Below the pieces are notes generated by a model that was given only the letters and a program-made list of their open reading frames with translations, had not been told where the DNA came from and searched no databases. A stretch of 64,000 nt of DNA. Origin: an uncultured cyanobacterium (GTDB lineage: Bacteria > Cyanobacteriota > Cyanobacteriia > PCC-6307 > Cyanobiaceae). The stretch spans positions 32,001 to 96,000 of the forward strand of contig CAVONQ010000016.1 of assembly GCA_963697335.1 (NCBI GenBank). Reading direction: 5' to 3'. This document shows, in pieces, positions 1 through 64,000 of this stretch (position 1 is the first letter of the stretch; each line of letters opens with the position of its first letter). The position numbers were made by a program, and so were the translations under genes.

Positions 1-41
1 AGCGGCACAAGGGAGAATGCGCCCATCCTGCGCCCGCCCCC

Positions 42-578
42 TTGAGCGACCGTTCCGGCTCCGAACCCCGCGTGGCCGTGGTGATGGGCAGCGACTCCGA
101 TCTGCCCACCATGCAGCCCGCGGTGGCGATGCTGGAGCGCTTCGGCGTGGCGGCCGAGGTGCGGGTGCTCTCCGCCCACCGGACTCCCCTGGAGATGGTG
201 TCCTTTGCGCAGCAGGCCGCAGGTCGCGGGCTCAAGGTGATCATCGCCGGCGCCGGAGGGGCGGCCCATCTGCCCGGCATGGTGGCGGCGCTCACCACCC
301 TGCCGGTGATCGGCGTGCCGGTGCAGAGCCGTGCCCTCTCGGGGGTGGATTCGCTGCACTCCATCGTGCAGATGCCGGCCGGCATCCCGGTGGCCACCGT
401 GGCGATCGGCAATGGCACCAACGCCGGCCTGCTGGCCGTGCAGATCCTGGCCACGGCCGATGGCCAGCTGGCTGAGGCCCTGCTGGCCTACCGCGCTGAA
501 CTGCACGACCAGGTGCGGGCCAAGGATGAACGCCTCGGCCAGCTGGGCAGCGAGGCCTACCTGGCCCAGATGGATTGA
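42..578 (+). CDS. purE: N5-carboxyaminoimidazole ribonucleotide mutase
   Basis: [41 protein letters not shown] motifs; TTG start. Confidence 0.97.
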
Positions 579-611
579 CGCGTTTCTCCCCCTCACCCCG
601 ATCACCCCGCG

Positions 612-1703
612 ATGCTTGAGCGTCTGGAGCTGCCCCCCTGGTTGAAGGCCGGCCTGGTGCTGCCCCTGCTCGTGCTCAACCTCTGGGTGCTGCGCCAGTT
701 GCTGGTGCCGCTGGCGCCGTTTCCAGCCCTGTTCCTCACGGCCGCCCTGATCGCGTTCCTGCTGGATATTCCCAGTCGCTGGCTACGCCAACGGGGCTTG
801 CCTCGCCCCCTGGCCATGGTGCTGGTGCTTGGGCTGGCGCTGGGATTGCTGGCCCTGGCGCTCCTGTGGCTGGTGCCTCGACTGATCGATCAGCTGGCGG
901 AACTGATCGCTGCGCTGCCGGGCTGGCTGGCCCAGGGGGAAGTGTGGCTCGATGCGCTGGAGGGCTGGGCTCAGGAGCAGGGGATCCCCACGGATTTCGG
1001 CAACCTCAGCAGTGAACTCCTGACCCGCTTCAGCAAGTTGGCCAGTCAACTGAGCCAACGGCTGCTTGGCCTGCTCGGGGCGACCGTTGGTCTCACCGTG
1101 AACACGGTGATCGTGCTGGTGCTGGCGGTGTTTCTGCTGCTCGGCGGCGGGCCGATCAGCGCTGGCCTGGCCCAGTGGCTGCCGGTGGGCGTCCGATCCC
1201 TGGTGGTGGACACGCTCAGCCGCACCTTCCGGGGCTATTTCGCCGGTCAGGTGGTGCTGGCGACGATCCTGAGCGTGCTGCAGATCGTGGTGTTCACCTT
1301 GTTGGCGATCCCCTACGGGGTGCTGTTCGCGGTGGCGATCGGCTTCACCACCCTGGTTCCCTATGCCAGCGCCCTCACGATCGTGCTGGTGAGCGGCCTG
1401 GTGGCGCTGAACGACCCCCGCACCGGCCTGGAGGTGCTGGCGGTGGCCATCGCCGTGGGCCAGGTGGTGGATCAGGTGATCCAGCCGCGCCTGATGGGCA
1501 GCATCGTGGGTCTGCAGCCCGCCTGGCTGCTGATCTGCCTGCCGTTGGGGGCGCGGCTGGGCAGCCTGTTGGGCCTGGGGGAGCTGCTCGGTCTGCTGCT
1601 GGCCGTGCCGGTGGCGAGTTGCACCAAGACGTTTCTCGACGTCAGCCTGGGCGGCAGCTCACGGAGAGCCGTGAACGCCAAGGCATCAGGCCTGGCGAGC
1701 TGA
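612..1703 (+). CDS. AI-2E family (PerM-like) transporter
   Basis: Multi-TM hydrophobic protein with GYFAGQ, LVPY, VIQPRLMG..VGLQP motifs typical of AI-2E family. Confidence 0.85.
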   Translation: MLERLELPPWLKAGLVLPLLVLNLWVLRQLLVPLAPFPALFLTAALIAFLLDIPSRWLRQRGLPRPLAMVLVLGLALGLLALALLWLVPRLIDQLAELIAALPGWLAQGEVWLDALEGWAQEQGIPTDFGNLSSELLTRFSKLASQLSQRLLGLLGATVGLTVNTVIVLVLAVFLLLGGGPISAGLAQWLPVGVRSLVVDTLSRTFRGYFAGQVVLATILSVLQIVVFTLLAIPYGVLFAVAIGFTTLVPYASALTIVLVSGLVALNDPRTGLEVLAVAIAVGQVVDQVIQPRLMGSIVGLQPAWLLICLPLGARLGSLLGLGELLGLLLAVPVASCTKTFLDVSLGGSSRRAVNAKASGLAS

Positions 1704-2035
1704 ACGCCAGGCTCAGCTGTCTCGGCAATCTCGTCGAGACCGCGCCGAGCTTTCCAGCCCAGAACGGCCTCCGCTCGGCCAGGGTCTGCAATCGACACCG
1801 CCACGTCACCAGGGCGGCGGTTGGCGACTGTATGGGAAATGGGGCGGCACTCACCCGTTCCAGACAGCGGATCAGCTCGAAGACGGAACAGCCTCGGCCC
1901 GTACCGAGATTCAGCTGAAGCAGTCGTTCGTCGCCGCTCAGAAGGGCATTGATCGCCAAGGCATGACCCTCAGCGAGGTCCAGAACATGAATGAAATCGC
2001 GAACTCCCGATCCATCGTGGGCAGTCGTGCCACTC
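1690..2035 (-). pseudogene. galE: 3' fragment of UDP-glucose 4-epimerase, frameshifted
   Basis: Minus strand reads DGSGVRDFIHVLDLAEGH..NLGTGRGCSVFELI, then in another frame RRPGDVAVSIADPGRAEAVLGWKARRGLDEI, then CRDS*AW in the first frame again; no N-terminal NAD-binding part; ends approximate. Confidence 0.85.
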
Positions 2036-2040
2036 CCTGC

Positions 2041-2700
2041 TCAGCTGGCGGCGGGAATGATGCCGTTGGCATCGAGGAAGCTGAGCACCTGGGCCACGCA
2101 GCCCTCCAGGTCCCCATGGCCCGTGTCCACCCTCAGCTCAGGGGATTCGGGGGCTTCGTAGGGGCTAGAGATCCCGGTGAACTCCTTGATCACACCGGCG
2201 CGGGCCTTGGCGTAGAGGCCCTTGGTGTCGCGTTCCTCGCAGACGCTGAGGTCTGCGGCGCAGTGAATTTCGATGAAATCACCATCGGGCACCAGGGCCC
2301 GCACCCGCTCGCGGTCGGCCTGGAAGGGAGACACGAAGGCGGTGAGTACCACCACGCCGGCATCGAGAAAGAGCTTGGCCACCTCGCCGATCCGGCGGAT
2401 GTTCTCCACCCGGTCGGCATCCGAGAAGCCGAGGTCGTTGCAGAGGCCATGGCGGATGTTGTCACCGTCGAGCACGTAGCAGGCCAGTCCCTGCTCAAAC
2501 AGGGCTGAGTTCACCGCATTGGCGAGGGTGCTCTTGCCGGAGCCGCTCAGCCCGGTGAACCAGAGGATGGCGCTGCGATGGCCGCGCTGGTGGGCCCTGG
2601 ACTCCCTCGTCACCGTGGAGTGATGCCACACGATGTTGGTCGACTTGCCCTGGTCGGTGAGGGTGCCGTAGGCGGGGTTGGGAGCGGGAGCAGCGGCCAT
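2041..2700 (-). CDS. cysC: adenylyl-sulfate kinase
   Basis: [43 protein letters not shown] at 2700 chosen. Confidence 0.96.
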
Positions 2701-3099
2701 CGCGATCGAGAGGGGCATAGGGGGTGTTGGTGGCCATTCTTTCAGCTCCGCACCCGGGCCGCAGCGGGCCTGGGCCCACAAGGCGCAGTGACCTGAGGCC
2801 ATGGCGCCACCGAGGGAAGCGGCGATGCTGGGCAAGCTGTCGTCCCTGACCGCAGCCTGCTTTGGAACAGCGGCATGGGCTGATCATCGGGCCCTCTGCC
2901 CTGCGCTGGCGGCTCGGGCACTGACCCGATGGCTTCTCCCTGATCAGGTTCGGCTTGTTGTCATGCCGCTCGGCGTTGTGATGAGTGGTAGGGCAATGGA
3001 TCTGGCCCGCTCTGGTGCGCGCGATCACGTTTGGTTCTGCTGGCTTGATGCGAGCTTCTGGCATGCCTACGTTCAAGTCAGAAGATCCGGCAGTGAACC

Positions 3100-3471
3100 A
3101 TGTCCCCTAACCCCATCACCTGGTTCGAGCTCAATGTTTCCGACATGGAGCGCGCCAAGGCCTTCTACACGGCTGTGTTCCAGGTGAGCTTTGAAGACTT
3201 CTCCACGCCGGGGATGGCCTACTGGTGCTTCCCGATGCAGGACGACCAGGTGGGAGCCGGCGGAGCGTTGATGCAGATGCAGGGTTGCGAGCCCGGCAAG
3301 GGCGGCACCATGGTGTACTTCACCTGCCAGGACTGTGCCGTTGAAGAGGGTCGGGTAGGTCCAGCCGGTGGCACGGTCTTGCGTCCCAAAATGGCGATCG
3401 GAGCCTTCGGCTTCATCTCGGTGGTGATCGACACCGAAGGCAATCCGATCGGGCTGCATTCCCTGGCCTGA
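3100..3471 (+). CDS. VOC (glyoxalase/bleomycin resistance) family protein
   Basis: ITWFELNVSDMERAKAFY and DTEGNPIGLHS motifs. Confidence 0.9.
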   Translation: MSPNPITWFELNVSDMERAKAFYTAVFQVSFEDFSTPGMAYWCFPMQDDQVGAGGALMQMQGCEPGKGGTMVYFTCQDCAVEEGRVGPAGGTVLRPKMAIGAFGFISVVIDTEGNPIGLHSLA

Positions 3472-3489
3472 GCGGCTGCTCCAGAGGGC

Positions 3490-4464
3490 TCAGGTTTCCA
3501 GGCTGATCACCACATTGCCCCGCTTGTGGCCGGTGTCCACGTAACGATGCGCCTCGGGGAGCTGCTCGAAGGGGTAGCAGCGGCCGATCACGGGCCGAAA
3601 GGCCCCTGCTTCAGCCAGCTCCGCCAGATGCTCCAGGTCGCCTGGCTTGACGCTGGCCGGCCCGGCGATCACGCGCTTGTCCGTGGTGAGGTTCTGCCAG
3701 CTGCTCCGAAGCATGGCGGGGAGGCTCGCTACCACCAGCAGCAGGCGCCCACCTGGGCGCAACGAGGCCTGGCAGCGGGAGAAGGAAGCCGTGCCCACGG
3801 CATCGAGGATCACGTCGTAGGTCTGGCCGTTGCGGGCAAAGTCTTCGCGGCTGTAATCGATCACCTGGTGGGCCCCGAGGTGGCGCACCAGCTCCAGATT
3901 GGCGGTGCTGCACACGCCCGTGACCTCGGCACCCAGGTGGCAGGCAAGCTGGACGGCGGCGCTGCCGACCCCCCCGGAGGCGCCATGGATCAACACCCGC
4001 TCGCCTCGTTTCAGGTTGGCCCGGCGCAGGAAATCCAGGGCCGTGGTGCCGCCGAAGGAGAGGGCGGCGGCCTCCTCAAAGCTGAGGCCGCTGGGCTTGC
4101 GCACCACGCCACCGTCTTCCGGCAGGCAGCGATAGGCCGCATGGCATCCCAGGCCAAGATCGCTGAACGCGAACACCGCCTCACCCACCTGGAAGCGGGT
4201 CACGTCCTGACCGATCGCCGCCACCACTCCCGCCAGTTCCGACCCGAGGATCGGTTGGCGTGGACGCCTCAGCCCCGCCACCAGGCGGATGATCAGGCCA
4301 AACCCGGCCGGTACCTCCAGGCTGCGCATGCGCCAGTCCCCGGAGGTGACCGTGGTGGCATGGGTCTTGATCAGTACCTCATGGGCCCGGGGAACAGGCT
4401 GATCGATCTCCTCCAGCCGGAGCACATCGGCAGAGCCGTAGTGGTGATACAGGAAGGCTTTCAT
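3490..4464 (-). CDS. NAD(P)-dependent MDR-family oxidoreductase (alcohol dehydrogenase/quinone reductase-like)
   Basis: GASGGVG nucleotide-binding motif, VIDY, GHKRGNVVI C-terminus; alternative TTG start at 4476. Confidence 0.9.
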   Translation of the reverse strand: MKAFLYHHYGSADVLRLEEIDQPVPRAHEVLIKTHATTVTSGDWRMRSLEVPAGFGLIIRLVAGLRRPRQPILGSELAGVVAAIGQDVTRFQVGEAVFAFSDLGLGCHAAYRCLPEDGGVVRKPSGLSFEEAAALSFGGTTALDFLRRANLKRGERVLIHGASGGVGSAAVQLACHLGAEVTGVCSTANLELVRHLGAHQVIDYSREDFARNGQTYDVILDAVGTASFSRCQASLRPGGRLLLVVASLPAMLRSSWQNLTTDKRVIAGPASVKPGDLEHLAELAEAGAFRPVIGRCYPFEQLPEAHRYVDTGHKRGNVVISLET

Positions 4465-4472
4465 GGCTTGGC

Positions 4473-5168
4473 TCAAGGGGTGGGGTGGCTGGGCACCTGG
4501 GTCGGCACGATCAGCACGCCGCTGCTGACCTCGCCATAGACACGGCAGGGCCCACCCCTGGCGGCCTGGTCGGCGGCGAGGGCGCAGAGGGCGGCATCGA
4601 TCCAGTCGATGCTGGAGAGCTGATCACAGGCCACCCCGCACAACGCCAGCAGGGCCCGCCGCTCGAGCCGCTTCCGCGACGCTGCAGCCGGCTCCAAGCC
4701 GAGGGTTCGATGCAGCTGGCACGTGATTGCATGGGGAAAGGTTTCGAAGCAGCAGCGCTGGCCTGGGCTGGGCAGGCCACTGGCCAGGGGATGGCTGGGC
4801 TCCAGGGCCCGGTAGAGGGCCTCGCCCCGCAGCATCCAGCCGTAGTAGTTGCTGGGGTGCTCCAGGGCCCGCTCGCGGCTGGGGCTGGCGAAGCACTGGA
4901 TGCCCTCGGCCATCAGCTCCCGTTCGGCCGGACGGGCGCGGCCATCGGTGCTCCAGCGGCAGGGGGCATCCACGCCGATCACCCCGGCGCCGAGGCAGCG
5001 GCACCACTGGGCCAGCTCGGTGGCGTCGGTGGTGGAGCGGCGGCCCTGCAGGGCACCGCCCCGCAGAGCCACGGCGTGGAAGCCCTTGCGCTCGCCGCCC
5101 ACGTCGACCCCCACCACGCAGAGGCTGCCGGTTTCTGAGGAGGTCTGCTGTGGATCCGGGGCTGCCAT
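4473..5168 (-). CDS. DUF429 domain protein (predicted RNase H-like fold)
   Basis: VVGVDVG, IGVDAP, FETFPH, WIDAALCAL motifs. Confidence 0.75.
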   Translation of the reverse strand: MAAPDPQQTSSETGSLCVVGVDVGGERKGFHAVALRGGALQGRRSTTDATELAQWCRCLGAGVIGVDAPCRWSTDGRARPAERELMAEGIQCFASPSRERALEHPSNYYGWMLRGEALYRALEPSHPLASGLPSPGQRCCFETFPHAITCQLHRTLGLEPAAASRKRLERRALLALCGVACDQLSSIDWIDAALCALAADQAARGGPCRVYGEVSSGVLIVPTQVPSHPTP

Positions 5169-5300
5169 GGCCCAAGACTGCCAGCGCCATGGCAGTCCGC
5201 TGCCGCAGGCCCGTGTGTGCGGCGACACCGTGGCGCCGCCATCCAGGCAGCAGCCAGGGCGGAGCACCCCGCCCAGGGTGACTGGGCATGAGGCCTGCCC

Positions 5301-5486
5301 ATGGTCAACCTTGCTCCCGCGCCGCTTCCGGTGGTGCTCACCCCGCCGATCGACCTGCCCCCCTGGCCTGCCAGCGGGCCCTGCTGCAGCCTGGAAGCCC
5401 GCGCCTTTGCGCTCGAGTCGTTCACGATCCCCATCCCCGCCGGCGAGCCGTCCCCCAGCTGGCTGGAGTTGCTGGGTCAGCGCTGA
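5301..5486 (+). CDS. small Pro-rich hypothetical protein (61 aa)
   Basis: ATG ORF filling a gap; overlaps racemase 3' end convergently by 65 nt; no recognised motif. Confidence 0.35.
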   Translation: MVNLAPAPLPVVLTPPIDLPPWPASGPCCSLEARAFALESFTIPIPAGEPSPSWLELLGQR

Positions 5487-6561
5487 CGCCCCGGCACTGG
5501 CGGGCCACGAACGGGCTGGTCATGGCGCGCAACAGGGCGCTGTAGCTGGGGCGAAAGCCGATCTCCTCACCCACCCTCAGGGGACGATCGGCCTCCAGCA
5601 CGAGATGGTCGCTGCTGGCCCCCAGGATCGAGATACCGGGGGGAGGGTCCAGCCCGGCCGGATCGGCATCCTGGTGGCCGAGGGCCACCAGGGCGCGCTG
5701 CTGGGGGCCGCGGTCCGGGGGCAGGGGGGGCGGCTGGGTGCTGCCCTCGGGGCTGAAGCTGGTGAGGCCGCGGCGGCCCCAGGCCCGGCTGGGCTTGGTC
5801 TTCACTTCGATCAGCTCGCCCACCAGGCGGAAGGCGTCGGTGTGGAGGCCGGGGATGGGACGGCGCCCCAGGGGTTCCTGGCCCAGCAGCAGAGCCTCCC
5901 CCAGACGCAGATGGTTGATGCGGCCAGGATCACCGCCCCCGGCGAGCCAGGGAAGGTTGGCGGAGTTGCCCCCTGAGATCAGCTCCAGATGGATGTGGAA
6001 GCGGGCCTCCAGGGCCTCGGCCAGGGCCGAGAGCTCCGCCATGTTGGTGGCATCGGCAGCCACCCCGTGCTGGCAGCCCAGGTTGGCGCCGATCCCCACC
6101 AGCCGCAGCCAGGGCAGCCCCAGGGTGAGCGCCGCGATCCCCGGGAGGTCCTGGGGCAGGATCCCCTCGCGCAGATCGCCGAGTTCCACCATCAGCAGCA
6201 CGCCGTGCCGGCGCCCCTGGCGCTCGGCCGCCGCCGCCAGGGCCTCCAGCACCAACGCTTCGCTGTTGCAGCTGATGTTGACCACGGCCACCACCCGCTC
6301 CACCTGGCTGAGCATGGGCGTGCGCACCAGCAGCATCGGGGCCGTGATGCCGCTGCGCACCAGGCGTTCGATCGTGTCGAGGCGCGCGTCGCCGATCGAG
6401 CCCACCCCCGCGGCCAGCCAGGTGCTCACAATCTCAGGCAGTCCGAGCACGGCCTTGCCCACGGCTGTGATCGATATCCCCTGGCGGGCCAGGCGAGTCA
6501 CCAGGGTGGCGGCATTGTGGTGGAGGCGGCCGAGATCGATCTCGAGCCGCGGGACGCTCAC
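5422..6561 (-). CDS. alanine/ornithine racemase family PLP-dependent enzyme (fold type III)
   Basis: LEIDL, AVGK (PLP Lys), MVELGDLREG, NLGC, SGGNSA, LRLGE, GASSDH; 4-nt overlap with upstream gene. Confidence 0.9.
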   Translation of the reverse strand: MSVPRLEIDLGRLHHNAATLVTRLARQGISITAVGKAVLGLPEIVSTWLAAGVGSIGDARLDTIERLVRSGITAPMLLVRTPMLSQVERVVAVVNISCNSEALVLEALAAAAERQGRRHGVLLMVELGDLREGILPQDLPGIAALTLGLPWLRLVGIGANLGCQHGVAADATNMAELSALAEALEARFHIHLELISGGNSANLPWLAGGGDPGRINHLRLGEALLLGQEPLGRRPIPGLHTDAFRLVGELIEVKTKPSRAWGRRGLTSFSPEGSTQPPPLPPDRGPQQRALVALGHQDADPAGLDPPPGISILGASSDHLVLEADRPLRVGEEIGFRPSYSALLRAMTSPFVARQCRGVSADPATPASWGTARRRGWGS

Positions 6562-7694
6562 GCCACCGCCGCCAGGGCTGCTCCCAGTTCGGGGAAGGCC
6601 CGCATCACCATGTGCACCAGCCGTTCGGGTGGGCAGGCCAGGGCATCGGTGACCGGAATGTGCAGATCGGCCTCGTACAGAGCGATGGCGGCGGGGATTT
6701 CGGCAACGTCCATGCCCTCGTGATTGAGGGTCATGCCGATCACGCGGGTGGGGGCGAAGGCCTCGATCAGGTCGATCTCGCTCTGGGGGGTGGGCATGGC
6801 CACCTGGGGGAAATCGCAGCGATGGCGCCGCATCGGTGCGTGCTGCAGGATCACGGCCTGGGGCTGGCTGCCCCGCAGGATGAACGTGGAGGAGAGGTAG
6901 GCGGGATGGCTGAGGGCGCCCTGACCCTCGATCACGATCACCTGGGGATGTTCGGTTTCGTAGGCCTGCACCACGGCCGCCTCCACCTCGCCGGAGCAGA
7001 ACTGGGAGGGGATGGCATCGAGCGGCAGCCCGTAACTGCCGCCCTGAATCATGCCGGTCTGGCCCGTGGACACCAGCACCGCAGGGATGCCGTGATCGTT
7101 GAGAGCCTGCACCAACACGGTGGCGGTGGTGCGCTTGCCGATGGCGCCGTCAGTGCCGAGCACGGCGATGCGCCGGCAGTGGGCCCGGGCGATCGCGCCG
7201 CTGAACAGGCGCAGATCCTTGAGGGCCGGCGGCCGCCGCACGTCCTCGATCGTCGCCTGGTGGCGCTTGGCGGTGGTGGCGAACTCGGCGTCATCGCCGA
7301 GGAACTCGCGCATGCCGCTCACCAGGCTGAGGCCGGCGCGCAGCGCGCCCAGCAGCACGAGTCGGTCGGCCGGGCTGAACAGGCCATCGGCGGGGGCCAT
7401 GCCATAGATCAGGGTCTGCGGGGGCGCCCCGCCGAGGGCACAGGCGTCCGCCAGGTCCGCCACCACGGGCACGCCATTGGCCACCCCATCGAGCAGCAGG
7501 CCTGCATCGCGGCCGGCGAGCAGGCTGTCGATCACCGCCACGATCCGGTAGCGCTCGCTGTGCCGCATCAGGCCGTGGGCCGTCTTGCCGTCGGCGACGC
7601 CGAACTGCCCCTCGCAGTAGATCACCGCTGGGATGGCGGCGGCAGGGGAGGCTGAAGCGAAGACCCTGGGGGCCGATGGGGCGTCCTGCACCAT
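6558..7694 (-). CDS. DUF1611 domain protein (DgcN-like, P-loop)
   Basis: GKTAHGLMRHS, VLGTDGAIGKRTT, STGQTG, IEGQGALSHPAY motifs; start uncertain (7694 ATG or 7727 GTG). Confidence 0.88.
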   Translation of the reverse strand: MVQDAPSAPRVFASASPAAAIPAVIYCEGQFGVADGKTAHGLMRHSERYRIVAVIDSLLAGRDAGLLLDGVANGVPVVADLADACALGGAPPQTLIYGMAPADGLFSPADRLVLLGALRAGLSLVSGMREFLGDDAEFATTAKRHQATIEDVRRPPALKDLRLFSGAIARAHCRRIAVLGTDGAIGKRTTATVLVQALNDHGIPAVLVSTGQTGMIQGGSYGLPLDAIPSQFCSGEVEAAVVQAYETEHPQVIVIEGQGALSHPAYLSSTFILRGSQPQAVILQHAPMRRHRCDFPQVAMPTPQSEIDLIEAFAPTRVIGMTLNHEGMDVAEIPAAIALYEADLHIPVTDALACPPERLVHMVMRAFPELGAALAAVA

Positions 7695-7825
7695 CGGTCG
7701 ACCCAGGGCCCTGAAAGGGGAGACCACGGATGTTGATTCGGTTCTGAAGACTCAGGGAGACGACCGAATGGTCTGCCGATCGCCAGAACCGGGCAGGGAT
7801 ACCAGTGGCCCCGCCAAGCGGGAGT

Positions 7826-7839
7826 GTATCTCTCGATAC
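7826..7839. promoter_or_regulatory. putative NtcA-binding site (GTA-N8-TAC)
   Basis: GTATCTCTCGATAC: exact GTA-N8-TAC, extended palindrome GTATC-N4-GATAC, ~130 nt upstream of the DUF1611 gene. Confidence 0.65.
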
Positions 7840-7890
7840 TAACTGTCCTTTGTGGCCGCTGTGGCCTCGTTCCCCCTGGCTGCCTGCTAG

Positions 7891-8493
7891 TCAGCCTTGC
7901 AGCATCGGCAGCACCAAGGAGCGCATCACCTCCACCAGCTCCCAGAGCACAAAGGCCCACACAAACCACATGGCATCGCCGATGCCGCGCAGCACCTTGG
8001 TGGTGTCCACCTCAAGTGTCCTGGGGGAGTGATAGAGCTTGAAGCTGGGAATCCAGCGGGGCACCTGGCTCAGGTAGGCGCTGTAGTTCTTGCCGAACGT
8101 CGAGAGCAGAAAACGCTCTTCTCCGCTGATCACGAAGTGGTAGTAGCCGATGAAGCCCAGCCCCAGAACAACGGCCAACAGAGGGTTTTCCACGGCCAGT
8201 CCGAAACCCACGGCCCCCAGCAGGCTGAACACGTAGAGAGGGTTGCGGACGATGGAGTAGGGGCCATCCCGCACCACCTGTTCATTCTTGCGGCCGGCCA
8301 CGAACAGCAGACACCAGAGCCTGCCGAAGGCGGCCGTGGCCAGCAGCATCAAGCCCACCACTTCGCCCAGTTCGAGCGCCCAGGCGGGCAGCAGCGGCGG
8401 CGGGGCCGCCACCAGCAGGTACACCACCACCAGGGCGGCCACCACCCTGCTCCAGACCATGCGATGGACGGTGGAAAAGGCCTGGTTCGCCAT
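7891..8493 (-). CDS. isoprenylcysteine carboxyl methyltransferase family membrane protein
   Basis: GPYSIVRNPLY, EERFL..FG..Y..Y...VPRWIP motifs; ATG 8493 chosen. Confidence 0.88.
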   Translation of the reverse strand: MANQAFSTVHRMVWSRVVAALVVVYLLVAAPPPLLPAWALELGEVVGLMLLATAAFGRLWCLLFVAGRKNEQVVRDGPYSIVRNPLYVFSLLGAVGFGLAVENPLLAVVLGLGFIGYYHFVISGEERFLLSTFGKNYSAYLSQVPRWIPSFKLYHSPRTLEVDTTKVLRGIGDAMWFVWAFVLWELVEVMRSLVLPMLQG

Positions 8494-8629
8494 CAGCAGC
8501 CGGGACTGACAAAGCCCTAGACGGTAAGCCTGGCTCCTCAGGCCTGCCCCCAGTCCGGGCCGCCCGTGGGCGTGGAGCATCCAGCCATGGGGCTGAGCGG
8601 TAGTTGTTCTGATCTCTGCCGATCTCCCT

Positions 8630-9124
8630 GTGTCCCTCTCCCCCCGTCCGGCTCTGTTGCTCACCCTCGCCCTGGCACTGGGTGGAGCGGGCTGTGCCAC
8701 CGCTTCCCAGAAGGAGGCCGCCGCTCCCGAGGCTGCCCCTGTGGTGGCCATGGCGGAGAAGCCCGCCAAGCCGCTCCACAGCGGATCGTTCCGCGAGGCG
8801 GAAAAGCCGGTGGAGGGCAGTTTCACCATCCGCCGGGAGGGCCAGCGCACCCTGCTGATGCTCAGCGAGGACTTCAGCACCAGCCGCACGGCGCCCGACC
8901 TCAAGGTCACCTTCGGCCGAGCCGCCAACCCGCTCTCAAACAGCAAGCCCCCGGCCTACCCGCTCCAGGAGGGCACCTACACCGTGATCGCGCCCCTGCG
9001 GGCCGTCTCTGGAGCCCAGACCTATGAGCTCCCGGCCGGCTTCGATCTGGCTGACTACGGCTCGCTGATCATCTGGTGCGAACAGTTCAACGCCACCATG
9101 GCCTGGTCCCCCCTGAACCAGTAA
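8630..9124 (+). CDS. DM13 domain lipoprotein
   Basis: Signal peptide with lipobox-like GAGC; APDLKV, GAQTYELP, IIWCEQFNA motifs. Confidence 0.85.
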   Translation: MSLSPRPALLLTLALALGGAGCATASQKEAAAPEAAPVVAMAEKPAKPLHSGSFREAEKPVEGSFTIRREGQRTLLMLSEDFSTSRTAPDLKVTFGRAANPLSNSKPPAYPLQEGTYTVIAPLRAVSGAQTYELPAGFDLADYGSLIIWCEQFNATMAWSPLNQ

Positions 9125-9141
9125 AGGGCCGCCCGTGGGCC

Positions 9142-10041
9142 TCAGGTCACTGCCAGCGGGCAGGGCCGGGTGCGATCAAAGGCCGACCAGTCGATGCGGT
9201 GCAGGTCGCCCCCGTTCTCCACCTGCTCCACCTCCACCATGTCGATGAAGCAGAGGCCGAGGCCGATCCGGCTCATGGGCCAGCTGCAGCGGCTGTGAAT
9301 CGGCCGTTCGATCGTCTCGTCAACGCCGCTGAAGGCCACCACCAGTTCGGCGTGGCGATCGGCCAGCTCCGCCTGGGTGAGTCCGTGCAGGGGGCTGCTG
9401 GCATCGATGCGGTGCTGGGCCGTCCAGACGAGCAGGAAGGCGATGCCCTGGTCGCGCTCCAGGGGCAACGGCAGCAGCCGCCGCATCCGGTGGCCTTCCT
9501 GGCTGATCTCATCCACCGAGATGTAGGCCCGCACCCGCGCCTCGAGGATGTTGTTGCCGCGCTCGTTGGCCAGGCGGAAGCTGAGGGTGGGGAGGCCGTT
9601 GTAGAGGTGCACCACGGCCAGCTTGGAAAAGCGGATGCGGGCGGTGCTGCGGGAGAAGCGGGCAAACACCAGGCCGGTGCTGAGGGCGATGAACAGCACG
9701 CCGCTGAACGATTCCGCCACCACCAGCAGGTTCACGTACAGGCTCAGCGGATGGAGGGCGCCGTAGCCGATCGAGCCCAGCGTCTGCACACTGAAGAAGA
9801 AGGCCTCCGCAAAGCTGGTGCGGCCCGCGGTCGTGCCCGCCAGGCCGGCCGGGTCGGCGAGGTAGAGGCTGGCGAACAGCAGGTTGATCGCCAGGTACAC
9901 CAGCGCCAGCAGGCCCAGAAACAGGGGCCAGTTGAGGGAGAGGGCCAGCAGGTAGGGCTCGCGCCAGTGGCGCCACCAGCGCTGGCTCTCCTGGGCTGTG
10001 AGCAGGCCGTGCTGGCGCCGCAGGTGTTGGACCCTGGCCAT
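9142..10041 (-). CDS. KirBac-like inward rectifier potassium channel
   Basis: AFFFSVQTLGSIGYG pore, GLVFARFSR, FRLANERGN, HRIDASSPL motifs; ATG 10041 chosen. Confidence 0.9.
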   Translation of the reverse strand: MARVQHLRRQHGLLTAQESQRWWRHWREPYLLALSLNWPLFLGLLALVYLAINLLFASLYLADPAGLAGTTAGRTSFAEAFFFSVQTLGSIGYGALHPLSLYVNLLVVAESFSGVLFIALSTGLVFARFSRSTARIRFSKLAVVHLYNGLPTLSFRLANERGNNILEARVRAYISVDEISQEGHRMRRLLPLPLERDQGIAFLLVWTAQHRIDASSPLHGLTQAELADRHAELVVAFSGVDETIERPIHSRCSWPMSRIGLGLCFIDMVEVEQVENGGDLHRIDWSAFDRTRPCPLAVT

Positions 10042-10117
10042 CGGTGGCGCTGCCCTGGGGAGCCGGCTGGAGCCCATCGTTAGCATCCCTGCCTTTGGGC
10101 CGCCAGCGGCCGCAGCC

Positions 10118-10948
10118 ATGGGCACCCAGTGGCAGAACTTTCTGCAGAACCTCGGCGAGTGGCACGGCAGCTTCGCCGACCTCGACGCCCACGGGGTGCT
10201 GCTGCGTTCCACCCCTTCAATCCTGAGCCTCGAGAGCCATGAGGGGGGGGCCTGCGTGCAGTTCCGCCTGCGCCGCTTCAGCAACGGCGACCCCAGCACC
10301 CCCCCCAGCTCCGACCACCAGCAGGAGTACCGCTCCCTGGGCAAGCAGGTGACCTTCTTCGACAACGGCAGCTTTTCGAAGGGCTCGCTGCAGATCGCCC
10401 CGGCGACCCGCTCCGGCGCCGAGTTCGGCTTTGTGGGCCAGGACCGGCGCTGGCGGCTGGTGCAGCTGCACGGCGAGTCCGGGGCCTTCGAGTCGCTGGT
10501 GCTGATCCGTGAAACCCGCGCCGGCAGCGCTGCCGGCGAGCTCCCGCCCCTCAGCCCGGAGCACCTGCTCGGCACCTGGCAGGGTCAGGCCGCCACCGTG
10601 GAGGCCGACTGGCCGGTGCCCAGCACCGCGGCCTGCACCACCCGCATCGAGCCTCTGCCGGGCGATGGCCTGCGCATCAGCACCGATCTCGGCGGCGAGC
10701 TGGGCAGCCTGGAAGGCACCCTGCAGGGCAGCGTGCTGGCCATCGAGGCGCCGCTGCCGCAGCGCCTCCATCTCCTCCCCGATGGCGGCTTCAGCCGGGT
10801 GCCGCTGCAGGTGAGCCATCGTCAGGCCTTTGAGGTCGAGGCTGGCTGGCTTTCGTCCCCCACGGAGCGCCAGCGCCTCATCCGCCGCTACGACGCCCGC
10901 GGGGCCTGGGTCTCCTCCACCCACCTGGTTGAAACCAAGCTGAGCTAG
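10118..10948 (+). CDS. DUF3598 family protein
   Basis: QWQNFLQNLGEWHGSF start, FDNGSFSKGS, RQRLIRRYDARGAW end. Confidence 0.8.
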   Translation: MGTQWQNFLQNLGEWHGSFADLDAHGVLLRSTPSILSLESHEGGACVQFRLRRFSNGDPSTPPSSDHQQEYRSLGKQVTFFDNGSFSKGSLQIAPATRSGAEFGFVGQDRRWRLVQLHGESGAFESLVLIRETRAGSAAGELPPLSPEHLLGTWQGQAATVEADWPVPSTAACTTRIEPLPGDGLRISTDLGGELGSLEGTLQGSVLAIEAPLPQRLHLLPDGGFSRVPLQVSHRQAFEVEAGWLSSPTERQRLIRRYDARGAWVSSTHLVETKLS

Positions 10949-10966
10949 CGCCGGCGTTCCCCGGAG

Positions 10967-11296
10967 CTAGCCGCCAGCCTGCTTGGGCCGGTAGCCGGCC
11001 GCCGCCAGGGCCGTCAGGGCGGTGGCCACCTGGTCGCCCTGCAGTTCGATCACGCCGGCTTTGGCGCTGCCGCCCGTGCCCGCGGCAGCCTTGAGCTGCT
11101 TCAGCAGGGCCTTGAGTTCGGCCTCCGGCGCCTCCAGCCCGCTGATGGCGGTCACCAGCTTGCCGCCCTTGCCGGCCTTGGTGCGCTGCACCCGCACCCG
11201 CTGCTGGGCCCTGGGGGTGGGGGCCGCCGCCGGTCGCTCCAGGCTGGCCGGCCGCTCGAGGCTCTCGAACTCCTGCCAGCTGCCCTTGCTGCCCAT
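10967..11296 (-). CDS. yciH: translation initiation factor SUI1/YciH
   Basis: [34 protein letters not shown] end. Confidence 0.92.
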
Positions 11297-11425
11297 CGCC
11301 TCCTCCCGCTGGATCCCTGCAGTCCGGCCCTGCAGCCGGTATCTTCCATCCTCCCGCAGCCGGCGCTGGTTCGGTCTGCCTGTCTGCCTACGCTGGGGTC
11401 ACCGATTCGTTCCGGTGGCCCCAGC

Positions 11426-12679
11426 GTGACCAGCACCGTCCCTCCAGCCCTGGCCTCCTCCCTGGTGCCCGCCGTGCGTCCCGACCCGGCGGGCCGCTTC
11501 GGCCGCTTCGGCGGCCAGTACGTGCCGGAAACCCTGATGCCGGCCCTGGCGGAGCTGGAGGCCGCCGCGGCCGAGGCCTGGGCCGACCCTGCCTTCACCG
11601 GCCGGCTCAACCACCTGCTGCGCACCTACGTGGGCCGGCCGACACCGCTGTACGAGGCCGAGCGTCTCACCGCCCACTACGCCCGACCGGAGGGCGGTCC
11701 GCGCCTGTGGCTGAAGCGCGAGGACCTCAACCACACCGGTGCCCACAAGATCAACAACGCCCTTGGCCAGGCCCTGCTGGCCCTGCGCATGGGCAAGCAG
11801 CGGGTGATCGCCGAGACCGGCGCCGGCCAGCACGGCGTGGCCACCGCCACGGTGTGCGCCCGCTTCGGTCTCGAGTGTGTGGTGTACATGGGCGCCGAGG
11901 ACATGCGCCGCCAGGCCCTCAACGTGTTCCGCATGCGCCTGCTGGGGGCCACGGTGCAGCCGGTCACCGCCGGCAGCGCCACCCTCAAGGACGCCACCAG
12001 TGAGGCCATCCGCGACTGGGTGACCAACGTGGAGACCACCCACTACATCCTCGGCTCGGTGGCTGGCCCCCATCCCTACCCGATGCTGGTGCGCGACTTC
12101 CACGCCTGCATCGGCAAGGAGGCCAAGGCCCAGTGCCAGGAGGCCTTCGGGCGCCTGCCCGACGTGCTGGTGGCCTGCGTGGGCGGCGGCTCGAATGCCA
12201 TGGGCCTGTTCCATCCCTTCGTGCAGGACACCGCCGTGCGCCTGATCGGCGTGGAGGCGGCTGGCGAGGGGGTGGCCAGCGGCCGCCATGCCGCCACCAT
12301 CACCGAGGGCCGCATCGGCGTGCTGCACGGCGCCATGAGCCTGCTGCTCCAGGACGCCGAGGGCCAGGTGCAGGAGGCCCACTCGATCAGCGCCGGTCTC
12401 GACTACCCCGGCGTCGGCCCCGAGCACAGCTACCTGCGTGAGATCGGCCGGGCCGAATACCTGGCCGTCACCGACGACGACGCCCTCACGGCCCTGCGGC
12501 TGGTGAGCGAGCTGGAGGGGATCATCCCGGCCCTGGAAACCGCCCACGCCTTCGCGGCCCTCGACGCCCTCTGCCCCACCCTGGCCCCCGGCACCGAGGT
12601 GGTGCTCAACCTCTCCGGCCGCGGCGACAAGGATGTGAACACCGTGGCCGACCGGCTGGGCGATCAGCTGCGGGGCTGA
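11426..12679 (+). CDS. trpB: tryptophan synthase beta chain
   Basis: [53 protein letters not shown]. Confidence 0.98.
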
Positions 12680-12692
12680 GCCCGCTGGGCGG

Positions 12693-13670
12693 CTACAGCG
12701 GCTGTTCTTCCCAGGCGAAGCGTGGCAGCCGCTGCAGGCCCTCCTGCATGCAGCCGGCCCACACCTCCATGGAGCGGCTGATCTCGGGGGCTCCCTTCTT
12801 GAGCTTGATGCGCCGCGAGATGCGCAGCTCGTTGGCGGGCATCAGCGCCAGCTCGAAGGGCGGGCCCACGGAGAGATTGGAGCGGCGCGTGATCACCTGG
12901 GAGATCAGGCAGAGCCGGGCGGCGTCCTCGAGGGAGAGGCCGCAGTGGCCCACGAAGTCGAGGGGCGGCTTGCCGTATTTGCTCTCCCCGATCTGCAGGA
13001 ACGGCGTTTCGCGGGTGGCCATCACCGCATTGCCCTGGGGGTAGATCAGATAGAGGCCATGGCGGTCCCCCTCGATCTGGCCTCCCAGGATGAAGGTGGC
13101 CTCGGCGCTGGCGCCTGATCGGTGCAGGGACGCCTTATGGCGGTCCTGCACCGCCACGCTGGTGCGCCCCACGTAGTCGGCCGCCTCGAAGAGATACCGG
13201 GCGGTGAGCAGATTGGGGCCTTCGCAGCGTGGCGGCGGCGGACTCTCCTTGTGCTCCAGGCTGGGCGCTTCGCAGCGCAGTGCTGCGGAATCCACCGGCT
13301 GGCCGGCCTCCTGCACCTTCGCCGTGGGCAGGCCCTGGCTGGCGGTGTCCAGTCCGGCGAACACCCTGGTCTGCAGAGGCGGATCGCCCGCTTCGCCGCT
13401 GAGCCCCGGTCCGCTGCCCACGGGCATCCCCGTCTGGGTGGCACCGATCGGCCCCACGCCCTGCTCCCTCAGCTCCCGCTGAATCTGGTTCAGCACCGCC
13501 TGGGTGGTGGCCAGGTTGCCGGCGGCCAGCAGCACGAACAGCCGGTCCGGCGAAGGCTGGAACACGTGCATCTTGCTGTAGGTCGAGATGTAATCGACCC
13601 CCGCATTGGTGCGGCAGTCCGAGGCGAACACCAGCCCGGAATCCAGCAGAAAGGCGACGCAATAGGTCAT
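12693..13670 (-). CDS. proteasome-type protease (Anbu-like Ntn hydrolase) with internal insertion
   Basis: M-TYC N-terminal Thr, SDCRTNAGVD, AGNLATTQ, ILGGQI, IYPQGN, QIGESKYGKP, SNLSVGPP. Confidence 0.9.
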   Translation of the reverse strand: MTYCVAFLLDSGLVFASDCRTNAGVDYISTYSKMHVFQPSPDRLFVLLAAGNLATTQAVLNQIQRELREQGVGPIGATQTGMPVGSGPGLSGEAGDPPLQTRVFAGLDTASQGLPTAKVQEAGQPVDSAALRCEAPSLEHKESPPPPRCEGPNLLTARYLFEAADYVGRTSVAVQDRHKASLHRSGASAEATFILGGQIEGDRHGLYLIYPQGNAVMATRETPFLQIGESKYGKPPLDFVGHCGLSLEDAARLCLISQVITRRSNLSVGPPFELALMPANELRISRRIKLKKGAPEISRSMEVWAGCMQEGLQRLPRFAWEEQPL

Positions 13671-13707
13671 GCCCGCACCCCGGGCGGGTGGGCGGAAGCC
13701 TCAACGC

Positions 13708-13742
13708 TCTGCCGGTGTGGGGTCTGCCGGTGTGCGGTCTGG
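13708..13742. repeat. 15-bp tandem repeat x2.3
   Basis: TCTGCCGGTGTGGGG TCTGCCGGTGTGCGG TCTGG in the intergenic region. Confidence 0.6.
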
Positions 13743-13832
13743 CCTGCGGCAGGGACGGGGTCCATGGAATCGGGCGCTGGGGGTGAGGGGCTCAGCTGCT
13801 GCTCCTCTACAGCTTGGCAGCCCGCAAGCCGT

Positions 13833-14822
13833 TCAGCTCAGCAGCCGGGTCAGGGTGGCGGCCACGGACTGCACGGCGGCCCGGGCCGTGGCATAGGCCA
13901 TGCGCATCGGCCCCACCAGGGCCACATGGCCGCGGGCCCCGTCCAGGCTGCTGTAGGCGGACTGCACCACGGCGCAGGCCTTGAGGGCGCCATGGGGATG
14001 TTCCTGGCCGATCCAGATGGCGTCAGCCGGCGGACCCAGCACCTCGTGAGGGGTGGCCTCCACCAGCTGCAGCAGGGGCCGCAGGGAGGCGGTCTGGCTG
14101 AACTCGGGCTGGGCCAGCAGCCCCCCCATGCCGCTGGCCACGGCACTGGCGCCCGGCGCTGCCAGGGGCTGCTGTTGGTCGAGGGCCTGGCGGAGCAGGT
14201 GGCCGCTGCTGCGCAGCTCTTGGGGCAACTGCTGCCAGGGAATCGGCTGCTCGGGGTGGGCCCGCAGCTGCCGGTTGGTCCAGTCTTCCAGCCGCGCCAG
14301 CTCGGAGGTGGCCCTGGGCGGCAGGCGCAGGTTGAGGCTGCCGCCGGCCACCGACCCGCTCACCAGAAACACGATCAGCCGGTCGCCGCTGGCCACCAGC
14401 CTCAGCTCCTGCAGCCGCTGCTGAGTCTTCATCGGGCGGGTGATCAGGCTCAGCAGCCCGGTGAGGTCCGCCAGGCGCCGTCCGAGATGCACCAGCAGAT
14501 CGTCGAGGGCTGTCCAGTGCAGGCTGAGGCCGGCGAGTTCCCGGTCCAGCTGCTGGGCCGCGGCCCCCGGCGCCGGCAGCAACCTGTCCACATACTCTCT
14601 GTAACCCAGCTGGCTGGGGATGCGGCCCGCCGAGGTGTGGGGCTGGGTCAGCAGGCCCCGCTGCTCCAGCACCCCCATGGCCGAGCGCACCGTGGCGGAG
14701 CTGGCCGGCAGGGCGAAGCGGCGCACCAGGGTCTGGCTGCCCACCGGTTCCACGGTGTCCACGTAGTGGCGCACGGCCAGGCGCAGCACCTCCTGCTGTC
14801 GGGGAGAGAGGTTCTGCGCCAA
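13833..14822 (-). CDS. hrcA: heat-inducible transcription repressor HrcA
   Basis: LSPRQQEVL, EPVGSQTL, SSATVRSAM, QPHTSAGRIPS, VGPMRMAY; TTG start at 14822 inside the long 13833..17426 ORF. Confidence 0.93.
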   Translation of the reverse strand: MAQNLSPRQQEVLRLAVRHYVDTVEPVGSQTLVRRFALPASSATVRSAMGVLEQRGLLTQPHTSAGRIPSQLGYREYVDRLLPAPGAAAQQLDRELAGLSLHWTALDDLLVHLGRRLADLTGLLSLITRPMKTQQRLQELRLVASGDRLIVFLVSGSVAGGSLNLRLPPRATSELARLEDWTNRQLRAHPEQPIPWQQLPQELRSSGHLLRQALDQQQPLAAPGASAVASGMGGLLAQPEFSQTASLRPLLQLVEATPHEVLGPPADAIWIGQEHPHGALKACAVVQSAYSSLDGARGHVALVGPMRMAYATARAAVQSVAATLTRLLS

Positions 14823-14915
14823 GACCAGCCCCCGATCCGGAGTGGCTGGATGGTAGGGAGGGCTGGCAAGGTTGCGCCGCTGCCGTGGGCGCTCGGTAAC
14901 GCAGGCCTGGGTAGC

Positions 14916-14960
14916 GCTCAGCAGCGCGGTGCTCAGTCGGGCAGAACTCAGTAGCGCGGT
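14916..14960. repeat. degenerate 15-bp tandem repeat x3
   Basis: GCTCAGCAGCGCGGT / GCTCAGTCGGGCAGA / ACTCAGTAGCGCGGT; last copy holds the rhodanese stop codon. Confidence 0.45.
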
Positions 14961-15286
14961 ATGGAGGGATCCACCTGGGTGCTCCAGGCATCGATGCCGC
15001 CCACCAGGTTCCACACCGCGCCATAGCCGTGTTCCTGCATCAGCCAGCAGCCGAACTGCCAGCTGCGCACCCCCGCGTGGCAGAGCACCGCCACCGGGGC
15101 GTCGCGCTGCAGTCGGGCGGGCAGCTCGCCCAGCCATTCCTGGGAGCGGCTGAGGGGCAGATGGATCACCGGCAGGGGCAGCCGAGCCAGCTCCAGCTCC
15201 TCGCTCTCGCGCACGTCCACCAGCTGGATGGCCTCCCCGGCGGCCAGGCGCTGCTGCAGGTCGCGGGCCTTGATGCTGATCGGCAT
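14948..15286 (-). CDS. rhodanese-like domain protein
   Basis: LVDVRE..E, CHAGVRS active loop, GGIDAWS..VDPSIPRY. Confidence 0.92.
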   Translation of the reverse strand: MPISIKARDLQQRLAAGEAIQLVDVRESEELELARLPLPVIHLPLSRSQEWLGELPARLQRDAPVAVLCHAGVRSWQFGCWLMQEHGYGAVWNLVGGIDAWSTQVDPSIPRY

Positions 15287-15356
15287 GTCCACGGGCTGGC
15301 GTTCGGTGCAGGATGGGCGCATCCTGCTGCGTCTGCATGACGGCCTGCCTGCGCGC

Positions 15357-17042
15357 ATGAACGCCCGTCGCTTCCTGGCGGTGGTGCTGGCGGTCACCCT
15401 GCTGCTGCTTGGGTTGGCTGGCGGTGCGGGCTGGCTGCTCTGGCAGCGGTCGCCCCTGCAGCTCCAGGTGCGCAGCCTGGTGGTGCCCAGCTCGGCCCGC
15501 TTCGTGCCGCGCACGGCCGCCCTGGGGCTGTTCCTGCTGAGCGATCCCCAGCAGCCCGTCGACTACGCCCGTGCCCTGGCGCCGATCCGCCAGCGCCGCC
15601 AGGCCGCTGAGGCGGTGGCCCGCCTGCGCGATGGGGCCTTCGCGGCCGCCGGCCTCGACTACCGGGGCGAGCTGGCTTCCTGGCTCGGCGACGAAACCGG
15701 CCTGGCCCTGGTGGCAAGCCAACCCGGTCAGCCCCCCGATGGCTGGCTGCTGGCCTTGCGCAGCCGGGATGGCGACGGCGCCCGCCGCTTTCTGCAGCGC
15801 TTCTGGCAGACCCGCAGCCTCGCCGGCACCGATCTCCAAGTGACGAGCTACCGCGGCATGGGCGTGATCAGCGGCCGGGGTGCCCTGCTGGGTAGCCAGC
15901 CCGTGCCGATCGCCACGGCCCTGATCGACGACGACCTCGTGCTGCTGGCCTCCGGGCGGGGCGTGCTGGAGCAGGCCCTCGACGTGTCGCAGATCGACGA
16001 ACTCAACCTGGCGGCCGACCCTTCCTTCCGCCAGGCCGTGCAGCGCCTGGGCCGGGGCAGCGTGCTCCTGCAGCTGCGGCCGGCGGGCCTGGAATCGTGG
16101 CTGGGTCTGCCGGCCGCCGGGGCCGCTGCCACGGCCTCTTCCCTGCCACTGCAGTCGGGCACGCTGGCCCTGCGCCCCAGCGGTCGGCGGCTGGAGCTGG
16201 AGGCGCTGCTGGCACTGACGCCCGACACGCTGCCCCAGGCCGAGGCCCAGGCCCAGCTGGAGCCCCAGGCCGATCCCGCAGAGCCGGTTCCGGCCGCTGC
16301 CCCAGGCCAGACCGCCTGGACATCCAGGCTCGATCCGGCCCGGGCCGCGGCACTCCTGGCAGGGCTGCGGGGCGACCCCGACAGCCTGGCCCTGCTCCAG
16401 GATCCGGCCCATTGGCCCGAAGCCTGGAACCAGCTGTTGCAGCGGCTGCTGCAGCAGCCTGAAGGAGGCCCCCTGCCGGATGCGGTGCTGGCGGCCGATG
16501 CGGGCCCGCTGCTCTGGAGCCAGGGACCCCAGGGCTGGCTGCTGGCCACCCCAGGCGATCAGCCTGAACCGGCAGCGCTGCAGCCTGCCCTGGACCAGCT
16601 GGGGTTGGTCACCGCCACGCTGCAGCGCCCGGATGGAGGCAGCCAGCAGGTATGGACCCGGCTCGACGCCCAAGAGGGATCCGGACGCCAGCGTCGCAGC
16701 GGCCCCCAGCTCAGCGTCAGCCTGGCGGGAGCCCGGGAGCTGGAGGCCGACCAGGCGTGGTGGGGGCAGACCCTGGCCGTGCTGGAGCAGCGGCGCCAGG
16801 GAGGCCCCGTTCCGCGGGATCGCTTGCGGGCCCTGGACGCCCTGGAGCTGCCCGAAGCGCCCCTGCAGTGGGCCAGCGGCCCTGAAACCGCCAGGACCCA
16901 GTTGCGTCGCTGGCCGGCCTGGCGGCTGCTCACCAGCCTCGCGGGTCAACCCCTCGATGGCGCCGTGGACGGGTTGGCGGTGGGGCTGGAGCCGGAGTCC
17001 GGCGATGGCCTGCACCTCAGGCTGGACCTGCGCTTTGGCTGA
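15357..17042 (+). CDS. DUF3352 domain protein
   Basis: N-terminal TM anchor, ARFVP, WLGDE, SYRG motifs; usual picocyanobacterial position upstream of sixA. Confidence 0.7.
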   Translation: MNARRFLAVVLAVTLLLLGLAGGAGWLLWQRSPLQLQVRSLVVPSSARFVPRTAALGLFLLSDPQQPVDYARALAPIRQRRQAAEAVARLRDGAFAAAGLDYRGELASWLGDETGLALVASQPGQPPDGWLLALRSRDGDGARRFLQRFWQTRSLAGTDLQVTSYRGMGVISGRGALLGSQPVPIATALIDDDLVLLASGRGVLEQALDVSQIDELNLAADPSFRQAVQRLGRGSVLLQLRPAGLESWLGLPAAGAAATASSLPLQSGTLALRPSGRRLELEALLALTPDTLPQAEAQAQLEPQADPAEPVPAAAPGQTAWTSRLDPARAAALLAGLRGDPDSLALLQDPAHWPEAWNQLLQRLLQQPEGGPLPDAVLAADAGPLLWSQGPQGWLLATPGDQPEPAALQPALDQLGLVTATLQRPDGGSQQVWTRLDAQEGSGRQRRSGPQLSVSLAGARELEADQAWWGQTLAVLEQRRQGGPVPRDRLRALDALELPEAPLQWASGPETARTQLRRWPAWRLLTSLAGQPLDGAVDGLAVGLEPESGDGLHLRLDLRFG

Positions 17043-17556
17043 GCTGCTGCTGCTCCGCCATGGCATCGCCGAGGAGCGTTGCCCCGATCGGGACGATGGG
17101 CTGCGCCAGCTCACCCCCGAGGGGCGGCGGCGCACCCGGGAGGTGGTGGGCCAGCTCAGTCGCCTCGGCCTGGGGGGGGATCGGCTCATCACCAGCCCCT
17201 TGGCCCGGGCCCGCCAGACTGCGGACATCGCCTTGGCGGCCGGGCTGGCACCCAGCCTGGAGGAAAGCGAGGCGCTGGTTCCGGGTGGGCAGGCCCTGGC
17301 CCTGCTGCAGGCTCGGCTGGAGGCCCAGGGAGAAGGCCGGCGCCTGCTGCTGGTGGGCCATGAGCCCGACCTCAGCGGCCTGGCGGCCCGGCTGATCGGT
17401 GCCGCCAGCGGCAGCATCGCGCTCAAGAAGGCCGGCGTGGCGCTGTTGGTGAGCTCCGACGCCGTGGCGCCAGGCTGTTGGCAGCTGCGGCTGCTGATCG
17501 CACCTCGGCAGTTGCTGTGTGAGCGGGCACGGCGCGGGGCCGCCCCCCAGCCGTAG
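17035..17556 (+). CDS. sixA: phosphohistidine phosphatase SixA
   Basis: LLRHGIA, SPLARARQTA, LVGHEPDL, LKKAG; TTG start at 17035. Confidence 0.88.
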   Translation: MAELLLLRHGIAEERCPDRDDGLRQLTPEGRRRTREVVGQLSRLGLGGDRLITSPLARARQTADIALAAGLAPSLEESEALVPGGQALALLQARLEAQGEGRRLLLVGHEPDLSGLAARLIGAASGSIALKKAGVALLVSSDAVAPGCWQLRLLIAPRQLLCERARRGAAPQP

Positions 17557-17581
17557 GTTCTGGCCCACTGGACCTTGAGGC

Positions 17582-18766
17582 ATGGCTGAGCGCGTCACCA
17601 CCAACCTTTCCGCCGGCGTCAGGGAGACCCCTGCCGCGCCGGCGTTTCGCCCGGGCCTTGAGGGGGTGCCCGCCACTCAGTCAGCGATCTGCGACATCGA
17701 CGGCCAGCGCGGCCTGCTCACCTACCGGGGCTTCAACGCCGAGACCCTGGTGGCCCAGAGCTCCTTTCTGGAAACCACCTACCTGCTGATCTGGGGCGAG
17801 TTGCCCACCGCCGAACGCCTGCGCCACTTCGAGCAGGAGGTGCAGATGCACCGCCGGGTGAGCTTCCGCATCCGGGACATGATGAAGTGCTTCCCGGCCA
17901 CCGGCCACCCCATGGATGCGCTGCAGAGCAGCGCCGCCTCCCTCGGTCTGTTCTATTCCCGGCGCGCCCTCGACAACCCCGAGTACATCGCCGAGGCCGT
18001 GGTGCGGTTGATCGCCAAGATCCCCACGATGGTGGCGGCGTTCCAGCTGATCCGCAAAGGCCAGGATCCGATCCAGCCCCGCGATGACCTGGCCTTTGCC
18101 TCCAACATCCTCTACATGCTCATGGAGCGGGAGCCGGACCCGCTGGCGGCCCGCATCTTCGATGCCTGCCTGATCCTGCACGCTGAGCACAGCCTCAACG
18201 CCAGCACCTTCAGCGCCCGGGTCACGGCCAGCACCCTCACCGACCCCTATGCCGTGGTGGCTTCGGCGGTGGGCACCCTGGCCGGCCCCCTGCACGGCGG
18301 CGCCAACGAGGACGTGCTGGCCATGCTGGAAGCCATCGGCAGCGAAGACCAGGTGGGGCCCTGGCTCGACCGGGCCATTGCCGAGAAGCAGAAGATCATG
18401 GGCTTCGGCCACCGGGAATACAAGGTGAAGGATCCCCGCGCCGTGATCCTGCAGGGGCTGGCCGAACAGCTGTTCGACCGATTCGGCCACGATCCCCTCT
18501 ACGACCTGGCCCGCAAGGTGGAGGAAGAGGCCAGCACCCGGCTGGGCCCGAAGGGCATCTACCCCAACGTGGACTTCTATTCCGGCCTCGTGTACCGCAA
18601 GCTCGGCATCCCCCGCGACCTGTTCACCCCCGTGTTCGCGATCGCCCGCACGGCCGGTTGGCTGGCCCACTGGAAGGAGCAGCTTGGTGCAAACCGCATC
18701 TTCCGACCGTCGCAGATTTACACCGGGGCCCCACCGCGGGACTGGATCCCGCTGGAAGCCCGCTAA
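17582..18766 (+). CDS. gltA: citrate synthase
   Basis: GLEGV, LHAEHSLNASTF, GPLHGGAN, MGFGHR, PNVDFYSG. Confidence 0.98.
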   Translation: MAERVTTNLSAGVRETPAAPAFRPGLEGVPATQSAICDIDGQRGLLTYRGFNAETLVAQSSFLETTYLLIWGELPTAERLRHFEQEVQMHRRVSFRIRDMMKCFPATGHPMDALQSSAASLGLFYSRRALDNPEYIAEAVVRLIAKIPTMVAAFQLIRKGQDPIQPRDDLAFASNILYMLMEREPDPLAARIFDACLILHAEHSLNASTFSARVTASTLTDPYAVVASAVGTLAGPLHGGANEDVLAMLEAIGSEDQVGPWLDRAIAEKQKIMGFGHREYKVKDPRAVILQGLAEQLFDRFGHDPLYDLARKVEEEASTRLGPKGIYPNVDFYSGLVYRKLGIPRDLFTPVFAIARTAGWLAHWKEQLGANRIFRPSQIYTGAPPRDWIPLEAR

Positions 18767-18790
18767 GTTGCTGCGATCTGAGACGTCGTC

Positions 18791-19975
18791 ATGCTGAGCC
18801 CCTCAGGGTCAGGTTTGGCCTCGGTGCTGGGGCTCGTCCCGGCCACCGCCCTCCCACCTGGTCCTGGCCTTGATCTCGAGGCCAGTTTTGTCGCCCTGCT
18901 CCAGGGTCTGGGCCTCAGCCCGGGGGCCGCACGCCTGGTCTGGCTGCCCCTGCCCATGCTGCTGGTGCTGGTCGCCGCAGTGGTGGGGGTGCTGGTGAAC
19001 GTGTGGCTGGAGCGCAAGATCTCCGCCGCCGTGCAGCAGCGGATCGGCCCCGAATACGCCGGGGCCCTGGGGGTGCTGCAGCCCATGGCGGATGGCCTCA
19101 AGCTGCTGTTCAAGGAAGACATCATTCCCGCCCGGGCCGACGGCCTGCTGTTCACCCTCGGCCCGGTGCTGGTGCTGATCCCGGTGATCCTCAGTTGGCT
19201 GGTGGTGCCCTTCGGCGAGCACCTGGTGATCAGCAATGTGGGCATCGGCATCTTCCTCTGGATTGCCCTGAGTTCGATCCAGCCCATCGGCCTGCTGATG
19301 AGCGGCTATGCCTCCAACAACAAATACTCCCTGCTGGGTGGTCTGCGGGCGGCGGCCCAGTCGATCAGCTACGAGATTCCGCTGGCCCTGGCGGTGCTGG
19401 CCGTGGTGATGATGAGCAACTCGCTCAGCACCGTGGACATCGTGGCCCAGCAGACAGGGGCCGGCATCCTCAGCTGGAACATCTGGCGCCAGCCCGTGGG
19501 CTTCGTGATCTTCTGGATCTGCGTGCTGGCCGAATGCGAGCGGCTGCCCTTTGATCTCCCCGAGGCCGAGGAGGAGCTTGTGGCTGGCTACCAGACTGAG
19601 TATGCCGGCATGAAGTTCGCCCTCTTCTACCTCGGCAGCTACATCAACCTGGTGCTCTCGGCCCTGCTGGTGTCGGTGCTTTACCTGGGCGGCTGGGGCT
19701 TCCCGCTGCCGGTGGAGTGGTTGGCGGGTTGGCTTGGTCAGCCGATCGATGCGCCGCTGGTGCAGGTGATCACGGGGTCTGTGGGGATCGTGATGACTGT
19801 ATTGAAGGCCTACCTGCTGGTGTTCCTGGCGATCCTGCTGCGCTGGACCACTCCCCGGGTGCGCATCGACCAACTCCTTGACCTGGGCTGGAAGTTCCTG
19901 CTGCCGATCGCCCTGGTCAACCTGCTGGTCACGGCCGGTCTCAAGCTGGCTTTCCCCGCCTTCTTCGGCGGCTGA
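18791..19975 (+). CDS. ndhA: NDH-1 subunit A (NuoH)
   Basis: [43 protein letters not shown]; start uncertain. Confidence 0.97.
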
Positions 19976-20055
19976 ACCTTCAGCTTCGGCTCTCCTGAGT
20001 CATCATGGTCGGGCTTCGCCCAGGCCAGCCCCGTCGTCCAACCCCCTTAAAGCGC

Positions 20056-20685
20056 ATGTTCGGGTTTCTCAAAAAAGTCGGCGATTACAGCCGCGATGCG
20101 GTTGGTGCCGCCCAATACATGACCCAGGGGCTGGCCGTCACCTTTGATCACCTGCGCCGCAGGCCGGTCACGGTTCAGTATCCCTACGAAAAGCTGATCC
20201 CTTCGGAGCGCTACCGCGGCCGTATTCATTTCGAGTTTGATAAGTGCATCGCCTGTGAAGTGTGCGTGCGGGTGTGCCCTATCAATCTGCCGGTGGTGGA
20301 TTGGACCATGAACAAGGCCACCAAGAAAAAAGAGCTCAGCAATTACTCGATTGATTTCGGAGTTTGTATCTTCTGCGGCAACTGTGTGGAGTACTGCCCC
20401 ACCAACTGCCTCTCGATGACGGAGGAATACGAGCTCTCTGCCTTCGATCGCCACAGCCTCAACTACGACAACGTGGCACTGGGACGTCTTCCCACCAGCG
20501 TCACCAGCGATCCCGCTGTCGTGGCCCTGCGCGAACTCGTTTACCTGCCCAAGGGCGTGATGGATCCCCATGGGGTGCCCGACACCACGCCTCGAGCAGG
20601 GCAGCTGCCTGAGCAGGTGCTCGCCTCGATGCCAGCCTCTACCCCGCCCTCCAAGGACCAGCCCGCTTCGGAGACTGACAGCTGA
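20056..20685 (+). CDS. ndhI: NDH-1 subunit I
   Basis: TVQYPYEK, two CxxCxxCxxxCP 4Fe-4S motifs. Confidence 0.97.
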
Positions 20686-21287
20686 TGACCATCGCCTCCA
20701 CGACCCAGTTCATCTGCTTCGCCATCCTCTCCACCACCCTGGTGGCCGGAACCCTGGGCGTTGTGCTGCTGCCCAACATCGTCTATTCCGCCTTCCTTCT
20801 CGCTGGCGTCTTCCTCTCGGTGGCCGGGCTCTACCTGATGCTCAATGCCAGCTTCGTGGCCGCGGCCCAGGTGCTGGTCTACGTGGGCGCCGTGAACGTG
20901 TTGATCCTGTTCGCGATCATGCTGGTCAACAAGCGGGAGGACCTCTCCGTGATCAAGGGCCTGGCCCTGCGCCGGGTGCTGTCGGGTCTGGTCTGCGGCG
21001 GGCTGTTTGCCCTGCTCTTCCGGGTGGCCGTCACCACCCCCTGGAACCTGCCCGGTCCCACGCCGATCGGCGAAGAGGCCACCATCCGCATCGGGGAACA
21101 CCTCTTCTCCGACTATCTGCTGCCGTTTGAGCTCGCCTCTGTGCTGTTGCTGATGGCCATGATCGGTGCCATCGTCCTGGCCAGGCGCGATGTGTTCACT
21201 TCCGATATCGCCACGGGTGAGGCCGCCGATCAGGAGTTGATCGAGCAGTCCCGTTATCCCCTGCTGATCGACAAGTCGTCGTCGTGA
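20685..21287 (+). CDS. ndhG: NDH-1 subunit G
   Basis: [40 protein letters not shown]. Confidence 0.96.
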
Positions 21288-21384
21288 GCTGGGGCGGTCG
21301 ACCGTCTGGTGCCGCCCTCAGGGCTGCCCGGCCCCGCCCTCCCTTCCGCCTTACCTCCGCACCCTCCTTCACCACCAGACCACC

Positions 21385-21714
21385 ATGGAGCCCAGTCTTT
21401 CCGCCACGATTCCTCTCCAGGCCTACCTGGTGCTGGCGGCGCTGCTGTTCTGTGCCGGCGTCTGGGGGCTGATCAACAGCCGCAATGCCGTGCGGGTGCT
21501 GATGAGCATCGAGCTGATGCTGAATGCAGTGAACATCAACCTGATGGCCTTTTCCAGCTATCTCGATGGTGAGCTGATCCGTGGCCAGGTGTTTGCGATC
21601 TTCGTGATCACCGTGGCCGCTGCTGAGGCGGCGGTGGGTCTGGCGATCCTGCTGTCGCTCTATCGCAACCGCGAAACCGTGGATATGGAGCGGTTCAATC
21701 TGCTGCGCTGGTGA
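21385..21714 (+). CDS. ndhE: NDH-1 subunit E
   Basis: [29 protein letters not shown]. Confidence 0.97.
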
Positions 21715-21730
21715 TTCCTGAACTCTCCCC

Positions 21731-22684
21731 ATGCGGCTGGATCGCATCTGGCTGATCGCCAGGGCCGGTAGCCAGGCTGCCCAGCGCCAGGCCCAGCGCT
21801 GTGCCCTGGATCTTCGCAGCCAGGGCGCCACGGTGACCATGGCCACCAGTGGCCCCGTCAACAACCCCTTCCCTGGACTGCTGGCCACGGAGCCTGAGCT
21901 GCCTGATCTGGCCATTGTGCTGGGGGGTGATGGCACGGTGCTGGGAGCCGCCCGCCACCTGGCTCCCCTGGCCATTCCGATTCTCTGTTTCAACGTGGGC
22001 GGCCATCTGGGCTTTCTCACCCACAACCGCAACCTGCTGCGTCTCGATGGCCAGGCCCCCCGTCGTGGCAGCCCCTCCGACGACCCGCGCAGCCTCTGGA
22101 GCATCCTGCGCGAGGACGCCTTCGCTGTGGAGCAGCGCATGATGCTGGAGGCCCACATCGATCGCGGCGATGGCGTTGAGGCCGCGGCGGAGCTCACCCA
22201 TCTCGCCCTCAACGACGTTTACTTCCGTCCGGGCCTCGATGAACGCTCGCCCACCTGCGTGCTGGAGCTGGAGATCGATGGCGAGGTGGTGGATCAGTTC
22301 CGCGGCGATGGGCTGATCATCGCCACGCCCACCGGATCCACCGGCTATGCCATGGCGGCCGGTGGGCCGATCCTGCATCCGGGCATCGAGGCGATCGTGG
22401 TCACGCCGATCTGTCCGATCAGTCTGTCCAGCCGCGCCCTCGTGGTGCCTCCCCGGGCCCAGCTGTCGGTGTGGCCCCTGGGGGAGTCCAGCCGCCGGGT
22501 CAACCTCTGGCAGGACGGAGCCCATGCCACCACCCTGGAGCCGGGGGACCGGGCCCTGGTGCAGCGCTCTGGCCATCCGGCCCTGCTGCTGCTCCTGGAA
22601 CGCAGCCCGTCCTACTACCGCACCCTCACCCACAAGCTGCACTGGGCTGGCAGCCTGATTGCCGGCGAACCCTCCCACAACTGA
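21731..22684 (+). CDS. nadK: NAD+ kinase
   Basis: [36 protein letters not shown]. Confidence 0.95.
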
Positions 22685-22692
22685 CCCGAGCC

Positions 22693-23298
22693 ATGGCCCT
22701 GGAGATCGAGCGTCGGTTCCTGGTGCATGGTGAGCAGTGGCGCGAGCACATCGCTGGGCGGGCCCACCTGCTGCAGGGCTACCTGGTGAGCGGCCCAGGT
22801 GGGCTCACCCTGCGGGTGCGCTCCAGCAGGTCGGAGGCTCCGGTGTGGGGGGAGGCTGCCGCAGGGCCGGGGGCGGCCGAGGCCTGGCTCACCCTCAAGG
22901 CTCCGGTGGCGGCCGGCGAGGCCCCCATGCTGCCTGGGGAGGCCTCTGGGCAGCCGGATGGCCTGGTGCGGCAGGAGTTCGAATACGCCATCCCCGTCGC
23001 CGATGCCCAGGCCCTGCTGGCCCTGGCCCCCCACCAGCTCAGCAAGTGGCGCTACAACCTCACCCTGCCCGGTGGTGACTGGGTGGTGGATGTGTTCGAA
23101 GCGGCCAATGCCCCCCTGGTGCTGGCGGAGGTGGAGCTGGCTTCGGCTGACCAGTCGCCCCCCCTGCCGCCCTGGTGCGCCGAGGAAGTGACGGGGCGCC
23201 ACGAGCTCAGCAATGCCGCCCTGGCCCGCGAGCCCCTGCAGGGCTGGAGCCCTGAACAGCGCCGGACGCTGCCGGGATGGCTGAACGGGGGGCAGTGA
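22693..23298 (+). CDS. CYTH domain protein
   Basis: LEIERRFLV, QGYL, LRVR, EFEY, AEVEL, SNAAL. Confidence 0.9.
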   Translation: MALEIERRFLVHGEQWREHIAGRAHLLQGYLVSGPGGLTLRVRSSRSEAPVWGEAAAGPGAAEAWLTLKAPVAAGEAPMLPGEASGQPDGLVRQEFEYAIPVADAQALLALAPHQLSKWRYNLTLPGGDWVVDVFEAANAPLVLAEVELASADQSPPLPPWCAEEVTGRHELSNAALAREPLQGWSPEQRRTLPGWLNGGQ

Positions 23299-23337
23299 CA
23301 TCGGATACAATCAGCAGACTTTCTTAAGGAGCTGGGC

Positions 23338-23517
23338 GTGGTCGGTCTCTACGACAGCCAGGGGGTGTTGCGCTTTGCTGGCCGGGATCGCGACGATTGC
23401 CTCGCCTATGCAGAGCTGTTCTCGCTGCCCGAGGAGAGCTACAGCCTCGAGAGTGTGGCTGTGCTGGTGCGCGGTTCCTTGGCCAGCACCCCTGAAGTGG
23501 CCTTGGCGGGGGCCTGA
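23338..23517 (+). CDS. small hypothetical protein (59 aa, MVGLYDSQGVLRFAGRDRDDCLAYAELFSL...)
   Basis: GTG start 6 nt after AAGGAG (23326-23331), TACAAT -10-like box at 23306, fills the gap exactly; absent from ORF track. Confidence 0.7.
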   Translation: MVGLYDSQGVLRFAGRDRDDCLAYAELFSLPEESYSLESVAVLVRGSLASTPEVALAGA

Positions 23518-23531
23518 GACGGGGGGCCTGC

Positions 23532-23828
23532 TCAGCTGCCTTCTTCAGGCTGCTGCTCGAGCGAGCAGCAGTTGAAGCCATCCCGGCAGATCTTGCCCCG
23601 ATCCATGGCCCAGTTCAGCAGGGCGACGCGGTTCTTGGCCCCGGTCTTGGTGAAGATGTTGCTCACGTGGTTGTCCACGGTGCGCTTGCTGATCGTGAGC
23701 TGGCCCGCGATCTCCTGATTGGTGAGTCCTTCGGCCACCAGGGCGATGATTTCCAGCTCCCGCTCGGAGAGGTTGCGCTCCTGGGGCTGATGCTGCTGGA
23801 GCTCTCTGCCCATCTCCGCCAGGCCCAT
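23532..23828 (-). CDS. pedR: small LuxR-type redox-responsive regulator PedR
   Basis: LSERELEII..GLTNQEIA..ISKRTVDNHVSNI HTH plus C-terminal C-x5-CC; start 23828 or 23813. Confidence 0.85.
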   Translation of the reverse strand: MGLAEMGRELQQHQPQERNLSERELEIIALVAEGLTNQEIAGQLTISKRTVDNHVSNIFTKTGAKNRVALLNWAMDRGKICRDGFNCCSLEQQPEEGS

Positions 23829-23891
23829 AGGCACTTATTCACTCTAGGCAGGCCTCTGCCGCATGATGGGGCCTGCGATGGGAAGCTTGGC

Positions 23892-24833
23892 TTGCTGCTC
23901 CAACAGGCCCTGGCCAGCGGGCAACCGGCGATCACGGCCGAGGTGACTCCGCCGCGGGGAGGGGATCCCAGCCGCACCCTGGCCGCTGCCGCAGCCCTGC
24001 GCCCCTGGGTGCATGCCATCAACGTCACCGACGGCAGCAGGGCGGTGATGCGGATGAGCAGCCTGGCCCTGTGCCGCCTGCTGCTGGACATTGGTCTGGA
24101 GCCGGTGCTGCAGATGGCCTGCCGCGACCGCAACCGCATTGCCCTGCAGGCCGACCTGCTGGGGGCCCATGCCCTCGGCCTGCGCAATCTCCTCTGCCTC
24201 ACGGGCGATCCGGTGGGGGCTGGTGACCAGCCCGGGGCCCGGCCCGTGAATGAGCTCGAATCGGTGCGGTTGCTGCAGCTGGTGGCCCAGCTGAACGGGG
24301 GTCGGGACCCCGTGAGCGGCCTGCTGCCGGATGGCGGCACCACCTTCTTCGCCGGAGCTGCCGCCGACCCCCAGAGCCCCAGCTGGAGCGGTCTTCAGAG
24401 CCGCATGCGCCGCAAGCAGCGCGCTGGTGCCCGCTTCGTGCAGACCCAGATGGTGACGGACGCCGCCGCCCTGCGCCGCTTCGTCGACGAGATCGCCGCC
24501 CCCCTGGGGCTGCCGGTGCTGGCCGGTGTGTTTCTGCTGAAATCGGCGAAAAACGCTCTGTTCATCAACCGGGTGGTGCCCGGGGCCAACATTCCCCAGT
24601 GCCTGATCGACCGGCTTGCCGCAGCGACCGACCCCGCGGCGGAGGGGGTGGCCATTGCGGCGGAACAGGTGGCCAGCTACCTGGAGATTGCCCAGGGGGT
24701 TCACGTGATGGCGATCAAAGCAGAAGCGCTCATCCCGCGGATCCTGGCCCAGGCGGGGATTGCCCCAGTGCTGCCCACCGCCGGGGTGGATCTGGGCAGG
24801 GCGCAGGCCGAGCTCTATCCCGGGGCCCGTTGA
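23892..24833 (+). CDS. metF: methylenetetrahydrofolate reductase
   Basis: ITAEVTPP, NVTDGSRA, CRDRNR, LTGDP, FVQTQ; TTG start at 23892 inferred. Confidence 0.9.
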   Translation: MLLQQALASGQPAITAEVTPPRGGDPSRTLAAAAALRPWVHAINVTDGSRAVMRMSSLALCRLLLDIGLEPVLQMACRDRNRIALQADLLGAHALGLRNLLCLTGDPVGAGDQPGARPVNELESVRLLQLVAQLNGGRDPVSGLLPDGGTTFFAGAAADPQSPSWSGLQSRMRRKQRAGARFVQTQMVTDAAALRRFVDEIAAPLGLPVLAGVFLLKSAKNALFINRVVPGANIPQCLIDRLAAATDPAAEGVAIAAEQVASYLEIAQGVHVMAIKAEALIPRILAQAGIAPVLPTAGVDLGRAQAELYPGAR

Positions 24834-26020
24834 GGCTGAACCAGGTCCTGGTTGAGGTTGATGTCGCTGCCCAGCAGTTCCGCCAGCGCCTTCTGTTGCG
24901 GACTCGGCGAGACCACGTCGAGGCGGCGGGCGTCGGTGATCAGCCAGTCGAGGGCGGCCTCCTGGAGATCGAAGTGGTCGCCGTTGCGGTCCACGCAGTA
25001 GCGCCCGAACACCAGCTTCTCCACCAGGCGAACTCCAGGCCCGATGCGCGAGTAGTCGAAGATGATCGAGTTATCGATCACGGCCCCTTCACAGATCTGA
25101 CAGCTGGGGCCGATCATGGCCGGTCCGATGATCGTGGCTCCGTCTTCGATGCGGGTCATGCCGCCCACGTAAATGGGCCCCTCCACCCGGATGCGATCCC
25201 AGTTGGCAGCCACATTGAGGCCGGTGTACACCCCAGGTCGCACCTCTTTACCGGGAATCTGAACCTGCCGTACGTGGCCCTGGAGCACGCTGCGGATGGC
25301 CTGCCAATAATCTGGCACCTTGCCGATGTCCACCCACTCGAACTCCATCGGCAGGGCGTAGAAGGGGGCTCCAGCGGCCACCAGCTTCGGGAACAGATCT
25401 GAGCCGATGTCGAAGGGCTGGTTGCTGGGCACGAAATCCAGCACCTCCGGTTCGAAAATGTAGATGCCGGTGTTGATCATGTTGCTGGCGGCCTCCGCCA
25501 GCGGTGGCTTCTCCTGGAAGGAGAGCACCCGGCCATCGTCATCGGTCACCACCACCCCGTAGCTGCTCACCTGATCATTCGGTACCCGCTTGGTGACCAG
25601 GCTCGCCATCGCTCCCTTCTCGCGATGCAGGCGCACGGCCTCGGTGAGGTCGAGGTCGATCAGGGCGTCGCCGCAGAGCACCACGAAGGTGTCGTCGAAG
25701 AATGGCTGAAAATTCTGGATCTTCTTGAGGCCTCCGGCGGAGCCCAGGGCATCGCCGATCAGTTCACCGTCTTCGATGCGGCCTTCAAAGCTGTAGGCGA
25801 TCTCCACGCCGAAGCGCTGGCCGTCACGGAAGTAATTCTCAATTTCCTCAGCCAGGTGGGACACATTCACCATGACTTCGGTGAACCCGTGCTGCCGCAG
25901 CAGCTCCAGCAGAAACTCCATCACGGGCTTCTGCAGGATCGGGATCATCGGCTTGGGAATGGTGTGCGTGATCGGCCGCACCCTTGTTCCTTTGCCAGCC
26001 GCCAGGATCATCGCCTTCAT
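24815..26020 (-). CDS. cugP: NDP-sugar pyrophosphorylase (cyanobacterial CugP-type)
   Basis: MKAMILAAGKGTRVRP..PKPM, FQEKP, WVDIG, C-terminal hexapeptide region. Confidence 0.85.
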   Translation of the reverse strand: MKAMILAAGKGTRVRPITHTIPKPMIPILQKPVMEFLLELLRQHGFTEVMVNVSHLAEEIENYFRDGQRFGVEIAYSFEGRIEDGELIGDALGSAGGLKKIQNFQPFFDDTFVVLCGDALIDLDLTEAVRLHREKGAMASLVTKRVPNDQVSSYGVVVTDDDGRVLSFQEKPPLAEAASNMINTGIYIFEPEVLDFVPSNQPFDIGSDLFPKLVAAGAPFYALPMEFEWVDIGKVPDYWQAIRSVLQGHVRQVQIPGKEVRPGVYTGLNVAANWDRIRVEGPIYVGGMTRIEDGATIIGPAMIGPSCQICEGAVIDNSIIFDYSRIGPGVRLVEKLVFGRYCVDRNGDHFDLQEAALDWLITDARRLDVVSPSPQQKALAELLGSDINLNQDLVQPQRAPG

Positions 26021-26065
26021 CTGGGCGTACTCACTGAGGTCGGGGGCACCAGCTTACGCGCAGGA

Positions 26066-26971
26066 TCAGGCCACCAGCTGCTCCTCAGTCGGCGGGGCAG
26101 GCGGCACCGCGGCCGAAAGCTGGGCCACGGTGCCGCCAAGGGCCTCTGCCGCGCAGCGCCGCAGGCTCAGGCAGGCGCCCAGGCCGCCGGGCTGCTCCAG
26201 GTCCACCTTGCCCTGGTGGCAGAGGAAGAGCAGGGCCCAGAACACCCCCACCCGATCCCGGTCCAGGTCATCGTCCATCCCGGCCGGCTGGGGGGCTTCG
26301 GCCCAGGCGCCCACGAGTTCCTCGAAGTCGACCCAGTCATGGGCTGGGTCCCAGCTCAGCATGAACTGGCTGAGGGCGGCGGTGGTCTCCGGCAGCTTCT
26401 CCCGGTGGGCCAGGTTGGTCACCTGGGCGATCGCCGCCCGATCGCTGTAGCGATGGGGGCGGTGACGCTGACGGCTGGGGCCCGCAGGCTCCTGCTCCAG
26501 CCGCTCAGCGATCTCCTCGAGCTGGCGGATCAACTCGCCCAGCGTCACCGGGCGCTGCAGGGGTGGCGGCGCCACCGGGCGGCGCCAGAGGTGGCGCTCC
26601 GGCCGTCGCGGCAGTTGCAGGGCAGGATCACTGCCCCAGTCGGCCCCCTCGGCGTCGAAGGCGGCGTCGAAGCCGTCGTCCAGGGGCTCCTCCAGGGGCA
26701 GGGTGCTGGCCTCGAGCACCTCGGCCTTGAGGCTCACCAGCACCGAGGCGGCCAGGAAGGCCTCGCTGGCCTCCGCCAGGTCGTGCTCGTAGCTGCCTCC
26801 CCGGCTGGCTCCTGCCGCTGGCACCAGCCGGGGCACGGTGATCCTCTGGCGCAGCTGGTCCAGAAAGCCGTCGATCACGGCAATCACGTCCACGTCCCAG
26901 GGGTCGAGATCACCCTGTACGGCCGCATCCTGCAAGAGCCGGATGGCCAGTCTGGCGCCGCCGTCTGCCAA
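26066..26971 (-). CDS. scpA: segregation/condensation protein A
   Basis: DPWDVDVI, AFLAASVLVSLKA, RPVTLGEL, AHREKL, VGVFWALLFL. Confidence 0.9.
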   Translation of the reverse strand: MADGGARLAIRLLQDAAVQGDLDPWDVDVIAVIDGFLDQLRQRITVPRLVPAAGASRGGSYEHDLAEASEAFLAASVLVSLKAEVLEASTLPLEEPLDDGFDAAFDAEGADWGSDPALQLPRRPERHLWRRPVAPPPLQRPVTLGELIRQLEEIAERLEQEPAGPSRQRHRPHRYSDRAAIAQVTNLAHREKLPETTAALSQFMLSWDPAHDWVDFEELVGAWAEAPQPAGMDDDLDRDRVGVFWALLFLCHQGKVDLEQPGGLGACLSLRRCAAEALGGTVAQLSAAVPPAPPTEEQLVA

Positions 26972-27054
26972 TCCCGTCCCGGTGGTCCAAAGGTCTGTGC
27001 CCGCACGCTACCGGCGTTGCCCAGGCTGAACCACCCCGGCGGCAGCCCTGCTGA

Positions 27055-27423
27055 TCAGGAGGCCGGGCTGGAGTCCTGCACGGAGGCCGTTTCGCCGGCA
27101 GCGGGCAGCAGGGCCAGCTGGGCGTCGACGGTGGCGCGGTAGCGCTGCAGGTCGTTCTCCAGCTCCTGGATGCGCACCTGCTGGGCCTCGTACTCGCCCT
27201 GGGTCTGCAGGGCTTCCACCTTGCGCACCACCCCGGTCCACACGGCGAACACCCAGGCAGCCGTGGCGCCGATGCCGCCCACCACCAGCAGCAACGCGGC
27301 CAGGGGCATGGTGGCATTGAGACCCGGCAGGAAGTGCACGGTGGTGGCGGCCGTGTTCTCCAGGGTGAACATCACCATGGCCAGACCGAAGCTGAAGATC
27401 AGCAGGAAGTTCAGCTGTTTCAT
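27055..27423 (-). CDS. LapA family membrane protein
   Basis: Two TM helices with FTLEN and PLAALLL, then a coiled-coil tail. Confidence 0.75.
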   Translation of the reverse strand: MKQLNFLLIFSFGLAMVMFTLENTAATTVHFLPGLNATMPLAALLLVVGGIGATAAWVFAVWTGVVRKVEALQTQGEYEAQQVRIQELENDLQRYRATVDAQLALLPAAGETASVQDSSPAS

Positions 27424-27520
27424 GTCGCTCCCCCCAGGCGTGGGCGGCAGCTTAAGCACAATTCCGATGGCCGTCACGGTCGGAGGCGGGGCCCGCGCCC
27501 GGGCCATCGGCAGCCTGCGA

Positions 27521-29122
27521 TCAGGCCGGGGCTGCCGGAAGGGGCAGGGGCGGGGCCTGAAGCAGCTGCTGGCGGATCAGACGGCTGGCGGGGGGCGCGA
27601 TCACCCTGGCCATGGCGTTGTTCTCCCGCAGCACCAGGGCCTCGATCGAGGCGCGGTAGCTGTCGGTCATGATCCGGGGATAGAGACCGATGCCGATGAT
27701 GGGCACCAGCAGGCAGCTGATCACATAGATCTCGCGGGGCTCGGCATCCACCAGGTTGGTGTGGGAGGCCAGTTCGGCGTTCTCCTTGCCGAAGAAGATC
27801 TCGCGCAGCATCGACAGCAGGTAGATGGGAGTGAGAATCACGCCCACGGCCGCCAGGGCGGCGATCACCACCCGGAAGCTGAGCGTGTAGGCCTCGCTGG
27901 TGACGAAGCCCACGAACACCATCAGCTCCGAGACGAAACCACTCATGCCCGGCAGGGCCAGGGAGGCGAGGCTGCACACCGTCCAGAGGGCAAACATCTT
28001 GCGCATCTTCTGGCCCACGCCGCCCATTTCATCGAGTTGCAGGGTGTGGGTGCGGTCGTAGGTGGCGCCCACCAGGAAGAACAGGCTGGCGCCGATCAGG
28101 CCATGGCTGATCATCTGCAGCATGGCGCCGCTGGTGCCCAGGTCGCTGAAGCTGCCGATGCCGATCAGCACGAAGCCCATGTGGCTGATCGAGCTGTAGG
28201 CGATTTTGCGCTTGAGGTTCCTCTGGGCGAAGGAGGTGAGGGCGGCGTAGATGATGTTCACCACCCCGAGCACCACCAGCAGCGGCGCGAACTGGGCATG
28301 GCCCTCAGGCAGCAGCTGCACGTTGAAGCGGAGCAGCGCATAGCCCCCCATCTTGAGCAGGATGCCGGCCAGCAGCATGTGCACCGGCGCCGTCGCCTCG
28401 CCGTGGGCATCCGGCAGCCAGGTGTGCAGGGGCACGATCGGCAGCTTCACCCCGAAGGCGATCAACAGGCCCGCGTAGCAGAGCACCTGGAATTTGGTGC
28501 CGAACTCCTTGGCCATCAGGGTCGTGTACTCGAAGCTGATGTCCCCGCCGTAGAAGGCCATCGCCAGGCCCACGATCAGGATGAACAGGGAGCTGCCGGC
28601 GGTGTACAGAATGAACTTGGTGGCGGCGTACTGGCGCTTCTTGCCGCCCCAGATGGCCAGCAGCAGGTACACCGGCAGCAGCTCCAGCTCCCAGGCCAGG
28701 AAGAACAGCAGCATGTCCTGCACGGCAAACACCGCGATCTGGCCGCCGTCCATGGCCAGCAGCAGGAAGTAGAAGAGCTTCGGCTTGAACGTCACCGGCC
28801 AGGCGGCCAGGGCGGCCAGGGCGGTGATGAAGCTGGTGAGCAGGATCAGCGGCATCGAGAGGCCATCGGCTCCCACCGACCAGGCCAGCCCCAGATCCGG
28901 CAGCCACTCCACCCGCTGCACCAACTGCAGACCCTCCACGGAGGGGTCGTAGCCGTTGAGGTAGCCCGCCACCGTGATCAGGAAGGTGGTGAGGGCGATG
29001 CCGAGGGCGTACCAGCGCACCTGCTTGCCATCGCCCTTGTCGGGCACGAAGGGAATCAGCAGGGCCGCACCGATCGGGAACAGGATCGAGGTGCTGAGCC
29101 AGGGGAAAGGCACTGAAAGCAA
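27521..29122 (-). CDS. ndhD: NDH-1 subunit D (NdhD1 type)
   Basis: [48 protein letters not shown]. Confidence 0.96.
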
Positions 29123-29237
29123 GGGTTCCGTTGGCCGGAGTGTAGAAATGCCCGCCAGGTGAACACTCCTACGGTGGGGGGAGGCACACAGTCCGTAGGG
29201 CTGGTGGGCTCAGATCCAAGGCCAGCAGGCCTTGGGA

Positions 29238-31247
29238 TCAGCCGAGGGAGCCGAACAGCACCACCAGGCCCACCACGCCCCCGAACACGATCAGGGCATA
29301 GAACTGGGCCCGGCCGGTCTCGAAGTACTTCAGCCCCTCGCCGCTGCCCAGGGTGACCAGGCCGGTGAGGTTCACCACCCCGTCCACCACCTTGGAGTCC
29401 ACCTCCAGCACGGAGCGCGCCAGCTTGCGGCTGCCCTTGACGAACAGCTTGTCGTTGATGGCATCGAGATACCACTTGTTGGCCAGGAAGGCGTTCACGG
29501 CCGGGAAGCGGCCGGCGACGGCCTTGCCCAGGTCGATCTTGTGCAGGGCATAGGCGAGCACCGCCAGGCCGATGCCGGCGCTGGAGATCGCCACCGAGGC
29601 CCCAGCCAGGGGCAGGAACTCGCCCCAGCTGAACTGCGCCGCCATCTCGGCGGCCTCCTCCGGCTCCAGCAGCGCCGCAAAGCGACTGTTCCAGGGGGTG
29701 CCGAGCAGGCCGATCAGCACCGAAGGCACCGCCAGCACGGCCAGGGGCAGGGCCATCTGCCAACCGGATTCGTGGGGATGCTCGGCGTGGGCGTGTCCAT
29801 GCTCCTCCCCCTCATTGGAGCCACCACCTGCGGCGCTCAGCAGCTGGGTCTGCAGGGCCGCGTCGTTGCCGCGGAAGCTGCCCTCGAAGGTGAGGAAGTA
29901 GAGCCGGAACATGTAGAAGGCGGTCATCCCGGCGGTGATGAAGCCCATGGCCCAGAGCAGCGGGAAGCTGTTGAAGGCCTGGCCCAGGATCTCGTCCTTG
30001 CTCCAGAAGCCGGCCAGGGGAGGAATGCCGCTGATGGCCACGCAGCCGATCAGAAAGGTGGTGCTGGTCACGGGCATGAACTTGCGCAGACCCCCCATCA
30101 GGCGCATGTCCTGGGCGAGCACGGGCTCATGGCCCACCACCTCCTCCATGGCATGGATCACCGAGCCGGAGCCCAGGAACAGCATCGCCTTGAAGAAGGC
30201 GTGGGTGACCAGGTGGAACATGCCGGCCACCGGGGCGCCGCAGCCCATCGCCAGCATCATGTAGCCGAGCTGGCTCACGGTGCTGTAGGCCAGCCCCTTC
30301 TTGAGATCCATCTGGGTGAGGGCGATGGAGGCCCCCAGAAACAGGGTGATGGTGCCCACCACGGCGATCACCAGGTTGACCAGCGGGAAGGCGTCGTAGA
30401 GCGGCTGGAGCCGCGCCACCAGAAACACCCCAGCCGCCACCATGGTGGCGGCATGGATCAGGGCCGAGATCGGCGTGGGGCCCTCCATCGCGTCGGGGAG
30501 CCACACGTGCAACGGGAACTGGGCCGACTTGGCCATTGGCCCCATGAACACCAGCAGGCACAGGATCACGGCCACGCCGGTGCTGATGGTGCCTGCGCCC
30601 ACGGCCTCGCTGAGGCGGACGCCGATCTCCTCAAAGCCGAAACTGCCGGTGGCCCAGAACAGCCCCAGGATCCCCAGCAGCAGGCCGAAGTCGCCCACCC
30701 GGTTCACCACGAAGGCCTTCTGGGCCGCGTTGGCGGCACCGTCGCGGTCGTACCAGAAGCCCACCAGCAGGTAGGAGCACATGCCCACCAGCTCCCAGAA
30801 CACGTAGATCTCGAGCAGGTTGGGGCTGATCACCAGCCCCAGCATCGAGCTGCTGAACAGGGCCAGATAGGTGAAAAAGCGCACATAGCCCTTGTCGTGG
30901 GCCATGTAGCCATCGGAATACACCATCACCAGCAGGGCGATGGTGGTGACCAGGGCCAGCATCACGGCGCCGAGGGGATCGACGCGGAAGCCCATCTGCA
31001 GGTTGAAGCTGCCGGCGCTGGCCCAGTTGAACAGGATTTCCGTGGGGCCTGCCCCGGAGAGCTGCTCCGCCAGCACGGCGAAGCTGAGCACGGCGGCGGC
31101 CCCCACGCAGCTGATCAGCAGCAGGGCGGCGGGCTTGCGCAGCCGGTTCACGGTGCGGTTGAAGCTGATCAGACCCAGGCCCACCAGGCAGGCTCCTGCC
31201 AGGGGCAACACCGGGATCAACCAGGCGAGTTCAGCGGTTGAAGGCAT
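29238..31247 (-). CDS. ndhF: NDH-1 subunit F (NdhF1 type)
   Basis: NRVGDFG, AKSAQFPLHVWLPDAMEGPTP, HAFFKAMLFL, FWSKDEI. Confidence 0.97.
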   Translation of the reverse strand: MPSTAELAWLIPVLPLAGACLVGLGLISFNRTVNRLRKPAALLLISCVGAAAVLSFAVLAEQLSGAGPTEILFNWASAGSFNLQMGFRVDPLGAVMLALVTTIALLVMVYSDGYMAHDKGYVRFFTYLALFSSSMLGLVISPNLLEIYVFWELVGMCSYLLVGFWYDRDGAANAAQKAFVVNRVGDFGLLLGILGLFWATGSFGFEEIGVRLSEAVGAGTISTGVAVILCLLVFMGPMAKSAQFPLHVWLPDAMEGPTPISALIHAATMVAAGVFLVARLQPLYDAFPLVNLVIAVVGTITLFLGASIALTQMDLKKGLAYSTVSQLGYMMLAMGCGAPVAGMFHLVTHAFFKAMLFLGSGSVIHAMEEVVGHEPVLAQDMRLMGGLRKFMPVTSTTFLIGCVAISGIPPLAGFWSKDEILGQAFNSFPLLWAMGFITAGMTAFYMFRLYFLTFEGSFRGNDAALQTQLLSAAGGGSNEGEEHGHAHAEHPHESGWQMALPLAVLAVPSVLIGLLGTPWNSRFAALLEPEEAAEMAAQFSWGEFLPLAGASVAISSAGIGLAVLAYALHKIDLGKAVAGRFPAVNAFLANKWYLDAINDKLFVKGSRKLARSVLEVDSKVVDGVVNLTGLVTLGSGEGLKYFETGRAQFYALIVFGGVVGLVVLFGSLG

Positions 31248-31340
31248 CCGGCGGGCACGGGCTGGGCCGAGTGTAGGCAGTGCTCCCGGCGGCGCCGGTT
31301 GCTGATGGGGGATTGCCAGCACGGCCTGCTGGTTTGGAGC

Positions 31341-32078
31341 TCAGGCCAGCCAGTGCCCCAGGGCTGTGCGGGAAAAGGCCGTAGCCCCCACCCCGATGAA
31401 GCGGTGCGACCACCAGAACAGGCCCACCGCGATCACGATGCCGAGCTGGGCCGGGCGCAGAAACTCTGATGCCACCAGGCGCTGGCGGCCGTCGAGCACG
31501 GCGCGGAAGGGCAGGATCGAGGTGCTGGCCCGCAGTTCCTCGAAGGCCACCCCGAAGCGGTTGTGCAGGCGACGGTCGCCATTCCACACCGCGAACAGGT
31601 GGTGGGCGATCAGGCCGGCGCAGGTCACCAGGGTGAAGCTGGTGCCGATCCAGAGCAGGTGGGTGGTGCACCAGAGCACCTGGCCCACGGCCTGGGGATG
31701 GCGGCTGACGCGGATGATCCCGGTGGCATACAGCCGCACCTGGGGCTTCAGCAGCGCCGGGATTTCCAGCAGGTTGTAGGTGGCGGGGTAGAGAAACAGG
31801 AAGCTGATGGCCGTTCCCACCCACACCACCGGCACGATCCAGGGCTGGGACTGCAGGTCCCAGAGCCGCACGCCGTCGTAGCGGTGGGCCAGGAAGTAGC
31901 CCACCACCACCACCGCGGCGGGGATGCTGAGGGCGGCGAAGATCAGGCGCCAGGCCCGCTCGCCGATGCGTGCCACGCCCCACTGGCGCAGGGAGGCTCC
32001 GCCGCTGTGCAGCACGGCGAAGGCCAGCAGCAGGGCCAGCATCACCCAGCTGCTGTGGTGGAGGGGGCTGGAGGGCAA
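31341..32078 (-). CDS. NnrU family protein (zeta-carotene isomerase Z-ISO-like)
   Basis: LHSGGASLR, ATYNLLE, GIIRVSRHPQ, HHLFAVWNGDRRL, TSILPF. Confidence 0.88.
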   Translation of the reverse strand: MPSSPLHHSSWVMLALLLAFAVLHSGGASLRQWGVARIGERAWRLIFAALSIPAAVVVVGYFLAHRYDGVRLWDLQSQPWIVPVVWVGTAISFLFLYPATYNLLEIPALLKPQVRLYATGIIRVSRHPQAVGQVLWCTTHLLWIGTSFTLVTCAGLIAHHLFAVWNGDRRLHNRFGVAFEELRASTSILPFRAVLDGRQRLVASEFLRPAQLGIVIAVGLFWWSHRFIGVGATAFSRTALGHWLA

Positions 32079-32168
32079 GGGCCGGGGAAGTTGTGAAGCT
32101 GGCGATTCTGGCGCCCGGCAGGCCCCCTAGAGTCTCGACTTGCACCCTGGTGCTGGCCGGCGGGCCCT

Positions 32169-33161
32169 ATGGCTGATCTGCCTTTCACCCTTGACCAGCT
32201 CCGGATCCTGCGGGCGATCGCCAGTGAGGGCAGCTTCAAGAAGGCTGCGGACAGCCTCTATGTGACCCAGCCCGCCGTGAGCCTCCAGATCCAGAACCTG
32301 GAGAAGCAGCTCAGCGTTTCCCTGTTCGACCGCGGCGGCCGCAAGGCCCAGCTCACCGAGGCGGGGCACCTGCTGCTCAGTTACTGCGATCGAATCCTCA
32401 GCCAGTGCCAGGAGGCCTGCCGTGCCCTTGAGGACCTCCACAACCTCAAGGGGGGCTCCCTGTTGGTGGGTGCCAGCCAGACCACCGGCACCTATCTGAT
32501 GCCGCGCATGATCGGCCTGTTCCGGCTCAAATACCCCGATGTGGCCGTGCAGCTGCAGGTGCACAGCACCCGGCGCACCGGCTGGAGCGTGGCCAACGGC
32601 CAGCTGGATCTCGCCATCATCGGCGGGGAGCTTCCTCCCGAGCTCAACGAGCTGCTGCAGGTGGTGCCCTACGCCAGCGATGAACTGGCCCTGGTGCTCC
32701 CCCCCAAGCATCCCCTCGCCCGCCTCCAGGAACTCACCAAGGAAGACCTCTACCGGCTGGGCTTTGTCTGCCTCGACGCCCAGTCCACCACCCGCAAGAT
32801 GGTGGACCAGCTGCTGGCCCGCTCCGGCCTCGATCTGAGCCGCCTCAAGATTGAGATGGAACTGAACTCCTTCGAGGCGATCAAGAACGCCGTGCAGTCG
32901 GGTCTGGGGGCGGCCTTCCTGCCCGTGGTGTCGATCGAGCGGGAGCTCTCGGCCGGCACCCTGCACCGGGTCCAGGTGGCCGACCTGCAGGTGCGTCGCC
33001 AGCTCAAACTGATCAGCCACCCGGCCCGCTACTGCTCCAGGGCCTCGGAGGCCTTCCGGCGGGAGGTGCTGCCCGCCTTCGCCAGCCCCGACAGCCCCCT
33101 GCGCCGCCCGCTGCAGCAGCCGGCCCCTGAGGCCAGCCCCACGGCGGCGGCGGCCACCTAG
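32169..33161 (+). CDS. rbcR: LysR family regulator RbcR/Ycf30
   Basis: [42 protein letters not shown]. Confidence 0.9.
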
Positions 33162-33174
33162 CGGTGATTCAGGC

Positions 33175-33909
33175 TCAGAACTGATCGGCCTCCGGGGTGA
33201 TGCCCACGGCGTCGTCGGCCACACCCTTGGTGATGAACTTGTTCTCGCTGATGTCAGTCTGGTAGACGCACCTCACGATCGGCTTGTCCTTCACTGAGCC
33301 GATGTAGGCGAAGGTGTTCATGCGCTGCTTGCACTGGCGCATCTGCTCTGCGGTCACGGCGCCCTCCCGCTGCAGCACGCTCCAGTTCTCCCGCCGGATC
33401 ACACAGCCGGGCTTGAGCGCGGGCTGGGTGACGAAGCTGGTGCTGGGGTTCATCGTGGTGTAGAGCTCGATGTCCATCACGAAGGCACTGGCCCCCCACT
33501 GTCGACAGAACTCCGGGTCGGGTACGGCCATGTCGAGCTGCTGGGAGCTGGCAATGTTGCCCTGGTTGCCCTGGGTGGTGCTGGAGATGGCGGTGCCGAT
33601 GCCGATTCCCACCACCAGCACGCCGGCGAGCACGGCCAGGGTGCCCACGTTGAGCTGAATCGGCACGCCGCCCCCGGGGCCACCGCCTCCCGGCCCGCCG
33701 CCCCCGCCGGGCCCGCCGCCGCCACCCCCGCTGCGCCTGGGGGGAGCCTCGGCCTCGTAGCGATCGGGATCGCGCGCGGCACGGTCGCGGCGGAACCGAT
33801 CAGCGCCGGCACGGTCCCCATAGCGATCTTGCTGCCGCGCGGGCCGGGTGTCGCCGCGCCGGTAGGCGCCGGGACGCTCGTCGTCGTAGCTGCGGGGGGC
33901 GCGACTCAC
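33175..33909 (-). CDS. DUF3172 domain protein
   Basis: Gly-rich N-terminus, TM helix, [29 protein letters not shown]. Confidence 0.75.
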
Positions 33910-34268
33910 GGGGAATCAGGGGTACGGGGCAGGCCCATGGAGTAGTTGAGAACCCGGCACTCGGGGTTGTAGCGCAGCTCACCGGCCTGGAGCAGCTGGC
34001 GGATCTGCCCCTCCAGCTCGGAGCCGATGTGGCGCAGGTTGTACTCGCTCAGTTCGGCGCCGGCGTGGGCCGCCACCAGGTCGCGGAAGCGCTGCTGCAC
34101 CTTCTCCAGCACCGCTGGCTCCCACAGGAACTCGTTGTCCGGGTCCACGTCCAGGGTGAGCTGGCTGGGGTCGGGCACCAGGTCTTGCCCGTCAAGCCGG
34201 GCCGTGAACAGGCGCACGTGGCGGGTCGTGGATTTCAGCAGCGTGGCTGCGGAACTGGAATCAGCCAT
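33906..34268 (-). CDS. ndhM: NDH-1 subunit M
   Basis: [42 protein letters not shown]. Confidence 0.95.
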
Positions 34269-34305
34269 GGGGTGACGCGGGGCGCAGCCAACGGACCGAC
34301 TTTAG

Positions 34306-35807
<1,502 letters not shown>

Positions 35808-35808
<1 letters not shown>

Positions 35809-38426
35809 TGAGGCCCGCGGCCGCTGGTCGGGCCAAGGGTGGCGCCGGCGTGGATGCCCGGGCCATCCGCTGGCGGGTCCGGCGCTTCACCCTCGCCTGG
35901 TATCTCGTGGTGACGGGCCTTCTGCTCGGGGCGGCGGGCATCACCTTCTGGAGGTTGCAGCTGACCATCCAGGAGTTCGCCGGCCAGCGGGTGACCATGG
36001 TTCGGGAGAACCTGGGCAAACAGCTCAAGATCACCGACGAGACCTACCGAAAACTCGCCCTTGCGGCGATGCGGGTGTTGAAGGCTGATTTTCAGGTCCT
36101 GGGAGCGGCCCGGTTGGGATCGGGCAGCGTGCGCAGCGGTGACCAAACCGTGCCGGATCTGCGCTTTGGTGAGTCGCCGGTGGCCGACCAGGCCGCCCTC
36201 GTGGAGGAGGTGTCGGCCCAGCTGGGCGCGACCGCCACCGTGTTCGTGGCCCGCGGCGACCGGTTCATCCGGGTGGCTACCACGGTGAACGATCAGGAGG
36301 GCACCGCCGCCATAGGCACCGACCTGGAGCCGGGCGGTGAGGTCATTGAGGCCCTGCGGCAGGGCGGGGTGTTCATCGGCGTGGTGGACATTCTCGGAGC
36401 GCCCTACTTCTCGGCCTATGAACCGATCCGCGACGGCCAGGGTCGGGTGATCGGCGCCTTCTACGCGGGCTACCCCATGGCCTCCCTTTCGGAGATCGGC
36501 CGCTCGGTGCGCGATGCCAAGATCCTTGAAAATGGCTTCGTGGCCCTCACCGATTCCCAGGGGGGCCAGCTGTTTCGCTCCTCGGGCGCCACCGCCGACC
36601 TTGTTGAGAGGGTGCTGCGCGAGGTTCCGGCCCCGACGGAAGAATCAGCCATCGGCGGGCTCGACGGCTACCGGGTGACCCGCACCCGGTTCGCTCCCTG
36701 GGGCTTCGACATCGTGATCGCCCGGTTCAATCCGGACATCGATCAGCTGACCTTAAGGCTCACCGTCGGGGTGCTCTGGCTGATGGCCGTGGTGATCGCC
36801 ACCGTGCTGGTGCTCTCCTGGTGGTTCAGCCAGCGGCTCTCCCATGCGCTGATTGCCGGGGAAATCGCCAGGCGGCGGGCCGATCTGGAGCGCAGGTCGG
36901 CCCGGGCCGCCAAGCGGGTGGCTGACCAGGCCAGCCAAGCCAAGAGTGCCTTCCTGGCCAATATGAGCCACGAGCTACGTACGCCGATGAACGCGATCAT
37001 CGGCTACAGCGAGATGTTGATCGAGGAGGCCGAGGAGATCACCTCTGGCCAGATGGTGCTGGACCTTCGAAAAATCCAGGCTGCCGGCAAACATCTTCTG
37101 GCCTTGATCAATGGTGTGCTCGATCTCTCCAAGATTGAGGCCGGAAAGATGACCCTCTATCTGGAAGACTTTGATCTGGCTGAGGCAATCCATGAGGCGG
37201 CCACCACGGTGACCCCGCTTCTGAGGGAGCATCAGAATCATTTCGTGCTCGACTGCCCAGATGGGCTGGGCACGCTGCGATCCGATCGCACCAAGTTTCG
37301 CCAGTGTCTTCTCAATCTTCTCAGCAATGCCAGCAAGTTCACGGAACGGGGAGAAATCAGCCTGCGGGTGATCAACGATCTCGCTGATCACCGCATTCGG
37401 GTGGTGGTTCAGGACACCGGCATCGGCATGACTGCCGAGCAGATGGAGCACTTGTTCGAGAGTTTCAACCAGGCCGACAGCAGCACCACCCGCCGCTACG
37501 GCGGAACCGGTCTGGGCCTGGCGATCAGTCGTCAATTCAGTCGGATGATGGGTGGCGACATCACGGTGGCCAGTTGTCCCGGCCAGGGCAGTTGCTTCAC
37601 CCTGACCCTCCCCCGGTCGCTGGAACAGCCCGGGCCCGCTTTGGCAGAGCCGGGCCAGCCGGAGCCTGGTCCCGCTGATCTGCTGGCCCCCAGGGGTCGG
37701 GTGCTGGTGGTCGACGATGACCCCGCTGCCCTAGAACTCGTCAGCCGTTTCCTGGCTCGGGACGGCTACGCCGTCACCACCACGTCCAGCGGGGATGAGG
37801 CGATCGCCCTGGCCCGCCAGATCAAGCCCGATGCCATCACCCTGGACGTGATGATGCCGGGACTGGATGGCTGGAGCGTGCTGGCGGCTCTTAAGGCCGA
37901 TCCGGAGCTTGCCGCGGTTCCCGTGGTGATGATGAGCATGTTGGACAACCTCGAGCTCGGCTTTGCGGCGGGCGCGGCGGAATGCCTGACCAAGCCGGTG
38001 GACTGGAGCCGCTTCGAGCGGATCCTCGGCCGCCTGACTCCGGTCGATTCCCAGGCGCCAGCGCGGGCTCTGGTGGTGGAGGCTGACCCCGCCAGCGCCG
38101 ACTTGCTCCGCCGCATGCTGGAGAAGGGGGGTTGGGCTGTGGATCAGGCCAGAGATGGGCAGGAGGCACTGAAGGTGCTGGCCCGCTTCCGCCCGACGGT
38201 CATCCTGCTCGATCTGATGATGCCCCGCATGGACGGCCTGGACTTCGTCGAGCGGCTGCGGCGCAACCCCGCCGCAGCGAGCATCCCTGTGATCGTGATC
38301 ACAGCCCATACCCTGACGCCCGAGGACCAGGCCCGCCTCAATGGCCGGGTCAGCGATGTGATCAGCAAGGGATCCCTCAGCGCCGCCGCCCTTTCCGAGC
38401 AGATCAATGCGATTCTGGCCAGCTGA
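35808..38426 (+). CDS. membrane hybrid sensor histidine kinase (TM-Cache-TM-HisKA-HATPase-REC-REC)
   Basis: ATVFV..FIRVATT, YEPIRD..VIGAFY (Cache), FLANMSHELRTPMN, NLLSNASKFT, DTGIG, GGTGLGL, two receivers; ATG overlaps pds TGA. Confidence 0.93.
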
Positions 38427-38453
38427 TTCCCCCTTGGCCGCCCGTTGCCAACC

Positions 38454-38840
38454 ATGACCCGTGTGCTGCTGGTCGAAGACAACGACATGAACCGGGATAT
38501 GTTGTCCCGCCGCCTGACCCGCAGGGGCTTCACCGTGGTGATGGCGATCAACGGGGAAGCGGCCCTGGCCATGGTCGCTGCCGAGACCCCCGACCTGATC
38601 CTGATGGACATGAGTCTGCCCGTGATCGACGGGTGGGAAGCGACCCGCCGCCTCAAGGCGGATCCCGCCACCGCCACCATCCCCGTGATCGGCCTCACCG
38701 CCCACGCCATGGAGGGAGATCTGCAGGCTTGCCTGCAGTCGGGCTGTGATGATTACGACACCAAGCCTGTGGACCTGCCGCGCCTGCTCAACAAGATCCA
38801 GACCCAGCTGCAGCGGCTTCAGGCCGGGGCGGAGGCCTGA
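38454..38840 (+). CDS. single-domain response regulator (DivK-like)
   Basis: LLVEDN, ILMDMSLP..DG, LTAHAM, DTKP. Confidence 0.93.
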   Translation: MTRVLLVEDNDMNRDMLSRRLTRRGFTVVMAINGEAALAMVAAETPDLILMDMSLPVIDGWEATRRLKADPATATIPVIGLTAHAMEGDLQACLQSGCDDYDTKPVDLPRLLNKIQTQLQRLQAGAEA

Positions 38841-39886
38841 TGGGGCTTGGCCATCCACCTGCGGGCTCCGGCCCCCCCGATCCTGCGGGATCCGGAGACC
38901 AGTCAATGGCGGAGCTGCGCCATGACCTCATCAACCCGATCAACCAGATCCTCGGCTACAGCGAATTGCTCGAGGAGGATGCCCGCGACCGGTACCCCGA
39001 TGCCGTGGAGGACCTCGGCAAAATCCAGCAGGCAGCCGGCACCCTGCTGAGCCTGCTGCAGACGCGGCTCGTCGGGGCCCTCGAGAGTCCCGCTGGACCC
39101 AACCAGCTCCTTGTTAACCAACTGTTACCCAGCACGCCGCTGCCCGACCAGGAGTCCGGGGGGGCGGCCCCCCGGACGGGACAGATCCTGGTGGTGGATG
39201 ACGATGCAGCCAACCTCGAGCTTCTCGCCCTGCGGCTGCAGCGCCAGGGGCATGGCGTCACGTCCGCGTCCGATGGAGAGGAGGCTCTGGAGCGGCTCCG
39301 CCATCACGCCTTCGACCTGCTGCTGCTCGACGTGATGATGCCGCGCCTGGATGGCTACGGCACCCTGGAGCGCCTGAAGATCCATCCCCAGTGGAGGCAC
39401 CTGCCGGTGATCATGATCAGTGCTCTCGATGAGCTCTCCAGCGTCGTGCGCTGCATCGAGGCGGGGGCGGATGACTACCTGGCAAAGCCCTTCAATCCCA
39501 CGCTGTTGCGCGCCAGGATCGGCGCCTGCCTCGACAAGAAGGCCAGCCGGGATCAGGAAATCGCCCTTTACAACACTCTGGTGAGAAGCCAGCAACGGCT
39601 TCGGGCCGACGTCGATGCCGCTCGCAGCCAGGTCGAGTCTCTGGCTCCGGAGCTGCGCGAAGATGCCCGTGTCAGTCCCGTGCTGGCGGCGCTGGCCCGC
39701 ATGGCCGGCGCGGTCTCCCTACGGGAGAATGACTTACGGGTCACCCTTCAGGAACTGGAGATCAAGATCAACCGGCAGGCCCTCACCACGCAAGTCAGCT
39801 CCATCGTCAGCGACCCTGCCTTCTCGGCACTTTCCGAACGGGCCAGGGCGATGCGGAGCCGCCGCCGGCCTCAGGGAGGCGACTGA
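38840..39886 (+). CDS. DHp(HisKA)-receiver protein with uncharacterised coiled-coil C-terminal tail
   Basis: LRHDLINPINQILGYSELL H-box, no HATPase; LVVDD..LLDVMMP..ISA..AKP receiver; tail LEIKIN..QVSSIVSDPAF..RARAMR. Confidence 0.85.
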   Translation: MGLGHPPAGSGPPDPAGSGDQSMAELRHDLINPINQILGYSELLEEDARDRYPDAVEDLGKIQQAAGTLLSLLQTRLVGALESPAGPNQLLVNQLLPSTPLPDQESGGAAPRTGQILVVDDDAANLELLALRLQRQGHGVTSASDGEEALERLRHHAFDLLLLDVMMPRLDGYGTLERLKIHPQWRHLPVIMISALDELSSVVRCIEAGADDYLAKPFNPTLLRARIGACLDKKASRDQEIALYNTLVRSQQRLRADVDAARSQVESLAPELREDARVSPVLAALARMAGAVSLRENDLRVTLQELEIKINRQALTTQVSSIVSDPAFSALSERARAMRSRRRPQGGD

Positions 39887-40833
39887 TGGACGCCCTGCTC
39901 TGCCACCATGGCCCTCACCACGGTCACCCTGTCGTGCTGCCCAGCCTCGACCAGGCCTACGAGGACTGCCGCCAGGAGACCGCCCAGTGGGCCAAGACTT
40001 TCTATCTGGGAACCCTGCTGATGCCGACGGCCAAGCGCCGGGCGATCTGGGCGATTTATGTGTGGTGCCGCCGCACCGATGAACTGATGGACAGCGCCGA
40101 GGCCCAGGCGCGTCCCAAGGCGGAACTGGCGGCCCGGCTCGACCACTGGGAAGAGCACACCCGCGAGTTGTTCGAAGGGGTTGTGCTCGATGGCCTCGAT
40201 CTGGTCATGCGCGACACCCTGGAGCGCTACCCCCAGCCCCTCCAGGCCTATCTCGACATGATCGAGGGCCAGCGCATGGATCTGCGTCGGCAGCGCTACC
40301 CCAGCTTCGACGACCTGGAGCTCTACTGCTACCGGGTGGCCGGCACGGTGGGATTGATGACACAGGAAGTCATGGGCCGGGACGCGGCATACACCTCGGC
40401 CCCCTGGAGCGACGCCCCAGACACCACCGCAGCGGCGGTAGCCCTTGGCATTGCCAATCAGCTCACCAACATCCTGCGGGACGTGGGCGAAGACCGGGCC
40501 CGTGGCCGCATCTACCTTCCCCAGGAGGACCTGGCCCGTTTTGATTACGGCGAGGACCAACTTATGGCCGGGGTCTTCAATGACAACTGGCGGGCTCTGA
40601 TGCGCTTTCAGCTGGAGCGGGCCCGCCACTGGTTTGCCCGTGCCGAGGACGGCGTGCGTTGGCTGGCGCCTGATGCCCGCTGGCCGGTGTGGGCATCGTT
40701 GCGGTTGTACCGCGGCATCCTCGATGTGATCGAGCAGCAGAACTACGACGTGTTCAACAAGCGCGCCTTCGTGCCGAGCAGCGGCAAGCTGCTCGACCTG
40801 CCACTGTCATTCGTGGTCGCCCAGGTGCGCTGA
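39886..40833 (+). CDS. crtB: phytoene synthase
   Basis: AKTFYLGT, YVWCRRTDELMD, YCYRVAGTVG, QLTNILRDVGED..RGRIYLP. Confidence 0.97.
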   Translation: MDALLCHHGPHHGHPVVLPSLDQAYEDCRQETAQWAKTFYLGTLLMPTAKRRAIWAIYVWCRRTDELMDSAEAQARPKAELAARLDHWEEHTRELFEGVVLDGLDLVMRDTLERYPQPLQAYLDMIEGQRMDLRRQRYPSFDDLELYCYRVAGTVGLMTQEVMGRDAAYTSAPWSDAPDTTAAAVALGIANQLTNILRDVGEDRARGRIYLPQEDLARFDYGEDQLMAGVFNDNWRALMRFQLERARHWFARAEDGVRWLAPDARWPVWASLRLYRGILDVIEQQNYDVFNKRAFVPSSGKLLDLPLSFVVAQVR

Positions 40834-40835
40834 CG

Positions 40836-42398
40836 GTGCCGCGACTTCCCTGGCTACCGCCGTTGGCCACGGCGCTCCTGATCTGCTGCCTTCCCCCCCT
40901 ACCCCTACGCGCCGAGTGGGAACCCATCGTGCTCCCCAGCGATCTGGAGGTGGAGGCCCTGGGAAGTGGGTGGACCGGTGAACTGCCCCGCTCGGACCCG
41001 GCGCCGCTGCCGGCGGAGCAGCTCACGTCTCTGTCGATGGATCAGGCGGTTCGCTGGTCGAGCCAGCGCAATCCGGTGATCCGTTCGGCGTTTCAGAACC
41101 TGGTGGCCACCCAAAACAGCCTGGGAGCTCAGTACGCCCGCTGGTGGCCAGTGATCAATGTCTCGCTCACCGGGGGGCTCTACGGGCAGGATTCGGGTGT
41201 CAGCGGCACCAGCCTGAATGGGGGTGGCTTCGGCGGTGGCGGTGGCGGCGGCGGCGGCGGCGGCGGCAGTTTCGGCCCCGATGGGGGCTATTTCTCCTCG
41301 ATTGCCCAGGTGGACGCCACCTGGAATCTGATCGACCCCTCCCGGGCACCGGCCATTTGGAAGGCCAAATATCAGGTGCGCCAGGCCGCCGATGCCTACG
41401 TCATCGCCTACCGCGACAACCGTTTGCAGGTGGAGTCGGCGTTCATTGCCCTGCAGGCCGCGGCGGCTCAGGTGCAGGCCAGCAGGCTGATCGTGGATAA
41501 CGACGGCCTGCTCCTGCAACTCACGGAGGCCAAGCTCCGCCTTGGGGTAGCCTCGCGGCTCGATGTGACCAAGCAGAAAACGGTTCTGTTTGCCGACCAG
41601 GTTGACCTTGAGCAGGGTGTCAAGGCGGTCGCGATCGCCCGCAGTCAGCTGGCTGAGTTGCTCAACGTGGACCAGCCGGATCTGATCAACCCAGGCGCCG
41701 CCCTGGTTCCGCTGGGCGTGTGGCCCCACAGCCTTGATCAAACCGTGGAGGCCAGCCTTGCCTACCGCAAGGTGATCCAGCAGAAGCTGCTGGATGTGAA
41801 AGTCTTTGAAGCTGATGCCCAGATTGCCCTGGCTGTCTACCAGCCCACGCTTCAGCTGATCAATACTCTTTATTGGAACCGCAATGCCTATTGGACAGAG
41901 TCGCTGAGAAGCTATGTGTTCAATCCGTCCTCTGCGTTGACTCTCACCTTCACTGGCTTCGACGGGGGGCAGGCACGGATGGAGGCAGAGGCCTCCAGGC
42001 GGAAGTCGGCGGCCGCTGCCCAGGACTACCTGGCAGCCAGGAATTCTGCGCGACAGGAGGCGCAGGCCGATTTCGCCAAGGTGGACGTGGGCCGCAAGGT
42101 GCTGTTGGCTTCGGCCAATGAAGTGGAGCAGGCCAACAAGGCGATTCGGCTTCAGAGCCTTCGCTTCAATGCAGGCTATGGCACGATCACCGATGTGGTT
42201 CAGGCTCAGTTGAGCCTTGCTCAATCAGTTCTCTCGTTTGTCGAAAATCTTAAGGACTACAATCAGTCCCTGACCAGTCTGGCCAGAAACACCGGACTTA
42301 ATTATGTGACTGATTCAGTATTCAGCCGTGATGTGGGTCAGCCTTTGTCGGAATTAGAGCGCCTGCCCGAGCTATTCGATCGACGCACCGGCGGCTGA
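40836..42398 (+). CDS. TolC family outer membrane protein with poly-Gly tract
   Basis: Signal peptide, RNP, WWP..VSL, GVASRLDV, FDGG, RFNAGYGTITDVVQAQ repeats of OEP family; GTG start 40836. Confidence 0.85.
   Translation: MPRLPWLPPLATALLICCLPPLPLRAEWEPIVLPSDLEVEALGSGWTGELPRSDPAPLPAEQLTSLSMDQAVRWSSQRNPVIRSAFQNLVATQNSLGAQYARWWPVINVSLTGGLYGQDSGVSGTSLNGGGFGGGGGGGGGGGGSFGPDGGYFSSIAQVDATWNLIDPSRAPAIWKAKYQVRQAADAYVIAYRDNRLQVESAFIALQAAAAQVQASRLIVDNDGLLLQLTEAKLRLGVASRLDVTKQKTVLFADQVDLEQGVKAVAIARSQLAELLNVDQPDLINPGAALVPLGVWPHSLDQTVEASLAYRKVIQQKLLDVKVFEADAQIALAVYQPTLQLINTLYWNRNAYWTESLRSYVFNPSSALTLTFTGFDGGQARMEAEASRRKSAAAAQDYLAARNSARQEAQADFAKVDVGRKVLLASANEVEQANKAIRLQSLRFNAGYGTITDVVQAQLSLAQSVLSFVENLKDYNQSLTSLARNTGLNYVTDSVFSRDVGQPLSELERLPELFDRRTGG
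41232..41267 (+). repeat. trinucleotide GGY repeat encoding 12 Gly, including (GGC)8
   Basis: GGC GGT GGC GGT (GGC)8 directly visible. Confidence 0.9.
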
Positions 42399-42433
42399 TC
42401 TCTCTCTCAGCGTCTCGAGTCTCACGTTTCGTC

Positions 42434-43872
42434 CTAGGGAGGGTCAAGTGCGCGATTGCGCCGGGCCCGCATGGCCCGGGCCCGTTGGTTCAGCCGGGTG
42501 AAGTTGGGATCCTTGACAATGGAGCATATCTGGCCGTGGAGTTCCTCCTGGTTGATGTCGATTTCCAGGGTCTTGATCTTGGCGAGCAGGGAGTCTCCCC
42601 GGTCAGCTACGGCCAGGGCCATGGAGTTGAACGCCTGCACAAGCCGTCCTAGGGCATCATTGCCGGCGTAGCTGATGGCCTGGCGGCGTTGGCCGTTGCT
42701 GATCGCAGTTGCGGCTGCGGCAAGCTCACGTAGTTGCTGCCGAATGCCTTCAGAAATCCGCCACGCCGCCAGTCCGCAGAAGCCGATCAGACCTAGGGTC
42801 GCTACCGATAGCTGCACCAGGATCCTGAAGGTGTCTGACTGCAACGGCCTGAGCGATTTCAGTAGGGCCTTATTGTCGACGCTCATCACACTGATCCAGT
42901 CCCAGGCTGGGAAGACAGAGATGAACAGGGTGCGCTCTTCCCCCACCGTCCGGGAGTCGCCGGTAGCGGCGCTCCGGCGTTCCATCAGGTAGGGATCGCC
43001 GCTGCCGGAGACCCTGGGCAGCCCACCGGTGGCCTGGAGATCCTTGATCAGATCCTGGCAGGCGGCTTGTCCAGGTTGGGAGTAGAGGCAGATGGGCCTG
43101 TTCGAGGCCGAAAGGCCAAGGAAGGCCAGTTGATGGTCAGCCTGGGGAACAGGTTTGTGGCCGTCTCCAGCAGACTGGAGGCTGCATCGGTTCGCACACT
43201 CACCGAGAGCACCAGTCGTGCGGGGACCGGGTCGGGGCCCAGGGCCGTCAGCTCGCTGAGGCGCCATCCGTGATCCTCCCTCACCAGAGTGCTCTGGGTG
43301 AGCAGTGTTCCGCTGGGGGTGAGATCCAGGGATTCCAACTGTTTTGCCGTTGTGTCTGGTACCCGCCAGAGCGTGGGGAGTGTTGTGTTCTTATCTGTGA
43401 CGCCCGCCAGGCGAAGCCAGCTTTTCCCCTCACGGGTGTAGTAAACAGAGGCGCTCTTGTTGGGCGTGGCCAGGCCCAGCCTCAGGGCGTTGATGACGAC
43501 CTGCTCGGCGGCCTCCCTGGAGAGCGGTTGCCCTTTCCAGCGGAACCCGCCGTCAGGATCCATACCGAGATCCTGCAGGCTTGCCGCCAGACGCTTGCTG
43601 TCATCGGACAGATAGTCTGCGGTCTGATCGGCGCTGCTTTGAATCAATCGGGTGGCGGTCCTTACCCGGGTCAGGTTGTCCTGGTCAATCAGCTTGGTGA
43701 TGTCGTGCCCAGCCTCTCTGGAAAGCCGTAGAGCTGTCATGGAGGAAATCAGAAAGAAGATGGCCATGCTCACCAGCGGACCGCTGACACCCAGAACGAT
43801 CAGCCGCGTTGAGAGCCCCATGGCTGGGCGCCGCGCTGGTGTTTCATCCTTGGGCGCTCCTTGACGGCTCAT
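42434..43872 (-). pseudogene. membrane receptor (TM-Cache-like-TM-HAMP-tail) split by one frameshift; pseudogene or sequencing error
   Basis: ORF 43048..43872 has TM1; ORF 42434..43267 has FPAWDW, TM2, HAMP (LRELAAAATAI..DALGRLVQAFNSM); one extra base in G4 run 43144-43147 joins them into 479 aa. Confidence 0.75.
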
Positions 43873-43946
43873 GGTCAGCTCTCAGAGGAGGGGTTTGAAT
43901 GTAGGATGAATGTCCATGGGCGGTTCAGCCAGGGAGGGACTAAACG

Positions 43947-44717
43947 ATGGTGATGCCTAAAATCATCTCAGTCCACTCTTTCCGTGGTGGTACTGGAAAG
44001 TCTAATCTGACTGCAAATCTTGCCTTCGCTTTCGCGATGCAGGGCAAGAAAGTTGCCGTCTTTGATACCGATCTTGCCTCGCCAGGGATCCACGTTCTGT
44101 TTGGATTCTCGGTTCAGCCTGGCCAGACCACACTGAATGACCATCTGCAGGGATCGGCTCCGATCAAGGACTGTGCCTACAATGTAACGCCAGAACAGGC
44201 TAAGTCCTCCCGCGGCCGGATCTGGTTGGTGCCAGCGTCCATGGAGAGCGACCGCATTGCCCGATTGCTGCGGGAGGGATATCAGGTTGAGCGCCTGAAT
44301 GACGCCCTCTTTGCTCTCGCAGAAACCCTTGGGCTCGATCTCGTGCTGATCGATACCCACCCCGGGATCAACGAGGAAACCCTCCTTTCTGCGGCCATCT
44401 CCGATGTCCTTGTCATCGTGATGCGTCCCGATTCCCAGGACTATCTCGGTACGGCGGTGGCGATTGAAGTGGCGGAAAGGCTGGAGGTGCCCGCCATTCG
44501 TATGGTGGTCAACAAGGTGCCCAGTCATTTCGACCCAGATCAGGTGCGCGAACGGGTGGCCCGCAGTTACGGCGTTCCTATCGGGGCCTCCCTCCCCCTC
44601 AGCGAAGACCTGCTCACCATTGCCAGCGGCAGCCTGGCCCTGGTGGACGTTCCTGGCCACCCGTGGAGCGCCGGCGTGACCCAGCTCGCCACCGACCTGG
44701 CCGATGTGCTGCGCTGA
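43947..44717 (+). CDS. MinD/ParA family ATPase
   Basis: HSFRGGTGKSN deviant Walker A, FDTDL..PG, LIDTHPG, VVNK; GGAGG-like RBS upstream; start 43947 or 43953. Confidence 0.9.
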   Translation: MVMPKIISVHSFRGGTGKSNLTANLAFAFAMQGKKVAVFDTDLASPGIHVLFGFSVQPGQTTLNDHLQGSAPIKDCAYNVTPEQAKSSRGRIWLVPASMESDRIARLLREGYQVERLNDALFALAETLGLDLVLIDTHPGINEETLLSAAISDVLVIVMRPDSQDYLGTAVAIEVAERLEVPAIRMVVNKVPSHFDPDQVRERVARSYGVPIGASLPLSEDLLTIASGSLALVDVPGHPWSAGVTQLATDLADVLR

Positions 44718-45900
44718 TGCTCCAGGCCCCCCAGGGGATCCGGGGGGCAGGCCCGCCCAGGTCGCGTTGCCGGAGGGGCCCCTCTCCATGAGCCTGCTGC
44801 TGGCGGTGGAGCCTGTGACACTCCGACGGCTGCTCCGCCTCGGACTGCGGACCGGTCTGGAGGAAGGGGAGTTTGATCAGCTCTGCAGCGCCAGCGCCGA
44901 CGCCATGGGCATGGCCCCGGCAGCCCTGCGTGAGGGCTTCAGGCACGGGGGTGGCTCGGCTGGGACCCCGGCCGCGACCGCTGGCGGACGCGTCTAGGCG
45001 CCCCCTTCGCCCCGCCGCCTCAGGATTGTCCGGCCGCTGAGCGCGGTCCTGCAGCAGTGGGTTCACCTGCTCCGGTGCCTCATCGTGGGGGCAATGGCCC
45101 AGCCCCGGCAGTTCATGCAGGCGGCGCACGCAGGCGAAGCGCTGCCAGCGGCGGGCTTCGGCCACGGGTTCCCAGGGATCTGCCTGGCCGCAGATCAGGG
45201 TCACGGGCGTGGCCAGCTCGCCGAGCAGGTCCGGGGCCAGGTAGTCATCGAAGAGATTCACGAAGCCGCGGAAGGCCTCGCTGGCGCCGGGCTGCTGGGC
45301 GGGGGTGAGCAGCAATTCCACCAGCTGCTCATCCACGTTGCGGCCGCTGGGATAGGCCTGGAGCAGCACCCGGCGGATCGCCTGCGGGCGGGCGAAGGAG
45401 CGGAACAGCAACTGGGTCAGCCAGCGTTGGCGCACCACGCTCTTGAGCGCTGGGCGCAGGCGGCGCAGCCCTGCGGGCTGGTCAACCAGGCGCTTGTCAT
45501 CGAGGGCTCGCTGGGCGCAGTCCACAAGCACCACGCCGAGGGCGGGATGGCCGCTGCGCTCCAGCTTGGCAGCGGCCGCCAAGGCCACGACGCCGCCGAT
45601 GGAGTTCCCCACCAGCTGCACCGTCTCCAGCTGCTGGGAGGCGATGAACGCCACCACCTGATCGGCCCAGAGCTCCATGCCGTAGTGCAGGCAGCCCGGC
45701 AGGTCGGGTTCGTCCCGCAGGCGGGAGCGGGGCTTGTCGCTGGCCCCGAAACCGATCAGGTCAAGGGCATAGACGGGCCGCTGCTGCCGAAGCGCCTCCA
45801 CGGTGTGGCGCCAGTGTTCCTTGCAGGCCCCGAAGCCGTGGATCATCAGCACGGGAGCCCCGGGGGTGGCGGTCAGGGCCGGTGCGGCCAGATACGCCAT
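44614..45900 (-). CDS. alpha/beta fold hydrolase (homologous part ~45050-45920; 3' read-through suspicious)
   Basis: IHGFGA, LDLIGFGAS, GNSIGG nucleophile elbow, GQADPWE, GHCPHDEAPEQVN; ORF runs ~145 codons past the expected end. Confidence 0.8.
   Translation of the reverse strand: MAYLAAPALTATPGAPVLMIHGFGACKEHWRHTVEALRQQRPVYALDLIGFGASDKPRSRLRDEPDLPGCLHYGMELWADQVVAFIASQQLETVQLVGNSIGGVVALAAAAKLERSGHPALGVVLVDCAQRALDDKRLVDQPAGLRRLRPALKSVVRQRWLTQLLFRSFARPQAIRRVLLQAYPSGRNVDEQLVELLLTPAQQPGASEAFRGFVNLFDDYLAPDLLGELATPVTLICGQADPWEPVAEARRWQRFACVRRLHELPGLGHCPHDEAPEQVNPLLQDRAQRPDNPEAAGRRGRLDASASGRGRGPSRATPVPEALTQGCRGHAHGVGAGAAELIKLPFLQTGPQSEAEQPSECHRLHRQQQAHGEGPLRQRDLGGPAPRIPWGAWSISAAHRPGRWRAGSRRRSTGGQERPPGPGCRWQW
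44704..44997 (+). CDS. small hypothetical partner of the MinD-like ATPase (frame possibly disrupted)
   Basis: Helical core LSMSLLLAVEPVTLRRLLRLGLR directly after ATPase; ends uncertain. Confidence 0.5.
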   Translation: MCCADAPGPPGDPGGRPAQVALPEGPLSMSLLLAVEPVTLRRLLRLGLRTGLEEGEFDQLCSASADAMGMAPAALREGFRHGGGSAGTPAATAGGRV

Positions 45901-46223
45901 CCGCCAACCCCGCCAGGTCGCAGGGGGGCGGGGCGGAGAGCCGGGTGCGGGATAGGCACGCAGACGGCGGGGGCAGCGCAGAGCCCGGACCGGCGGGCGC
46001 CGGGGCGGGCGACGCGCAGCAGGCGGGCGCGGTGAGAGCCGCGACGCGCCGCAGATCAGGCGGCGGCGGACGGGGAGAGGAGAAGGAGACGGGGCAGGGC
46101 GCCGGGCGGCATGGCCGCGAGCCAGGCTGGGGGGTAGGGAGAGGTGACCATCGGGCTGGGGCGGGGGACTGATCGGTGCCGGCCGCCATCTCGTCGGCGC
46201 TGCGGGGCCGCCTCCAGCTGGTT

Positions 46224-46652
46224 TCAGACCGCAGCCTTCTGGTTGTCCAGCAGCTGCTTGAGCTTGGCCAGCTCGCCGGCCCAGCGGGGGTCGGGGGCCT
46301 CGCTGTCCACCTGGTCGGCGTGGACCACTTTGTTCACGGTCTTGCGTTGGGGGGCGGTGCCGGTGCCAGCACGGCGGTCCGAGGTGGGGGCGGCGCCGCG
46401 GGCGTCGCGGCGCTCGGAGACCTCGATGCGCAGGGTGTTGCCACCGAAGTCCTTGCCGTTGAGCTGCTCGATCACGGCGTCGGCCAGCTTCTGGTCGTCC
46501 ACGTTGGCGAAGCCGAAACCGCGGCAGGCGCCGGTGTCGCGATCGTTGACGGCCTTGAAGCGCACCCCTTCCCCGATGGCCGTGAACAGAGCTTCGAGCT
46601 CCTGGGCATCAAAAGACTGCGGCAGGTTGCCGACGTAGAGACGAATGCTCAT
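46224..46652 (-). CDS. rbp: RRM RNA-binding protein with long C-terminal tail
   Basis: RLYVGNL (RNP2), RGFGFA (RNP1), PDPRWA.EL.KLK tail. Confidence 0.92.
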   Translation of the reverse strand: MSIRLYVGNLPQSFDAQELEALFTAIGEGVRFKAVNDRDTGACRGFGFANVDDQKLADAVIEQLNGKDFGGNTLRIEVSERRDARGAAPTSDRRAGTGTAPQRKTVNKVVHADQVDSEAPDPRWAGELAKLKQLLDNQKAAV

Positions 46653-46724
46653 GGCTGGGGAAGGAATAGGAAAACGTTTCGCAGGCGAGGAAAACCTCAG
46701 ACACACGCCTATGACATCTGGAAG

Positions 46725-47993
46725 TTAACCACGCCGCCGGTCCAGCCAGGCCCTGGCGGCGATCAGAGCTGTCGTGCTGGCAGCCGGATCCTGCGGCGGG
46801 ATCCGGCCAAAGGCCCGCTCCAGGGTGAGATGCCTGATCAGCACTCCCAGTTCGGGCCCCGGGGCCAGCCCGAGGGCCTGCTGCAGCTGCAGGCCGTTGA
46901 GGGGAGAGCTGGGGTGAAAGAGGGGGTCTTCCCCCCGCCGCCAGCGCTCCATCTGCTGGCGCGCCTGGGGGGCCGGCAGGGTGAGCAGCAGGGCTGGCAG
47001 GTCCGCCTCCAGGTCCAGGTGCAGCTGCAGCTGCTCGGCCTCCGTGAGGGCAGGGCCCGCTGCGGCCTGCGCCCACCGCCTTCTCCACTGGCGCAGGCGT
47101 CCGCAGCGCTGCTGCAGCTGGCGGCTGGCCCGGAGCTGGCCCAGGGCCTGGGGCGACAGCAGCGCCGCCAGCCGGGCCAGGGGCAGGGCCCAGGCTGCCG
47201 TGGTGCCCAGCCCACAGGCCTCGGCGTGCTCGGCGCTGAGGCTCAGCAGGGCGGGCTCGGCCATGGGGTCGGCCCCCCACGGAGTCAGCAGATTCAGGGA
47301 GGCACATCCGGCCAGGCCCCGCTCGCCGCCAGGGGCCTTGGCCAGCTTCTCCAGTTCGGCGAGCACCCGCTCCCCGGCCACCTCGGCCAGCCTCGCCGCG
47401 TGGCGCTGGATCCAGCTGCGGCTGCGCGCCTCCAGCACGAGCTCCAGCTCCACCTCCAGGCGCAGGCCACGCAGCAGCCGCAGCGGATCGGCCAGCAGGT
47501 TGGCCTCGCTCACGGCGGCCAGGCGGCCGGCCCTGAGGTCGCCCAGGCCACCGGTGGGATCCAGCAGTGGCCCGCCGGTGGCCAGGGGCAGGGCGATGGC
47601 GTTGGCGGTGTAGTCGCGGCGGTGGAGGTCGTGCTCGAGGCTGCTGCCCTCCTGCCGGGCCAGGTCCAGGGTCCATCCCCGCAGCACCAGCCGGGCGATG
47701 TCCCGGTCGGGGTCAAGCACCACACAGGTGCCGCCGTAGCGGCGGGCCAGCTGCCGGCCCAGGGTGATCGCTCCGCTCGGCACCACCAGGTCGAGGTCGG
47801 GGCAGGGCGCCAAGCGGCCGAGCAGGGCATCGCGCACGGCTCCCCCCACCAGGGCGGAGCCGGCGGGGAAGTGGGCCAGGGGCACTGGCCAGTGCTGGGG
47901 CGACAGCCGCTCCCACAGCCGCACCGCCCGCTCGTCAGCCGGCAGATTGCCCGCCACAATGGGCGCCTGGCGCGGCCTGGCCGGGATGTGCAT
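46725..47993 (-). CDS. tRNA nucleotidyltransferase (CCA-adding family)
   Basis: VGGAVRDALL, DLDL, RRDYTANAIA, DPTGG, ADPLRLLR; start may be GTG 47957. Confidence 0.9.
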   Translation of the reverse strand: MHIPARPRQAPIVAGNLPADERAVRLWERLSPQHWPVPLAHFPAGSALVGGAVRDALLGRLAPCPDLDLVVPSGAITLGRQLARRYGGTCVVLDPDRDIARLVLRGWTLDLARQEGSSLEHDLHRRDYTANAIALPLATGGPLLDPTGGLGDLRAGRLAAVSEANLLADPLRLLRGLRLEVELELVLEARSRSWIQRHAARLAEVAGERVLAELEKLAKAPGGERGLAGCASLNLLTPWGADPMAEPALLSLSAEHAEACGLGTTAAWALPLARLAALLSPQALGQLRASRQLQQRCGRLRQWRRRWAQAAAGPALTEAEQLQLHLDLEADLPALLLTLPAPQARQQMERWRRGEDPLFHPSSPLNGLQLQQALGLAPGPELGVLIRHLTLERAFGRIPPQDPAASTTALIAARAWLDRRRG

Positions 47994-48237
47994 CTGCGTG
48001 AACTGCCGCTGGGTCGACCGCTGTCAGGCCTACCACGCGGTGGAGCGGCAGCACGGTGCACCCCATCTCAGTGCCGAGCCCGACTTCCGCCCCTCCCAGC
48101 CCCGCATCCACGTGCAGGTGCTCGACCTGGAGGCCGAGGGTGTGGGGGTGGAATGGGACGTGCGGGGCTGTGACTCCTTCGCGGCCGATCCGGGCCGCTG
48201 GCAGCGCCTGCGCCCCGGGGAGGTTTGCCCCCCATGA
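47986..48237 (+). CDS. ycf34: Ycf34 family Fe-S protein
   Basis: MCICVNCRWVDRCQAYHAVERQH, EWDVRGC. Confidence 0.93.
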   Translation: MCICVNCRWVDRCQAYHAVERQHGAPHLSAEPDFRPSQPRIHVQVLDLEAEGVGVEWDVRGCDSFAADPGRWQRLRPGEVCPP

Positions 48238-48848
48238 GCTGGCTCCTGGCCCTGCACAGTTCCAGCCCGGTGCTTGGCGTGGGCCTGCGCCGTCTCGATG
48301 GCGGTGGCTCTGACCAGGTGCGGCTGTTTCCCCTGGGCCGGGATCTCTCCAGCGGCCTGCTCGAGAGCGTCGAGTCGCTGCTTCCCGCCTCGTCCTGGCC
48401 TCAACTCTCGCGCCTGGCCGTGGCCACGGGGCCGGGTGGCTTCACCGGCACCCGGCTCACGGTGGTGCTGGCCCGCACGCTCGCCCAGCAGCTGGCGATT
48501 CCCCTCGATGGCCTGGGCAGCTTCCTGCTGGTGGCCCAGCGCCGGCAGCTTGCCGGGCCCACCTGGTTGAGCCAGGAGCTGCCGCGCCGGGGGGTCGTGG
48601 CTGGGGTCTATGGTCCCCGCCCCGACGCCCTGGGGGGCATGGCGCAGTGGCGTGAGCCCCGGCTCTATGGGGACATGGAGGCCCTGCGCGCAGTGGAGCC
48701 CGATCTGCCGCTGCTATCGGCGGAGGTGGATGTGGAGCGTGATGTGCTGCAGCTGCTGGCCCTGAGCGCCCAGGCCCACGCCGCCGCTGTGGCGGCGCCC
48801 TGGGAGCCGGTATTGCCGCTCTACCCCACCTCCCCGGTGCCGCTCTGA
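48234..48848 (+). CDS. tsaB: t6A biosynthesis protein TsaB
   Basis: LLALHSS, VATGPGGFTGTR, ARTLAQQL, LPLYP. Confidence 0.9.
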   Translation: MSWLLALHSSSPVLGVGLRRLDGGGSDQVRLFPLGRDLSSGLLESVESLLPASSWPQLSRLAVATGPGGFTGTRLTVVLARTLAQQLAIPLDGLGSFLLVAQRRQLAGPTWLSQELPRRGVVAGVYGPRPDALGGMAQWREPRLYGDMEALRAVEPDLPLLSAEVDVERDVLQLLALSAQAHAAAVAAPWEPVLPLYPTSPVPL

Positions 48849-49483
48849 TGGCCCCTGCCTCCCGCCGGCACCAGCGGCCCAGGGGGCTTCCGGGTGCGGC
48901 ACGCCCCCGGTCGCGCCGCCGGGGGGGTAAGCGCTGGCTGTTTCTGGCCCTGGCGGCCGGCCTGGCGGTGCTCTCCCGGGGCTGGTGGTGGCCGACGCCG
49001 CCACCGGCCCAGATGATCCTGGTGCTCGGCGGCGATGTGGAGCGGGAGCGCCATGCGGCCCAGATCGCTGCCGAGCGGGGGCTTCCCGTGGTGGTGAGCG
49101 GCGGCAGCAATCCCGAATTCGCCCACTGGCTGTTCGAGGAGCGGCAGGGCCTGAAGCCTGGCCAGGTGAAGCTCGACTACCGCGCCAACGACACCCTCAC
49201 CAACTTCACCTCGCTGGTGGACGACCTGCGCCGGGCCCGCATTCGCCACGCCCTGCTGGTGACCAGCCAGGACCACATGGACCGGGCCCTGCTCGTGGGC
49301 CGCATCGTGGCCGGCAGCAGGGGCATCCACCTCACCCCGGAACCGGTGGACTGTGCCGACCTCTGCAGCCCCGAGAGCCGCCAGAAGATCTGGGGTGATG
49401 GCCTGCGGGCGGCGCTGTGGGTGATCAGCGGCCGTGACCTCAGGAGCTGGGCGGCAGAGCGGCTGAGTCTGAAGCCCCGCTGA
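48848..49483 (+). CDS. YdcF (DUF218) family protein
   Basis: ILVLGG, VVSGG, ANDTLTNF, LVTSQDHMDRA. Confidence 0.85.
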   Translation: MAPASRRHQRPRGLPGAARPRSRRRGGKRWLFLALAAGLAVLSRGWWWPTPPPAQMILVLGGDVERERHAAQIAAERGLPVVVSGGSNPEFAHWLFEERQGLKPGQVKLDYRANDTLTNFTSLVDDLRRARIRHALLVTSQDHMDRALLVGRIVAGSRGIHLTPEPVDCADLCSPESRQKIWGDGLRAALWVISGRDLRSWAAERLSLKPR

Positions 49484-50216
49484 GCCGGTTCCTGCCGATC
49501 AGTCCCTCGTCGAGCAGGGCATTGATCTGCTCCTGGCAGGCCCGGGTGGCCGCATCCAGATCGGGTCGACGGCGCGAGCTCGGCGCTGGAATCGGCGTGC
49601 CGATGCGGATGTGGATCGGCACCAGCCGGATGCCGGAGCCACCGGGCCCGAGGGCCCGGTGGCTGTTGAGGATCGCCACCGGCAGCAGGGCTGCGCCGCT
49701 GCGGGCGGCCAGCAGGGCGGCTCCAGCCAGGGGGTTGTTGACCCGGCCGTCGCTCTGGCGGGTGCCATCGAGAAACACGCCGGTGGCCCAGCCCTCCTCA
49801 AGGCGATCTGTGGCGGTGCGGATCGCCTCGCGATCGCCGGCGCCCCGGGCCACGGGATAGGCCCCGCAGGCCCGGATGATCGGCCCCAGCAGCGGCACCC
49901 GGAACAGCTCGGCCTTGGCCATGAAGGCCACGGGCCGGCCGAGGGCATGGCCCAGCAGGGGTGGATCGAGATGGGAGCCATGGTTGGCCACCACCACCAG
50001 AGCCCCCTCGTGGGGCACATGGCCGTTGCCGGCGGTGCGTCCGCGGAACAGCAGGCGGTAGATCGGAAACACCAGCAGATAGCTGATCAGCCGATACACC
50101 AGGCTGGGTCTGGGGGTGCGGATCAGGGCCGGTGGCTCGCTGCGCTTGCGCCGCCGCAGCACCCGCTTCACGGCGTTGACGGGCCGACTGCCCGGGCGCA
50201 GACCGGAGCGGCTCAC
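49440..50216 (-). CDS. plsC: 1-acyl-sn-glycerol-3-phosphate acyltransferase
   Basis: NHGSHLD (HX4D), FMAKAEL, FLDGTR. Confidence 0.92.
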   Translation of the reverse strand: MSRSGLRPGSRPVNAVKRVLRRRKRSEPPALIRTPRPSLVYRLISYLLVFPIYRLLFRGRTAGNGHVPHEGALVVVANHGSHLDPPLLGHALGRPVAFMAKAELFRVPLLGPIIRACGAYPVARGAGDREAIRTATDRLEEGWATGVFLDGTRQSDGRVNNPLAGAALLAARSGAALLPVAILNSHRALGPGGSGIRLVPIHIRIGTPIPAPSSRRRPDLDAATRACQEQINALLDEGLIGRNRLSGASDSAALPPSS

Positions 50217-51103
50217 AGCCCCAGGTCGGCGGCGCCACCGATCTGGGCGGTGGTGATCCCAGGGCAGCTGCGCTTCAGCAGGCCGCTGAGTACCGCTCCG
50301 GGGCCGATCTCCACGGCCGTGGTGATGCCGGCAGCTTCACACTGGGCCATGGTCTCTCGCCAGCGCACGCCGCTGGTCATCTGCTCTCGCAGCCTGGCCT
50401 TGAGCACGTCACCGCGGCTTTCCGGGGTGGGGTCGGTGTTGCTGAGCACGGGCACGCTGGCATCGGCGAAGGGCACGTCCTCAAGCTGGCGGGCAAAGGC
50501 CTCGGCGGCCTCGGCCATGAACGGTGAGTGGAAGGCTCCGCTCACCGCCAGGGGCACAGCGCGCCGGCAGTGCAGCGCCTCGCTCACCTGCGCCACGGCC
50601 TCGGGCGTTCCCGAGAGCACCACCTGGGCGCTGCTGTTGTCATTGGCGATCACCACCCCCGGGTTGGCGGCCACCAGCTCCTCCAGCAGCTCCCGCTCGA
50701 ATCCCATCACCGCCGTCATCGCCCCGCCGCCGCCTGAGGCCATCAGGCTGCTGCGGCTGCGCATCAGCTCCAGGCCGGTGGTCACGTCGAACACCCCGGC
50801 GGCGTAGAGCGCCACCAGCTCACCCAGGCTGTGCCCTGCCATCAGATCGGCCTGCCGGCCCTGGGCCCGCAGGCCATCCACCAGCAGGCTCTCCACCACG
50901 AACAGGGCCGGCTGGGTGTTGCGGGTGTCGTGGAGGTCGCTGAGCTCGCCCTCGGCCTCGCCGGCGCAGATCGCCAGCAGGTCGCGGCCAAGCAGCGCGG
51001 AGGCCTGGTCGAAACGCTGCCGCGCCCCCGGAAGCTCCAGCACGCCCGCGGCCATGCCCAGCTTCTGCGAACCCTGGCCGGGAAACACCCAGGCAATCCC
51101 CAT
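50213..51103 (-). CDS. fabD: malonyl CoA-ACP transacylase
   Basis: FPGQGSQ, TQPAL, GHSLGE, VSGAFHS. Confidence 0.96.
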   Translation of the reverse strand: MGIAWVFPGQGSQKLGMAAGVLELPGARQRFDQASALLGRDLLAICAGEAEGELSDLHDTRNTQPALFVVESLLVDGLRAQGRQADLMAGHSLGELVALYAAGVFDVTTGLELMRSRSSLMASGGGGAMTAVMGFERELLEELVAANPGVVIANDNSSAQVVLSGTPEAVAQVSEALHCRRAVPLAVSGAFHSPFMAEAAEAFARQLEDVPFADASVPVLSNTDPTPESRGDVLKARLREQMTSGVRWRETMAQCEAAGITTAVEIGPGAVLSGLLKRSCPGITTAQIGGAADLGL

Positions 51104-51157
51104 CCCGCTGCCCCTGATCACAACGCCAGAGGCTACGGCCAGACCCCACCGACGCCC

Positions 51158-52240
51158 TCAGGCCTCAGGGCTGGTGGTGGCCTGGGGACCAGACCAGCGC
51201 AGCAGGGCGGCTCCCCAGCTCAGACCGGCTCCGAAGCCACTGCTGCCCAGCAGCTGGCCCGGTTGCACCCGTCCATCGCGCACGGCCTCATCCAGCATCA
51301 GCGGGATGGTGGCGGCCGAGGTGTTGCCATAGGCGGCCAGATTGCTCAGCACCCGCTCGCGGGGCACGGCGAAGCGCTCCGCCACGGCATCGAGGATGCG
51401 TTGGTTGGCCTGGTGCAGCAGCAGCCAGTCCAGCTCGGCGGGCGTGGTACCCGTGCCTTCCAGCAGCTCGGCGAGGATCGCGGGCACTTCCCGCACGGCG
51501 AACTTGTAGACCTCCTGGCCGTTCATCTGGATGGCGGCAAATCCGCCGCGCTGGCTGGTGAGCCCGTCCAGCAGGGGCTGCTGATCCTCGGTCTGGGCCA
51601 GGGTGAGGCAGGCGTTGCGGGAGCCATCGGAGCGCATCCGGAAGCCCAGCAGCCCCGTGGCTTCTGGCGCACAGGCCTCCACCGCCACGGCACCGGCGCC
51701 GTCGCCGAACAGCACGCAGGTGCCCCGGTCGTCCCAGTCCACCCAGCGACTCAGCTGGTCGGCGCCGATCACCAGGGCCCGGCGCACGGACCCGGCGGCG
51801 ATGTACTGCCCCGCGGTGATCAGGGCGAACAGAAAGCCGCTGCAGGCCGCCGTCAGATCGAAGGCCACCGCGTTCACCGCGCCCAGTTGCCCCTGCACCA
51901 GGGGGGCCGTGCCGAACAGGTCGTCGGGACTGGAGGTGGCCAGCAGGATCAGATCGAGATCCTCAGCCCGCCAGCCGGCGTGGGCCAGGGCGGCCGCGGC
52001 GGCCTGGGTCGCCAGGGCTGTGAGCGGCTCGTCCGGCCCCGACACCCGGCGGGCCCCGATGCCGGTGCGGGAGCGGATCCAGGCATCGCTGGTGTCGACC
52101 CGGCGGCTCAGATCCTCGTTGCTGACGCTGGCGCTGGGAACGCCACTGCCGCAGCCCACCAGGGCCATGCCCGGGGTGGCCCTGCCCTGGGTTTCTGCCT
52201 GGGAGAGCGAAACGCCGAGAGCCAAGGGCGGGCGACCCAC
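51158..52240 (-). CDS. fabH: beta-ketoacyl-ACP synthase III
   Basis: WIRSRTGI, AACSGF, FGDGAGA, HQAN, GNTSAA, GFGAGLSW; start uncertain. Confidence 0.96.
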   Translation of the reverse strand: MGRPPLALGVSLSQAETQGRATPGMALVGCGSGVPSASVSNEDLSRRVDTSDAWIRSRTGIGARRVSGPDEPLTALATQAAAAALAHAGWRAEDLDLILLATSSPDDLFGTAPLVQGQLGAVNAVAFDLTAACSGFLFALITAGQYIAAGSVRRALVIGADQLSRWVDWDDRGTCVLFGDGAGAVAVEACAPEATGLLGFRMRSDGSRNACLTLAQTEDQQPLLDGLTSQRGGFAAIQMNGQEVYKFAVREVPAILAELLEGTGTTPAELDWLLLHQANQRILDAVAERFAVPRERVLSNLAAYGNTSAATIPLMLDEAVRDGRVQPGQLLGSSGFGAGLSWGAALLRWSGPQATTSPEA

Positions 52241-52252
52241 AAGTGGGCTCAG

Positions 52253-53563
52253 TCAACCACAGGCCACAGCGCCGCTTTCCTGGCTGAGCGCGTGCAGATT
52301 CACCATCACGCCGTGGTTGGCGGCCGAGTGGGCGAGCCGCAGGGCACTCAGCACCGAGAGGGCCTTGCTGCTGCCATGGCCGATCACACACACACCGTCG
52401 ACGCCGAGCAACAGGGCGCCGCCATGCTCAGCGTGGTCGAGGCGTTTCTTGATGCGGCGCAGGTTGTTGATCAGGAAGGCCGAGCCCACCTTGCCGCGGC
52501 GTCCCCTGGGCAGTTCCACCTTGATCACGTCCAGCAGCACGCTGCCCACACTCTCGAGAAACTTCAGCAGCACGTTGCCGGTGAAGCCGTCGCAGACCAC
52601 CACGTCGAAGGCGCCGGAGAGAATGTCCCGCCCTTCGCAGTTGCCGGCGAAGTGGAAGCGGGGTTCTGAGCTCAGCAGCCCATGGGTGCGCAGACAGAGC
52701 TCGTTGCCCTTGCACGACTCCTCGCCGATGTTCACCAGGCCGATGCGCGGTTGGGCCACCTGCAGCACATCCCGGCTGTAGATGTTGCCGAGCAGGGCGA
52801 ACTGCAGCAGCCACTCGGCCTTGCAGTCCATGTTGGCGCCCACATCCAGCACCAGCACCTGCTGCTCGGGGTCCTTGGTGGGGAACAGGGCGCCGATGGC
52901 GGGGCGGTCGATGCCCTTGAGCCGGCCCAGCCGAAAGATCGCGGCGGCCATCACGGCACCGGAGTTGCCGGCCGAGTACACCGCCGTGGCCTGGCCCTGC
53001 TTCACCAGGTCCATGGCCATGTTGATGCTGGCATCGCGCTTGCGGCGCACCACGGTGGCCTCCTCGTGCATGCCCACCGAGGGGCCACTGGGCACCAGCT
53101 GGACCAGCCCGGCGCTGATGGCGTCCTGGAGGCGGTCCTGCAGCCCGAGCTCGGCAGCAGCGGCCTGCAGCGGGGCGGTTTCCGCCACGAAGCGAATGCG
53201 CAGCGGCAGGCGCTCCACGGCCTGCAGGCAGCCCTCCAGGATCGGTCCTGGTGCGTGGTCGCCGCCCATGCCGTCCACGGCCACCCAGAGGCGGTCGGCG
53301 TCGTTGATGGGCTCGTCCTCATCGGGGCCGCCCAGGCCCCGCTGCAGGCGCCGCAGGGGGTCCACCACCAGCGGCTGCAGCACGGTGTTGGCGGCGCTGC
53401 TGGCCACACCGGCGACACTGCCCGCCCCGGACACTGCCGTGCTGGCGGCGGTGCTGGCGGTGCCGACCAGGGAGGTCACCGCGGCATTGCGGCGATACCA
53501 GATCACCAGGCGGCGGATCGCCCGCCGCGGTTTGGTGCGCTTCTCAGGCTCCTTCGGGGGCAA
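52253..53563 (-). CDS. plsX: phosphate acyltransferase PlsX
   Basis: AVDGMGGD, SAGNSGA, LDVGAN, NIGEE, CDGFTGN, IGHGSS. Confidence 0.95.
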   Translation of the reverse strand: MPPKEPEKRTKPRRAIRRLVIWYRRNAAVTSLVGTASTAASTAVSGAGSVAGVASSAANTVLQPLVVDPLRRLQRGLGGPDEDEPINDADRLWVAVDGMGGDHAPGPILEGCLQAVERLPLRIRFVAETAPLQAAAAELGLQDRLQDAISAGLVQLVPSGPSVGMHEEATVVRRKRDASINMAMDLVKQGQATAVYSAGNSGAVMAAAIFRLGRLKGIDRPAIGALFPTKDPEQQVLVLDVGANMDCKAEWLLQFALLGNIYSRDVLQVAQPRIGLVNIGEESCKGNELCLRTHGLLSSEPRFHFAGNCEGRDILSGAFDVVVCDGFTGNVLLKFLESVGSVLLDVIKVELPRGRRGKVGSAFLINNLRRIKKRLDHAEHGGALLLGVDGVCVIGHGSSKALSVLSALRLAHSAANHGVMVNLHALSQESGAVACG

Positions 53564-54302
53564 CGGGATCGACGATGCGTTGGAACAGATAGCCGGTGCC
53601 CCGCGCCGTGAGGATCAGCTCGGGGTTGGCCGGATCATCCTCCAGTTTGGAGCGCAGTCGGGAGATGTGGACATCCACCACCCTGGTGTCCACGTGACGC
53701 TCGGGGGTGTAACCCCATACCTCCTTGAGAATCTCGCCGCGGCTGAAGGGCTCGCCGCTGCGGCTCACCAGCAGTTCCAGCAGGCTGAACTCCATGCCGG
53801 TGAGTCGGATCCGCTCATCGCCGCGGTACACCTGGCGCTTGTTGGTGTCGATGCGCAGGTCACCCACACCGATCACCCCCGAGTTGGGGATGCCCGCCAC
53901 CTGTTCCTTCTCCACCCGGCGCAGCACGCAGCGGATGCGGGCCTCCAGCTCCTTGGGGCTGAAGGGCTTCACCACGTAGTCGTCGGCGCCGAGCTCAAGG
54001 CCGGTGATCCGGTCGGCCACGTCGCCGAGGGCAGTGAGCATCACGATCGGCACGTCGGATTCCTTGCGCAGCTCCTGGCACACTCCGTAGCCGTCCAGCC
54101 GGGGCATCATCACGTCGAGCACCACCAGGTCGGGGGGCTGCTCGCGGAACCGCTCCAGGGCCTCCAGGCCGTCGGCGGCGGTCACCACCTCGTAGCCGAT
54201 CATCGACAGCCGGGTCTCGAGGATCCGGCGGATACTGGCCTCGTCATCGACGACCAGGATCGTCTCTTTCTCTCGAACTGGACTGGTGGGTGACGCCGTC
54301 AT
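53544..54302 (-). CDS. rpaB: OmpR-family response regulator RpaB
   Basis: ILETRLSMIGY, LTGMEFSLLELL, GYTPERHVDTRVVDVHISRLR. Confidence 0.95.
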   Translation of the reverse strand: MTASPTSPVREKETILVVDDEASIRRILETRLSMIGYEVVTAADGLEALERFREQPPDLVVLDVMMPRLDGYGVCQELRKESDVPIVMLTALGDVADRITGLELGADDYVVKPFSPKELEARIRCVLRRVEKEQVAGIPNSGVIGVGDLRIDTNKRQVYRGDERIRLTGMEFSLLELLVSRSGEPFSRGEILKEVWGYTPERHVDTRVVDVHISRLRSKLEDDPANPELILTARGTGYLFQRIVDPVAPEGA

Positions 54303-54405
54303 CTCCTCCGTTCGACCTGTACATCAGATCGCCCTACTGAAAAGGCCAGAGGGGCGGTTATTTCATGCAACGCCACCTTTCTTCATAGTCTCCGCCCACC
54401 AGCCC

Positions 54406-55827
54406 GTGGCCAAGCCCCTCTCCATCTACGTCTGCAGCGGCTGTGGGGCCCAGTCACGCCAGTTCTTCGGGCGCTGCAACGCCTGCGGCAGCTGGAACAC
54501 CCTGGTGGAACAGGTCGGCTCCACCGACAACCGCCGCCTGCGGGCCGCCCCCGCCGCCCCCGGGGCCGCCTCCCCGGCCCAGCCCCGGCGCTCTAAGTCG
54601 ATCCAGGCTGCCGGCGATCAGCCGCTGCAGCGCCTGGCCAGTGGCTACGGCGAGCTGGACCGGGTGCTGGGCGGCGGCCTGGTGCCGGGCTCCCTGGTGC
54701 TGCTGGGGGGGGATCCGGGCATCGGCAAGAGCACGCTGCTGTTGCAGAGCGCCCGCTCGATGGCCGAGCGGGCCTCGGTGCTCTACGTGAGCGCCGAGGA
54801 GTCTGCCCAGCAGGTGAAGCTGCGCTGGCGGCGCCTGGCTCCGCCGACGCAGGCTGCCGAGGCCGATGTGCAGCTGCTGGCCGAGACCGACCTCGAACTG
54901 GTGCTGCAGGAGCTGGAAGCCCTCCGCCCCGCCGTGGCGATCATCGACAGCATTCAGGCCCTGCACGACGCCCAGCTCACCAGTGCCCCGGGTTCGGTGG
55001 CCCAGGTGCGCGAGTGTGCCGCCGCCCTGGCCCGCATCGCCAAGCGCCAGGACACGGCCCTGCTGCTGGTGGGCCACGTGACCAAGGAGGGCATGCTGGC
55101 CGGTCCCAAGGTGCTCGAGCACCTGGTGGATGCGGTGCTCACCTTCGAGGGCGACCGCTTCGCCAGCCATCGGTTGCTGCGGGCCGTGAAGAACCGCTTC
55201 GGGGCCACCCACGAGCTCGGGGTGTTCGAGATGCGGGATCAGGGGCTGGCGGAGGTGAGCAATCCCAGTGAGCTGTTCCTGGGGGGGGCGGAGCCCAGCA
55301 GCGGCAGCGCCACGATCGTGGCCTGTGAGGGCACCAGGCCCCTGCTGGTGGAGCTGCAGGCGCTGGTGAGCGGCACCAGCTACGCCAGCCCCCGGCGCAG
55401 TGCCACCGGCATCGCCGTGAACCGCTTGCACCAGATCCTGGCGGTGCTGGAGAAGCATCTGGGCCTGCCGCTGTCGCGCTTCGACTGCTACCTGGCCGTG
55501 GCCGGAGGCCTGGAGGTGGAGGAGCCCGCCGCGGATCTGGGCGTGGCGGCGGCGGTGGTGGCCAGCTACCGCGATCTGGTGCTGCCGCCGGGCACGGTGC
55601 TGGTGGGCGAGCTGGGGCTCGGAGGGCAGCTGCGGCCCGTGGGCCAGCTGGAGCTGCGGTTGCAGGAGGCGGAGCGGCTGGGGTTTGCCCGGGCCGTGGT
55701 GCCCCGGGGCAGCGGCCTGGGCGGGTCGGGCCGGGTTGCGGGGCTGCAGGTGCTGGAGGCGGGCACCGTGGCGGAGGCCCTGGTGGCGGCCCTGGGGGTC
55801 TCCCTCGGGGAGGACGAGCCCGGTTGA
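54406..55827 (+). CDS. radA: DNA repair protein RadA/Sms
   Basis: C4 zinc finger, GDPGIGKSTL, IDSIQ, KNRFG; GTG start 54406. Confidence 0.96.
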   Translation: MAKPLSIYVCSGCGAQSRQFFGRCNACGSWNTLVEQVGSTDNRRLRAAPAAPGAASPAQPRRSKSIQAAGDQPLQRLASGYGELDRVLGGGLVPGSLVLLGGDPGIGKSTLLLQSARSMAERASVLYVSAEESAQQVKLRWRRLAPPTQAAEADVQLLAETDLELVLQELEALRPAVAIIDSIQALHDAQLTSAPGSVAQVRECAAALARIAKRQDTALLLVGHVTKEGMLAGPKVLEHLVDAVLTFEGDRFASHRLLRAVKNRFGATHELGVFEMRDQGLAEVSNPSELFLGGAEPSSGSATIVACEGTRPLLVELQALVSGTSYASPRRSATGIAVNRLHQILAVLEKHLGLPLSRFDCYLAVAGGLEVEEPAADLGVAAAVVASYRDLVLPPGTVLVGELGLGGQLRPVGQLELRLQEAERLGFARAVVPRGSGLGGSGRVAGLQVLEAGTVAEALVAALGVSLGEDEPG

Positions 55828-55855
55828 GCGCGGGGGGAGGCCGTCGCCGCAAGCC

Positions 55856-56377
55856 TCAGAAGTAGACGTCCACGCTGCCGCGGCCGCTGGTTTTCAACCA
55901 GTTCTGGGCCTCGATGTAGTTGTTCGGGGCCATGCGGATCGCCTTGGCCCAGCATTCGGCGGCCAGGTCGTAGCAGCGGTCCGACTCATCCGCATCGCCC
56001 TTTTCCTCCGCGATCGAGCCCAGATGGTGGTGGATCACCGCCATGTTGTTGAGCACCTGGGGCATCTTGCTGTTGAGGTCCAGGGCCTGACCGTAGAAGT
56101 CGAGCGCCTTCTGGTGCTCGCCGTTGGAGGCGAACACGAGGGCCATGTTGTAGAGGATGAAGGCCTTGTCGTTGGGGTCGTCCTCCAGGGTGAGAGCTTC
56201 CTCGTAGTTCTCGAGGGCCTCGGCGTACTCCCCATCCGCCTGGGCACTCATGCCATCGCGGTAGTACGCGAAGGCCTCCTTGGCCCGGCGGTTCGTGGGC
56301 AGCACCTTGAGGATCAGGTCGGCCATCACCGTGAAGCTCTTGTCGATGAAGTTGTCGTTGCGTTGGGAGCGGGGCAC
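55856..56377 (-). CDS. ycf3: photosystem I assembly protein Ycf3
   Basis: [39 protein letters not shown]. Confidence 0.97.
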
Positions 56378-56470
56378 CGGCGGGTCAGCGAGCTTCGAGT
56401 GGCCCCATCCTGGCCGATCTGCCGGCGCCGGATCGGCCTGACCCGAGTGACCGGCCTAGCCTGATCCCAC

Positions 56471-58909
56471 TTGCCTGCACCGGGTCTGGCCCCGCCCCTG
56501 TCTCCACAGCCGCTCGAGCCCCTGTTGCTGGAGATCGAAGGCATGAAGTGCGGCGGCTGCGTGCGGGCTGTGGAGCGGCGCCTGCTGGCCCAGCCCGCCG
56601 TGCGTCACGCCAGCGTGAGTCTGCTCACCCGCACGGCCTGGGTCGATCTCGAGCCCAGCCCGGCCAGCCCCAGCGGTCCCCAGGCCACCCTCTCCGGGCT
56701 GCAGGAGGCCCTGGCGGGCCTGGGTTTCGGGGTCCGGCTGAGGGAGGGTTCCGCCCAGGAGCTGTCGCTTGCGACGCGCCAGCAGCAGAGCTGGTGGAGC
56801 CGCTGGCGGCAGCTGCTGGCCGCCCTGGGGCTGCTGCTGTTGTCGGCGCTCGGCCATCTGGCTCCCCAGCCCGGTTCCTTCTGGCCCCATGCGGTGGTGG
56901 CCAGCTTCGCCCTGGCCGGTCCTGGCCGGGGCATCCTCATCGCCGGTGTCCGCGCCGCCCTCGCCAGGGTGCCCTCGATGGACACCCTGGTGGGCCTCGG
57001 GGTGGTCAGTGCCTACCTGGCCAGCCTGGTGGGTCTGCTCTGGCCGGCCAGTGGTCTGCCCTGCTTCTTCAACGAGCCCGTGATGCTGCTGGGCTTCGTG
57101 CTGCTCGGCCGCTTTCTGGAGGAGCGGGCGCGCTACCGCACCGGTGAGGCCCTGCAGCAGCTGGCGGCGCTTCAGCCCGATACGGCCCTGCTGGCCATGG
57201 ACGACGGTCCGGCGCGGCAGGTCCGCGTCGGCGCTCTGCGCCCCGGCGACCGCATCCGCCTGCTGCCGGGGGATCGGCTGCCCGTCGACGCCAGGGTGCT
57301 CGAGGGCGAGTCGTCCCTGGATGTGTCCGGGCTCACGGGTGAGCCCCTGCCCCAGCCAGTGCAGCCGGGCGCCGAGCTGGGGGCCGGTTGCCTGAACCTG
57401 CTGGGCCCGCTGCTGCTGGAGGTGCGCCGCCCGGGATCGGAGAGCGCCGTGGCCCGGATCGTTCAGCTGGTGGAGCGGGCCATGGCCCGCAAGGCCCCGA
57501 TCCAGGGGCTGGCCGACCGGGTGGCGGGCCGGTTCACCCTGGTGGTGCTGGCCCTGGCCCTGGCCACGTTTCTGTTCTGGTGGCAGTGGGGCACCCACCT
57601 GTGGCCCGAAGTGCTGCAGCCCGCCGGCGCCCAGGGAGCGGCCCATGCTGTGCATGGTTCCCACGGCCTGCTGGGCGCGGGAGCCAGCACCCCCCTGTCG
57701 CTCGCCCTGGAGCTCGCCATCGCCGTGCTGGTGGTGGCCTGTCCCTGTGCTCTGGGGCTGGCGACCCCCACGGCCATCGCCGTGGGCACGGGTGTGGCCG
57801 CCCGGCAGGGGCTGCTGTTCCGCGGCGGCGACGCGATCGAAACCGCCTCGCGGCTGCGCACGATCCTGTTCGACAAGACCGGCACCCTCACCAGCGGACG
57901 GCCCTTGGTGCGGGCGGTGGTGGCGCTGGCTGCGGCGCCCCCTGCTGCCGGTCTCCCGGCCGGGCCCGCTGCGCCACTGGCCACGGCAGAGCAGCTGCTG
58001 CAGTGGGCGGCCAGTCTTGAGGCCAGCACCCGCCACCCCCTGGCGTTTGCGCTGCAACAGCAGGCCGAGGCGCGCGGGGTGCCCCTGCTGCCGCTGCAGA
58101 GCGCCCACACCAGGGCCGGCGCCGGCGTGGAGGGGGTGATCGCGGGCGTCAGCTTCCGGCTCGGACGGCTCGACTGGGTGGTGCCAGGGGCGAGTGAAGC
58201 CAGCCTGGCTGAGGCCAGTCAGCGCCGCGATCAGCTCGAGCGGCAGGGAGCCACCGTGCTGGCCCTGGCCAGTGGCCAGAGCCTGCTGGGATTGATCGCC
58301 GTTGACGATCCCTGCCGGCCGGAGGCCGCCTGGGTGCTGGCGCGCCTGCGGCAGCGCGGTCTGCGCCTGGGCCTGTTGAGTGGGGATCGGGCCGAACCGG
58401 TGCGACGCCTCGGCGCCAGCCTCGGCCTGGCCCCCCAGGAGCTGGCCTGGCAGCAGACCCCTGAACAGAAACTGGCCGCGATCGAGGCCCTCCAGGTTGA
58501 CGCCGGCCCGGTGGCGATGGTGGGTGATGGCATCAACGATGCCCCGGCCCTGGCCGCCGCCGACCTGGGGGTAGCCGTCGGTACAGGCACCGGCGTGGCC
58601 CAGGACACGGCAGCTCTGGTGGTGCTTGGGGAGCGTCTCGATGGCATTCCCCAGGCCCTGGAGCTGGCCGACCGCACCATGGCCAAGGTGCGCCAGAACC
58701 TCTTCTGGGCCTTCGGCTACAACCTGATCATGCTGCCGATCGCTGCCGGCGTGCTGCTGCCGAGCCGGGGGCTGCTGCTGAGCCCTCCCCTGGCGGCCCT
58801 GCTGATGGCCCTGAGCTCGATCACGGTGGTGCTGAATGCCCTGGGGCTCAATGCCCTCCCACCCCAGGCCTGCGCTGCCGCTGATCCCCTCGCCCCCTCC
58901 AGCCCATGA
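56471..58909 (+). CDS. Cu(I)-type P1B ATPase (CtaA-like)
   Basis: GMKCGGC metal-binding domain, TGE, CPCALG, DKTGT, HP, GDGINDAP, YN and MALSS. Confidence 0.92.
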   Translation: MPAPGLAPPLSPQPLEPLLLEIEGMKCGGCVRAVERRLLAQPAVRHASVSLLTRTAWVDLEPSPASPSGPQATLSGLQEALAGLGFGVRLREGSAQELSLATRQQQSWWSRWRQLLAALGLLLLSALGHLAPQPGSFWPHAVVASFALAGPGRGILIAGVRAALARVPSMDTLVGLGVVSAYLASLVGLLWPASGLPCFFNEPVMLLGFVLLGRFLEERARYRTGEALQQLAALQPDTALLAMDDGPARQVRVGALRPGDRIRLLPGDRLPVDARVLEGESSLDVSGLTGEPLPQPVQPGAELGAGCLNLLGPLLLEVRRPGSESAVARIVQLVERAMARKAPIQGLADRVAGRFTLVVLALALATFLFWWQWGTHLWPEVLQPAGAQGAAHAVHGSHGLLGAGASTPLSLALELAIAVLVVACPCALGLATPTAIAVGTGVAARQGLLFRGGDAIETASRLRTILFDKTGTLTSGRPLVRAVVALAAAPPAAGLPAGPAAPLATAEQLLQWAASLEASTRHPLAFALQQQAEARGVPLLPLQSAHTRAGAGVEGVIAGVSFRLGRLDWVVPGASEASLAEASQRRDQLERQGATVLALASGQSLLGLIAVDDPCRPEAAWVLARLRQRGLRLGLLSGDRAEPVRRLGASLGLAPQELAWQQTPEQKLAAIEALQVDAGPVAMVGDGINDAPALAAADLGVAVGTGTGVAQDTAALVVLGERLDGIPQALELADRTMAKVRQNLFWAFGYNLIMLPIAAGVLLPSRGLLLSPPLAALLMALSSITVVLNALGLNALPPQACAAADPLAPSSP

Positions 58910-59553
58910 GCGGCCCCGGCCGCTTCGTGGTGCTGGAGGGCATCGATGGCTGCGGCAAGAGCACCCAGCTGCAGGCCCTGGCGGGCTGGCTGCGGGGGGA
59001 GGGGCGCGGTTGCCTGCCCGAGGGCCGCAGCCTGCAGGTCACCCGCGAACCTGGCGGCACGCCGCTGGGCCAGGCCCTGCGCCAGCTGCTGCTGCATCCC
59101 CCCGGAGAGGCGGCTCCGGTGAGCAAGGCGGAGCTGCTGCTCTACGCGGCTGATCGGGCCCAGCACGTGGAGCAGACGATCAGGCCGGCCCTGGCCGCCG
59201 GCGACTGGGTGCTCAGTGATCGCTTCAGTGCCTCCACGGCCGCCTACCAGGGCCATGGCCGCGGCCTGGACCTGGCCCTGATCACCGCCCTGGAGCAGGT
59301 GGCCACCGGCGGACTGCGGCCCGATCTGACCCTCTGGCTCGACCTGCCCCTGGCGGAGTCGCTGCGGCGCCGCGGGCCTCGGCCCGCCGATCGGATCGAG
59401 GCGGAGGGTCCCCTGTTCCTGGAGCGGGTGGCGCGGGGCTTTGCCGAGCAGGCCCGCCAACCGGGCTGGTGTCGCATCGATGCCGCGGCTCCGCCCCAGG
59501 GGGTCACCGAGGCCTGCTGCCAGGCCCTGCGGGAGCTTGCGGCCTCGCCATGA
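58906..59553 (+). CDS. tmk: thymidylate kinase
   Basis: EGIDGCGKST, TREPGG, ADRAQH, SDRF..ST.AYQG. Confidence 0.96.
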   Translation: MSGPGRFVVLEGIDGCGKSTQLQALAGWLRGEGRGCLPEGRSLQVTREPGGTPLGQALRQLLLHPPGEAAPVSKAELLLYAADRAQHVEQTIRPALAAGDWVLSDRFSASTAAYQGHGRGLDLALITALEQVATGGLRPDLTLWLDLPLAESLRRRGPRPADRIEAEGPLFLERVARGFAEQARQPGWCRIDAAAPPQGVTEACCQALRELAASP

Positions 59554-60512
59554 CCACCACCAAGACCAGCCTGTTTGCCGATGTGCACGGCCAGGAGCGG
59601 GCGGTGGCCCTGCTGGAGGCCGCCCTGGGCCGTGGCCATCTGGCGCCGGCCTACCTGTTCAGCGGGCCCGAAGGGGTGGGCAGGGGTCTGGTGGCGCGGC
59701 GCTTTCTGGAGGGCATGATCGCCGGGCCCGAAGGGTCCACGGGCGTGCGCCGCCGCCTCGAGGCCGGCAATCACCCCGACCTGCTCTGGGTGGAGCCCAC
59801 CTACCTGGACAAGGGCCAGCTGGTGCCGGCGTCCCAGGCCCTGGAGCGGGGGGTGAGCCGCCGCAATCCGCCCCAGCTGCGCCTGGAGCAGATCAGGGAC
59901 CTCTCCCGCTTTCTGGCCCGCTCTCCCGTGGAGGCGCCGGGCTGCATGGTGGTGCTCAGCTGTGCCGAGGCGATGGCCGAGGCCGCGGCCAACGCCCTGC
60001 TCAAGACCCTGGAGGAACCGGGCCGGGGCCGGCTGGTGCTGCTCAGCGCCGCGCCGGAGCAGCTGCTCAGCACGATCCGCTCGCGCTGCCAGCAGATCCG
60101 CTTCGCCCGCCTGGATGCAGCGGGCCTGGCCAGGGTGCTGGCGGCAGAACCCGAGCCCCCAGCACCCGACTCGGCGGAACTGCTGGAGCTGGCGGCCGGA
60201 TCGCCGGGGGCCCTGCTGGCCCACCGGCTGCAGTGGCAGGCCCTGCCGGCGGGGCTGACGGAACGCCTGGCGGCCCTGCCCCACAACACCGATCCCCTCG
60301 AAGCCCTGGGGCTGGCCAGGGATCTGAGCGAGGCCCTCGATGCTGACCAGCAACTCTGGCTGTTGCAGTGGTGGCAGCTGCTGTTGTGGCGCCAGCAGCA
60401 TCAGTCCGGGCCTGTGCAGCGCCTGGAACAGCTGAGACGGCAGCTGGTGGGCCATGTGCAGCCCCGCCTGGCCTGGGAAGTGGCCCTGCTCGAGCTCGCG
60501 GCTTCGAGCTGA
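59550..60512 (+). CDS. holB: DNA polymerase III delta' subunit
   Basis: AYLFSGPEGVG, NHPD, AANALLKTLEEP, TIRSRC; follows tmk. Confidence 0.93.
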   Translation: MTTTKTSLFADVHGQERAVALLEAALGRGHLAPAYLFSGPEGVGRGLVARRFLEGMIAGPEGSTGVRRRLEAGNHPDLLWVEPTYLDKGQLVPASQALERGVSRRNPPQLRLEQIRDLSRFLARSPVEAPGCMVVLSCAEAMAEAAANALLKTLEEPGRGRLVLLSAAPEQLLSTIRSRCQQIRFARLDAAGLARVLAAEPEPPAPDSAELLELAAGSPGALLAHRLQWQALPAGLTERLAALPHNTDPLEALGLARDLSEALDADQQLWLLQWWQLLLWRQQHQSGPVQRLEQLRRQLVGHVQPRLAWEVALLELAASS

Positions 60513-60529
60513 GGGCCTGGCCTGGGGCC

Positions 60530-61297
<768 letters not shown>

Positions 61298-61739
61298 GGC
61301 TGATGAAGGGCGAAGCAGGGGGGGACGGGCTCGATCCTCGCCTTCGGCCCTGGGCCTGGCGGCTCAGAACAGGTCGGCGGCGGCTTCATTGTCCCCGCTG
61401 GACTCGCGGATGGGGCGATCAGCACCTGGCGGCCCAGCCCTGCCCGCAGGGGGCATCTGGGGAGTTTCCAGTGCAGGGCTGCGTTCTGTGCCGCTGCTGG
61501 CCCCAGTCTGAGCTGGATTCTTCAGAATTTCTTCGGAAAACTTCGTTGTAGCCCCACGAGTTTTCTGGCATGCATGGCGAAATCCTGTTCCCGACAGCAG
61601 CTCAGCGCTCGCAGCTCAGCCCTCAGCATCGTTCGGGCGGTCCGGGGCTGGAGCCCCCTGCCACGCCAAAGCCAGCGCTGATGCCCTCCAGCAGGCTCAA
61701 ACGCTCTGGGCTGCAGTCACCCCAGCTGACTCACTCAAG

Positions 61740-61811
61740 CTCCCCGGGCGGGATTCGAACCTGCGACCAATCGGTTAACAGCCGACCGCTCTACCACTGA
61801 GCTACCGAGGA
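61740..61811 (-). tRNA. tRNA-Asn (GTT)
   Basis: TCCTCGGTAGCTCAGTGGTAGAGCGGTCGGCTGTTAACCGATTGGTCGCAGGTTCGAATCCCGCCCGGGGAG; cloverleaf, GTT anticodon, CCA not encoded. Confidence 0.97.
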
Positions 61812-61855
61812 AGGCGAACCACCAGGGTTCGGCCGGCGTCACCGGCCCAGAGACC

Positions 61856-62554
61856 TTACCCCTCGGGCTTGCCGCCCTGCAAGGGGCTGCCCAGCCGCTG
61901 CGCCAGCTCGCTGCCTGCCTGCCAGGGACCTGCGTGGCCGTCCTCCATCACGGCGGCGCCATCGCAGTGGCGCAGTTCCTCGAGCCGATGGGTGATCCAC
62001 AGGGCCGTGAGGCCGCCCCCGGCGTCTGCGGTGAGTCTGCGGATCAGGCCCAGCACCTCCTGCTGGCTGTCGGGATCGAGCAGGGCGGTGGGCTCGTCGA
62101 GCAGCAGCAGGTTGGCGCCGCTGGCCAGGGCCGCGGCGATCGCCAGACGCTGTTTCTGGCCGCCACTGAGGGTGTGGATGGGGCGGGCCGCCAGGCCCGG
62201 GAGCCCCACGGCTCCCAGCACCTCCTGGAGCCTGGCTTCCCGCTCAGGGCGCTGCAGGGCCGGATCGATCGACAGCAGCAACTCACTGCCACAGCTGGGG
62301 AGCAGCAGCTGGTGGTCGGGGTTCTGGAACACCAGGGCGGGGCGCGCCAGGCTGGTGATCGCCCCAGAGCGCGGCTGCAGCAGGCCGGCGATCAAGCGCA
62401 GCAGCGTGCTCTTGCCACTGCCGTTGCTGCCCACCAGCATCCACAGGCCAGGCCGGGGAATCTGCAGGGCGCAGTGCCGCAGCGCGGCCTGGCCATTGGG
62501 CCAGGAGAAACTGAGGCGCTCCACCGTGAGCGGCGGTGCCTGGGCTGGGGGCAT
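61856..62554 (-). CDS. ABC ATP-binding protein (ECF/CbiO-like)
   Basis: GSNGSGKST, FQNPDHQ, LSGGQKQR, LLDEP, ITH. Confidence 0.9.
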   Translation of the reverse strand: MPPAQAPPLTVERLSFSWPNGQAALRHCALQIPRPGLWMLVGSNGSGKSTLLRLIAGLLQPRSGAITSLARPALVFQNPDHQLLLPSCGSELLLSIDPALQRPEREARLQEVLGAVGLPGLAARPIHTLSGGQKQRLAIAAALASGANLLLLDEPTALLDPDSQQEVLGLIRRLTADAGGGLTALWITHRLEELRHCDGAAVMEDGHAGPWQAGSELAQRLGSPLQGGKPEG

Positions 62555-62564
62555 GGCGCTTGGC

Positions 62565-62828
62565 TCAGCCCTCGAAGCTGAAACCTGGGCGCTTGCCGCT
62601 GCTGGCGCTGGCCGACTTCTCATAGACCTGAACCGCCACCACTTCGCTGGTCAGCAGGCTCACCTTCTTGTCGGGTTCCTTCTCGCAGGTGAGCTCCAGA
62701 ATCCGGGGGCCGTGGCCTTCAAGGCTCTGGCGCACGGTGTCATAGAGGCTCTGGGCATCGGCGAGTTCCTTGCGCTGCACCGCAACGGGCATGGGGCTGA
62801 GCTTGATGGAGAGCTCGACGACGTACAT
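62565..62828 (-). CDS. conserved small cyanobacterial protein (UPF0367-like)
   Basis: [26 protein letters not shown] tail; ATG 62828. Confidence 0.7.
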
Positions 62829-63003
62829 GGCTGGTGGGGGACTGGCGCCCACTCTGGCCTGTGGCGGCGGGGTCCGCGGCAGAAGCCTGCGGCTGATGGG
62901 CTGGCAGCTGAGTGCTTCTACCCAAATCGTGCCCCTAGAAGGCGCAGTTCGGGTCTCCGCCCCCTTACGATTCGGGTGTAACGCTTCGTTAAGTCCGCTT
63001 CTC

Positions 63004-64000
63004 ATGACGATCGCTGCAGGACGCTTGCCGCAGCGGGGATGGTTCGACGTCCTCGATGACTGGCTCAAGCGCGACCGCTTTGTCTTTGTGGGGTGGTCTG
63101 GTCTGCTCCTGTTCCCCACGGCCTACCTGGCCCTGGGCGGCTGGCTGACCGGCACCACCTTCGCCACCTCCTGGTACACCCACGGGATTGCCAGTTCCTA
63201 CCTCGAGGGCTGCAACTTCCTCACCGCCGCCGTCAGCACCCCCGCTGACGCCATGGGCCACAGCCTGTTGCTGCTCTGGGGCCCCGAGGCCCAGGGTGAC
63301 TTCGTGCGCTGGGTGCAGCTCGGCGGCCTCTGGCCCTTCGTGGCCCTGCACGGTGCCTTCTCCCTGATCGGCTTCATGCTGCGTCAGTTCGAGATCGCCC
63401 GGCTGGTGGGCATCCGCCCCTACAACGCCATCGCCTTCTCGGGCCCGATCGCGGTGTTCGTCAGTGTCTTCCTGATGTACCCCCTGGGTCAGAGCAGCTG
63501 GTTCTTTGCGCCCAGCTTCGGCGTGGCCGCCATCTTCCGCTTCCTGCTGTTCCTGCAGGGCTTCCACAACTGGACCCTCAACCCCTTCCACATGATGGGT
63601 GTGGCGGGCATCCTGGGCGGTGCCCTGCTGTGCGCCATCCACGGCGCCACGGTGGAGAACACCCTGTTTGAGGACGGGGAGCAGTCGAACACCTTCAAGG
63701 CGTTCGAGCCCACCCAGGAAGAGGAGACCTACTCGATGGTGACGGCCAACCGCTTCTGGAGCCAGATCTTCGGGATCGCCTTCTCCAACAAGCGCTGGCT
63801 GCACTTCTTCATGCTGTTCGTGCCGGTGATGGGTCTGTGGACCAGCAGCATCGGCATCATCGGCCTGGCGCTGAACCTGCGGGCCTACGACTTCGTGTCA
63901 CAGGAGATCCGCGCCGCTGAGGACCCCGAGTTCGAGACCTTCTACACGAAGAACATTCTTCTGAATGAAGGCATCCGCGCCTGGATGGCGCCGGCTGACC
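63004..64000 (+). CDS. psbD: photosystem II D2 protein (runs off the window end)
   Basis: [56 protein letters not shown]; no stop in window so absent from ORF track. Confidence 0.98.

Follow-up and report, generated by a model that had tools for sequence, protein, structure and literature searches.

A C-terminal tail shared by otherwise unrelated sensors is linked to a divergent MinD/ParA-type ATPase in Cyanobacteria and Chloroflexota

Introduction

How might sensor proteins that lack a recognizable output domain pass on what they sense? This question is raised by a gene cluster within a 64,000-nucleotide stretch of DNA from an uncultured cyanobacterium of the family Cyanobiaceae (the window; positions are counted from its first letter). 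An earlier note on this DNA proposed that a phosphorelay and a membrane receptor converge here, through a common C-terminal tail, on a MinD/ParA-like ATPase, possibly for spatial control of secretion via TolC. As that note held, the signalling proteins of the locus carry no DNA-binding, cyclase, phosphatase or methyl-accepting (MCP-signal) domain detectable with Pfam and other domain models.

Results

Organization of the locus

34369..35808 (+): crtP (phytoene desaturase), context; Pfam Amino_oxidase, 308.9 bits
35808..38426 (+): hybrid histidine kinase, TM + Cache_3-Cache_2 + HisKA + HATPase_c + REC + REC; Pfam
38445..38840 (+): single-domain receiver (REC); PF00072, 94.3 bits
38840..39886 (+): HisKA(DHp)-REC-tail protein, phosphotransfer + receiver, without HATPase_c; Pfam REC, 105.3 bits
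39722..39865 (+): first tail copy (HisKA-REC protein, residues 295-342); core tail HMM, E 5e-17, and alignments
39886..40833 (+): crtB (phytoene synthase), between the signalling genes and TolC; PF00494, 247.6 bits
40836..42398 (+): OEP/TolC-family outer-membrane factor, start approximate; PF02321, 127.7 bits
42434..43872 (-): membrane receptor, TM + outer domain + TM + HAMP + tail, in two frames here; ORFs, orthologues, HAMP match
42458..42601 (-): second tail copy (receptor C-terminal ORF, residues 223-270); core tail HMM, E 2e-17
43947..44717 (+): MinD/ParA-type ATPase, HS[FY]RGGTGKSN / DTHPG subfamily; Pfam CbiA, ParA, AAA_31
44704..45010 (+): putative small winged-helix partner gene, frameshifted, 3' end approximate (assembly ORF 44704-44997); hhalign, orthologues
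44614..45900 (-): alpha/beta hydrolase, recurrent neighbour; Pfam

The genes listed in the earlier note are present by Pfam; four corrections were needed, one of them being the addition of crtB, which lies inside the interval and had been passed over in its list. The crtP stop overlaps the hybrid-kinase start by 1 nt (at 35808), and the start Met at this position is residue 64 of ORF 35619-38426 in the ORF table. Orthologues of the hybrid kinase precede HisKA-REC-tail genes at loci L019, L025-L027, L093, L096 and L097, and the lone receiver has orthologues (65–78% identity) in the equivalent position in L019, L093, L096 and L097. Within the HisKA-REC-tail protein, HisKA scores marginally below the Pfam cut-off (26.2 versus 26.9 bits); H28, D164 and K216 are invariant or nearly so in an alignment of 15 sequences. 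With the TolC subfamily model TIGR01844 (cut-off 225 bits), the OEP protein, which contains a glycine-rich insert, scores 75 bits. Homology of the alpha/beta hydrolase, a family represented at 13/79 ATPase loci of cyanobacteria, stops at about residue 293 (orthologues, 300–330 aa), so the last ~135 codons of this ORF are probably an artefact.

Two genes are broken in the window. The receptor is split into overlapping frames (43872-43048 and 43267-42434, minus strand) because one base is absent from the G-run 43144-43147, its orthologues being single ORFs of 456–579 aa, and the winged-helix gene is frameshifted near 44933, where a homopolymer is likewise one base short. In three public runs (X1, X2 and X7), near-identical contigs carry an extra G behind 43143 and an extra base at 44933/44934; close relatives thus have both genes unbroken, and the breaks probably arose either in assembly, at runs of G or C, or through very recent change. 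The outer domain of the receptor (~300 aa) had been taken for a Cache domain, an assignment that we do not retain: with the threshold relaxed to E ≤ 1, neither Cache nor any other family matches it, be it in the window protein or in four orthologues, and HAMP is the sole domain found.

A widespread C-terminal tail

The HisKA-REC protein and the receptor, otherwise unrelated, do end in the same tail (25/57 identities, 44% over 57 aa, E 6e-8), and these two copies are the only ones in the 2.58-Mb genome. The tail comprises ~50 helical residues with the consensus RE..L..Q...L.IEID..KR..QV.EI..TDYFQ.L...A..LR.R, represented at the locus by the variant LEIKINR....QV.SIV.DP.F..L.ERARAMR.RR. Its profile matches 2426 cluster representatives at E ≤ 1e-3 (1497 at E ≤ 1e-10), and in 138 of the best 150 hits the tail ends no more than 25 residues from the C-terminus. 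Carriers include HisKA-REC, Cache-HAMP, HAMP, PAS-PAS, GAF, cNMP-HAMP and CHASE2 proteins; WD40/HAMP proteins are additionally named by one source. No Pfam family covers the tail and no homologue is found in the PDB. Judged by these profile matches, it is a member of a large unannotated family, usually placed at the extreme C-terminus of sensors. HalX (PF08663), which follows REC at the C-terminus of archaeal response regulators, is likewise a short helical module whose function is unknown, and 8 of 35 tails match it weakly (best E 0.027, with ~26 residues of the last helix aligned); all of these matches, however, lie at 14–15 bits, below the 23.2-bit cut-off and amid scattered coiled-coil families, and a relationship is not established by such alignments.

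Linkage of the tail to one ATPase subfamily

The tail is linked to the ATPase subfamily by neighbourhood, co-occurrence and gene fusion. Across 201 cyanobacterial genomes, in which the ATPase was called at E ≤ 1e-40, the tail was found in 121 and the ATPase in 85; as read from the genome tables, a tail match is present in 84/85 genomes with the ATPase as opposed to 37/116 without, and many matches in these 37 have weak E-values. Proximity of tail-HMM matches to RGGxGKS-type MinD genes, suggested in the earlier note as a test, was indeed found: on the basis of 150 listed of 315 tail matches, a tail lies within 10 kb of at least 57 of 133 ATPase genes and within 1 kb of at least 17, whereas among the matches listed none comes within 50 kb of any of 61 canonical MinD genes. 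More than 10 kb separates 86 of the 150 listed tails from any ATPase, and four genomes (G033, G051, G102 and G163) have a tail among the matches listed (best E 3e-22 to 2e-15) and no ATPase at E ≤ 1e-40.

When a HAMP-free core HMM was used, a tail ORF was found in 39/79 cyanobacterial ATPase loci and in 45/79 loci of a cross-phylum sample, mostly from Chloroflexota; neither tail nor winged-helix (wHTH) gene lies nearby in 24 and 22 loci, respectively. HisKA, REC, tail and ATPase are fused into a single ORF at L025:2534-4771, L026:2231-4393 and L027:2291-4390, each fusion following a hybrid kinase that resembles the one in the window. Because related genomes are not independent, fewer separate events underlie these counts than their size suggests; the linkage holds in Cyanobacteria and Chloroflexota despite differing sensors and flanking genes.

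The ATPase and its predicted contact with the tail

The ATPase has the P-loop HS[FY]RGGTGKSN, in which the signature Lys is replaced by Arg, and the Walker B motif DTHPG. Of the solved structures, archaeal MinD comes closest to it (1hyq, E 2e-24), and FleN is among its PDB matches (5j1j, E 8e-13); it scores below MinD model cut-offs (41 versus 213 and 88 versus 202 bits), and a separate canonical MinD is encoded in the genome. Every major branch of a FastTree phylogeny of ATPase domains from 79 loci contains tail-linked members.

Linkage, co-occurrence, fusions and the MinD control thus strongly favour the proposal that both sensing arms reach the ATPase through the tail as their output; on binding itself, the evidence is a complex prediction, as the earlier note had suggested running. 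Two ATPase chains, two ATP and the tail scored 0.58 against 0.00 for the best of three controls, with at least 80% of contacts shared between runs and a partner pLDDT of at least 64. The mark was reached by 116/157 solved complexes and 2/215 mismatched pairs, and at scores ≤ 0.60 by just 18/157 solved complexes and both passing mismatches, counts that apply only roughly to this run, which used its own alignments and included ATP. The prediction, whose output names no contacts, weakly supports tail–ATPase binding, such passes being, by the calibration, more often wrong than right if the guess was not already likely.

A winged-helix partner and modular inputs

The small ORF after the ATPase, recognized previously as a partner but not for its fold, is on profile comparison a divergent winged-helix protein (hhalign probability 93%, E 3e-7, window ORF against the wHTH family); the family itself matches MarR_2 (28.9 bits, cut-off 27) and FeoC (30.5 bits, cut-off 21) in Pfam. 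Intact orthologues of 81–113 aa directly follow the ATPase in L015, L028, L029 and L093-L098. A wHTH gene is found no more than 2 kb from the ATPase at 28/79 cyanobacterial and 41/79 cross-phylum loci (median gap 28 bp), and ATPase–wHTH fusions in a single ORF occur at 3 + 3 loci. Such a partner suggests a transcriptional output instead of spatial control of secretion. It is missing from 27/39 tail-linked cyanobacterial loci and is therefore not the sole output; no operator or target of the wHTH protein was found.

Independent occurrence of the two halves of the locus in relatives had been counted in advance against the proposed system. The phosphorelay arm does stand alone in L097 (Synechococcus WH7803) and the receptor arm in G019, G182, G191 and L095, both being present in the window, L093, L096 and the G035 locus L019; yet in these loci either arm is always accompanied by ATPase and small ORF, and the arms are therefore modular inputs, not unrelated genes.

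Discussion

We see roughly an even chance that the locus is a member of a widespread three-part module, in which tail sensors control a MinD/ParA-type ATPase and the ATPase controls a winged-helix protein. Signals would enter by a phosphorelay, from the Cache hybrid kinase via REC to the HisKA-REC-tail protein, and by the TM-HAMP-tail receptor, both converging on the single ATPase. The ATP-dependent dimer cycle of the ATPase would be controlled by the tails that dimeric sensors offer to it, and the ATPase may in turn control the winged-helix partner, the export gene or both; the partner would most likely regulate the island's own genes, including the co-inherited TolC-like gene. Precedents exist: A/D ATPases are switched by peptides of MinE, ParB, McdB and TlpT, and the transcription factor FleQ is under the control of FleN. 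We found no published description of the tail–ATPase–winged-helix module, in keeping with the earlier note, which knew of no characterized pathway with this layout.

MinD-MinE, ParA-ParB, McdA-McdB and PpfA-TlpT likewise join a P-loop ATPase of MinD/ParA fold, with a deviant Walker A motif, to a genetically linked partner carrying a short conserved basic helical segment. Here, in contrast, the segment sits on sensor C-termini (HAMP, REC, PAS, GAF, cNMP, CHASE2) instead of a dedicated adaptor, one ATPase can be common to several sensors, and Arg stands for the signature Lys; unlike in MinD-MinE, neither MinC nor MinE is found alongside the locus ATPase. FleN (FlhG) with FleQ/FlrA also pairs a MinD-type ATPase with a DNA-binding-type protein, but the partner here is a predicted winged-helix protein of ~100 aa, not a sigma-54 enhancer-binding protein, flagellar context is lacking, and input would come via tail sensors, which are absent from FleN systems. 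Conservons and MglA-type modules follow a similar logic, a sensor-kinase-like protein, a small NTPase switch and an accessory protein forming a conserved signalling cassette; their switch is a Ras-like GTPase instead of a MinD/ParA ATPase, no Roadblock/LC7 protein occurs here, and we know of no shared tail in those modules.

It is unlikely, in our estimate, that the tail-switched ATPase acts directly and non-transcriptionally on the assembly, placement or activity of TolC-dependent export. A TolC-like orthologue (40–64% identity) adjoins the module in 8/8 complete ATPase-bearing picocyanobacterial loci, its C-terminal 370 residues (50% identity) being retained in L094, which is cut by a contig end, and none was found in 5/5 checked relatives without the ATPase, where the best OEP proteins show 27–33% identity and lie 49–526 kb from crtB. 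This pattern gives some support to joint gain and loss of the TolC-like gene and the module in picocyanobacteria, and to this extent the earlier TolC connection stands; OEP or HlyD genes also occur in 12/79, and ABC exporters in 14/79, cyanobacterial ATPase loci. However, TolC as a regulated target would explain co-inheritance equally well, and in alignments the ATPase has no C-terminal extension past the MinD-like core for a membrane helix. Outside the picocyanobacterial loci, the cross-phylum sample contains no OEP gene and HlyD in one locus (a cyanobacterial plasmid), and export is therefore not the general output.

We hold it equally doubtful that the ATPase is a ParA-like motor positioning the tail sensors as cargo, with the tail as its stimulating peptide and no signal passing through it. 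Most A/D ATPases do have an established role in positioning, ParC/ParP or PpfA/TlpT with chemoreceptor arrays being precedents; like known stimulating peptides, the tail has a basic helix at its end, and its linkage to the ATPase fits such a motor equally well. But the tail proteins have no other output domain, and as mere cargo their sensing would signal to nothing; single soluble sensors (PAS, GAF, cNMP) would probably not require partitioning, and REC-tail-ATPase and ATPase–wHTH fusions suit a relay better than a motor–cargo pair. Least probable by a clear step is a tail that is only a coiled-coil dimerization or stabilizing end, co-located with the ATPase through shared regulation or island history: heptad-like spacing of hydrophobic residues, weak matches solely to coiled-coil families and the many tails distant from any ATPase fit it, but the co-occurrence, the MinD control, the single-ORF fusions, the span of the linkage across two phyla and the strict conservation, in alignments of unrelated sensor classes, of non-heptad residues (D.F..L, R.R.) speak against it. 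We therefore return to the three-part module: the association of tail, ATPase and winged-helix protein points to what would be an undescribed way of relaying signals.

Organization of the locus and integrity of its genes

Judged from its crtP, crtB and ndhM content and from its relatives, the source genome (2.58 Mb in 18 contigs, with a high GC content of ~0.65–0.73) is that of a picocyanobacterium of the Cyanobium/Synechococcus kind. The locus is flanked by housekeeping genes and contains every gene named in the earlier note, as well as crtB, which lies inside the same interval and was missing from that list.

Features of the locus (window positions, strand, assignment and its basis)
34369–35808, +, crtP (ORF and Pfam)
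35808–38426, +, hybrid histidine kinase with Cache_3-Cache_2, HisKA, HATPase_c and two REC domains (Pfam)
38445–38840, +, single REC (Pfam)
38840–39886, +, HisKA(DHp)-REC protein without a kinase ATPase domain (Pfam)
39886–40833, +, crtB (Pfam)
~40836–42398, +, OEP/TolC-family gene, hereafter TolC-like gene (Pfam)
43872–42434, -, membrane receptor (two overlapping frames)
43947–44717, +, MinD/ParA-type ATPase (Pfam)
44704–44997, +, small ORF, a winged-helix (wHTH) candidate (ORF; register lost near 44933)
44614–45900, -, alpha/beta hydrolase ORF, converging on the wHTH side (Pfam and orthologues)

On the plus strand, the genes from crtP to the TolC-like gene form a tight chain, with 1-nt stop/start overlaps at the crtP/kinase, REC/HisKA-REC and HisKA-REC/crtB junctions (35808, 38840 and 39886). 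Because a three-gene phosphorelay is thereby inserted between crtP and crtB, the carotenoid and signalling genes probably share a transcript. Among the ATPase loci (L-numbers) and sampled genomes (G-numbers) compared, this insertion recurs in L093, L096 and L097, and crtP and crtB abut without it in G019, G182, G191 and L095. The GC content falls to 0.603 at 42001–44000 vs 0.65–0.73 on the flanks, which fits the receptor–ATPase part being an accessory island.

Two genes of the locus are out of frame. The receptor lies in two overlapping frames, its orthologues being single ORFs of 456–579 aa, and the conserved C-terminal part of the small ORF (W..D....W.TRLG) is encoded in another frame past ~44933. 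Public sequencing runs contain at most 0.49 of the sampled words. For a frame check, contigs from four of them (X1, X2, X7 and X11) were aligned to 42400–45100. One additional G follows 43143 in the contigs of X1, X2 and X7 (G-run 43144–47), where X11 has no coverage; further downstream, X2 has an additional G after 44933, and X1 and X7 an additional C after 44934. Apart from this, the X2 pieces differ by 0–1 letters over 157–204 bases at a depth of only 3.5–3.6, and X1 (depth 13.4) and X7 (10.7–22.4) concur with them, so that both the receptor and wHTH genes are intact in near-identical DNA. Two further indels (43931 and 45001–45002) are likewise bases missing from the window relative to related public contigs, and all four gaps (43143, 43931, 44933–44934 and 45001–45002) lie at or near homopolymer runs. 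This deletion-biased pattern suggests that the assembly probably drops homopolymer bases, and other split genes in the source genome may be artefacts, too. The hydrolase ORF extends ~135 codons beyond the end of its homology, overlapping the ATPase and wHTH genes on the opposite strand, likely through the same artefact.

A ParA/MinD-superfamily ATPase distinct from MinD

Superfamily membership was assigned from a CbiA, ParA or AAA_31 match above the curated cut-off together with a Walker A GK[ST], a switch D.D and a Walker B Asp. The ATPase matches all three models (CbiA 59.0 vs 25.4, ParA 58.0 vs 27.1 and AAA_31 49.6 vs 27 bits), and residues G15, T16, G17, K18, D40, D42 and D136 are invariant in an alignment of 20 family members, which share the motifs HS[FY]RGGTGKSN, DTD, DTHPG and RPD.QD. 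The signature Lys of the deviant Walker A motif (KGG..GK[ST]) is replaced by Arg in at least 90% of these members and also in the window copy (SFRGGTGKS); the GKS is intact. The alignment stops at the core fold, with no added C-terminal segment where bacterial MinD has its amphipathic membrane-targeting helix.

By its scores and motifs, the protein is a ParA/MinD superfamily member other than MinD. It reaches 41.3 bits against the 212.9-bit equivalog cut-off of bacterial MinD (TIGR01968) and 87.9 against 201.75 for archaeal MinD (TIGR01969), although the latter is its best NCBIfam match; among solved structures the nearest is archaeal MinD 1hyq (E 2e-24), with Aquifex MinD and FleN next. No min genes were seen among its neighbours in the window (Pfam), and a canonical MinD is encoded separately in the source genome (E 7e-105), as it is in 201 of 201 sampled cyanobacterial genomes. 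The KGGVGR-motif variant model (NF047398) is also missed (80.5 vs 90 bits), the motif here being RGGTGKS with its GKS intact. According to the part available of PMC7159879, inactive KGGVGR MinD/ParA effector domains belong to vWA-MoxR conflict systems; that predicted inactive group is separate from the present family, which keeps GKS, DTD and DTHPG.

The family is patchy in the genus of the window (2 of 24 other genomes) and occurs, often in multiple copies, in 10 of 16 other cyanobacterial families. A pattern scan of species-representative genomes returned at least 616 stretches matching the ATPase motif, the best 80 of which come mostly from Chloroflexota (Anaerolineae, Herpetosiphon, Longilinea), with a few metagenome-assembled contigs labelled as other phyla; two members looked up in a clustered collection are both named 'MinD/ParA family protein'. 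Single ATPase genes of the subfamily were also seen on a contig binned as Methanosarcinales (L151, 47% identity) and on a Leptolyngbya plasmid (L146), which may reflect horizontal spread or mis-binning. One further contig (L094, CALRQM020000112.1), titled 'MAG: Bordetella parapertussis isolate ...', has the picocyanobacterial arrangement of TolC, receptor, ATPase (75% identical), wHTH and hydrolase, and its bin label looks wrong from this gene content.

A C-terminal tail shared by sensors of many kinds

The HisKA-REC protein and the receptor end in the same ~50-residue tail (39722–39865, + strand, and 42458–42601, - strand), with 25 identities over 57 positions (E 6e-8), and these are the only two copies in the 2.58 Mb of the source genome. 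Across 14 HisKA-REC orthologues and the receptor, invariant positions include L306, I308, I310, N311, I322, D325, P326, F328, L331 and R334–R339; more distant tails give the consensus RE..L..Q...L.IEID..KR..QV.EI..TDYFQ.L...A..LR.R. In these alignments the tail reads as two stretches of heptad-like hydrophobic spacing with a polar, basic linker. Profile searches placed the tail outside every Pfam family, and a search of solved structures matched only the HAMP part of its bearers. HalX (PF08663) was considered as a relative and set aside at 14–15 bits (E 0.03–0.06), under its 23.2-bit cut-off.

A profile of ten tails, run against 1.84 billion cluster representatives, matched 2426 of them at E <= 1e-3, of which 1497 also reached E <= 1e-10. 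Of the 150 best matches, 138 have no more than 25 residues between the end of the tail and the C-terminus (median 7). Its bearers have the Pfam architectures HisKA-REC (also with HAMP), dCache-HAMP, HAMP alone, PAS-PAS, GAF, cNMP-binding with HAMP, and CHASE2, one source adding WD40/HAMP proteins, and their database names are merely 'HAMP domain-containing protein', 'response regulator' and similar. CHASE2 sensors (L038, L055, L056 and L059) carry the tail internally, followed by 90–160 residues with no Pfam match, and may thus possess a second C-terminal module beyond it.

The tail is linked to the ATPase family

Linkage was assessed by the measurement that the earlier note had proposed, a tail profile combined with a proximity count, and the outcome bears out its expectation. 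Tail matches occur in 121 of 201 cyanobacterial genomes (315 matches, 150 of them listed), and the ATPase, at E <= 1e-40, accounts for 133 genes in 85 of these genomes. Reading both search tables together, a tail match is present in all ATPase genomes but one (84 of 85, the exception being G082), compared with 37 of the 116 ATPase-less genomes, many of these with weak E-values. Among the 150 matches listed, a tail lies within 10 kb of 57 of the 133 RGGxGKS-type ATPase genes, within 3 kb of 40 and within 1 kb of 17, these genes falling in 39 genomes; for the control, the 61 listed canonical MinD genes of tail-bearing genomes, the corresponding count was zero even at 50 kb. A tail HMM without the HAMP helix agreed with this, detecting tail ORFs in 39 of 79 cyanobacterial and 45 of 79 cross-phylum ATPase loci. 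On a midpoint-rooted FastTree built from the ATPase domains of the 79 cyanobacterial loci, every major branch, judged by topology, contains tail-linked ATPases.

In three loci, HisKA-REC-tail and ATPase are fused in one ORF (L025:2534–4771, L026:2231–4393 and L027:2291–4390), each lying directly 3′ of a hybrid kinase 47% identical to that of the window. The tail within these fusions is degenerate, to the point of being undetected in L027, as would be expected if a covalent link had replaced docking. Complex prediction with two ATPase chains, ATP and one tail scored 0.58, compared with 0.00 for the best of three controls, with at least 80% contact agreement among runs and partner pLDDT of at least 64. 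Of the calibration set, 116 of the 157 solved complexes reached the mark, as did 2 of the 215 mismatched pairs; scores of up to 0.60 comprise 18 of the 157 solved complexes and both passing mismatches, and these counts apply to the present run only approximately. The prediction that the earlier note had called for thus gives weak support to binding.

The linkage of the tail, ATPase and wHTH families by neighbourhood, co-occurrence and fusion is solid, and is more general than could be seen from the window. That the tail is functionally coupled to the ATPase is very probable, and direct binding is more likely than not; a rival reading is that tail and ATPase are linked without direct coupling.

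Two separable inputs

Taking a phosphorelay to comprise a HisKA and HATPase_c kinase, receivers with a phospho-acceptor Asp and a His-bearing DHp phosphotransfer protein, the locus encodes a two-component phosphorelay, in which the HisKA of the HisKA-REC protein is borderline (26.2 vs 26.9 bits); H28, D164 and K216 are conserved across the HisKA-REC-tail family. Pfam and NCBIfam show no recognised output domain in any signalling protein of the locus, just as had been read from the sequence. The receptor has a HAMP domain only (26 bits) and no MCPsignal domain, its orthologues likewise having HAMP only, and the Cache label given to it earlier did not hold: searches with its outer domain of ~300 residues, in the window copy and in four orthologues, returned neither Cache nor any other Pfam family at a threshold as loose as E <= 1.

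The full arrangement (kinase, REC, HisKA-REC-tail, crtB, TolC, receptor, ATPase and wHTH) recurs in L093 and L096. The kinase arm is found without the receptor in Synechococcus WH7803 (L097), and the receptor arm without the kinase module in G019, G182, G191 and L095; the two inputs are therefore separable, yet each is always accompanied by the ATPase. The earlier note had named independent occurrence of the two halves as a sign against its reading; with the ATPase beside each arm, it points instead to modular inputs. In the distant cyanobacterium G035, locus L019 lines up genes for a dCache-tail receptor, a kinase, receivers, a HisKA-REC-tail protein, the ATPase and a hydrolase.

A winged-helix partner

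When the neighbours of the 79 cyanobacterial ATPase genes were clustered, the top family after the sensors was one of ~105-aa proteins, present in 18 of 79 loci at a median gap of 28 bp from the ATPase. Its members match winged-helix models (MarR_2 28.9 vs 27 and FeoC 30.5 vs 21 bits), with below-cut-off matches to the ArsR/SmtB and ArsR/Lrs14/Sta1-like NCBIfam models. By HMM count, 28 of the 79 cyanobacterial and 41 of the 79 cross-phylum loci have a wHTH gene no more than 2 kb from the ATPase. In three loci of each sample the wHTH is joined to the C-terminal end of the ATPase, and some Chloroflexota have it as the N-terminal part of longer cNMP-binding proteins.

The small ORF of the window, first proposed as a partner of the ATPase, proves to be real. 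In ten related loci (L015, L028, L029 and L093–L098), its orthologues (81–113 aa) directly follow the ATPase gene, and the comparison of its family with the wHTH family by hhalign (probability 93%, E 3e-7, 74 columns), the only wHTH match of the window copy, identifies it as a divergent winged-helix protein. An operator sought upstream of the ATPase gene in eight picocyanobacterial loci yielded no usable motif, these regions being highly diverged and the cut-outs out of register. We put a winged-helix or transcriptional output of the module at close to an even chance, and not above it.

The TolC-like gene and variable neighbours

The TolC-like protein is, by its domain matches, an OEP-family protein (PF02321 127.7 bits in two stretches; TIGR01844 75.3 vs 225 bits); its first repeat contains an unusual run of ~13 glycines at ~41200–41290 (GGGFGGGGGGGGGGGGSFG). 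The gene is present at 40–64% identity in all eight complete ATPase-bearing picocyanobacterial loci, and its C-terminal 370 residues (50% identity) in L094, which is cut by the contig end. Five complete genomes from the same family that lack the ATPase have as their best OEP match a protein only 27–33% identical, encoded 49–526 kb from crtB, indicating that the TolC-like gene is gained and lost with the module. Direct action of the ATPase on TolC-dependent export machinery, as suggested in the earlier note, would agree with this co-inheritance and with the exporter neighbours found in the 79 cyanobacterial loci (ABC transporters 14, HlyD 8, OEP 6), but the module also occurs in lineages and loci without any export genes: in the cross-phylum sample minus picocyanobacterial loci, OEP was found in none and HlyD only in the cyanobacterial plasmid locus L146.

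Other neighbours in the cyanobacterial sample are glutaminase (12 of 79), alpha/beta hydrolase (13) and two clusters of cNMP-binding proteins (11 and 8). ATPases from two far-apart branches of the tree have this hydrolase family beside them. One ATPase clade has a glutaminase gene 6–208 bp downstream, and another set of loci has DUF7005, a 370-aa cNMP-binding protein, HlyD and an ABC transporter (the glutaminase and DUF7005 sets together comprise L023, L024, L034, L064, L070, L077, L078, L081, L083, L087 and L089). Such a varying 'payload' would suit a regulator adjoining its own targets.

Discussion

HAMP and DHp domains are dimeric, and FleN controls FleQ. Sensors built on HAMP or DHp, being dimeric, would offer a pair of tails to an ATPase dimer that is itself two-fold symmetric. 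The sensor state, whether set by rearrangement of HAMP or by phosphorylation of the REC domain at D164 following His-Asp-His-Asp transfer, would alter the presentation of the tails and shift the ATP-dependent dimer cycle of the ATPase, which in turn would control its wHTH partner, and this partner would regulate nearby genes; in this last step the module would work similarly to FleN–FleQ. The pairing of an A/D ATPase with a partner peptide would be shared with MinD–MinE, ParA–ParB, McdA–McdB and PpfA–TlpT, whereas by curated cut-offs the ATPase lies outside the MinD, archaeal MinD and KGGVGR variant families. A ParA-like positioning system, in which the tail-bearing sensors would be the cargo, is an alternative to this signal relay that shares the same pairing.

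In the open literature, most subscription journals and supplements being outside its scope, we found no description of the tail, the ATPase subfamily or the tail–ATPase–wHTH triad; the parts available of PMC7159879, PMC8717448 and PMC7393227 do not describe them either, and none turned up in the literature on crtP/crtB with kinases. Tentatively, and at somewhat less than even odds, we propose a general signalling class in which sensors of any input (HAMP membrane receptors, phosphorelay receivers, PAS, GAF, cNMP and CHASE2 proteins) would act through a shared tail, in place of a kinase, cyclase or DNA-binding output, on a MinD/ParA-type ATPase and from there on a wHTH protein or envelope machinery (e.g., a TolC-like channel), a class that would be ancient in Cyanobacteria and Chloroflexota and sporadic elsewhere. 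If this is true, thousands of sensors named only 'HAMP domain-containing protein' or 'response regulator' would gain an output, a nucleotide-switch relay would join the one-component, two-component, chemotaxis, second-messenger and partner-switching systems, and the role of ParA/MinD ATPases would widen from positioning to signal relay. Since cultured strains, including Synechococcus WH7803, carry the module, the hypothesis is directly testable. In picocyanobacteria, which are ecologically important phototrophs, a module set inside a carotenoid operon with a TolC-like gene may tie environmental sensing to envelope export or photoprotection.

Follow-up and report, generated by a model that had tools for sequence, protein, structure and literature searches.

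A widespread C-terminal module of sensor proteins associated with a MinD/ParA-like ATPase family

Why should two signalling proteins of different architecture, encoded on opposite strands of one cyanobacterial locus, end in the same stretch of about 55 residues? The locus lies in a 64,000-nucleotide stretch of DNA from an uncultured cyanobacterium (the window), and its relevant genes are collected in Table 1. A sequence-only reading had proposed that the two C termini, here called the tail, are one module, a shuffled interaction domain under selection without a family name. Both copies translate exactly as that reading quoted and align without gaps at 28/55 identities (BLASTP between the two, E = 3e-11). 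Their Smith-Waterman score of 123 was reached by 0 of 20,000 plain shuffles (mean 22.2, sd 4.3, maximum 49) and by 0 of 20,000 shuffles preserving heptad class (mean 25.5, maximum 59), so that the shared module is confirmed, also against shuffled coiled-coil controls. The similarity begins about 6 residues further upstream, in a HAMP-AS2-like stretch (VLAALARMAGAV versus LVQAFNSMALAV), and the genome holds 2 tail copies only.

Table 1. Features of the tail locus in the window, with Pfam matches (E-values)
Feature	Position	Strand	Domains or matches
Hybrid histidine kinase, first gene of the phosphorelay operon	35619..38426	+	Cache_3-Cache_2, HisKA, HATPase_c, two REC
Single-domain response regulator (REC), second operon gene	38445..38840	+	Response_reg 6.6e-27
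HisKA-like (DHp, H-box 'LRHDL') + REC + HAMP-AS2-like stretch + tail (DHp-REC-tail protein)	38840..39886	+	Pfam, see text
Tail copy 1, 55 aa	39701..39865	+	
TolC-like outer-membrane efflux protein paralogue	40689..42398	+	OEP 5.9e-37
Membrane sensor: N-terminal TM, periplasmic domain, TM, HAMP, tail (HAMP receptor)	42434..43872	-	HAMP 1.1e-5
Tail copy 2, 55 aa	42458..42622	-	
MinD/ParA-like P-loop ATPase, proposed tail partner/output	43947..44717	+	CbiA, ParA, AAA_31

The tail and the proteins that carry it

The first carrier follows a hybrid kinase (Pfam Response_reg 7.9e-45, Cache_3-Cache_2 5e-38, HATPase_c 1.8e-29, HisKA 3.3e-18), whose real start probably lies downstream of 35619 because its ORF overlaps the end of pds. 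The kinase is syntenic with the tail gene in relatives, where the single-REC gene between them is also conserved, and the gene order is repeated in locus L140. The carrier itself matches REC (2.5e-30) and, just below the cutoff of 26.9 bits, HisKA (8.4e-6, 26.2 bits); orthologues pass that cutoff (e.g., P0011 with 40.5 bits), and one, P0089, also has a HAMP domain between REC and tail. Lacking an ATPase domain, the protein probably serves in phosphotransfer and as a receiver. The stop codon of its gene overlaps the start of crtB, and the TolC-like gene beyond probably starts near 40890. The second carrier, the HAMP receptor, is split here by a frameshift of one base, located in a run of C near 43143-43150, giving ORFs 43872..43048 and 43267..42434. 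Contigs from 4/4 other datasets have one additional G after 43143 (+ strand) and no frameshift, and the orthologues P0003 and P0004 are intact (462 and 475 aa).

Beyond the window, a profile search retrieved 1,836 tail clusters (50% identity) at E <= 1e-3, 210 of them at E <= 1e-10, from Cyanobacteria and Chloroflexota; copy 1 is a member of both family profiles, A3 and A4. The tail sits at or near the C terminus (median of 7 residues after it, more than 30 in 7/150), and the domains upstream are HAMP, HisKA-REC, cNMP-binding, GAF, CHASE2, and Cache/Tll0287 sensors, so that a module found C-terminally on at least six architectures was rightly called shuffled. A HAMP or HAMP-like helix nearly always precedes it; GAF-tail forms are without a detected HAMP, and some carriers are soluble one-domain cNMP sensors of about 235 aa. 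Source annotations of these proteins are generic ("HAMP domain-containing protein," "response regulator," "CRP-like cAMP-binding protein"). Pfam, NCBIfam, and PDB sequence searches gave no match covering the tail, and the tail profile found chance-level PDB matches only (E ~1). The tail is a conserved, widespread, so far unnamed C-terminal module, and alignments A3 and A4 suffice to define a Pfam-type family. Its carriers include proteins with the NCBI annotation of Synechococcus elongatus response regulators (P0152 cluster), which opens the module to experiments in a tractable model organism.

Particular motif positions are kept in both phyla. The pattern first described for the pair, LEIxIN...SIVxDPxF...RARAMRxRR, holds for the local subtype and fails as a description of the family, whose consensus is RExxLxxQVxxLxIEIDxxKxxxQVxEIxxxxxFxxLxxxAxxxRxR; the basic RARAMR end, which had been read as a feature of the tail, is not retained family-wide. 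In A3 and A4, R52 is invariant, and some type-3 tails end in an acidic helix; an "arginine finger" mechanism therefore cannot be general. The RARAMRxRR end of the local subtype would suit nucleic-acid binding, which would make the carriers one-component regulators. We give this reading almost no credence: acidic residues (E, D) occupy the alternating positions, some subtypes lack the basic patch, the tail is modelled as helices only with no strand, and there is no match to DNA-binding families.

Association with a MinD/ParA-like ATPase

The candidate partner of the tail is the P-loop ATPase of Table 1, which matches CbiA (59.0 bits, cutoff 25.4; 6e-16), ParA (58.0, cutoff 27.1; 1.2e-15), and AAA_31 (49.6, cutoff 27; 5.6e-13). 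It carries the motifs HSFRGGTGKSN, DTDxxSPGIH, IDTHPGxNEETL, and RPDxQDYxGT, and G14-G15-T16-G17-K18-S19, D40, D42, and D136 are invariant in the ATPase alignment A6; Pfam scores, a Walker A GKS/T, and the switch aspartates together place it among MinD/ParA proteins. The deviant Walker A signature is KGGxxGK[ST], and its signature lysine is absent here, the position being an invariant Arg (R13, "HSFRGGTGKS") in 24/24 A6 sequences. No NCBIfam model reaches its cutoff on the ATPase, and it is not a bona fide MinD in the TIGR01968 / TIGR01969 test (minD_arch 87.9 against a cutoff of 201.75; minD_bact 41.3 against 212.9). The best solved relative found with the ATPase profile is archaeal MinD-1 (1hyq, E 6.2e-22), and FleN (5j1j) matches at E 2.3e-11. 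Identity to the ATPases that adjoin tail genes in other phyla is 45-54%, and by sequence comparison the ATPase is assigned to a distinct, highly conserved MinD/ParA-like family. Chloroflexota have a small wHTH (FeoC/MarR-like) gene alongside the ATPase; no counterpart was seen in the window, where the 97-aa ORF that follows the ATPase gene matches no family.

At further cyanobacterial loci, a ParA-like gene directly follows the tail gene on the same strand in 7/8. Across 80 loci from Cyanobacteria and Chloroflexota, 31 contain a ParA-like gene at least 40% identical to that of the window, as do 18 of the 38 loci of at least 12 kb, with minimum distances between tail gene and ParA-like gene of 1 to 5,590 nt. 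The fetched locus contains no ParA-like gene in the other 49 of the 80, and linkage is thus not universal. Co-occurrence was followed in two samples, the genomes in each being related and hence not independent observations. In a sample of 201 genomes from the order, 39 gave a tail match and 41 a ParA-like gene, 38 genomes having both. Each of the 3 ParA-only genomes has a tail gene beside the ATPase gene, and co-occurrence is thus 41/201; the single tail-only genome has a weak partial match (E 0.005; 0.07-0.14 on a second search). In 301 genomes from the phylum, we found the tail in 48, the ParA-like gene in 49, and both in 46. Here, the tail-only genomes (n = 2) have one match that is internal and degenerate and another at a contig edge; among the ParA-only genomes (n = 3), there is a weak candidate tail close by in one and no tail within ~6 kb in the other two. 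A ParA-like gene that is a mere syntenic neighbour, persisting without the HAMP-tail gene, was also considered and rejected: all such genomes carry another tail gene nearby.

Tails and ATPase paralogues also correspond. Type-2 paralogues (39-46% identical to the ATPase of the window) lie about 1 kb from a cNMP-tail gene in 11/11 cases, and type-3 paralogues lie beside large dCache-HAMP-tail genes in 5/5. Tail identity tracks the linked ATPase paralogue, not the upstream domain, being 0.47 between HAMP type 1 and DHp-REC and 0.21 between HAMP type 1 and dCache-HAMP. Furthermore, among long proteins (>448 aa, ATPase domain at E <= 1e-30), the tail is directly N-terminal of the ATPase in 83/93, with cNMP, HisKA-REC, dCache, or PAS upstream of it; some of these 83 fused forms could be gene-calling read-throughs. 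The tail is thus gene-linked, co-inherited, and often fused with a MinD/ParA-like ATPase family.

Structure of the tail and its modelled contact

AlphaFold2 predicts HAMP plus tail (copy 2) as a long helix extending HAMP AS2, a kink at D-P, and then a short helix; the model has a pLDDT of 90.4, and in it the first 36 residues of the tail continue the AS2 helix. Foldseek found 0 matches in the PDB at E <= 1e-3, the weak ones being HAMP-DHp hairpins, and the ESM Atlas returned "hypothetical protein" clusters only (0.78-0.81, too low to be taken as more than leads), so that by structure, too, the module is as nameless as first claimed. A ribbon-helix-helix reading of "LEIDIN" and two helices was considered and set aside, AlphaFold2 giving helices only.

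The HAMP family (PF00672) matches the C-terminal ORF of the receptor at residues 176-218 (26.0 bits, cutoff 25; 1.1e-5) and stops where the tail starts; the tail itself is therefore not HAMP, and the tail alone has no Pfam HAMP match. Nor is it a DHp/HisKA domain: neither tail has a HisKA match, and A3 and A4 are without a conserved His column. S-helices are coiled coils of ~40-50 aa between two signalling domains, with a central ERT-type motif. The tail is terminal in the window and in most members, and lies between sensor and ATPase in the fused forms; by eye, A3 and A4 show R-E conserved close to the start of the tail, and ERT is absent. The HAMP-like helix upstream and its continuation into the tail would fit an extension of generic coiled-coil or S-helix-like type that has no partner of its own, with the likeness of the copies due solely to shared descent of a HAMP-plus-linker unit. 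We hold this to be very improbable in view of the motif positions conserved across two phyla, a score above all 20,000 heptad-preserving shuffles, the GAF-tail forms, and the association with the ATPase.

We further modelled the ATPase together with the tail, using copy 2 as the partner chain. Three runs gave ipSAE values of 0.74, 0.74, and 0.73, against 0.07 for the best of 3 controls; the ipSAE mark is reached by 116/157 solved complexes and 2/215 mismatched pairs, counts that hold roughly with the alignments of our own used here. At least 96% of contacts agree between runs, and the pLDDT of the partner is at least 75. On the tail side, the modelled interface comprises the conserved core L19, I21, I23, L28, I32, I35, L44, and R52; on the ATPase side, it comprises residues 141-151, 161-180, and 194-207, which are not more conserved than the rest (0.695 vs 0.677; 7,334/20,000 random sets at least equal). 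The contact with the helices after switch II (residues 141-180) is presumably about where MinE and MinC bind MinD. Solved complexes of MinD with partners exist, and likeness to them could account for part of the favourable score. Direct binding of tail to ATPase and the interface given here are predictions of this model, whose score is its own confidence and which was run 1:1, whereas both proteins probably act as dimers.

Linkage, co-occurrence, paralogue matching, fusions, and the complex model all point to the ATPase as a specific candidate partner, and they bear out the proposal of an interaction domain under selection. Homo- or heterodimerisation between the two tails, for which structure predictions had been suggested, is unneeded to account for the data because each tail gene is found without the other in relatives. 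The modelled helix, D-P kink, and second helix, together with the weak HAMP-DHp hairpin matches, would also suit a cap that closes the sensor dimer into a four-helix bundle, and the Arg-rich amphipathic helix that ends the local subtype would suit membrane binding; either way, tail and ATPase would be connected indirectly, through a shared pathway only. Such a role seems improbable to us: it leaves near-perfect co-inheritance with one ATPase family, paralogue matching, and fixed-order fusions unexplained, the basic end is not conserved, and the complex model stands out from its 3 controls (all <=0.07).

A proposed route from sensor to ATPase

On balance, we think it moderately likely that the tail is a docking and transducer element by which a number of sensors control a single ParA-like ATPase. 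It would prolong a HAMP or HAMP-like helix as a coiled coil, followed by a kink and a short terminal helix, and dock onto a dedicated MinD/ParA-type ATPase. The signalling state of the sensor would pass through the tail to the ATPase, from a periplasmic-sensor HAMP receptor or a phosphorelay receiver and, elsewhere, from cNMP-binding, GAF, CHASE2, Cache, or Tll0287 sensors. In the genome of the window, these two inputs, HAMP receptor and phosphorelay receiver, would converge on one ATPase. Most likely, the tail would act on the ATPase by controlling its ATP-dependent dimerisation or turnover, in analogy to the HAMP and S-helix linkers that control other dimeric output domains. That control runs from the sensor to the ATPase, and that the activity of the ATPase is affected at all, is our inference.

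Linkage, co-occurrence, fusions, and the complex model would fit equally well if the tail were a cargo tag, bound by a ParA-like ATPase that positions or segregates the sensors, with no information flowing from sensor to ATPase. Positioning of cargo is the best-known role of ParA/MinD ATPases, and the ParA-like PpfA positions or segregates a cytoplasmic chemoreceptor cluster. An ATPase fused behind sensor and tail, as in those 83 long forms, would be odd for a motor and its cargo, however; positioning is hard to motivate for soluble one-domain cNMP sensors, and several different sensors can occur per single ATPase in one genome. We regard a cargo tag as rather unlikely.

Short helical elements of other proteins also bind deviant-Walker-A ATPases in the known systems, MinE acting with MinD and the N termini of ParB or ParG with ParA or ParF, as is proposed for the tail. 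Unlike these, the tail is C-terminal on sensors rather than part of a dedicated partner, is ~55 aa with a long coiled-coil part, has basic residues that are not universal, and is often fused ahead of the ATPase. Among linkers between sensor domains and dimeric outputs, the tail resembles the S-helix and the cyclase transducer element, being a helical, probably dimeric linker that continues the HAMP helix and, in fused forms, lies between a sensor and a dimerising catalytic domain. It differs from them in usually ending the protein, with the output a separate polypeptide, in its D-P kink and terminal helix without an ERT-type motif by eye, and in having a ParA/MinD ATPase as its output instead of a cyclase, GGDEF domain, or kinase.

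ParA-family ATPases work with HAMP- or receptor-type signalling proteins elsewhere, too: PpfA with the chemoreceptor TlpT and ParC/ParP with chemotaxis arrays position chemoreceptor arrays via other contact elements, whereas tail carriers are without MCP signalling domains and include REC, cNMP, and GAF proteins. The MinD-like FleN/FlhG, which acts on the regulator FleQ, is likewise a MinD-like ATPase in regulation rather than division; the ATPase of the window differs in belonging to a distinct family, with 1hyq closest among solved structures and no NCBIfam cutoff reached, and we know of no tail-bearing sensor partner of FleN. Archaeal KaiC-like ATPases have been put forward as hubs of signal transduction (Makarova et al. 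2017, via PMC5847659). As proposed, those hubs too combine a P-loop ATPase family with many sensor domains, and the tail system differs in ATPase superfamily, lineages, and linker element.

Our search of the literature found no description of the tail or of a sensor-coupled ParA-like ATPase of this kind; response-regulator census work may list such fusions, and the sensor-tail-ATPase route appears undescribed. More tentatively, Cyanobacteria and Chloroflexota may possess an unrecognised signalling class in which many sensors (HAMP receptors, phosphorelay receivers, cNMP, GAF, CHASE2, Cache, and haem-PAS) act through a common 55-aa tail on a dedicated MinD/ParA-type ATPase switch, in trans or fused. 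If true, the ParA-family ATPase would be a general signalling output domain alongside kinases, cyclases, and GGDEF, and ParA/MinD proteins would have a new use as signal-controlled switches rather than positioning motors. The proposal would supply a testable output, a specific ParA/MinD-like ATPase, for ~1,800 sensor clusters without recognisable output, and a likely role for an "orphan" ParA-like family of ecologically important picocyanobacteria and filamentous cyanobacteria.

An envelope or transport function of the ATPase is hinted at by membrane proteins inherited with it: a 7-TM protein for the cNMP type, with no homologue in the genome of the window (tblastn, E <= 1e-3), and the TolC-like paralogue for the type found in the window. 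Orthologues of the latter (E <= 1e-100) occur in exactly the 30 of 201 genomes that have a type-1 ParA-like gene (E <= 1e-108).

A shared C-terminal tail and its family

We find that the C-terminal tails of the DHp-REC protein and the HAMP receptor, about 55 residues each, are genuinely similar. Their translations are identical to those quoted in the sequence-only reading, whose gapless alignment with 28 identities in 55 positions we reproduced. The pair has a Smith-Waterman score of 123, above every one of 20,000 plain shuffles (mean 22.2, maximum 49) and every one of 20,000 shuffles keeping the heptad classes (mean 25.5, maximum 59), so that the similarity is significant against coiled-coil controls and an effect of coiled-coil composition is excluded. 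BLASTP of one tail against the other gives E = 3e-11, and these are the only two copies genome-wide. The genes around them are listed below.

Features around the two tails (positions in the window)
Feature	Position	Strand	Remarks
pds			first gene in the row
Hybrid histidine kinase	35619-38426		Cache_3-Cache_2, HisKA, HATPase_c, two REC (ORF and Pfam)
Single REC protein	38445-38840		ORF and Pfam
HisKA-like + REC + tail protein	38840-39886	+	stop overlaps crtB start at 39883-39889
Tail of the above	39701-39865	+
crtB	39886-40833
TolC-like outer-membrane protein	40689-42398	+
Membrane sensor with HAMP + tail	43872-42434	-	split into two overlapping ORFs
Tail of the above	42458-42622	-
MinD/ParA-like ATPase	43947-44717	+	divergent from the HAMP-tail sensor gene; type 1
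Alpha/beta-hydrolase ORF	44614-45900	-	428 aa, domain at residues 13-280

No Pfam model, NCBIfam model or PDB sequence covers the tail, in keeping with the earlier statement that it could be assigned to no named family. A profile of 21 tails (A3), searched against 1.84 billion cluster representatives, matches 1,836 proteins at E <= 1e-3, of which 210 reach E <= 1e-10. Among the best 150 of these 1,836 the tail lies at or near the C terminus, with a median of 7 residues beyond it and more than 30 in only 7 proteins. A Pfam scan of the same 150 places HAMP upstream of the tail in 81, REC in 8 (5 of them also scoring HisKA), cNMP_binding in 6, and GAF in 3, many of the rest being short metagenomic fragments without a Pfam match; accompanying sensor domains include dCache_1, sCache_2, sCache_3_2, Tll0287-like, and ECF-ribofla_trS. 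Further loci add CHASE2-tail and Nif11-dCache-HAMP-tail architectures. Proteins of the cNMP-tail and REC-tail kinds likewise have a HAMP-AS2-like stretch ahead of the tail, and one REC-tail protein (P0089) has an outright HAMP score. The source annotations are no more specific than “HAMP domain-containing protein,” “CRP-like cAMP-binding protein,” “GAF domain-containing protein,” or “response regulator”; annotated proteins of Synechococcus elongatus fall in one of the tail clusters (P0152). Full-text literature searches returned no description of the tail, although a response-regulator census may list REC-ATPase fusions. At least 493 tail loci were confirmed in species-representative genomes, and 80 loci were kept, assigned by record title: 33 cyanobacterial, 44 from Chloroflexota, and 3 other or unassigned.

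AlphaFold2 models the HAMP and tail of the window receptor (45-row alignment; pLDDT 90.4, pTM 0.53) as helices at residues 2-27, 42-88, and 91-111. The modelled AS2 helix extends about 36 residues through LEIDIN...SIV and is broken at K-D-P, after which a 20-residue helix forms the end of the tail. The conserved core of the tail comprises L19, I21, I23, I35, F41, L44, and R52. Foldseek returned no match to this model at E <= 1e-3, its weak top rows being HAMP-DHp kinases, and when the tail was tested as a HAMP, DHp, or S-helix element it could not be assigned with confidence to any of these families.

Proposed coupling of the tail to a MinD/ParA-like ATPase

When the neighbours of tail genes in the 80 loci are clustered, a MinD/ParA-like ATPase about 256 aa long recurs, 45-54% identical over its full length to the one in the window. 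The family has a mean column identity of 61% across two phyla and carries HSFRGGTGKS, with an invariant Arg at the position of the signature lysine; no NCBIfam model scores at its cutoff, and among solved structures archaeal MinD-1 (1hyq) is the closest relative. This ATPase is linked with the tail by five independent lines of evidence: position, phyletic profile, matching of paralogues, fusions, and a model of the complex.

In position, the ATPase gene comes directly after the tail gene at 7 of 8 additional loci from cyanobacteria, and a family member shares the locus in 31 of the 80 broad loci (18 of the 38 spanning at least 12 kb), leaving 49 without such linkage. The phyletic profiles nearly coincide, with the caution that the sampled genomes are related and their counts not independent: across 201 genomes of the order the tail occurs in 39, the ATPase in 41, and both in 38. 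Each of the three ATPase-only genomes proved to have an initially missed tail gene adjoining the ATPase (E 1e-9 to 1e-19), and the single tail-only genome has a weak partial match. A sample of 301 genomes of the phylum gives 48, 49, and 46, respectively; the five discordant genomes comprise a contig-edge case, an internal degenerate match, a genome with a weak candidate tail, and two in which the ATPase has no tail within about 6 kb.

Picocyanobacteria have three types of this ATPase, each matched to its own tail genes. The window shows the type 1 arrangement, with HAMP-tail and DHp-REC-tail genes as partners; type 2 pairs with cNMP-tail genes (11/11) and type 3 with large dCache-HAMP-tail genes (5/5). 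The tail sequence tracks the type of ATPase rather than the domain upstream: tails of type 1 HAMP proteins have a mean identity of 0.47 with those of DHp-REC proteins versus 0.21 with those of dCache-HAMP proteins, and some type 3 tails have an acidic end in place of the basic one.

Among 93 predicted proteins longer than 448 aa with this ATPase domain (E <= 1e-30), 83 carry the tail immediately N-terminal to it, preceded by cNMP, HisKA-REC, dCache, or PAS domains, and the domain order in these predicted fusions, of which P0167 and P0180 are examples, is the gene order of the two-gene form. A reading in which the tail binds the ATPase, and the ATPase positions the sensors as its cargo, fits most of the data but is an awkward fit for such covalent fusions and for cNMP carriers that are small and soluble.

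Models of the ATPase with the tail score 0.74, 0.74, and 0.73, against 0.07 for the best control. For such scores, 116 of 157 solved complexes attain the mark, as do 2 of 215 mismatched pairs, a rough guide since own alignments were used. Contacts agree to at least 96% between runs, with a partner pLDDT of at least 75. The model is 1:1 and may draw on MinD-partner complexes already solved, and conservation at its ATPase interface, which includes helix 161-180, does not exceed that of the remaining protein. The tail might instead be a cap for self-association or membrane binding, a generic coiled-coil linker, or a nucleic-acid binder, but each of these alternatives leaves the ATPase evidence unexplained.

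We favor a mechanism in which a dimeric sensor would engage the ATPase through its tail. ATP-dependent dimerisation is the working mode of ParA/MinD ATPases, and because the tail continues the signalling helix, we infer that the state of the sensor would decide dimerisation or hydrolysis of the ATPase, the direction of control and the effect on activity both being conditional on this reading. In the window, a receptor for periplasmic signals and a phosphorelay would thus converge on one ATPase. The tail would act like a MinE or ParB-type partner element joined to an S-helix-type transducer. We regard it as a variant on known kinds of element that may, with appreciable probability, represent a signalling output of a new class.

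Gene context and a frameshift in the window

Around crtB, the kinase-REC-tail operon and the HAMP-tail gene were inserted independently: in relatives one or the other may be missing, and the ATPase is present wherever at least one occurs. Orthologues of the TolC-like paralogue (E <= 1e-100) occur in exactly 30 of the 201 genomes, those with a type 1 ATPase, and another TolC-like gene, about 30% identical, is widespread. The HAMP-tail sensor gene lacks one base in a C-run near 43143-43150, and its orthologues of 462 and 475 aa are unbroken. Contigs from all four public runs compared (four studies) have one extra G behind 43143, and none of these runs contains the sampled words of the stretch completely (best run 0.71), which leaves an error of assembly or a lesion particular to the strain, making the gene a pseudogene, as the source of the frameshift.

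Two further observations concern gene boundaries. P0017, a database protein of 160 aa, has a tail running into a phytoene-synthase N terminus and is probably a gene-calling read-through in a relative. Relatives of the alpha/beta-hydrolase align across about 275-296 aa only. The final 130 aa of the window ORF overlap the ParA-like gene at its end and may be either spurious or an extension specific to the strain.

No third gene is shared by every tail/ATPase locus. A protein of 284 aa with seven hydrophobic segments is encoded between the type 2 ATPase and cNMP-tail genes in all 10 cNMP-type loci (L041:1594-2445; counterparts in L038-L040, L043-L045, and L049-L051); it matches no Pfam or NCBIfam family and has no homologue in the source genome. 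Chloroflexota clusters of tail and ParA-like genes are larger (L053-L132, e.g., L068, L101, L108, L112, and L125) and include a small FeoC/MarR-like wHTH protein, a TLC/MFS-like membrane protein of about 446 aa, enzymes (GNAT, SET, Ddl with radical-SAM, and a 445-aa ATP-grasp), adenylate-cyclase-AAA_16 proteins of 1,200-1,340 aa, and PrsW proteases.

Twelve filamentous-cyanobacterial loci (L053, L056, L060, L062, L067, L071, L072, L076, L077, L099, L102, and L103) share a row of Asp/Glu racemase, SBP_bac_3 binding protein, and sodium:dicarboxylate symporter, with a HAMP-tail sensor of about 490 aa last, which suggests amino-acid sensing. In two other cyanobacterial loci (L141:9382-11670 and L143:5020-7655), genes for a DUF7005 protein and for a protein carrying two cNMP-binding domains come after the ParA-like gene. 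Finally, an operon at L140:7646-12558 encodes a Cache-HAMP hybrid kinase (985 aa), a HisKA-REC-tail protein (410 aa), and a cNMP-tail protein (246 aa), placing two tail genes side by side in a genome whose ParA-like gene is located elsewhere.
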